The notes under the pieces are model-generated. The model was not told where the DNA came from. It saw only the letters and a program-made list of their open reading frames with translations, and ran no database searches. Positions 1-32,000 of a stretch of DNA of 32,000 nucleotides are shown piece by piece. The first letter of the stretch is position 1; each line of letters opens with the position of its first letter. The position numbers and the translations under genes are program-made. Source of the DNA: Trichodesmium erythraeum IMS101 (GTDB lineage Bacteria > Cyanobacteriota > Cyanobacteriia > Cyanobacteriales > Microcoleaceae); assembly GCF_000014265.1 (NCBI RefSeq), contig NC_008312.1, forward strand, positions 5,610,001 through 5,642,000, written 5' to 3'.

Positions 1-15
1 TGAATCATTGTTTAT

Positions 16-47
16 ACAGAGGTAATGCCGTCCCTCTGTGTTTTTCT
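16..47 (+). terminator. Intrinsic-terminator-like hairpin, probably for a + strand gene ending upstream of the window
   Basis: 7-bp stem ACAGAGG (16-22) / CCTCTGT (33-39) with a 10-nt loop, followed by GTTTTTCT. Confidence 0.4.
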
Positions 48-375
48 AAAACATTATAGCTTTTATTCCTCGGTTCCTTTACAGGAAAACATGGAATTTA
101 TGGCCTAGATCTTAAAAATGAGTTAGCTAGTAAGAAGGAAAAATACTTTCTTACATAACTACCTTCAGCAAGTATTTTGAGGCATTTTGTTCACTTTCTC
201 ATTATTTCCTTAATAGTTTGTAATATTTCCACAGAAATTTCTAGTTTTTCGGGCCAAAAATCTCATAATAACTTGACATATGACAAATATTCAAAAACTA
301 TTGGTAATATATGCCCTTTTTATTTCATTGGAGGGGGCAGACAAAAGGTCATAGGCCTACTGGTAAGTCAAAACT

Positions 376-1146
376 TATAGTTGTTTGAATTAAGATTGAG
401 ACAAAAATTGAGTAGAATAATTTTAAGTCAACTAGAAACTATTTTTCATCATACCTTACAGTTTAGACTTCAGACAAAAAGTCATAAATTTTGTATAAAA
501 TGGTGGTAAGATTACTGTAGTAGCTCATTTATTTGGAATAGGAGGAGCTTCGATATATAGATGGTTATCTCGCCCAAAATTGTCAGCAACTAAGGTAAAA
601 TGTTGTCGAAGAAAATTAGATTGGAAAGAATTAGAAAAAGATGTTAAACCAAATCCAGAGTTTAAATTGGCAGACAGAGCTAAAAAAATTGGAGTTAATC
701 AACCAGCTATATTTTATGCTTTGAAAAGAATTAAATTTCCTTGAAAAAAACAACTTCGTTATCGGGAAATAAATAGATGAGAAAGGATAAAATATTATCA
801 GCTTTCCCTCTAAATTTTATCAAAAAATCTAGAAGTAAAAGCTTTGTATTTATAAATAAATCAGGATTTGAAGATAATCAAGACTGTATTTATACCTGGT
901 CAAAAAAAGGGAAAAAAGTTTATGGCGAGCAAGAGGAAAAACGAGGTAAGAGAGAAAATTTAGTAGCCGGGAGAAGAAAAAAGGAAAAAGATTTAATAGC
1001 ACTAATTAGATTTAAATGATCCCTAAATACCGTGGTATTTGAAAAATGGTTAGAGCAACATTTATTACTACCATTAACAATTCCTAGTGTACTAATTATG
1101 GATAATTTACCAGTTCACAGAAAAAACCTTATTAGAGAAAGTGCTG
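376..1146 (+). pseudogene. IS630/Tc1-mariner-family element relic, copy 1. It is 3'-truncated and the transposase frame is broken by many stops and frameshifts.
   Basis: About 770 bp align by eye with 3891-4640, starting at the same TATAGTTGTTT(G/T)AATTAAGATTGAGAC end. Translated fragments are typical of an IS630 transposase: YRWLSRPKL, FGVNQPAIFYALKRIK, CIYTWSKKGKKVYG, NTVVFEKWLEQHLL, SVLIMDNLPVH (second D of the DDE triad). ORF 777-1019 is one fragment of it. Confidence 0.7.
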
Positions 1147-1571
1147 ATTAATTTTTTTAGTCATAAAAATCTCAAAATTCCTAGGGGTAAGAATTAGAGT
1201 TCGAGACAGTATCTCAAATTTGTACCTCAATAAATAATAAGTAGTTGACAAAGATTTAGCAATTGCTGTATATTTGAGGTGTTAGGTATAATATATGAAA
1301 CTCATCTCTACTTAAGGTTTAGAAAATTTATACCAATGTCAAGTAATTGCAAAAAATATCATTTGGTTTATTCTATCCAGGTAAAATTTTTTTATTAGAG
1401 GGTAAATTCAATTAAAAGAATAATGAAAACCTATACATATATCATCTAGTAACTAAGCAAGGTTGATACTGATAACTAATAAATGAAATGACTAAGTTGA
1501 AGTCAAAGGTAAAAAGTAAGATATGAAAAAAAAGTCAGGTATCTTGCTTCCCAAACTTCTGTTGATAGATC

Positions 1572-1606
1572 AAAAAAACGCGAGGTAAAATTAACCACTC
1601 GCGTTT
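1572..1606 (-). terminator. Rho-independent terminator on the minus strand, about 380 nt downstream of the prk stop
   Basis: Minus strand reads AAACGCGAG-13 nt loop-CTCGCGTTT followed by further Ts (7-nt A run on plus at 1572-1578). The GC core CGCGAG/CTCGCG lies at 1579-1584 and 1598-1603. Confidence 0.55.
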
Positions 1607-1841
1607 ATGAAATTCACAATAGATTAAAACCTCATTGTTAGACTTTGTAATACTTTTGATATCTTCCCCAGTTGGAACGGAGGGTGTGAGCTTTATCATA
1701 ATTATATGTAACCGAAGCTCAAGGGCGGGTTGAAGTTTTACAGAATGCTGCAATTAAACTCATGCAGCAAGACTTGATACTAATCTTACCCTTACTTCCA
1801 CGTCTTTTTTTTTATTTCAGACTGCCCGCCCGCGACTAATT
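1572..1841 (-). ncRNA. Candidate structured non-coding transcript of about 270 nt. It could instead be a long structured prk 3' UTR.
   Basis: Bounded by the extended -10 element and the intrinsic terminator. It has no credible ORF. A GGGCGGG/CCCGCCC long-range pair (1825-1834 vs 1723-1729) and an internal hairpin GCTGCA/TGCAGC (1747-1768) sit in otherwise very AT-rich DNA. Confidence 0.3.
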
Positions 1842-1847
1842 AAGTAT

Positions 1848-1856
1848 ATTATAACA
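1848..1856 (-). promoter_or_regulatory. Extended -10 promoter element TGTTATAAT on the minus strand
   Basis: Plus strand ATTATAACA at 1848-1856 is the reverse complement of TGnTATAAT. It lies downstream of the prk stop and upstream of the 1572-1606 terminator. Confidence 0.3.
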
Positions 1857-1982
1857 TATTTATTCAAAAAAAATAACTAAAAAGTCGCCGGCTTATGGGG
1901 GAAGCTTTAAACCCAATTCTTCGGTAACTGATACTAGATATCCGATCTAGAGCCAAGAAATCAAAAATTTACTCCAAGATAT

Positions 1983-2993
1983 TTAGGAAACTGCTGCTAC
2001 TACCTTTTCATCTAAAGTTGTAGCAGTCAAGCTTTCATAAGTTGCACGCATTTTCAGACCAACTAAAACTTGGAATAGCCCACTACCATTATTAGAACCT
2101 GGATAGTCTTGATGTTTCATCATTGCATGAGTCATTTCACCATAGTATTTAGTAGAAGTATTGCTGAGATGTCCTTCAACGTAGATCATCTCTTCGAGGT
2201 TATCAAAGTTACCATCTACTTCTAATATAGAAACTTCATTGCCATCATAGGAGTCTGGCCCATAGAACATCTTAATTCCAGGATAAGAGCAAGTAAGTTT
2301 TCGTCCACAAGGAATCCAGTTAATAGTAGATCCTTCATCAAACAGATAAACTGGATCGAAATTTTTGACTCCTTCACGTTGAATCAAGCGTACCCGTAGA
2401 ACCTTATGTTCCTGGTCATTAGGAATCAGCTTAGTGGGCAAAACTTGAATGACCACATCTGCATGAACTTTTTGTGGATCAATATAGGATTCAAAGTCGG
2501 GACGACGGGCATTAATAGAAGCTAGAACATCTTCGTAACGGTGGCCTCTTTCTGCTAGATCGCGCTTGATTTTCCAAGCAATTTTAACTTCATCACCAAT
2601 ATCTAGATAGACACTAAAATCAATGAGCTCTCGTACACGCTCATCATAGAGAGGATGAAGGCCCTCAATTACTATAATATGATTAGGATGAATTTTTTCT
2701 GGTGGGTCAATCATGCCAGTTTCGTGGTTATAAATTGGCTTATCGATGGACTCAAGATTTTTAAGAGCTTTAATTTGCTCGTACATGAGGTCAAAATTAT
2801 TAGCTCTTGGATCCAGGGCAGTAATTCCTGTTTCCTTACGTTGCTTACGGTCTAGACTATGATAATCGTCCAGGCAGATAACTGTAACGAATTCTGGTCC
2901 AAATACATCTGTAATTCGGCGCAAAAAAGTAGATTTTCCGCATCCAGAATCTCCGGCAACTCCAATTAAGACTACTTTATCTGGTTTTTTCAC
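1983..2993 (-). CDS. prk: Phosphoribulokinase
   Basis: 336-aa ORF. It has the P-loop VLIGVAGDSGCGKSTF and blocks I recognise from cyanobacterial Prk over the whole length: VICLDDYHSLDRK, PIYNHETG, EGLHPLYDERVREL, GLFQVLVGLKMRATYE. Confidence 0.96.
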   Translation of the reverse strand: MKKPDKVVLIGVAGDSGCGKSTFLRRITDVFGPEFVTVICLDDYHSLDRKQRKETGITALDPRANNFDLMYEQIKALKNLESIDKPIYNHETGMIDPPEKIHPNHIIVIEGLHPLYDERVRELIDFSVYLDIGDEVKIAWKIKRDLAERGHRYEDVLASINARRPDFESYIDPQKVHADVVIQVLPTKLIPNDQEHKVLRVRLIQREGVKNFDPVYLFDEGSTINWIPCGRKLTCSYPGIKMFYGPDSYDGNEVSILEVDGNFDNLEEMIYVEGHLSNTSTKYYGEMTHAMMKHQDYPGSNNGSGLFQVLVGLKMRATYESLTATTLDEKVVAAVS

Positions 2994-3890
2994 AATAATT
3001 TCCCTTTAAGACAAAACAAAGTTTACTGACATATTCAATGGTTTCTTTCTGGATGAGTCTAGGCTTATTAGTTAGTCCAGGACAAATTCCTCAGTATTTC
3101 TGGAGCCGATATAAAGTATTGTTACCTTTAAGCAAAACTATATTTATAGTTTGAAAATCAATTTCAGCCACTTTTTCAACTAGATCTCCATGATGAGAGA
3201 ATTAAGACTTCCTAGGGAAGTAAGCTTTATTAATAGATAAGTCCAATAAATTTGCTCTACATCAAACGACTTCAGTCAAGAGGGTGACTTTGCTACAGGG
3301 TAAAATTCTGAAACAATCTCCTATCTTTGGAGTCTTGGACAGACCTTGAAGCTATTCACTCTAAGTTTTTATTACTAACTTTTGTAAAACATCATATCAG
3401 AATAGATAGGATCTTCCCTACAAGGATCAAAGAAAATAAAAGCTTTATCTAAAATATATTCTGTAGAAATATGAATGGCAGTCAGAAGGTGTTTTTTTTT
3501 TGTCTTATGTCAAAGAGGCCAAATAATCCTTAATTTTTGACGAAAAAATCAATTAAAGATACATAAGAATATAGATATTAGTTATGAGTTTTCAGATTAC
3601 TATTGAGCCTTTTAAATCATAATTGGGAAATTCAGTACTTTTTAGATGAAGTTGGGGTCTTGATAACTGATTATTTGCAACACATTAGTGACAAAGTCTA
3701 CATTGACTTTTGATCAACTGTTAAGTTAGAAAAACCATGAGAAATGATGACTACTCTGGGCTTTATATGTTATGTAAAGTCGTTATATTTGATTTTATTA
3801 CTTCAAGAATAAATCAATGGCGAGTAGCTCTGGAAGTTAGACAAAAGAATTTTTTTTTGCCAAGAGTCAAAAATACCAGCAAAAGATACT

Positions 3891-4841
3891 TATAGTTGTT
3901 TTAATTAAGATTGAGACAAAAATTGAGTAGAATAATTTTCAGTCAACTAGAAACTATTTTTCACTATTCCTTACAGTTTAGACTTCAGACAAAAAGTCAT
4001 AAATTTTGTAGAAAATCGTGGTATGCTTACCGAAGCATCTCATGTATTTGGGATAAGAATAGCTTCGATATATAGATGGTTATATCGCCCAAAATTGTCA
4101 GCGACTAAGGTAAAAAGTCGTCAAATAAAATTAGATTGACAAGAATTATAAAAAGATGTAAAACTAAATCCATAGTTTAAATTAGCGGACAGAGATAAAA
4201 TTTTTGGAGTTAATCCTACAGCTATATTTTATGCTTATAAAAGCATAAAATATCCTTGAAAAAAAATAAATTCATTATATAAAAATAAATATATAAGAAA
4301 GAATAAAATATTATTAGAAACTACGAAATTTTATCAAAAAAAATTGTAAGCAAAAGCCTTGTATTTATTGGAAATTCAGGGCTTGAAGATTATCAAGACT
4401 GTATTTATGCATGGTCAAAAAAAGGGAAAAAATTTTATGGATAGCAATATATAAAACGAGGTAAAAGAGAAAATATAGTAGCGGTGAGAAGAAAAAATGA
4501 AAAAGATTTAATAGCACCAATTATATTTAAACTAACCCTAAATACCGTGGTATTTGAAAAATGGTTAGAGCAACATTTATTACTATCATTAAAAATTCCT
4601 AGTGTACTAATTATGGATAATTCACCAATTTATAGAAAAAAGGTTATTAAAGAATTAGTATAAGCAGGGAGTCATAAATGACTATTTTTGCCAAAATACT
4701 CTCCTGAATTAAATGACATAGAACATGATTTTAGTGCATTAAAAAGTGCTAGAATGTATTCACCCATCAATACATCTATTGATTAAATTATTCGTAATTA
4801 TTGTGCCAAATAGTGTCTCATTCTTATTTAAAAGAACTATA
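3891..4841 (+). pseudogene. IS630/Tc1-mariner-family element relic, copy 2. Both ends are present and the transposase is decayed.
   Basis: Left end TATAGTTGTTTTAATTAAGATTGAGAC (3891-3917). Right end GTCTCATTCTTATTTAAAAGAACTATA (4815-4841) is its inverted repeat with 3 mismatches in 27. TA dinucleotides sit at both ends. Translated fragments: CIYAWSKKGKKFYG, NTVVFEKWLEQHLL, SVLIMDNSPIY, LFLPKYSPELNDIEHDFSALK (DDE-type C-terminal block), interrupted by stops. Confidence 0.75.
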
Positions 4842-5169
4842 ATTGTTAACAAAAGTAAAATTCTTGTCGGTGAAAAGTTTGTATTCACCAAACAAACAGA
4901 AAAGTCAATAATGACAAATCAAATTGCACTTCGTGTAAAAAATCATAGTAGGATACTATTACATTTATGTTAAAAAAACTCGAACAACTGTATAGCAATT
5001 GAAAAAACTGAAAAATGATCGGTTTGACTTATCCCAATAGTTTTGTCCTATGGGAGATATTTTAATCAGATCATAAAATTAGGAAAACAAAATTTTCAGC
5101 GTTAAACCTATAAAATTTAAAGTTCAAAAGTGCTGGCCATTACTTCATAGTATCTTAAAAAACACTTAA

Positions 5170-6423
<1,254 letters not shown>

Positions 6424-6639
6424 TATCCAAGTGCTCAGGAGTATAATATAATACTTTTGCATTCATAAAAAAACTAAAAAATGAGTGAAGGAAGTCAGCC
6501 TGGGTAGATGATTACCTGTTTTAATCACGGTACATTGTACCGATAGAGATAGAAACGGGTATCGTAATTATGATAACGGCTATCGTAACATTATCTAGAA
6601 AGATTTGCCGACTACACCCATCACTTTAATGGGTGATGT

Positions 6640-7135
6640 CATACAGACCCAAGGTGGATAGCTTTAAGGAGGTTAAATAATAATTATTTGTGATCACAAC
6701 AACAAATTCTGCTAGCATAATGGTTGGTTTAAGTTACTAGAAGATGGGGACAACTTCATCAACTGAAAACATACAGAGAAAGCTTAAATGTCAGCGGTAT
6801 GTTAGCTAACCATAAACTACCCCAGCCAATAGGCTGGGTACAGATAAAGATTTTATGAATTTAGGCCACAGTTTAAATATCAAACTCAATAGTACGGTTC
6901 TAATTTAGTAGTAGTTGACAAGTCTTTTCTGTAATCAAAAACTTGCTCTAAGTCTGATTATTTATAAAGATATACTATTAATTCTGAGAATCTTTAAGGG
7001 CAAAAAATGTGGTATATTTGTTGAGTCTGATCAATCTAAATGCAAGTATAAAGATTTAGAATACGGTCATCTTGACCGTTAATACCTTTGAAGGTTTTAC
7101 TGCTGTACTGACTGATAGAAGCAGTAAGTAAACAT
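6640..7135 (+). pseudogene. Heavily decayed TnpB (IS200/IS605-IS607 accessory, OrfB-type) relic. The 5' boundary is uncertain.
   Basis: Fragments in shifting frames resemble the conserved C-terminal half of TnpB: ESLNVSGMLANHKLPQPIGW (cf. EDLNVKGMLKNHKLAKAISDAGW), VVVDKSFL*SKTCSKS (cf. VDRFFPSSKTCSxCG), LINLNASIKI (cf. DRDLNASINI) and TVNTFEGF...SSK. There are many stops and deletions. Confidence 0.5.
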
Positions 7136-7271
7136 TAAAATGTCACTAATTTTGATGTTTTATATCAGTTTCATGAGCCAGATAAAAATTTCCTAGATAT
7201 TTTTTGTATTTAGGCTAGTGATAAATATCTCAAATTAAATTAATCTAGAATCATAATTTAGGAGAAAAAAA

Positions 7272-7796
7272 ATGAAATTTGGCAATCTTGCTAAAATTGC
7301 TGCTGGTGTTGCTGGTGTTGCTGCTACGGGTTATGGTGTTAAAAAAGCTGTAGACTATTTTAAGAATCGTGATCCAGAAGAATCTGATCCTGATGCAACT
7401 GAAGACGCAGAAGTAGAACTAGAGGAAGATGATATTGCTTTTGCTAATGTGGAAACTGAGTCGGTACAGCCTTTCCTCGACGCCTGTTTTGGTGCTGAAG
7501 GTCGTTATGTTCCTACTCGTCCACCCAAAATGTTTGAATATAAAGAACAACACTATATGGTAATTTGGGCTTACGATAATGAGAAAGAAAAAAATCAATT
7601 GATGGCTTTCCAATATGCTGAGGATGGTCGGCACATGGTTGCTAGCGTAGGATATACTGCTGATGCTACTGACTATAATGTTAATTTGGATGGGACAAAT
7701 TTAGCTGTGGAAATTAGTGGTAATGGGGAACAAATTACATCAGGGCAAGGTGAAACTGATGGTACAGAGGAAGTTGATTTAGTCCCGGTTGGGTAA
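7272..7796 (+). CDS. Hypothetical protein with an N-terminal hydrophobic helix followed by an acidic segment
   Basis: 174-aa ORF preceded by a strong Shine-Dalgarno-like AGGAGA 8 nt upstream of the ATG. The N-terminus is LAKIAAGVAGVAATGYGV. I recognise no family. Confidence 0.65.
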   Translation: MKFGNLAKIAAGVAGVAATGYGVKKAVDYFKNRDPEESDPDATEDAEVELEEDDIAFANVETESVQPFLDACFGAEGRYVPTRPPKMFEYKEQHYMVIWAYDNEKEKNQLMAFQYAEDGRHMVASVGYTADATDYNVNLDGTNLAVEISGNGEQITSGQGETDGTEEVDLVPVG

Positions 7797-7848
7797 CTTT
7801 ATTGTCAAAAATTTAGTAGGTGGCAAACGGTTCCATTTCAATATTTAC

Positions 7849-7928
7849 AGGACTTACGCAAAATATAAAGTGATATACCAAATGTAGATTAAATCTATAC
7901 TAGATACTATGGTTTTGCGTAAGTCCTA
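7849..7928. repeat. Small inverted-repeat (MITE/REP-like) element, copy A
   Basis: Perfect 15-bp terminal inverted repeat AGGACTTACGCAAAA (7849-7863) / TTTTGCGTAAGTCCT (7914-7928) flanking 50 nt. It shares its termini with the element at 12235-12324. Confidence 0.55.
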
Positions 7929-8965
7929 GTTTAGTAACTGTATTTAAGGTTTACTCTCGTTTGTCTTTTTAGGGAGTAGGGATAAATGGGAATTTATAGA
8001 TAAGCTCCTCAGAAGAATTATGCCTAAATTTTGTTGCCCAAGTTTTGCCTAAAGTGCTGACTTATATGAGCTTTTTGGATATATAAGCTAACATTTTTTA
8101 GACTTTCAAGGATAAAGCTTTTATATCTCAATGCTTTAAGAGTTAATCAGTTAGCTCTATTGATACGGCAAAAAAATCTGTTGATTTCAGAACATATTTT
8201 TTTGTCAATATATACTTTTTAGATGTTAATACCATAGGATTATTATTATACTCATATTTTTAACTATTAGACCTCTCCAAAAATAAACAATAAAATCAAT
8301 TAGATTAAATCTGTTCTTTTCAGAGTTATATAATTCCTATGGTTATTATGGGCAAAATGTTGTTAGTACTAGTGTCTAATTGCATAAATTAATATACTTA
8401 TTGAGCTCATAAAAAAGCCTGGAAGTCAAGGAATACCTAAAATTTATATTACTAATTTTGGCAAATAAACACTAGAATATAGGCTTAATTATGTTTCAAT
8501 ACTAAGTTATATTAATGTAACCGGATTTGATATTACTTATCCCTATTGTCTATTTCCTCTTTTCTGGAGTTCTCTATTTAATAACAATTTATTTTGGTTC
8601 TACTAAATATTCAAACTCTTGCTACATCTTCTTGAGATTAGGTGGAGAAGTTGCATGTAACTTCTGTAAAAAATAAGGTTTGACGGAATAAGATATGTTC
8701 AAGCTTTACTTTTTTTTATTAAAAACATTGCTTTCACTTACTTATTATTTAATAACTTCTTTGGTAATTGGCATTATTTAATTAATGTAAACTATCGTCA
8801 AAAGTTCCTAAAAATTAAGTTTTACATGATATAAAATTAAGTGCTATTAATTAGACATAATAAAAATGCTTTTCTAAAAACAAAAATTTATTCTTATTCC
8901 CAGTTATCTAAAATTTTCCCACAGTGGATATTCAAACGGACATGATTATAATACTTCATTATGAT

Positions 8966-9670
8966 TTAGGTAAAGTAAGAATTAAAACAATCTAGAAGAT
9001 TAGCAAACTGATTGATGTCTGGCTGTGAAATAGTGTTTCTATTGAGCCAAAATGCTTCTATGCCTACATTAATTGCACCCTCATAGTCAGCAGTCAAACT
9101 ATCTCCAATATGCAGAGCTTTCTCAATAGTAAAATTACATTTTTGTAAGGCAGCAGTAAAAATTTTCTGATCTGGTTTTGCTGCTCCTACTTCTGTAGAA
9201 ATAGTAATATCAGAAAAAAAATCTGCTAATTTCAATGCTGCTAAGACTGGGTATAGTCGGGAATCAAAATTAGATAAAACTGCTAACTTGATTCCATTTT
9301 CATGCCATTTAGTTAAGGCTGGTTTGACATCAGGATAAACAAACCAAGGGGCACCAGTAGCAAAATAATCGTATAGTTGCCCAAAAAAGCTCCTAAAATT
9401 AGAAAACTGCTCGAATACTCCTACTTTTTTATAAGTTTCGGCAGCGACTTGACACCACCATTCAAATTCTAAGTCTAGTATTTTTGCAGATTCTGCTCCA
9501 GGAAATGCCATCGGTGGCGCTGCTTTAAAACTATCAAAAAAAGCTTGATTAACGGCAGAGGGAGAAACGTCTACTCCCCACTCAATAGCGAATTTTTGAT
9601 AAACTTCGCCTACGGTATCGCGTACACCAAACAAGGTACCGACAGCATCAAACAAAATGATTTTAGTCAT
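8966..9670 (-). CDS. HAD-superfamily hydrolase (subfamily IA, REG-2-like)
   Basis: MTKIILFDAVGTLF (motif I variant), AVLSNFD (motif II) and IGDSLTADYEGA (motif IV). I place the start at the ATG at 9670 rather than the TTG at 9691 in the ORF track, because HAD motif I normally lies within about 10 residues of the N-terminus. Confidence 0.85.
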   Translation of the reverse strand: MTKIILFDAVGTLFGVRDTVGEVYQKFAIEWGVDVSPSAVNQAFFDSFKAAPPMAFPGAESAKILDLEFEWWCQVAAETYKKVGVFEQFSNFRSFFGQLYDYFATGAPWFVYPDVKPALTKWHENGIKLAVLSNFDSRLYPVLAALKLADFFSDITISTEVGAAKPDQKIFTAALQKCNFTIEKALHIGDSLTADYEGAINVGIEAFWLNRNTISQPDINQFANLLDCFNSYFT

Positions 9671-9676
9671 GTTTTC

Positions 9677-9718
9677 AGAAGTAATAAGCAAGAAGTAAGA
9701 AGTAAGAAGTAATAAGAA
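9677..9718. repeat. Heptamer tandem repeat (AGAAGTA)n, STRR-like
   Basis: Three perfect units at 9691-9711, flanked by one perfect unit (9677-9683) and degenerate units (ATAAGCA, ATAAGAA). It lies in the 73-nt spacer between the ndbB stop and the HAD start. Confidence 0.6.
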
Positions 9719-9743
9719 AAAACGAATGAGTTATCAGGAGACC

Positions 9744-10940
9744 TTATAGACCTGATAGTAAATCCTGAATAGGATTAATCATCCAGTTGAAAGCAACTTT
9801 AATCTGATGCTCTAAGGTTGGCAATCTATATAGATAAACTAAACGCCTTGCCATATATGCTATTTGACCATCTAGTTTAATGCCTAAACTGGTAAGGGTG
9901 GCATTATCAAGTCCCAATGCCATCATTTCACCTAATGCTTGATAACGGAATGGTAATAGAGGTCGTCCAGTTAAAGATGCCCAGATATTCCAGGCGACAT
10001 AATCTGATTGTTGTATTGCTACTTGAGCAGTGGTAGGAACTTTTTGCCCATCTGCATCTTGGCAGTCTGCTAAATCTCCAATAGCAAATATTTTCTGATT
10101 GTCTTGCACTTGTAGAGTTGCACTAGTAATAATTTGTTGACGTTCATTTTTTGTTAATGGTAATGACTCCACTACTGGAGCAACTTTTGTACCAACTGTC
10201 CATAAAACGATATCTACGGGGATAGTGTCAACTTGCTCTTGATATTTTAAGGAAATTTGAGTGGCTTCTATTGATTCTACTTCGGTTTCTAAGTCAATCC
10301 AAATATTTTTTTCTGACAATGCTTTAGTAGCACTTTCTCGGTTAAAGTCTGGGGATGTTCCCAATATCATGTTATTGCGTTCGACTAGTCTAATTCTACC
10401 TTTTTCTTGTAAACGGTCTGCTAATTTACAAGCTAGTTCTACTCCACTATAACCACCACCGATAACAGCAATTCTGATTTTCTCACGCTCAGATGCTTCT
10501 AAAACTCGTAATTTTTCTTGAAGACGGTAAGCATCGTTAACTGTCCGGAATGGAATAGCGTATTCGGCAGCACCAGGCACCATTTCTATGGGTGTTTCGC
10601 CTCCCATGGCTAAAACGAGACGATGGTAACTGAATGCTTGACCATTTTCTAGTTCCACTTGTTGTTGGTTGAGGTCTATTCCGGAAACAACACCTTGACA
10701 AAAGTGAATATCAGTGTTTGCTAATAATTCTTCAAATGGTGGAGCAATTTCCCAGGTTTGCAGTTCCCCGGTGACTAGTTCGTATAATAGTGGGGCAAAA
10801 AGAAAGCGATCGCGTTTGTCTATCAAGATTATTTCAGGTTTTTTTGATGACTCCCAGGGAAACTGGATTAAGCGAAGGGCGGTATAAAGTCCGCCAAAAC
10901 CACCACCGAGAATACAAATGCGTTGAGTTTTTTCAGTCAT
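9744..10940 (-). CDS. ndbB: Type-2 NAD(P)H dehydrogenase / FAD-dependent oxidoreductase, NdbB-like
   Basis: 398 aa. It has two dinucleotide-binding motifs (ICILGGGFGG at the N-terminus, AVIGGGYSGVELA mid-protein), FAIGD and a C-terminal RRLVYLYRLPT block. Length and sequence match my recollection of Synechocystis NdbB (slr1743) closely. Confidence 0.85.
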   Translation of the reverse strand: MTEKTQRICILGGGFGGLYTALRLIQFPWESSKKPEIILIDKRDRFLFAPLLYELVTGELQTWEIAPPFEELLANTDIHFCQGVVSGIDLNQQQVELENGQAFSYHRLVLAMGGETPIEMVPGAAEYAIPFRTVNDAYRLQEKLRVLEASEREKIRIAVIGGGYSGVELACKLADRLQEKGRIRLVERNNMILGTSPDFNRESATKALSEKNIWIDLETEVESIEATQISLKYQEQVDTIPVDIVLWTVGTKVAPVVESLPLTKNERQQIITSATLQVQDNQKIFAIGDLADCQDADGQKVPTTAQVAIQQSDYVAWNIWASLTGRPLLPFRYQALGEMMALGLDNATLTSLGIKLDGQIAYMARRLVYLYRLPTLEHQIKVAFNWMINPIQDLLSGL

Positions 10941-11071
10941 AGTTAGAGTAGGAAGTTAATTTTAAGTTACTTCTTTATAGGATAGCAATATCGGGAGGAA
11001 GAAGGAAGGGAAAGGAAGCAAGAAGGAAATATAAATAATTGTACAGTGGTTTTTATGATTAGTAGAATATA

Positions 11072-11108
11072 GTAGGGACGTTACATGGAAGGTCTGTAGA
11101 AGTCCCTA
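11072..11108. repeat. Degenerate copy of the GTAG...CTAC palindromic element family
   Basis: GTAGGGACGTTACATGGAAGGTCTGTAGAAGTCCCTA. It shares the GTAGGGA-GTT-CATGGAA-GTCT core with 16257-16284. TAGGGAC (11073-11079) pairs with GTCCCTA (11102-11108). Confidence 0.4.
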
Positions 11109-11370
11109 ATTTTGGTTTCCATTGTTAATATAATTATCAAAATGATCAAGTTCAAGGATAAAAGTTTTGATTTCAGCAATTTTTAATAATAAGGATACGA
11201 AGTCAATTGGGCAAATAATGCCATAATGTAGGGAATATTATTGATATTGGTAAGGCTAAGCATGGGTAATTTAGTATTAAAATTATGGCTGATTTGAGAA
11301 GTTTATGAAGTTAAATAATGGAGAGATAAAACAGATTAGATTTTTTTCTAATATCCATCAGCAAATTTCC

Positions 11371-11856
11371 TTAATCTTCATCTTCATCTGGGGGTCTAGT
11401 AATAATATCAAACAAAATTTTTGCTAAATCATTTTTCTCATCAATTTCTTGAACTTCTTCACTTATTGATTTAGCTTTTACCAAGTCTCCCATCTTTGCT
11501 ATAATTAATCCTGAAGCAGCATAAGCTGTAATAAATAGATTAATTTGTTGTTCATTTTTCCGGCTAGCTAATATACTTTTTACCTCCTGCCAATCTGAGG
11601 GTAAATTTTCTCGTTTTTTGACTTCAGCCATTACTTTGTGTGCCAATTTAAGGGACATTTTCATGTTGTTTTTATAGAAAAAATAACGATAAGCACCTAT
11701 CAAAATATCTAGATTTCCATCAGTCTTAGCTAAAGCTTGATTAATATAATTTTCTGATGTTTCTGTATCTTCCCAATTTTCGATAGCTAACATCAATAAA
11801 CTTTTGATTTCTTCAGGCACATCATACCAGGAAAACTTATTTTGTTGAACTTGCAT
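11371..11856 (-). CDS. Hypothetical protein (helical, acidic C-terminus PPDEDED)
   Basis: 161-aa ORF with an ATG start and a plausible amino-acid composition. I recognise no motif. Confidence 0.55.
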   Translation of the reverse strand: MQVQQNKFSWYDVPEEIKSLLMLAIENWEDTETSENYINQALAKTDGNLDILIGAYRYFFYKNNMKMSLKLAHKVMAEVKKRENLPSDWQEVKSILASRKNEQQINLFITAYAASGLIIAKMGDLVKAKSISEEVQEIDEKNDLAKILFDIITRPPDEDED

Positions 11857-12234
11857 TTGTTTCAGATAAATAAGATAAATAATATAGATAATAATTACCT
11901 TAAACTAGAAAAAATTGAAAATCTGCTAATCTTAATAAGATTTTTATTTCTGTAGGTTGGGTTGAACTTAAAAAACCCTACAGATAGATAGGAATAGGCA
12001 AATGCCTGAGGACATTTTTCTTTTGCCTATTCTCTATTCTCTATTCTTTTCCCACCTAAATTCCTCACTCCAAAACAAAGGATGTAATGCTATGGTTCAA
12101 ATGAACAAAGTCATTTCATCAAGCATAATGCTCCAATACTTCCTTGGGCAGGAAATTATAACTAATTTTGCTTGAAGCTCATTTGGGTTTTCTGTCTGCA
12201 CTTCCAAGGTTTGCCTGTCCGAAACTTTTTGGCT

Positions 12235-12324
12235 CAGGACTTACGCAGCAACCCTATATATAGCGTAGTTTTCGGAATTATTTCAGATATTACCCATACA
12301 ATTAGTGTCTTGGCGTAAGTCCTG
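12235..12324. repeat. Small inverted-repeat (MITE/REP-like) element, copy B
   Basis: 12-bp terminal inverted repeat CAGGACTTACGC (12235-12246) / GCGTAAGTCCTG (12313-12324) flanking 66 nt. It has the same termini as copy A but an unrelated interior. It ends 51 nt upstream of the hydrolase ATG. Confidence 0.55.
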
Positions 12325-12375
12325 TATACTGAAGATGTTTCCATATTAAGACTAACTCTAATATCTAAAATTAGT

Positions 12376-13290
12376 ATGTTTATTCCTATAGGTTTTGAAC
12401 AAAAATCAATTGTCACTTTCCAAGGTCGTATGGTTTACTACACCAATGACAAAACACCCTGGAAAACTGAGAATGACAAAAACGACTTACCGACTTTGGT
12501 ATTCTTTCACGGTTTTGGTGGGGGTTCATCTGCCTATGAATGGTCGAAGGTTTACCCTGCTTTGGCCTCAGAGTACCGTATCCTCGCTCCTGACTTAATT
12601 GGGTGGGGGCGTTCGGAACATCAGGCATTAGATTATAAAGTAGAGGACTATATTACAACAATTATCGAGTTTTTAGAACAAACTTGTCAAGCTCCTACCA
12701 GAGTTATTGCCTCTTCCTTGACTGCAGCAATAATGGTGAGAGTAGCGATCGCTCGTCCAGAATTATTCAAGTCTCTAATATTGACAACTCCTGCAGGTCT
12801 ATCCGAATTCGGCGCAAATTACACCCGTAGCTTTTTTGCTCAACTAGTAAGTACGCCTATACTAGATCGTTTTATTTATAATGCTGGGGTTGCAACTTCA
12901 GGAGGAATTAGAAATTTTCTAGAAACCAGACAATTTGCTAATCCTACTTTAATTTATAATGAAATTGTGGAGGCATATTTAGAGTCAGCAATTCAACCAA
13001 ATGCTGAATATGCTACTTTATCTTTTGTGCGGGGAGATTTGTGTTTTGACCTATCTTTATATATAAATCAATTAACAATTCCTACGGCAATTATTTGGGG
13101 TAAAAAATCCCAGTTTACTAGTCCAGAAATAGGTCAACGTTTAGCTGATTTGAACCGTCAAGCTGTGGTGATTTTTCAAACATTAGATAATGTGGGTTTA
13201 ACTCCTCAACTGGAAGTTCCGGCGGTGACTATTGGGTTGATTAAAAAGTTTTTGAAACAGTTAGATGAAGTTCCGGTTAGTATTGTCTAA
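12376..13290 (+). CDS. Alpha/beta-fold hydrolase
   Basis: 304 aa. It has the oxyanion-hole region LVFFHGFGGGSSAYEW, the block APDLIGWGRSE and a nucleophile-elbow position reading VIASSLTAA. The layout is typical of the family. Confidence 0.8.
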   Translation: MFIPIGFEQKSIVTFQGRMVYYTNDKTPWKTENDKNDLPTLVFFHGFGGGSSAYEWSKVYPALASEYRILAPDLIGWGRSEHQALDYKVEDYITTIIEFLEQTCQAPTRVIASSLTAAIMVRVAIARPELFKSLILTTPAGLSEFGANYTRSFFAQLVSTPILDRFIYNAGVATSGGIRNFLETRQFANPTLIYNEIVEAYLESAIQPNAEYATLSFVRGDLCFDLSLYINQLTIPTAIIWGKKSQFTSPEIGQRLADLNRQAVVIFQTLDNVGLTPQLEVPAVTIGLIKKFLKQLDEVPVSIV

Positions 13291-13445
13291 GTATTTCAAT
13301 AAAATATTTTTTCAGTGATTAAACTAATAGGTTTCTCTGCTTAAATATCCGGTATTATTCTTTGTGTATTCAATTAAATTTAAATTTTCAGATAGCCTTT
13401 TGCTACCTATTTTTTTAACATAAAATCACAGAAATTAATTATGAT

Positions 13446-13473
13446 GTAGGAATGTTGCATCCAACATTTCTAC
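13446..13473. repeat. Palindromic hairpin element (GTAG...CTAC family) between convergent genes; possible bidirectional terminator
   Basis: GTAGGAATGTTG-CATC-CAACATTTCTAC forms a 12-bp stem (one G-T pair) with a 4-nt loop. AAAGTTATTTTTGT follows on the plus strand. It lies between the hydrolase stop (13290) and the PAP2-RTX stop (13544). Confidence 0.5.
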
Positions 13474-13543
13474 AAAGTTATTTTTGTCCAAAAAAACTTC
13501 TCTTTTTCAACTTCTGAATTTGGCTGGAAAATAGGCTAGGAAC

Positions 13544-15580
13544 TTATATTTTACAATCCCTAAAATCTTCAATATTTATGGCACTTTCTTCGACGCCCTG
13601 CAATGTAATTGAAAGTTGGTTGGCACTAATTCGAGTATCATTACCTATTTGAGAAATAGTTAACTGCTGGAAACTTAAACCATCACCTAAACCAATAACA
13701 TCTATTCCATCTTCAAAATCAGTAATAATATTGTTCCCATCATTAGACCTGAAATGAAAGTTATCGCCACCAACTCCACCAATGAGAATATCATCGCCAA
13801 AATCACCGTATATCAGGTCTGCTCCTGCACCACCATTGACGATGTCGTTACCCTTGCCTCCACAAAGCATATCATTGCCCTCGTTACCAAAAACAATATC
13901 ATCACTGCGGTTGCTATATATTAAGTCGTTAGTGACAGAGCCAATTAAATTATCCTTTTCATTAGTAGCAATAATAGTATTGGGAGTAATTACTCCTTGA
14001 GTTTTTTCCCAAACATGTTCTGCGACTTCTCGCCCTAGTGCCCTCCCATTGAGATCCCCATCTTCAAAGTGGATACCGCCGTAAATACGAGATATACCAG
14101 CCTGATCAGAAGCTTCGCTAAAAGTATTCCACTCAAGAGTTACAGGCACTTTAGGTGTGATACCTGGTTCAAAAACAGACTCGCCTACCTCAAAAGTTAT
14201 GCCACCACCAAAATCATCGCTACCAGTAAACCGTTTGAGAATTTCAGCTCCTGCAGCACTGAAACTGCTATGACCTGATATATACTCAGCAAAAGGAGGT
14301 GAAGGCTCCTCTCCAGGGGCTTGATAAGTAAGGAAATTAGTTGCAAGAATAGTTGCAGTTCCTTCTGTAGGATCCTTCCAACTATCAATAGCAAAACCAC
14401 CAAGCTCTGGATTAAATTCTCCAATTAAACCTTGTGCTCCGAGTTCCCGTACTACTCGCACGGGACGAGCATAGTCGTAGAAAACTTTAGATCCCCAGGC
14501 AGCAATGCCAGCATCAAATAATGCATTGCCCAAACTAAAGAAGAGTTTCACATCTTCATCTAAAGTATGATTATCTCTGGCTGAGATAAATTCTCCAAAA
14601 TTCATCCAGGTTCCCGGAGGGTAAGATGTACCATGGCCGTCTTCCCAAAATTCAGCAATTAATTTTTGCTCATCAGTTAAGTTGGCGCGAACGTTGGCAA
14701 TATTTTCTGCTTGTGCGATAAATTCAGGGTTGATAATAGTTCCAACAATATCTTTGCTAATTGCGACAACAGAGCCATCTGGTAATGTAATTGTACTTGC
14801 ATCTAAGTCAACCTCGCCATCTACAAGCAAGAATGGTTTTGGTGGTTGGGGTCGTATTTTTTCAACTGATATAGAACTGAAGGGGATGACTTTTCCCCAT
14901 TGAGGTGTGAGGAATGTTTGTATTCGATCTTCTTCACCGGGCTCGGCATCAATGGGAACTGGTTCTGGGGTCCAGCGCTCTATATTAATGGAACTTCCTG
15001 GAAAATTAATAGGTTCATAGCTGCTAATATCAGAATAGGGGGTACCGTCGCCATTGGGATCATCCCCGAGTTGATTTGAACCGTCGTTGGACCGGAATCT
15101 TAATAGTGCTTCGGCAGAGACGTTACCAATACCAGCAGGGGTAGTAGTATCAGTAGTAGTATTGTTGGTTTCTAGGTCTAATTTGACCATTAATTCATTG
15201 AAAGTTTCTACTTGAGCGGGGAATAATTCTGACAATACCCGGTAAGCAGCAAAACTCATGGCTTGAGTTTTATTAAAGTTGGTGTTTTCGGATAGGGGGC
15301 GTTGTAAGTCATCTCCCAACTGAGTTCCTATAGCTAATGGATCATAGGCACTCCAGGCATCATACATGGCTGTATGTACCATTGCATAAGCACGAGAGGC
15401 AATGGTTGGACCGGAGACGGAGTTTATGACTGCTTCTTGGGCTAGTTCATCCCATAGTCGTGAAATAGTAGGCAAAGGATTTTCAGGTGTGACAACTGGG
15501 ACTTCAGGGTTGAGGATAGGATGTATATGGTTAAATTTTCCATGATTCGGAATTGGCTGTTGTTGTAAGGGTGACTCCAT
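13544..15580 (-). CDS. PAP2 / vanadium-dependent-haloperoxidase-like enzyme fused to C-terminal RTX (hemolysin-type Ca2+-binding) repeats
   Basis: All three PAP2-superfamily motifs are present: KVFYDYARP (K-x6-RP), YISGHSS (SGH) and SRIYGGIHFEDGD (SR-x5-H-x2-D). The C-terminus has GNEGNDMLCGGKGNDIVNGGAGADLIYGDFGDDILIGGVGGDNF, which are GGxGxD nonapeptide repeats. There is no N-terminal signal peptide. Confidence 0.85.
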   Translation of the reverse strand: MESPLQQQPIPNHGKFNHIHPILNPEVPVVTPENPLPTISRLWDELAQEAVINSVSGPTIASRAYAMVHTAMYDAWSAYDPLAIGTQLGDDLQRPLSENTNFNKTQAMSFAAYRVLSELFPAQVETFNELMVKLDLETNNTTTDTTTPAGIGNVSAEALLRFRSNDGSNQLGDDPNGDGTPYSDISSYEPINFPGSSINIERWTPEPVPIDAEPGEEDRIQTFLTPQWGKVIPFSSISVEKIRPQPPKPFLLVDGEVDLDASTITLPDGSVVAISKDIVGTIINPEFIAQAENIANVRANLTDEQKLIAEFWEDGHGTSYPPGTWMNFGEFISARDNHTLDEDVKLFFSLGNALFDAGIAAWGSKVFYDYARPVRVVRELGAQGLIGEFNPELGGFAIDSWKDPTEGTATILATNFLTYQAPGEEPSPPFAEYISGHSSFSAAGAEILKRFTGSDDFGGGITFEVGESVFEPGITPKVPVTLEWNTFSEASDQAGISRIYGGIHFEDGDLNGRALGREVAEHVWEKTQGVITPNTIIATNEKDNLIGSVTNDLIYSNRSDDIVFGNEGNDMLCGGKGNDIVNGGAGADLIYGDFGDDILIGGVGGDNFHFRSNDGNNIITDFEDGIDVIGLGDGLSFQQLTISQIGNDTRISANQLSITLQGVEESAINIEDFRDCKI

Positions 15581-16256
15581 GATTTTGTTTTTAGTATAAA
15601 GAATAAATGATTTTAATTAGGGCTTGCAGTTCAGAATGTTTGAAAGCTTGCTATTAACACCTTTTATATTACAATAATATTATTTCCGGTTCAATAGTTA
15701 CAGTTTTGGGAAAAAAGCCAGAAAACATAAGAAAACTAAGGGCTGGGGTGTGTTTGCAAATTCTAAAGTAAAACTGTATTTTTTTTTGTATACAATAATT
15801 ACATTGGTTTCTGAGTCAATATTAATTTTTGCTAAGTTTGAGGGGATATAGGAACTTGATCAAATATGGTTGACGCAAAATTATGGTGAAACGATGGCGA
15901 AAGGAGAATAAGTTGTTTGTTATTGTTCAGAAGAACGACTGAATGAAATTATTGAGCATGATCAGGAAAATGGGGTGAATATTTTTAATCCTCATACCTA
16001 TATTTTGGGAGATGGAGCTATGAAAACTATTGATTTTGAACAGTTAGAATTTAAGCAAAAAGTAGACTGTTATGGTTTATTAAATTCTGGCAAAAAGGCT
16101 TGGTTGGAGACCATCGAAAAAAATATTAGAGTTTTGCGATCGCAACTTTTGCAGTTATGAGGTACATTTGCGACTTGCCTAAATTTCTTTTCAAAAGGGG
16201 AACTTTTTGTGGGCTCCCCCGCTTCTGATAGCAGTTGTCCGGCACGGTAGACCACT

Positions 16257-16284
16257 GTAGGGAGGTTCCATGGAATGTCTCTAC
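16257..16284. repeat. Palindromic hairpin element (GTAG...CTAC family)
   Basis: GTAGGGAGGTTC-CATG-GAATGTCTCTAC is an imperfect 12-bp palindrome centred on CCATGG. It lies downstream of the HEPN-like gene. Confidence 0.45.
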
Positions 16285-16402
16285 AAGGTTTTGCTTATGG
16301 CCATGTAGTTCATCAATTAAGTAGGGCTCTCAGGAAATATCACAGCCTTATTTTGATCAAAATAAGTTGGTTTTACCTATGTCTGCTTTAGTGGCATCAG
16401 GA

Positions 16403-17158
16403 TCAAAATAGAACTTGATGAATACTATCAACAACCCCCTCGATAAAATTTACTGCATCATTAACCATATCTTCATCTATAGGCCAACGCTCTCCTATAT
16501 TATAGCTAGGATCTATGTCAGCTTCATGAGCAATTTTATTCCTACGTTCTACTATAAAACTAAGCTGTTCTTTAATTTGTTTGATATCTTCTGACTTAGG
16601 TTTACCCATTTGAGCACCAACTTCGTCCCATAATTTTTTGTCTGAAATAAGTCTAATCCCATCAGCTATTTTATCTGGTTGCTGAAAACTCTTGTATCCA
16701 AGACTTTTGCGAATTTCCTGCTCTAGCCAAGAATTACCATTTAACTTATTAAGCATCATATCAGAAATAGGTTGAGTTAGAGATTTCACTGTATGAGACT
16801 GCTGTAGAAACTCATCACCATAGTTTTGTAGAAACTCATCTTCCAGCCAAGATCCGATATCTATCGCTAGCATTCGGTCTTGACGAGCAGCACCAAGGGA
16901 AACTTGAAAGCGAGCAAAAGCTGATTGTTTGCTAGACTGAGGTTCAGAACGTCGGCCTTGATAAATTTCCAACATTCCTAAAGTCACGACTTCGTGAATA
17001 TAGTAGTCTAAAGCGCTGACTGCAAGAACTAAAGCTGCTCTGAGAATATCTGATAGATATAAAGTATTAGTAGCTTGAGTTTTGAGTGAATTGTGAAGGG
17101 CTATCAATTCTCGAACGCGATGAATGCTAATATTAAACTGATTGAGTACTGACTGCAT
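16403..17158 (-). CDS. HEPN-like protein (putative R-x4-H RNase domain); hypothetical
   Basis: 251-aa helical protein. The C-terminal FIVERRNKIAHEAD contains R-N-K-I-A-H (R-x4-H) in the RN.IAH context typical of HEPN nucleases. The N-terminal helix SDILRAALVLAVSALDYYIHE resembles the first conserved HEPN helix. The ATG at 17158 overlaps the upstream ParA-like gene by 26 nt. Confidence 0.55.
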   Translation of the reverse strand: MQSVLNQFNISIHRVRELIALHNSLKTQATNTLYLSDILRAALVLAVSALDYYIHEVVTLGMLEIYQGRRSEPQSSKQSAFARFQVSLGAARQDRMLAIDIGSWLEDEFLQNYGDEFLQQSHTVKSLTQPISDMMLNKLNGNSWLEQEIRKSLGYKSFQQPDKIADGIRLISDKKLWDEVGAQMGKPKSEDIKQIKEQLSFIVERRNKIAHEADIDPSYNIGERWPIDEDMVNDAVNFIEGVVDSIHQVLF

Positions 17159-18203
17159 GGGAAGTGGTTAGTCCAATAATTTTTTCTGCCAGTTGTGAAA
17201 AGGTTTCTCGAAATTCTTTTTGTTTGTTTTGATTATTCCGCAAAACAACTCCTGTTTGGCCTAACTGTTCAGGTGTCAGAGCATAAACTGGTGTTCGGTG
17301 TTCTTGAGATAGTGCAATTAGACTATTGAAGTTAGAAATTTTTGTTAAGGTGTAATTATCTTCTATTCCTTGACTACGATAAACTGTTTTTTCTAACAAC
17401 ATTTGATTTTGTTCTAATACTGGAGCTAGTTTATTAGAAACAGTGTTTTGTATTTTCTCAATCCATATTTGAAAAGCAGCAGTTTCTTTCCCACGTATAA
17501 TTCGATAGTTTTGAACAATAGTTCCGAGAAAACTTAAATTGACATCAGGAAAAGGATAGTTAGCATCTTTGAGAATTGGAAGTGAACTTGCTTTCTTAGC
17601 CCAAGCATGCCACTTTGGCATCACTTTTGTTAGAGAGTCAATTGCCATCAAAGAGAAAAAATCAGCAGTAGTAGGAACTAAGAAAAAATTACTGGTCATT
17701 AATAAATTCTGATTAATTGAGCCTAAGCTGGGACTCATATCAATTATAATATAGTCAGCGTTATATTTGAGTGCAGTTTTATTAAATAAATCAGTCAAGG
17801 CACCTGGTACGTTTTTAAGAGCTGCTATTGAACCACTTAATTCTTGAGCAATACCCAGTGTTACTTCGTATTCGGCAAGTCCAACATGACCAGGTAGTAT
17901 AAACAATCTTTCCTGACCTATGATCGGAATACAGTCAATTGCTTCAATTGCTCTTGGTTGTGCTTCAAAAGCTGGAGCTAAACCTGTCTTTATATTTGAA
18001 CCTGTATTATAAATTGTTTCTATTCTTTTTTCGTCGTCCTCAGTTCCTTCTCCCAAGCTGACTCCAGTCAAATTACACTGTGGGTCTGTATCGGCAAGGA
18101 TAACTGTTTTACCTTTTGAAGCTAACATCCAGCCTAAATTAAAGGCAGTTGTAGTTTTGCTAACTCCACCTTTATGATTAAATAGGGCAATTTTTTGAAC
18201 CAT
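17133..18203 (-). CDS. ParA/MinD/Soj-superfamily ATPase with a long C-terminal extension
   Basis: Deviant Walker A KGGVSKTT at residues 11-18 (IALFNHKGGVSKTTTAFNLG), ILADTDPQCNLT, and Walker B-like DYIIIDMSPSLG. At 356 aa it is clearly longer than canonical ParA. No ParB-like gene is adjacent. Confidence 0.88.
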   Translation of the reverse strand: MVQKIALFNHKGGVSKTTTAFNLGWMLASKGKTVILADTDPQCNLTGVSLGEGTEDDEKRIETIYNTGSNIKTGLAPAFEAQPRAIEAIDCIPIIGQERLFILPGHVGLAEYEVTLGIAQELSGSIAALKNVPGALTDLFNKTALKYNADYIIIDMSPSLGSINQNLLMTSNFFLVPTTADFFSLMAIDSLTKVMPKWHAWAKKASSLPILKDANYPFPDVNLSFLGTIVQNYRIIRGKETAAFQIWIEKIQNTVSNKLAPVLEQNQMLLEKTVYRSQGIEDNYTLTKISNFNSLIALSQEHRTPVYALTPEQLGQTGVVLRNNQNKQKEFRETFSQLAEKIIGLTTSHAVSTQSV

Positions 18204-18466
18204 TGTAAATCACCTTTTCTTCAATACATTTGAGTATACCATGAGGGTAGCACAATAGAGTTGTTGGGAAATCAGGTAAAATAAAGTGCTTGTTGGGTTT
18301 TTCTGTAGTTCTACCCAACTTATATTCTGCTAGTAGGTTTGGTTGACGGACAAAACCCCGCCACAATAAAACGTTTTTTACTGTATATAATAATTAGTTG
18401 GGAATTTTGAAGCTAGCGGTCATTTTTCCAATTCTCCTTGGCCCAATTCTGAGATAGGTACAAAAT

Positions 18467-20566
18467 ATGAATCTGCGTAAAGGTGAAATATTACAATTAT
18501 ATCAACGAGGTAAACGAGAATTTCAAGGGTTTAATCTTAGAGGTCTATCTTTTGAAGGAAAAAATTTGTCTGATGCAGATTTCAGTTTTGCTGATATTCG
18601 AGGTACTAATTTTCGTGGGGCCAATCTAACTGGGGCTAGGTTTTGTGGAGCTAAGGCAGGATTACAGAAACGTTGGGTTGTAGTTTTGCTGATCGGTGTT
18701 TTTATTTTAGTTGGTATATCGGCTTTTTTGAGTGTATTCACCTTATCCCTGATATCACTAATTTTTGATTCTAGTAGCATAGAAAATCAAGTTACTGGTT
18801 GGGTATCCTTAATTGTATTTATTGTATTCTGGATAATGCTTTTTTATAACAGAATAGAAAACGTAGCCGTAGCCGGAGCCGTAGCCGGAGCCGTAGCCGT
18901 AGCCGTAGCCGTAGCCGTAGCCGTAGCCGTAGCCGTAGCCGTAGCCGTAGCCGTAGCCGGAGCCGTAGCCGGAGCCGTAGCCGTAGCCGTAGCCGTAGCC
19001 GTAGCCGTAGCCGTAGCCGGAGCCGTAGCCGGAGCCGTAGCCGGAGCCGGAGCCGTAGCCGTAGCCGTAGCCGTAGCCGTAGTTCAGACAATGTTAAGTA
19101 TTTATATTGCTTATCGAGCAATGAAAGGAGATGAAAAATACGCTTTAGTTCGCAATATAGCTATTGTTTTTGCTGCCTCATATGGAACCTCTTTCAGAGA
19201 TGCAAATTTAACTGATGCTGACTTCACTAATGCTACTCTCAAAAGTACAGATTTTAGAGGCTCTAACATAACCCGTACTTCTTGGAAAAACACGATCAAA
19301 CTAGACCGCATACGACCAGGGAAAACTTATCTAAAAGATACCAAAATCAGAGAATTAGTCAAAACTGGTGAAGGTGAAAATATCAACTTAGATCGCTCCA
19401 TCCTCCAAGGAATTAATCTTCAAGGAGCAAACCTAACTAATGCCAGTTTCATAGAAGCAAATCTCAACTCAGCCAACCTTCAAGATGCAAACCTGACTCG
19501 TGCCAAATTAGTAGGAACATTTTTAGACCAAGCTGACTTAACTGGAGGCACCCTAACGGGAGCATTTCTTGAAGATTGGGGAATAACCACCACCACAAAA
19601 CTAAATGGTATCAAATGCGATTATGTTTATATGCGTTTGCCTCCAGAAAAACGACCTGACTTTCTCAAACTTCCACCAAAAGATGCTCAAAAAGATAATC
19701 CTCTCCGTGAACCTGCTGACTGGAACAAGAACTTTAAAGAAGGAGAATTTATTGACTTTATCACCCCAATGATAGAAACCCTCAACTTTTATCATGCAGA
19801 AAAAGCCGACCCTAAGTTAATTGCCTATTCATTTCAGAAATTGCAAAACAACTATCCAGAAGCAGAATTAGAAGTGATTTCTATGGAAAGGCGAGGGAAA
19901 AACCGTCAGGACTTATTAGTAAAAGCTGAAACCGCACCAGCAGCAGACCATTCAAAATTACACGCAGAATATTTTGAGACTTATGACAGACTAGAAGCAC
20001 TTCCACCAAATGAATTACAACTAATATTAGCAGAAAAAGATAAACAAATAAAACGATTAGCAGCTTGGGTCGATACTGTGATAAAATCCCCAAGTATATA
20101 TGCAGAAAATTATCATAATCAAGGAGACACAAAAATGTCAGAAAATACTGGAGATAAAGTTGATATAAATGAAAATTATGGGGTGGTTGGTAAAGAAGGA
20201 GAAATTCATGGTGCAGTTGGGAACAAAGGAGAAATTTATGGTTTAGCTGGTAGTCAAGGAGAAATTAACAACTCAAAAATTGCTCGAACAATTAATGAAT
20301 CTCCAGAACAAAATTTAGCACAAGCAGCAAAAGATATTCAAGAATTATTAGAACAACTAGATCAAACTTACCCCTCAGATACAACAATGGACAGAATGAA
20401 AATTGCCACAGAAGTAATTACACAAATTAATAACAATTCAACAAAGAAAGAAAGAATATTTGCTGCTATTAAAGCAGGTGGAATTGCTGCTTTTGAACAA
20501 TTACTTAATCATCCTGCTAGTAGCTTTGTAATTGCGGCTTTAGAAGATTGGCAAAAGACTAAATAA
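18467..20566 (+). CDS. Membrane pentapeptide-repeat protein with an internal (Val-Ala/Gly-Ala) low-complexity array
   Basis: Pentapeptide repeats run at both ends of a hydrophobic core (LSDADFSFADIRGTNFRGANLTGARF; ANLTNASFIEANLNSANLQDANLTRAKLVG). Two predicted TM helices lie at about aa 70-125. The CDYVYMRLPPEKRP block and the helical C-terminal module (NLAQAAKDIQELLEQL...AALEDWQ) recall a family common in filamentous cyanobacteria. Confidence 0.88.
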   Translation: MNLRKGEILQLYQRGKREFQGFNLRGLSFEGKNLSDADFSFADIRGTNFRGANLTGARFCGAKAGLQKRWVVVLLIGVFILVGISAFLSVFTLSLISLIFDSSSIENQVTGWVSLIVFIVFWIMLFYNRIENVAVAGAVAGAVAVAVAVAVAVAVAVAVAVAVAGAVAGAVAVAVAVAVAVAVAGAVAGAVAGAGAVAVAVAVAVVQTMLSIYIAYRAMKGDEKYALVRNIAIVFAASYGTSFRDANLTDADFTNATLKSTDFRGSNITRTSWKNTIKLDRIRPGKTYLKDTKIRELVKTGEGENINLDRSILQGINLQGANLTNASFIEANLNSANLQDANLTRAKLVGTFLDQADLTGGTLTGAFLEDWGITTTTKLNGIKCDYVYMRLPPEKRPDFLKLPPKDAQKDNPLREPADWNKNFKEGEFIDFITPMIETLNFYHAEKADPKLIAYSFQKLQNNYPEAELEVISMERRGKNRQDLLVKAETAPAADHSKLHAEYFETYDRLEALPPNELQLILAEKDKQIKRLAAWVDTVIKSPSIYAENYHNQGDTKMSENTGDKVDINENYGVVGKEGEIHGAVGNKGEIYGLAGSQGEINNSKIARTINESPEQNLAQAAKDIQELLEQLDQTYPSDTTMDRMKIATEVITQINNNSTKKERIFAAIKAGGIAAFEQLLNHPASSFVIAALEDWQKTK
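18863..19082 (+). repeat. Hexanucleotide microsatellite of 36 units (28 GTAGCC + 8 GGAGCC), in frame within the pentapeptide-repeat CDS
   Basis: Counted unit by unit from 18863. The only polymorphism is T/G at unit position 2. The order is V V G V G V(x11) G V G V(x7) G V G V G G V(x4), where V is GTAGCC and G is GGAGCC. It ends in a partial GTAGTT unit. Confidence 0.95.
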
Positions 20567-20799
20567 ATTAAATAATTTGAATAGTTTTTATCTCTTATGA
20601 TTTGAGAGAAACTTATATATTTTACTATGGAAAATAAGGCTCTTCTATCATTATTAGGAAAAATTCTCAGAGACTGTTTCTGAGATAAATATTAAATCCA
20701 GGAGTAGTAAACTGTACTAGCCTACTACGAAATTATTATCTTGTGAGCTTCTTGTCAAAATCAAAAACTTACAAGAACTAGCTATGATTAGTTCTTAAG

Positions 20800-20873
20800 G
20801 GCGAACGATGGGAATCGAACCCACGAGTGGTGGAACCACAATCCACTGCCTTAACCACTTGGCTACGCTCGCC
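20800..20873 (-). tRNA. tRNA-His (GTG anticodon) with encoded G-1; CCA not encoded
   Basis: The minus strand folds by hand into a cloverleaf. It reads G(-1)GCGAGCG-TA-GCC-AAGTGGTTAA-GGC-A-GTGGA-TTGTGGT-TCCAC-CACTC-GTGGG-TTCGATT-CCCAT-CGTTCGC-C. The anticodon loop TTGTGGT gives GTG. The 8-bp acceptor stem with G-1:C73 is the tRNA-His hallmark. Confidence 0.9.
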
Positions 20874-20899
20874 ATAATATTTTTTTTCTCTAGTCTAGT

Positions 20900-20929
20900 A
20901 AGGTAGCATTACTAAGTTATATTTGTCAA
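20900..20929 (-). promoter_or_regulatory. Putative promoter of tRNA-His
   Basis: On the minus strand, TTGACA (20929-20924), an 18-nt spacer, then TACCTT (20905-20900). The -10 element ends about 27 nt upstream of the mature tRNA 5' end. Confidence 0.3.
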
Positions 20930-20968
20930 CCCCTAGCCCAAAATATCCAGTCTAAAACTGACCCCTGA

Positions 20969-21685
20969 ATGAGTTATTGTATTAATCCTGAATTTCCTCA
21001 GCCGAAAAACGCTGATACAGTAAGCAATTGCCAGGGTTGCTATTTTCCCCTGGTTATCCAGGGAGACTATCGTGTCTTCAAAAAATTTGGTTAGGAAGCT
21101 TGGTTAAAAGATTTTTGGCTATAAACAAAAAAAACATTTTCTCGAGCTCCAATATATTCTGAAGCAAATATAATTTTCGACTCTGGAGGCCCAAAGCTAT
21201 CAGACAATAGCTAGATTATTGGAGCTTTCAGTAATGCGACTATTACAGTTGGGGCAGTATCCGCAAATTCCTCTATTTTTAGCTAATTTCTAATACAATC
21301 AAAATTCGTATTTAGTGCAAGAATATATTCAAGGTCTAAGATTAAAGTAAAAATTACAAGAATAAGGTCTTTTAAAAGAAGAATAAATATGGCAAATTTT
21401 GCAAGAGTTACTGCCAATATTAAAATTGATTTATCAAGTTCAAGTTATGCATGGGGATATTTAACTAAAAAATATTATTAGTCGTATTTTTCTAGCTATT
21501 AACTATCAAAAACCACCCCACCTATCAAGAGAAAATTAAGGAGTGGAAAAGTTAGAAAAAGTGGAAAAACTGTATTAATTAATTTTGGCGTGGCGAAGTT
21601 GCTGACCGGTACTGCTTTAACTTCCACTGGCACTATTATTAGTAGTCCCGAATATATGGCACCAGATGAAATAAGGGGGGCTTGA
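20969..21685 (+). pseudogene. Ser/Thr protein kinase pseudogene (N-terminal Cys-rich motif plus a decayed kinase domain)
   Basis: MSYCINPEFPQPKNADTVSNCQGC...DYRVFKKFG* resembles the CINPxCP...C..C N-terminus and the start of the Gly-rich loop in cyanobacterial kinases. Later fragments are LQLGQYPQIPLFLANF (cf. LGxHPQIPxLxAxF) and GKTVLINFGVAKLLTGTALTSTGTIISSPEYMAPDEIRGA* (DFG-to-APE activation segment). It has multiple stops and deletions. Confidence 0.6.
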
Positions 21686-21748
21686 CAGTCAAATAAAAAC
21701 TAACTATACTTATTTAAAGTTATATATAAATAGTGATATTATAATAGT

Positions 21749-22354
21749 ATGAGTAATTTATTAAGTATACAAGAAGCTGCACATTTATTGGGAGTGAGTT
21801 CAAACACGCTTCGTAGATGGGAAGCAGAAGGCAAAATTACCTCTGAGCGAACCATTGGTGGGCATCGCCGTTATCAAGTAAGTGATTTACTTAACCATAA
21901 AACTGATGCGAGCCTTACCATTGCTTATGCTAGAGTTAGTGGTCGCGACCAGAAAAAAGAGCTAGAACGCCAAATTATGATGTTAGAGGTTTATTGTACA
22001 AACCATGGTTGGAGCCACGAAATAATTTCTGACTTAGGCTCTGGTATAAATTACCGGAAAAAAGGCTTAATTAAGCTACTTAAGTTAATAACTACTTACC
22101 AAGTTGAACGTTTGGTGTTATCCCACAAAGATAGGTTACTGAGATTTGGTGGTGAATTAATATTCTCTCTTTGTGAGCAATTTGGAGTAGAAGTAGTTAT
22201 AATTAATCATTCAGAAAACTCAACTTGTGAAGAAGATTTAACTAATGATATGTTAGAAATAATTACAATATTTTCAGCTAGATTATATGGTTCCAGGAGC
22301 AACAAAAATAAACAAATTATTGAAGAACTAAAAAATATTGCATCGAAGCTTTAA
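21749..22354 (+). CDS. tnpA: IS607-family serine recombinase/transposase TnpA (MerR-like HTH plus resolvase catalytic domain)
   Basis: N-terminal HTH LSIQEAAHLLGVSSNTLRRWEAEGKI. Catalytic-serine motif IAYARVSGRDQKKELERQ. Further blocks SDLGSGINYRKKGLIKLLKL, HKDRLLRFG and IITIFSARLYGSRS. Together these are the characteristic IS607 TnpA layout. Confidence 0.88.
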   Translation: MSNLLSIQEAAHLLGVSSNTLRRWEAEGKITSERTIGGHRRYQVSDLLNHKTDASLTIAYARVSGRDQKKELERQIMMLEVYCTNHGWSHEIISDLGSGINYRKKGLIKLLKLITTYQVERLVLSHKDRLLRFGGELIFSLCEQFGVEVVIINHSENSTCEEDLTNDMLEIITIFSARLYGSRSNKNKQIIEELKNIASKL

Positions 22355-22487
22355 AACTAGGTTAAAATTTAAGTTAAAATTTAATAAGCAACTAGTTGCA
22401 GGTCATGCTTATAACTGGGGATTAGCCATTTGTATTTTGATTGATGCATCAACTGAAAATATGTCTATTAACTATCAGCTTGCATAA
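22353..22487 (+). pseudogene. Truncated tnpB remnant (only about 44 N-terminal codons)
   Basis: Translation KTRLKFKLKFNKQLVAGHAYNWGLAICI resembles a TnpB N-terminus (KFRLxPNxxQ...G..R..YNW.L) with an internal deletion. It stops at 22485-22487. A full TnpB would be about 400 aa. Confidence 0.45.
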
Positions 22488-22782
22488 ATGTTTGATGACT
22501 TAAATTAAAAGCCAAAACTCCTGGTATTATAAGGTGGCTGGGTAGGTGCCTCTAAATAAGCATTTGGTTATGGGAGAAGAACCACTTAATTTTTTTTTAC
22601 TATACTGTAAAGTGGATTTTCGTCTGTTTAATAAAAAAGAGAAAAAAGATAGTTTATATTTAGAAATAAGTCTGAATATTATTCAAGATAATTATATTAA
22701 ATTATCCATAATAGGAAGAGAAATAGTCAAAAATTATAAAGTATTACTGTCAGTTACTAAAATTTTTCAGAGGATTAAAAAT

Positions 22783-23388
22783 ATGTATAAAAATCTGGAA
22801 GTAGACCATATTTTTAGAATAGTTGAAGACGATGGGGAGGCGATAAATAAAATATTATCGCTGGGGTTTTCTGCTTCTGAAATTAGGGAGCATACTGGAC
22901 AAGGAACCAGTTCAAGGTTTATTTTTTTTGAGAAGAATTATTTAGAATTAATCTATCTTAGAAGTAGAGAAGAATCCGAAAATAACTTTGTTAAATTTCA
23001 TGAAAGGGTGGATAGTTTCAGAAATAAATCTGGTTCCCCTTATGGAATAGGATTTAGAGGTAAGCTTTCAGAAATAGAGAAAAATGATTTTGAGTTTTAT
23101 CAACCTCAATACAATTTATCCGGTAAAAGTTTTGCTATCTATATGCACAGTTCCTATTTCACAAATCCAGAAATGCCTGCGATATTTTTCCTGGAAGTAA
23201 ATAACAGTACAAAAGAAGATTTTTATCCTATAAATAAGGGTGTTTCTTGTGAAAAATATATGCCTTTAAATAAATTTACTGATGTAAAATTAATTTCTCC
23301 AATATTAAAAGAAGAGTCTTTTGGAAATTTTGAAATCCAGAAAGGGGATGAGGAAAAATTACTAATTAACGGTAAATTTGCATTTTAA
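22783..23388 (+). CDS. Glyoxalase-like (VOC superfamily) domain protein
   Basis: From the ATG at 22783: MYKNLEVDHIFRIVEDDGEAINKILSLGFSASEIREHTGQGTSSRFIFFEKNYLELIY. This matches the glyoxalase-like pattern (DH-hydrophobic ... GF ... H.G.GT.N..i.F...YLELI). The 79 upstream codons in the ORF track are Lys/Ile-rich and probably not part of this gene. Confidence 0.55.
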   Translation: MYKNLEVDHIFRIVEDDGEAINKILSLGFSASEIREHTGQGTSSRFIFFEKNYLELIYLRSREESENNFVKFHERVDSFRNKSGSPYGIGFRGKLSEIEKNDFEFYQPQYNLSGKSFAIYMHSSYFTNPEMPAIFFLEVNNSTKEDFYPINKGVSCEKYMPLNKFTDVKLISPILKEESFGNFEIQKGDEEKLLINGKFAF

Positions 23389-23960
23389 TAATTAATTATC
23401 AGCAAGATTAGTTGATATGTTATAATTATAATGTTTCTAATAGCTTGGCTACTTGATGTCAAGAATTATAATTTTGAGTAATATGATATTCAGTAGAACA
23501 ATTATAATAAAGCTCCTATTTTAGCCTGATTCCTAACATAAATATTGGTTGGGCCTAAGCCCAATTACAAATAAAAAATTTATAAGATGAGGGAGTTTTT
23601 GTTTGCTTTATCAATCTTATATATGTATATATAGTAATCCTAAATTATTCGTGAAAATTACTAGTTTTATTGAAAAATAGCTCCAACCACTTTGACTTTT
23701 GGTTTCTTTCTTCAAGATAAGTATTTTCTAGTTGCCTATCTCTTTGATTTTTCAGATAGGATTACTATAATAAGCTATAGTTTTGATTGACTATTTATTT
23801 AACCAATATATTAAAAATATCTCAGTTTTCCCACTGCCATCTACAAATATTCCTCCATATTTATCCATATTAATCAGTATATCTGTAGGCAAACTCTTGT
23901 GTTTTATTCCTCTAAAAATCATCTTTTCAAGTTTCAATGAATAAATTTTATAGCGCTATT

Positions 23961-25853
23961 CTACCGAATTTTCACTAGTTGATTTTGTGAATTTACAGTA
24001 GCATAACTCATCCTTAAATGTTCATCTTTTGTTAGTTTCCCAATTTCATCTACTACAAAACTAGGCACATTAACTTCTGATCCTTTTGCTAAGCAACAGT
24101 CTCTAACTGCCAACAAAAAGCCTTGAATTTTTTCGTGACCCAACTTTTCTTCGGCTGTTACCAGGAATTCCTGCCACTTTTCGTGATCATCCTTATTCTC
24201 CTTGAGCAAATATAGTGCAGCCAGATATTCTGCTAAGGGTTCGAGGGTAAAGCGAATTTGGTTTCTGTCTTGAATTTCACCATATCCAATAGGCCTAAGC
24301 AGTTGCAATTGTTTCTGAAAGTACTCAAGACATAGTACTGCATCATCTCTCCCTAACTGCTCAAAAGCTTTAACTACTTTTTCCCGTTCTATATAGGATG
24401 GTCTATAATTTTGCTCCACACATTTCCAAGCAATGAGTTGAGCATCCTCTGTAACTTTAGGATATTCACTCCTAGTCTCTATTTCACCTTTAGCGTTTAA
24501 CTTTTGTAAGTGCTTAAGCATGAGATCGGGAATATTGTCGAGTGAAGGCTTCAAGGTAAAATTATTCTCCTTACTATTAACCATTTTTTCAGCATAAAAC
24601 TTTGCTAACAAAGGAGTAATAGTCTTTTGGTTCTTAAAAGTGCCTGCAAGTTGAGCGCATTCTTGCAAAAATTCTTCTTGATCTGCTTCAAACAAATGCC
24701 ATTTACCGCACTTCTTCAAATACTCCTTGAGAAAGTGAACCAACTTTTCACCATCAAACCGGTTCGTCTTAATTTTGGCATCAATACCCAAGAACTTTTC
24801 CTCTATTCTAGAAACAAAAACCAAAGCATTTGCCGGAAATTCTTTGTCATCAGGATTAATTTTTTCTTGAGTTTCTGGGCTCATCTCTGAATAACGATCT
24901 ACTATCAAGAAAATTCGGCGCTTTCGCAAGAGTTGTTCAATTAAGAATTGATCTGCTATTTTTTCCTTGTCGCTCAACTCCTGAATTTCGCTCAAAATTG
25001 TTTCTATTATCGGTATGGTATCATCATCTTCAGTCTGATCAATTTCCCGGTTAATTAAAACTGGTAACATCAAATGTTTATGTACGGCTTGATCTTTTTC
25101 CGGCTTTTTCATTGCCCATTTAGCAATTTGACAAGCAATAGTTGTTTTTCCTGAGCCTCCCTCGCCCCAAATTAACAGTCGCATTCGCTTTTCTTGGTGA
25201 TAAGAATTAATCAAGGTTTCCCATGTGAGTTCTTCAATTTCTGTACCATTTAATTGAACAGGAAGAGGAACATAATTTTTTTGCTCATTAACAATAGATT
25301 TTTCTAGAAACTTTTTTTGCCAAGTTGCCAGATGTTTATTAACCCAAGCATCTAGTACCCTAGAGTTATACTTGAGAAAGGATAAGAGACCACCAAGTAG
25401 TTTAATTTCTGGATTTAATGGTGTTTTCGGTATCTTCAAATGGTTAGGTAGTAATAATAACATTGTGGGGCGCAACCAGAAAACTGGCAAATATATTATG
25501 ATCAGTAAAAGGATTAAAATTAGTAACTTAATCTGTTTGACAGCAAAATTTATTATTTCTAAACTTTCCTGTTGGAGATCCTCTCTAATAATTTTGAATC
25601 TAGAGTTTACACTAGTTTCTGAATCTTCCTGTGTTTTTTGTTCGGTGGGTTGAGTTGTATTGTTTTCCTCAAGGTTAGCAGTAAGGTTAGGGTTGGTCTT
25701 AACATTTTCTTGAGCAAATACTAGGCTATTAATTTGCTTATTGCCTGGATATACTGAAGAAAAACTTGTTGCCATGAAAGATAATGTATATGAAGTAGAT
25801 AAGAGTGCTATTTTGAGCACAGCTAATAAGGTATGTTTAGGTGGTGTGGTCAT
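23961..25853 (-). CDS. Membrane-anchored STAND (NACHT-like) P-loop NTPase
   Basis: Walker A LLIWGEGGSGKTTIACQIA and Walker B RRIFLIVDRYSEM, followed by ALVFVSR (the hhhTSR-like sensor motif of NACHT). Two N-terminal hydrophobic segments (HTLLAVLKIALLSTSYTLSF; IKLLILILLLIIIYLPVFWL) flank an Asn/Thr/Gln/Glu-rich loop. The C-terminal ~250 aa are helical without obvious repeats. I prefer the ATG at 25853 as the start; the ORF track begins at the GTG at 25943. Confidence 0.8.
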   Translation of the reverse strand: MTTPPKHTLLAVLKIALLSTSYTLSFMATSFSSVYPGNKQINSLVFAQENVKTNPNLTANLEENNTTQPTEQKTQEDSETSVNSRFKIIREDLQQESLEIINFAVKQIKLLILILLLIIIYLPVFWLRPTMLLLLPNHLKIPKTPLNPEIKLLGGLLSFLKYNSRVLDAWVNKHLATWQKKFLEKSIVNEQKNYVPLPVQLNGTEIEELTWETLINSYHQEKRMRLLIWGEGGSGKTTIACQIAKWAMKKPEKDQAVHKHLMLPVLINREIDQTEDDDTIPIIETILSEIQELSDKEKIADQFLIEQLLRKRRIFLIVDRYSEMSPETQEKINPDDKEFPANALVFVSRIEEKFLGIDAKIKTNRFDGEKLVHFLKEYLKKCGKWHLFEADQEEFLQECAQLAGTFKNQKTITPLLAKFYAEKMVNSKENNFTLKPSLDNIPDLMLKHLQKLNAKGEIETRSEYPKVTEDAQLIAWKCVEQNYRPSYIEREKVVKAFEQLGRDDAVLCLEYFQKQLQLLRPIGYGEIQDRNQIRFTLEPLAEYLAALYLLKENKDDHEKWQEFLVTAEEKLGHEKIQGFLLAVRDCCLAKGSEVNVPSFVVDEIGKLTKDEHLRMSYATVNSQNQLVKIR

Positions 25854-26192
25854 GAAATCAAATAGATCAAAGAAAACTTTTACTAGTATATTATAACACA
25901 TATTAGCTGTAAGTGAATACGTACAAAGAGATCCCGTTACCACGGAAATTTAAGGCAGCTTGCTCTGTTTTGTTCTTTCTCAATGTCTAGTTTTAGAAGA
26001 AAATAGTCTTATAGCTTACTATGAAAAACTTTGGTGTTCCTAACCTAACTTTTGGGTAGGGTAAGGGGCGGAGTCACTTTTTACCTCCGGCTCCGGTCCC
26101 TTCTACCTCCTATTTTTTGCCTCCTACTTCCTGCCTTCTGGCTTCTGTTTTTTTTGTTGGGTTGCATGTCACTTGGTGACCTATAAAATTAG

Positions 26193-27668
26193 TTATTTGA
26201 CTCCGGATGTCATTAACAGACCTACTTTTTCTATTGTAGCAGTGGCAGCATCTAGAATATCAACAAATTTACCTTCATATATTATAGCTATGCGATCGCT
26301 CATAGTCATTATTTCTTCTAGTTCTGTAGAAATATATAAAATAGCTGCGCCCTTTTGTTTCTGAGCTAGTAACACTTGTTGTACATATTCGGTGGCACCA
26401 ATATCTAAACCACGAGTAGGTTGCATCGCCACAATTAAATTTGGTTCCCCAGAAAGTTCCCGCCCCAGAATAATTTTTTGTTGGTTTCCCCCAGAGAGTT
26501 GACTTGCTTTTAGCTGTGGATGGCTGGCACGAATGTCAAATTTTTCTATGGTATTTTTTCCATAATTATTGATCGCTCCAAGTTTCAAAAAACCATAACG
26601 ACAAAAAGGTAAAAACTGGAACAATTTTAAAATCAAATTCTGAGCAATACTAAAATTAAGAATTAACCCCATTTTCTGGCGGTCTTCTGGGATGTATCCA
26701 ACTTGGAATTTATCAGTTAAATTATTGGTAAATTTGATCTCGCCCTTTTCCAGAGAACGCAAGCCATTGATCCCATCAGCTAATTCTCTTTGACCATTAC
26801 CATCTATTCCTGCCACTCCCAAAATTTCCCCACTATAGAGTTGAAAAGATAAATCATCCACAGCAGATAAACCTTGGTCATTTTTCACTTCTATGTTTTT
26901 GACTTCCATAACAATATTGCCTTTTTGAGTAGGCTTTTTTTGGGGAATTAAATTTACTTCTCGCCCTAGCATCATTTTAGCTAATTTATGAGTAGTAGTT
27001 ACTGCTGTTGTGATAGTATCTACAACTTGACCACGGCGTAAAACTGTCACAGTATCACAAATATTAATTATCTCTTCTAGTTTATGGCTAATAAAAATAA
27101 TTGTATGATTATTCCCTGCTAATTTTCGCAAAATATTGAGTAAAGATTTTACCTCTACTGGAGTTAATACTGCTGTGGGTTCATCTAAAATTAAAATTTT
27201 AGCTTGGCGATAAATTACTTTGAGAATTTCTACTCGTTGCTGAGTACCTATTGGTAAATTGGCAATTTTAATATTAGTTGGAATTTCTAAATTATAGGCT
27301 TTTGCCATGGCATTAATTTCTCTAGACTTTGCCGATAAGTTGAGATGAAAATTTCCACTAGTTCCTAAGATAATATTTTCTGTTGCTGTTAATTGTGGTA
27401 CTAACATAAAGTGTTGATAAATCATACCAATACCATAATTAATTGCTCTACTGGGGGAAGAAATTTTGATTGGTTTATCTTCTAGATAAATTTGACCAGA
27501 GTCTGGTTGGTATAGTCCTGATAATATGTTCATTAAAGTGGTTTTTCCGGCACCATTTTCTCCTAGGATGGCGTGGATAGAACCAGCAGCAATAGAAATA
27601 CTAATATTATCGTTGGCGATCAAGTTTCCGAAACTTTTGGTGATGTTTTCTAGCCGTAGGTATGCCAT
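26193..27668 (-). CDS. ABC transporter ATP-binding protein with two ABC domains (sugar/nucleoside, BMP-associated type)
   Basis: Domain 1 has GENGAGKTT, LPIGTQQRVEILK and ILILDEPTAVL. Domain 2 has GVAGIDGNGQREL, LSGGNQQKIILGREL and IVAMQPTRGLDIGA. Confidence 0.92.
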   Translation of the reverse strand: MAYLRLENITKSFGNLIANDNISISIAAGSIHAILGENGAGKTTLMNILSGLYQPDSGQIYLEDKPIKISSPSRAINYGIGMIYQHFMLVPQLTATENIILGTSGNFHLNLSAKSREINAMAKAYNLEIPTNIKIANLPIGTQQRVEILKVIYRQAKILILDEPTAVLTPVEVKSLLNILRKLAGNNHTIIFISHKLEEIINICDTVTVLRRGQVVDTITTAVTTTHKLAKMMLGREVNLIPQKKPTQKGNIVMEVKNIEVKNDQGLSAVDDLSFQLYSGEILGVAGIDGNGQRELADGINGLRSLEKGEIKFTNNLTDKFQVGYIPEDRQKMGLILNFSIAQNLILKLFQFLPFCRYGFLKLGAINNYGKNTIEKFDIRASHPQLKASQLSGGNQQKIILGRELSGEPNLIVAMQPTRGLDIGATEYVQQVLLAQKQKGAAILYISTELEEIMTMSDRIAIIYEGKFVDILDAATATIEKVGLLMTSGVK

Positions 27669-27973
27669 TTCAGTTATTACTTATTAGGTAAGTATTCAGG
27701 GCTCAAGATTTAGTTATGAGTTATTAATTCATTATATTGGAAGGAGAAATTAGCCTCCAAGGAAAATTAAAAAGTTATATATGCAATTTTACTACTGGGC
27801 TTGGCTGATGACGATGTGGTTTATCAATCTCAAAAGCGCTATCCAGTAGCCAGTTTTTTGATTAGGATATATATGCAGATTTTTGTTATTATAGAACCCT
27901 TTTTGCAAGGGTAATTACTACAAATTATTCTTTGCAATTGTATTTGTATTTTTATTCCTAATTATTCGGGATT

Positions 27974-29041
27974 TTATTTAAAACAAACTTGTTCTTCACC
28001 ATTTTCTGAACAGTCTTCAAATTGCAACTTTCCAGTTAATATTTTCTGCTGACTTTTTTCTACTATTTGCTTGATTTTATCTGGCACAATATTATTGAAA
28101 CGACCTAATTTAGTAATTTCTGGGTTTTCAATTCCTAAAATATATTTTTCTCCTTTAAGTTGATTGTTTTTGGCTAAATTAGCAATATAGGCGATCGCTT
28201 CTCCCACATTCTGAACTGCACTGGTTAGAACTGCTTTTGGAGCAATATCTAACTGATCTGTAGTATTACCCACTGCATAAATTCCTTGTTCTTGTGCAGT
28301 TTGTAAAACTGCCGGAGCGGCATTATCTAATAAGTGATAAATTACATCAACTCCTGTGGAAATTAAGGCTAAAGCTGCTTCTTTTCCTTTGGCAATATCA
28401 TTAAAGTCTCCAGTGTAACTAATGACGACTTCAACTATAGAATTTACAGACTTAGCTCCTAACTCAAATGCCCGACCTTGTAGGTTAGTTCCCTTAAAAG
28501 ATAAACCAGTAAGATAAGCAACTTTATTAGTTTCAGTCATCAAGCCAGCAACAACACCAGCAAGATAACCAACTTGGAAGTAATTTGTTGTTACTGAAGC
28601 ATAATTTTCTCCGGCAATATTACCATTAACTCCTAAAAAAAATGTACCTGGAAATTGACTAGCTATTTGTTCAATAGCAGCATCAAATTGCCCTCCATGA
28701 CCAATTACTAAATTATAACCTTTCCTGGCAAAGTCTGAGATGGTTTCTGTTTGGTCTGCTTGAACAACATTTTCTACATAAATCATCTCAGCATTGAGTT
28801 TTTCGGCTGCTTTTTTGACTCCTTCATAACCAGATTGATTCCATCCTCCATCGGTTATAACTCCCGGCAAAGCAATGGCAATTTTAAAGGTTTCAGAACT
28901 ACTACCGGAGTATATAAAATTATTATCGGAATTTTCTGTGGTTTTAGAAGCAGAATTAGTACAAGCTTTTAATAAGAAGCTAATTGCTAAGGCTGTTGAC
29001 ATATAGCCAAGAAATGAACGTCTATTTAATTTTTTATTCAT
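27974..29041 (-). CDS. BMP-family (Med/PnrA-like) ABC transporter substrate-binding lipoprotein
   Basis: Signal peptide with a lipobox (RRSFLGYMSTALAISFLLKAC). The mature part has FKIAIALPGVITDGGWNQSGYEG, NLVIGHGGQF and VAYLTG, typical of the basic membrane protein family. Confidence 0.88.
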   Translation of the reverse strand: MNKKLNRRSFLGYMSTALAISFLLKACTNSASKTTENSDNNFIYSGSSSETFKIAIALPGVITDGGWNQSGYEGVKKAAEKLNAEMIYVENVVQADQTETISDFARKGYNLVIGHGGQFDAAIEQIASQFPGTFFLGVNGNIAGENYASVTTNYFQVGYLAGVVAGLMTETNKVAYLTGLSFKGTNLQGRAFELGAKSVNSIVEVVISYTGDFNDIAKGKEAALALISTGVDVIYHLLDNAAPAVLQTAQEQGIYAVGNTTDQLDIAPKAVLTSAVQNVGEAIAYIANLAKNNQLKGEKYILGIENPEITKLGRFNNIVPDKIKQIVEKSQQKILTGKLQFEDCSENGEEQVCFK

Positions 29042-29475
29042 ATTTTAATATTCCTCTAAATATAATAATTTACGGTGGAGTTAGGAACCAGAAAATATTT
29101 ACTATTGTTGGTTTTTTTGACTATCTAAAATAGTATTTGTAACTATCTTAATTATTTTAATAATATCATTATTTACATATTGCTAACCTAACTTTATAAA
29201 TTAATTAGTAATGGAAAATAGGGACTTAGTTAAACATTTTACCATTAAATCTTAATTCATGGTTTATCTACTTGGGAAGTTAACTTTTAATCTTTATTAA
29301 CTTAATGCTATGGTAAAAGTTTTTTATGTTTTTAACACATATCTTAGATTTTAGATTTTTCTAAAGTTGCAATTTTTGCGGTGGAATAGCAGATGTAGTT
29401 AATAGAGGCAAGCACAAGAATATTGTGGCCCAATTTTTCATTTTTCTTTGTCCTTAAATTTATGTAAGTGTTAAT

Positions 29476-30261
29476 ATGACGGAAGTACAATTAAAAGGTC
29501 AAGAACAGTTAATGTATCGAAGACCTGAAGACTTGAGGGAGTTATTTAAGGGTATTCTTAGTGATGATTCTGATACTCGCAAAGAAGCTAAGAATAAATT
29601 GTCAAAATGGCTCTGGAAACATCCGAAAATTGGTATGGTAGTTAGGAAAAGTTTTTCTCGGATTAATTTTGATGATTCACAGGAGTTTTATAATGATTCT
29701 TTGGTGGAAGTTTTCTTTAAATTTGACTTAATTGTTGAACTTTTTTTGAAAAAAAATCAAATTACTCTTAATCAGCTTGATGATATTTCTGAGAAAAAAT
29801 TGAGTGCTTCTTTTATTAAGTATTTTAATCGCGCTCATTATAATAAGGCTTGCGATTTATACCGAAAATTTCAAAATAAACGTGAAATTAATGGGCAGAT
29901 TATTATTAGTTTAGACCAGGTTAAAAAGGATGAGAATGGTCAAGATTATAAAACGGTTGGTGATGAAATTACAGACCACAAAAATTTAAACGATTTAGAT
30001 AATTTTAATCTGGGGGATTTTTCTGAGGAAGCTATAGATAATTTACCTATTTTTAATGGTTATAAGGAGAAGTTGCGTAACTGTTCTAAAAAGGTTGACT
30101 GTTGGGAAATTTTACGGCTGAAGTGTCAAGGATTTAAGCAAACAGAAATTGCTGAAAAGTTAGGTGTTCATCAGTCTAAAGTTAGTCGCAATTGGAATAC
30201 TAAATGCCTGGAATGTGTGAAGAAAATTATTGGGGAAAATAATCTGGATTTAGAGGTTTAG
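29476..30261 (+). CDS. Sigma-70-like / region-4-type HTH protein (divergent)
   Basis: 261 aa. The C-terminal CWEILRLKCQGFKQTEIAEKLGVHQSKVSRNW looks like a sigma region 4.2 / LuxR-type HTH. The N-terminal part is only weakly sigma region-2-like. It is followed 101 nt later by the DUF1822-like gene. Confidence 0.5.
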   Translation: MTEVQLKGQEQLMYRRPEDLRELFKGILSDDSDTRKEAKNKLSKWLWKHPKIGMVVRKSFSRINFDDSQEFYNDSLVEVFFKFDLIVELFLKKNQITLNQLDDISEKKLSASFIKYFNRAHYNKACDLYRKFQNKREINGQIIISLDQVKKDENGQDYKTVGDEITDHKNLNDLDNFNLGDFSEEAIDNLPIFNGYKEKLRNCSKKVDCWEILRLKCQGFKQTEIAEKLGVHQSKVSRNWNTKCLECVKKIIGENNLDLEV

Positions 30262-30362
30262 AATTAGGTAATTAATATTCCTCCGTTTCTCTATTAACTT
30301 TTTACATAATCTGTCTGTCAATCTTTGGATTAATTGTTAACTAAAATTTGGTTATTTTAACT

Positions 30363-31190
30363 ATGAATAATATTACGGAATCATTGATTTTTCGAGTTCC
30401 TTTGTCTCCAAAAAGTCACGCTCTGGCTGAAAATTTTGCTCAACAACAATTGGTTAAAAAACGGGCAAAAGAAGTTTATCTTAATACTCTGGCTGTACAT
30501 ATTGGTCAGGATTTTCTGGATGGCTTAGGTTTTGAAACAAATTTGGAGAATGCTGACTCTTTTAATGCTTTTTTGCGGATGACTGAGGATGTGGCTGATG
30601 TAATTATTCCAAATTTGGGGGCTGTCGAATTTAGGCGAGTTTTACCGGGGGAAACTGGTTTTTTTATTCCTGATTTTGTCAGAGAAAATAGGCTAGTTTA
30701 TGTGGCTGTTGCTTTTGATGAATCTTTGGATTTTGGGGATATTTTAGGGTTTGTTTGTTTGAGTGATTTAACTGAGTCTGATGGTTATATTCCTCTGGAT
30801 ATTTTACAACCTGCTGAAAATTTATTGGATTATTTAATGCAGTTAGAAGCGGGTAGGGATTTTCTGTTGAGTGATGATTCTTTGGCTGTGGAATTTCGTG
30901 ATGTTGTGGGGGCGGAAACTCGGGAAAAATATTTGGGTTTTATGGCGGCAGCATTAGAGGCTATTTATCGTCAGTCTCCTGATGATGGTGGTAACTGGCG
31001 CGCTCAAGGTGGAAATATTTTGGCGGGTGACTTGCCTTGGGTGGGTAAGGATGCTGAGGAAAGAATGGTTATTGCTTCCAGAGAAAGAGATGAGGCGGAA
31101 GATCCTGTGGTGGAAAATAAGTCGGTGCCCCGTAGTACTCAAAAGTTGGCTAAACGACTTTTGGGAAAACTTAAGGATATTTGGGAGTAG
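30363..31190 (+). CDS. DUF1822-like protein (cyanobacterial family of unknown function)
   Basis: From the ATG at 30363. AKEVYLNTLAVHIGQDFLDGLGFETNLENADSFN...EDVADVIIPNLGAVEFRRVLPGE matches my memory of the DUF1822 signature (VYLNTLAV...WLGI.TD...SDSWN...DVADL.LP..GKLECRPVLP). The assignment is from recollection only. Confidence 0.55.
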   Translation: MNNITESLIFRVPLSPKSHALAENFAQQQLVKKRAKEVYLNTLAVHIGQDFLDGLGFETNLENADSFNAFLRMTEDVADVIIPNLGAVEFRRVLPGETGFFIPDFVRENRLVYVAVAFDESLDFGDILGFVCLSDLTESDGYIPLDILQPAENLLDYLMQLEAGRDFLLSDDSLAVEFRDVVGAETREKYLGFMAAALEAIYRQSPDDGGNWRAQGGNILAGDLPWVGKDAEERMVIASRERDEAEDPVVENKSVPRSTQKLAKRLLGKLKDIWE

Positions 31191-31368
31191 GTTTGGTTGA
31201 GGTATGGAAACGTATGTATCTAATATTAAAATATTTTTCATTTCGATGTATTTGATAAACGCAGAAATAAGCTGCTAGGGTTTTGTCTGGGAGTTTACCC
31301 AAGTCCTGACTATGTAGTATTTTTGAATAAGTTTTGATTAATTATTATGACTTCAAATAAAAAAAACT

Positions 31369-32000
31369 ATGGATGAACAACGCCTAACCGCATACGCTAA
31401 ACTAATTCAACAACTCCTAAAGTGTCCTGAAGGTCAAGAGTCAAATGTTCTCCAAAACCACCAACACCTCATAGATGAAAGATTAATTCCTGTAATGCAG
31501 AAATATGGTCAATATCTGGCTAAAACAGGTAATGAAAATCAAGCTCAATGTTTTTTGAATATAGCTCAAACCCTAGCACAACAGTTAAATAAGTTGCCAA
31601 ATGCTGTTGCTGAGGAGTCTTACATGACTCTACTGGAACAGCTAAGAACAGCAAAGTTAGAAAATTGCGACGACTCGGCACCTGTCTACCATATCCTAGA
31701 TCACAACCGAGACCTTCTTGATGAAAATATTGCTCGTGTTCTCCCACAATATGCATCTGACTTGATCACCAAACTTACTGCTGAAGATACTGGTGGTTTT
31801 GTTGACTTGATCGAAAGCCTGAGTTATGATTTTTATAGTTTTCCACGGGGCAACAGAAAAGCTAATATAGAAATAGCGATCGCTGGATATTTATTTGTCC
31901 TCAGCTACCGTCAGGAAAATACAGAAAAATGGGCAGGAGCTCAAAATAATCTCGGTGCTGCCTACTTTTACAGAATAAGGGGAGACAAAGCCGAAAATAT
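31369..32000 (+). CDS. TPR-repeat protein, N-terminal part (open to the window end); the family is often C-terminally CHAT-domain
   Basis: I translated an open frame from the ATG at 31369 to the end of the window with no stop. It is missing from the ORF track because it has no stop. MDEQRLTAYAKLIQQLLKCPEGQESNVLQNHQHLIDERLIPVM is the stereotyped N-terminus of cyanobacterial TPR/CHAT proteins. AQNNLGAAYFYRIRGDKAENI begins a TPR unit. Confidence 0.65.
   Translation, partial: MDEQRLTAYAKLIQQLLKCPEGQESNVLQNHQHLIDERLIPVMQKYGQYLAKTGNENQAQCFLNIAQTLAQQLNKLPNAVAEESYMTLLEQLRTAKLENCDDSAPVYHILDHNRDLLDENIARVLPQYASDLITKLTAEDTGGFVDLIESLSYDFYSFPRGNRKANIEIAIAGYLFVLSYRQENTEKWAGAQNNLGAAYFYRIRGDKAEN

Follow-up and report, generated by a model that had tools for sequence, protein, structure and literature searches.

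The adjacent genes Tery_3667 and Tery_3666 of Trichodesmium erythraeum IMS101, which encode a ParA-type ATPase and a predicted HEPN ribonuclease, probably form a self-contained two-gene conflict module in which the HEPN effector is under the control of its ATPase partner, in the manner of toxin–antitoxin or abortive-infection systems. In support of the module stand the anatomy of the pair, the HEPN and ParA assignments of its products, the obligate association and co-evolution of the two genes, the purifying selection on them and their occasional presence on plasmids and in filamentous phages. An earlier note on the window (the whole 32,000-nt stretch of DNA analyzed here) had suggested a toxin–regulator or conflict module. 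Our results support that reading of the pair as a candidate module, and every sequence element of it that could be checked held.

Layout of the locus

Both genes lie on the minus strand (Table 1), and the ORF list contains the two reading frames, of 356 and 251 aa, that had been described earlier. In translation, the ATPase starts with MVQKIALFNHKGGVSKTTT, and its partner includes IVERRNKIAHEAD, a stretch that contains RNKIAH, the R-x4-H motif in an RN.IAH context that had been pointed out near the C-terminus.

As the earlier note also stated, the stop codon of the ATPase gene lies 26 nt inside the partner ORF, and this type of overlap is conserved among loci. Of 78 cyanobacterial loci, 56 have an overlap of 17 nt and 20 have one of 26, 32, 68 or 167 nt, with a constant frame offset; the other two are L062, with a 3-nt gap, and L050, which is frameshifted. 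The 17-nt overlap recurs in four non-cyanobacterial chromosomes and spans, in identical form, several phyla. The HEPN start codon, an ATG (MQSA...), is common to all homologues. The conserved stop/start overlap makes translational coupling of the two genes likely. Inspection of the window sequence revealed no Shine-Dalgarno-like sequence before the HEPN ATG, and a sigma-70 consensus scan that included the intergenic region 5' of the ATPase gene returned no minus-strand promoter site.

Table 1 Coordinates of the features of the ATPase–HEPN pair in the window
Feature	Position	Strand	Details and basis
ParA/Soj-fold ATPase gene (predicted fold), Tery_3667	17133..18203	-	356 aa; ORF, Pfam, AF2 model, Foldseek
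Deviant Walker A KGGVSKTT	18150..18173	-	Signature Lys K11, P-loop Lys K16; translation
HEPN (RiboL-PSP family) gene, Tery_3666, predicted RNase effector	16403..17158	-	251 aa; ORF, PF18735, AF2 model
Predicted catalytic R-x4-H	16526..16543	-	R206 NKIA H211 within RRNKIAHEAD; translation, alignments
Helical insert of ~49 aa	16727..16873	-	Residues 96-144, cyanobacterial 250-aa form only; alignment gap, AF2 model
Overlap of ATPase 3' end and HEPN 5' end	17133..17158	-	26 nt; ORF coordinates
Divergent intergenic region 5' of ATPase gene, presumed promoter region	18204..18466	.	Between ATPase start and pentapeptide-repeat gene at 18467

The pair had been placed beside tRNA-His, an IS607 element and a NACHT gene. 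All of these are present in the window: tRNA-His lies at 20799–20872, the IS607-type resolvase matches MerR+Resolvase, and the NACHT gene is of the NACHT+NCH4 type. However, between the pair and tRNA-His there is a pentapeptide-repeat gene (699 aa) that is divergent from the ATPase gene. We found no ParB, carboxysome or division genes near the pair in the window, in agreement with the earlier note, and no tandem or centromere-like repeat array near the pair. Rfam matched only tRNA-His within the window and thus gave no type III antitoxin or other RNA component. In base composition the pair does not stand out in the window, and given this lack of a compositional anomaly, a foreign origin was rejected.

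The ATPase

Tery_3667, which is annotated as 'regulatory protein CII', matches the Pfam families AAA_31 (E 1.5e-29) and CbiA (E 4.5e-13). Its AF2 model (pLDDT 88) has as its top Foldseek matches 3pg5 (DIP2308; 8.3e-13) and Soj, 2bek (2.4e-12; target-normalised TM 0.77), followed by ParA (8ray) and McdA (6non), with the Soj, ParA and McdA matches ranging from 1e-12 to 1e-10. Walker A, A' and B are all intact, D38xD40 and D155 are conserved in the alignment, and 65 of 76 scanned ATPase ORFs contain FNHKGGVSKTTT. Translation, Pfam and Foldseek thus agree on the ParA/MinD/Soj-type deviant Walker A motif, KGGVSKTT, proposed earlier, and as modeled Tery_3667 has a ParA/Soj fold with that motif. The extension of about 100 residues that had been assigned to the C-terminus is real in size but is not a simple C-terminal tail: in the AF2 model and its Foldseek alignments, the extra residues are insertions at about 45–80 together with a long terminal helix at 318–354.

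Against NF041546 (ParA_partition), the NCBIfam equivalog for partition ParA, the ATPase scores 60.3 bits with a cutoff of 180, and it falls far under the cutoffs of all other ParA-related equivalogs in NCBIfam. Given these scores and the lack of a ParB, identification as a true partition ParA was rejected. The sole match of the ATPases in PADLOC-DB v2.0.0, to PDC-M28B, is confined to its P-loop segment of about 40 residues (E 1e-8 to 1e-4).

The HEPN protein

Tery_3666 matches PF18735 (HEPN_RiboL-PSP) over residues 12–249 with 61.3 bits (gathering cutoff 28.4; E 1.5e-16), an assignment to the RiboL-PSP family that the earlier note had named in advance as a candidate. The same profile is matched by all 71 relatives scanned, and the UniProt entry, Q10YE6, is named 'RiboL-PSP-HEPN domain-containing protein'. 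The recurrent sub-threshold Pfam matches among the 71 relatives all belong to the HEPN clan: MAE_28990 (38), ApeA (16), Swt1 (16) and AbiU2 (6). The window protein itself stays below threshold with PF18737 (MAE_28990/MAE_18760-like; 14.4 bits vs 26.8), and the best of the weak matches to this family, found in 38 of the 71 relatives, reaches 1.7e-5. No L-PSP/YjgF domain was found in Tery_3666 with Pfam, and the protein is standalone. Fusion to L-PSP is a naming feature of some PF18735 members and is not demanded by the Pfam model.

The arginine and histidine of the motif, R206 and H211, are invariant among homologues down to 32% identity in alignments of 29, 71 and 27 sequences, as are R40, S48, D51, H55 and D214, and all 75 intact cyanobacterial copies contain RRNKIAH[EQD]AD. 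The majority of relatives, with a length of about 200 aa, align in two stretches, 1–95 and 140–248; in the AF2 model, insert helices occupy residues 101–139. This family membership, together with the invariant R-x4-H, leads us to assign Tery_3666 as a predicted HEPN ribonuclease effector.

In the structural comparison that had been suggested as a check, the AF2 model of Tery_3666 is all-helical and confident (pLDDT 94.7), but Foldseek found no significant match to a solved or viral HEPN structure in PDB and BFVD (best E 0.3), and the HEPN entries 2hsb, 7ae8 and Csm6 appear only at E >2. A profile search of PDB sequences likewise gave weak matches (E 0.1–0.9), those to the defense RNase ApeA (Ec1ApeA, Ec4ApeA) with RN.I.H aligned in register. 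Neither the window HEPN nor five relatives match any family in PADLOC-DB v2.0.0, and the HEPN protein of phage WX-TY matches PADLOC RTasHEPN marginally (E 0.0015). Membership in a known defense system was rejected, as PADLOC gave no HEPN match and only a P-loop-length match for the ATPase.

Co-occurrence, distribution and mobile carriage

In 78 of 80 cyanobacterial loci (78 of 79 testable), the gene immediately upstream of the HEPN gene, in the same orientation, is that of the ATPase. The two exceptions are a contig end and L052, in which an IS-like insertion replaces the ATPase gene. The ATPase gene also adjoins the HEPN gene in 11 of 11 non-cyanobacterial relatives inspected, some of them on Burkholderia plasmids or in Pf phages of Pseudomonas, e.g., Pf5 of strain PA14. 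Conserved co-occurrence had been put forward as a check of the proposal, and because it is near universal, chance adjacency was rejected. The only genes common to different loci are those of the ATPase and HEPN proteins; flanking genes are kept only among close relatives, differ even within Trichodesmium and are stable in synteny within Nostoc. The two proteins have correlated distance matrices (r=0.63, a value reached in 0 of 999 permutations). The pair behaves as one unit, in both occurrence and evolution, across variable gene surroundings.

The HEPN family comprises 1,284 clusters at 50% identity, and its cyanobacterial 250-aa form is present in at least 256 species (256 representatives in a scan of 185,579), with a patchy distribution. 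Few mobile elements in the collections searched carry the pair: 13 of 72,556 plasmids, all from Burkholderia and including conjugative plasmids, and 2 of 50,697 phages, both Pseudomonas Pf filamentous phages (Pf5 and WX-TY), with no cyanobacterial plasmid or phage among them. In strain PA14 of P. aeruginosa, the gene that precedes the HEPN ORF of the Pf5 prophage is PA14_49030; the HEPN ORF itself lacks an annotation in AY324828.

Elsewhere, the neighbors of the pair include BamHI-type restriction-modification, MazE-PIN, MNT, ImmA-like peptidase, AAA_15/AAA_21 ATPase and transposase genes. Among 148 unique flank proteins, five are AAA_21/AriA-like, six are Uma2, five are methyltransferases and five match PDC-S03, all counted without a background set. 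The defense-type genes among the flanks are only suggestive of a defense-island setting.

Proposed mechanism

We infer the following scheme for the physical interaction, for which partner controls the other, for the trigger and for the target RNA. The ATPase would be made first, and the HEPN protein in coupled amounts via the conserved overlap. The ATPase would bind the HEPN protein and keep it inactive, and the switch would be the ATP-dependent monomer–dimer cycle of the ATPase, which would decide whether two HEPN subunits pair into an active RNase. A trigger (phage infection, element loss or nucleoid damage) would flip this switch, resulting in RNA cleavage and growth arrest. The conflict flavor of this proposal derives from the carriage of the pair by Pf phages and Burkholderia plasmids and from its defense, toxin–antitoxin and transposase neighbors elsewhere.

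A more specific version is possible but somewhat unlikely in our estimation: the ParA-type ATPase would be a new nucleotide-switch toxin regulator whose ATP-sandwich dimerization, possibly on nucleoid DNA, directly controls HEPN R-x4-H pairing, such that DNA or nucleotide status (phage takeover, nucleoid damage) is read out as RNA cleavage. If so, the pair would represent a new toxin–antitoxin or abortive-infection class in which a positioning, cytoskeletal-type ATPase has been recruited for immunity, and lineages with a dead ATPase would be in a locked, addiction-only state.

Selection, gene decay and alternative explanations

Both genes are under strong purifying selection, with dN/dS of 0.03–0.15 and 65–80% identity across cyanobacterial orders, between which dS is saturated. 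Such conservation of both proteins is not typical of defense genes. The signature lysine of the ATPase has been lost in two lineages, and in Crocosphaera the P-loop lysine has been lost as well. In these dead-ATPase lineages dN/dS is 0.28–0.41 for the ATPase and 0.11–0.21 for the HEPN protein. Both ORFs persist after loss of the lysine, which argues that binding, rather than catalysis, is the retained role of the ATPase. Four independent HEPN nonsense alleles, at four loci, each occur beside an intact ATPase gene. The converse situation, an intact HEPN gene with the ATPase lost, is found in two metagenome-assembled genomes, by the IS-like insertion in L052 and by the frameshift in L050 (3x coverage). 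If these assemblies are correct, the HEPN protein alone is not lethal, and this counts against a strict antitoxin role for the ATPase.

Survival of the HEPN gene in L052 and L050 would be easily explained if the HEPN protein alone were harmless, as it would be under reverse control, an alternative that we consider unlikely. Here the ATPase would act as sensor and activator, and the HEPN protein would be inert until an ATP-bound ATPase dimer sensed an invader and assembled it, an abortive-infection logic like that of other ATPase–nuclease pairs. The ATPase, with its 356 residues, conserved insertions and long C-terminal helix, does resemble a sensor more than a small antitoxin, and its nucleotide motifs are highly conserved in most lineages. 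However, the dead-ATPase lineages keep both genes under purifying selection, which is awkward if ATP-driven activation is the only role, and the regulator-first, overlapping gene order and the recurrent HEPN nonsense alleles fit a neutralizer better.

The strength of selection also bears on a housekeeping role, which we judge to be quite improbable, in which the ParA-type ATPase would position or time a conserved RNase, e.g., on the nucleoid, for regulatory RNA processing in large-genome cyanobacteria and other environmental bacteria. ParA-family ATPases classically act with a small partner encoded just downstream. Several observations are consistent with such a role: (i) very strong purifying selection, with dS saturated between orders; (ii) the high identity retained across orders; (iii) stable synteny within Nostoc; and (iv) a chromosomal location with native base composition and absence from cyanobacterial plasmids. 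Set against these are the patchy distribution, flanks that vary even inside Trichodesmium, recurrent pseudogenization of either partner, the presence of the pair as accessory cargo of Pf phages and Burkholderia plasmids, and its frequent position next to toxin–antitoxin, restriction-modification and transposase genes.

A role in DNA partition or positioning, with the HEPN-like protein as a catalytically irrelevant adaptor that, like ParB or McdB, stimulates the ATPase and links it to cargo, is highly improbable: the ParA fold, the parAB- and mcdAB-like order of ATPase then small partner, and the presence of the pair on large Burkholderia plasmids would fit it, but an adaptor would have no need for the seven invariant HEPN residues, the ATPase scores far below the partition-ParA cutoff, its motifs have been lost in two lineages that keep the pair, it is not obvious why integrated filamentous phages and varied chromosomal loci would need such a system, and a centromere-like repeat array is absent near the pair.

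Significance

HEPN RNases act as effectors in abortive infection, in type VII toxin–antitoxin systems and in accessory systems of CRISPR types III and VI. Control of a HEPN protein by a ParA/Soj-type ATPase has, as far as the literature we found shows, been only a computational prediction since 2013, and the dyad can now be seen as a large, old and tightly coupled family. Natural experiments are already at hand in the lineages with a dead ATPase, the nonsense alleles of the HEPN gene and the loci that lack the ATPase gene, and tractable systems are offered by P. aeruginosa PA14 with its Pf5 prophage, by phage WX-TY and by the plasmids of Burkholderia glumae. If the proposed mechanism is true, it would provide a new regulatory principle for latent RNases and a function for a conserved pair in ecologically important cyanobacteria (Trichodesmium, Crocosphaera, Microcystis, Nostoc).

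Comparison with known systems

HepT-MntA (HEPN-MNT), the type VII toxin–antitoxin system, has an R-x4-6-H HEPN RNase as its toxin and a nucleotide-using regulator encoded upstream. The window pair resembles it in consisting of two genes, in having a HEPN protein with R-x4-6-H and in having a nucleotide-using regulator upstream. However, the HepT-MntA regulator is a minimal nucleotidyltransferase, whereas that of the window pair is a 356-aa ParA/Soj ATPase in which Pfam finds no NTP_transf_2; the HepT HEPN is about 130–150 aa long, whereas HEPN proteins of the window family are 200–250 aa long and belong to a different family. The weak Foldseek matches of the HEPN model include 7ae8, 6m6u and 5yep, which we take to be HepT-MntA-type entries, and neither Foldseek nor the PDB profile search gave a significant fold or sequence match between HepT-MntA and the window HEPN.

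Among abortive-infection and defense HEPN RNases of single-gene or fused form, ApeA, AbiD/AbiF, AbiU2 and PD-T4-5 have in common with the window HEPN the HEPN superfamily and the RN.I.H motif context. Their sensor domains are present in cis, whereas the regulator of the window pair is a separate ParA-type protein, and their PADLOC models are unmatched by the window HEPN and five relatives.

The ATPase fold, the deviant Walker A motif and a small partner encoded immediately downstream are features of ParABS, McdAB and MinDE. Unlike these systems, the window pair has no ParB, McdB or MinE-like partner and no centromere-like repeats, its ATPase has about 100 extra residues, and its partner is a predicted RNase. 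DIP2308 of Corynebacterium diphtheriae (PDB 3pg5), an uncharacterized ParA-like structural-genomics protein of 361 aa, is similar in length to the window ATPase and is its top match not only in fold but also in sequence (6.9e-17), with only residues 4–198 aligned.

In PARIS (AriA-AriB) and Gabija (GajA-GajB), an ATPase partner restrains a latent nuclease until a trigger. The likeness to the window pair would be one of proposed logic only, with no homology: the PARIS and Gabija ATPases are of the ABC/OLD type, not ParA/SIMIBI, and their nucleases are Toprim or helicase-associated, not HEPN. AriA-like models match some neighboring genes, not the pair itself.

The closest precedent is computational. 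The earlier note knew of no characterized system with this architecture, and we too found no experimental study of a ParA-HEPN pair, or of PA14_49030 within one, in the literature, Pf phage papers included. However, the architecture itself had been predicted: the toxin–antitoxin idea for the dyad is already known, since a ParA/Soj-HEPN dyad was proposed as a novel toxin–antitoxin system by Anantharaman, Makarova, Burroughs, Koonin and Aravind in 2013 (Biol Direct 8:15; PMC3710099). In that purely computational prediction, the ATPase is the proposed antitoxin, acting via nucleotide-dependent conformational change or phosphorylation. Like the window pair, the 2013 dyad has an R-x4-6-H HEPN gene in an operon with a ParA/Soj-like SIMIBI ATPase, and the proposed logic matches. 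The dyad was placed in the MAE_18760 HEPN family (PMC3710099), whereas the window HEPN is above threshold for PF18735 only; in the table of the same paper, the RiboL-PSP family is listed as 'fused to endoRNase L-PSP; operon with ParB', and RiboL-PSP HEPN is described as a distant relative of AbiD/AbiF. The architecture is therefore not unprecedented, and in its layout the window pair is of the dyad kind predicted in 2013.

Identity of the two proteins

The earlier note had described two overlapping ORFs in the window and read them as an ATPase–HEPN conflict module. Both ORFs are present as described, on the minus strand and of 356 and 251 aa, with the stop of the first lying 26 nt within the second, and our analysis as a whole supports that interpretation. 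By exact look-up they are the Trichodesmium erythraeum IMS101 proteins Tery_3667, listed under the database name "regulatory protein CII", and Tery_3666, which already carries the UniProt name "RiboL-PSP-HEPN domain-containing protein". Motif coordinates of both proteins were verified by translation.

Features of the window and of related loci (L-numbers are locus handles)
Feature	Position	Strand	Remarks
DUF6851 + vanadium-chloroperoxidase-like protein	13544-15580		678 aa; C-terminal hemolysin-type calcium-binding (RTX) repeats
61-aa ORF	15975-16160	+	overlaps the next; both ~150-240 nt downstream of HEPN stop
61-aa ORF	16070-16255	-
Tery_3666, predicted HEPN	16403-17158	-	251 aa; C-terminal part ...IVERRNKIAHEAD...
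Tery_3667, ATPase	17133-18203	-	356 aa; N-terminus MVQKIALFNHKGGVSKTTT
Pentapeptide-repeat protein	18467-20566		699 aa; hydrophobic segments
CGTAGC array	18862-19082		37 copies, within the pentapeptide-repeat ORF
tRNA-His	20799-20872
IS607-type serine recombinase (resolvase)	21749-22354		MerR HTH + Resolvase
Weak Glyoxalase_3 match only	22546-23388		in place of TnpB
NACHT+NCH4 STAND NTPase	23961-25943		ABC_tran gene beyond
Crocosphaera pseudo-ATPase	L003:3483-4544; L021:6956-8017; L010; L039		C. chwakensis CCY0110 included
ATPase lost, HEPN intact	L052:7021-7809		metagenome-assembled genome
ATPase lost, HEPN intact	L050:4215-5284		metagenome-assembled genome
Pf5 HEPN ORF	L091:5001-5528		175 aa; PF18735; unannotated in AY324828.1
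Phage WX-TY HEPN	L092:3700-4308		202 aa

Tery_3667 is a ParA/Soj-fold ATPase. It matches Pfam AAA_31 (1.5e-29) and has kept its deviant Walker A as well as A' and B, and Foldseek aligns it with the uncharacterised DIP2308 (3pg5; 8e-13) and with Soj, ParA and McdA (~1e-12). The ParA-type assignment stands. The additional ~100 residues, originally described as a C-terminal extension, are made up of insertions together with a long terminal helix.

Tery_3666 matches Pfam PF18735 (HEPN_RiboL-PSP) over residues 12-249 with 61.3 bits against a gathering score of 28.4, which identifies it by profile as a HEPN protein of a family that had been named as a possibility. PF18735 was matched by 71 of 71 relatives scanned, and their recurrent sub-threshold matches fall in other HEPN-clan families (MAE_28990/MAE_18760-like, 38; ApeA-like, 16; Swt1-like, 16; AbiU2, 6). 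R206 and H211 of the R-x4-H motif are invariant in alignments down to 32% identity, in keeping with the conservation expected of them, as are R40, S48, D51, H55 and D214. The AF2 model is all-helical and of high confidence (pLDDT 94.7). A Foldseek search of this model against the PDB and BFVD gave no significant match, with known HEPN structures only at E >2, and a PDB profile search gave weak matches only, in which RN.I.H aligns in register with the defence RNase ApeA. Sequence profiles thus firmly place the protein among the HEPN families, whereas at the level of the fold this is unconfirmed. An exhaustive profile search yielded 1,284 clusters at 50% identity. Their members are mostly ~200 aa long, which makes ~49 aa of the cyanobacterial form an insert.

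Linkage of the two genes

HEPN relatives were sought with one genome per species, and 256 genomes were positive. The best 80 of these are all cyanobacterial, and 78 of the 80 loci have the ATPase immediately upstream in the same orientation. One of the other two loci is cut by a contig end, and in the other an IS-like ORF replaces the ATPase. When flanking ORFs of the cyanobacterial loci were clustered, only the ATPase and HEPN were common to different loci; synteny is kept only in close relatives, e.g., Nostoc, and the flanks vary even inside Trichodesmium. The genes overlap by 17 nt in 56 of the 78 loci and by 26, 32, 68 or 167 nt in 20, with one frame offset throughout; of the remaining two, one has a 3-nt gap and the other is the frameshifted L050. 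The distance matrices of the two proteins correlate (r=0.63, reached by 0 of 999 permutations).

The same upstream ATPase was found in every non-cyanobacterial relative inspected, orthologous over its full length at 38-55% identity. These relatives include four metagenomic contigs, in one of which the contig end cuts the upstream gene. The conserved co-occurrence expected of a module thus extends from the cyanobacterial loci to all of these relatives. In four long chromosomal contigs (L093-L096, one a Terriglobia genome) the ATPase ends at locus position 7017 and the HEPN starts at 7001, an overlap of exactly 17 nt. Because this is also the commonest cyanobacterial overlap, the geometry is conserved across phyla.

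Selection and decay

Purifying selection on both genes is strong (dN/dS 0.03-0.15), and dS has reached saturation between orders; thus, their 65-80% identity across cyanobacteria reflects constraint rather than recent transfer. In base composition the pair shows no anomaly.

A Crocosphaera clade, which includes C. subtropica ATCC 51142 (protein P0035), encodes an intact ~353-aa ATPase-like ORF in which Walker A (FNYEFGLSQTIT), A' and B are destroyed: both lysines are gone, DTDPQCN has become DADSNCV or DANPTCS, and IDMSPS has become INMGDT. The adjacent HEPN retains RRNKIAHEAD. In this clade dN/dS is 0.28-0.41 for the ATPase and 0.11-0.21 for the HEPN, so purifying selection continues to act on the pseudo-ATPase. 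In L061 and L064, which are also Crocosphaera, the ATPase is normal. Independently of this clade, two UBA11372-type cyanobacteria (L004 and L011; FNHNSGISKTTT) have lost the signature lysine but retained the P-loop lysine, and the L023 ATPase has the variant FNNKAGIGKTTI.

Four independent nonsense codons interrupt the HEPN (L026, L066, L064, L079), each beside an intact ATPase, and two of these alleles come from isolates (Nodularia chucula CCY0103 and Petrachloros mirabilis ULC683). Cluster membership hints that Microcystis often retains the ATPase beside a shortened HEPN. The Microcystis ATPase 90%-identity cluster (among clusters P0391-P0420) comprises 477 sequences against 49 for the HEPN, and the latter include fragments of 57, 98, 142, 199 and 228 aa. 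One fragment of 57 aa comes from the annotation of a complete 5.7-Mb chromosome.

Proposed mechanism

The best-supported reading is that of a predicted HEPN RNase effector under the control of a ParA-type partner. Gene order, the probable coupling of translation, the nonsense alleles of the HEPN and, most strongly, the dead ATPases kept beside intact HEPNs suggest that the conserved job of the ATPase includes binding and restraining the HEPN. Nucleotide motifs are intact in most lineages, which suggests that ATP-dependent dimerisation adds a switch. HEPN RNases generally work as dimers in which the R-x4-H motifs are paired, and ATP causes ParA proteins to dimerise; we infer that the two events could be coupled.

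The polarity may be reversed, with the ATPase activating the HEPN. The two ATPase-less loci with an intact HEPN would, if real, favour this alternative; in L052 a reverse-strand IS-like ORF replaces all but the last ~15 nt of the ATPase, and in L050 the ATPase is frameshifted in an assembly of 3x coverage. The strong conservation of both genes also keeps alive a non-conflict role in RNA processing. A partition role is unlikely, and Tery_3667 scores far under every cutoff of the NCBIfam partition and MinD models.

Genomic surroundings and mobile carriage

In the window the pair is flanked by the vanadium-chloroperoxidase-like/RTX-type gene and the pentapeptide-repeat gene. The accessory block of tRNA-His, IS607 and NACHT reported earlier is present, but it lies beyond the pentapeptide-repeat gene rather than directly beside the pair, and the stretch from tRNA-His to NACHT looks like a separate accessory or conflict-gene patch. 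Neighbours at other loci include a BamHI-type restriction-modification system, MazE-PIN, MNT, an ImmA-like peptidase, AAA_15/AAA_21 ATPases and transposases, and also ordinary housekeeping genes. A search for RNA families and repeats near the pair found none associated with it.

Directly downstream of the pair, T. erythraeum has the 678-aa gene where two other Trichodesmium loci (L001, L084) have a FAD_binding_4 gene. Public Trichodesmium assemblies annotate one of the two 61-aa ORFs as a gene, which has no family match on record; since the flanks differ in other taxa, it is not conserved beside the pair. The CGTAGC hexanucleotide array is translated into a long (Ala-Val)n run. The pentapeptide-repeat gene measures 645 aa in a second Trichodesmium assembly, and a third has it split into 543 + 150 aa; the repeat therefore seems either to vary in length or to be difficult to assemble.

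In the collections searched, carriage of the pair by mobile elements is real yet rare: it occurs on Burkholderia glumae and B. arboris plasmids and in two Pseudomonas filamentous phages, Pf5 and WX-TY. In the Pf5 prophage of P. aeruginosa PA14 (AY324828.1), the HEPN ORF comes after Orf317/PA14_49030 ("similar to Soj"), whose end it overlaps by 8 nt, and does not include the last helix of the WX-TY homologue.

Relation to known systems

No PADLOC model covers the pair, and literature searches did not find an experimental study of a ParA-HEPN pair; it belongs to a computationally predicted, uncharacterised kind of system. Anantharaman et al. 2013 (PMC3710099) placed a ParA/Soj-HEPN dyad in their MAE_18760 family and predicted it to be a toxin-antitoxin system whose antitoxin is the ATPase, so both the idea and the architecture were already known computationally. 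Tery_3666, which matches PF18737 (MAE_28990/MAE_18760-like) only below threshold, may belong to that clade or to a separate one. The prior prediction tempers the interest of the pair, whose function is predicted here too; what raises it is a large coherent family, the natural experiments provided by the pseudo-ATPases, and tractable homologues in PA14. The dead ATPases beside intact HEPNs have a parallel in the inactive MinD/ParA-like domains that have been described as effectors of other cyanobacterial conflict systems (Kaur et al. 2020).
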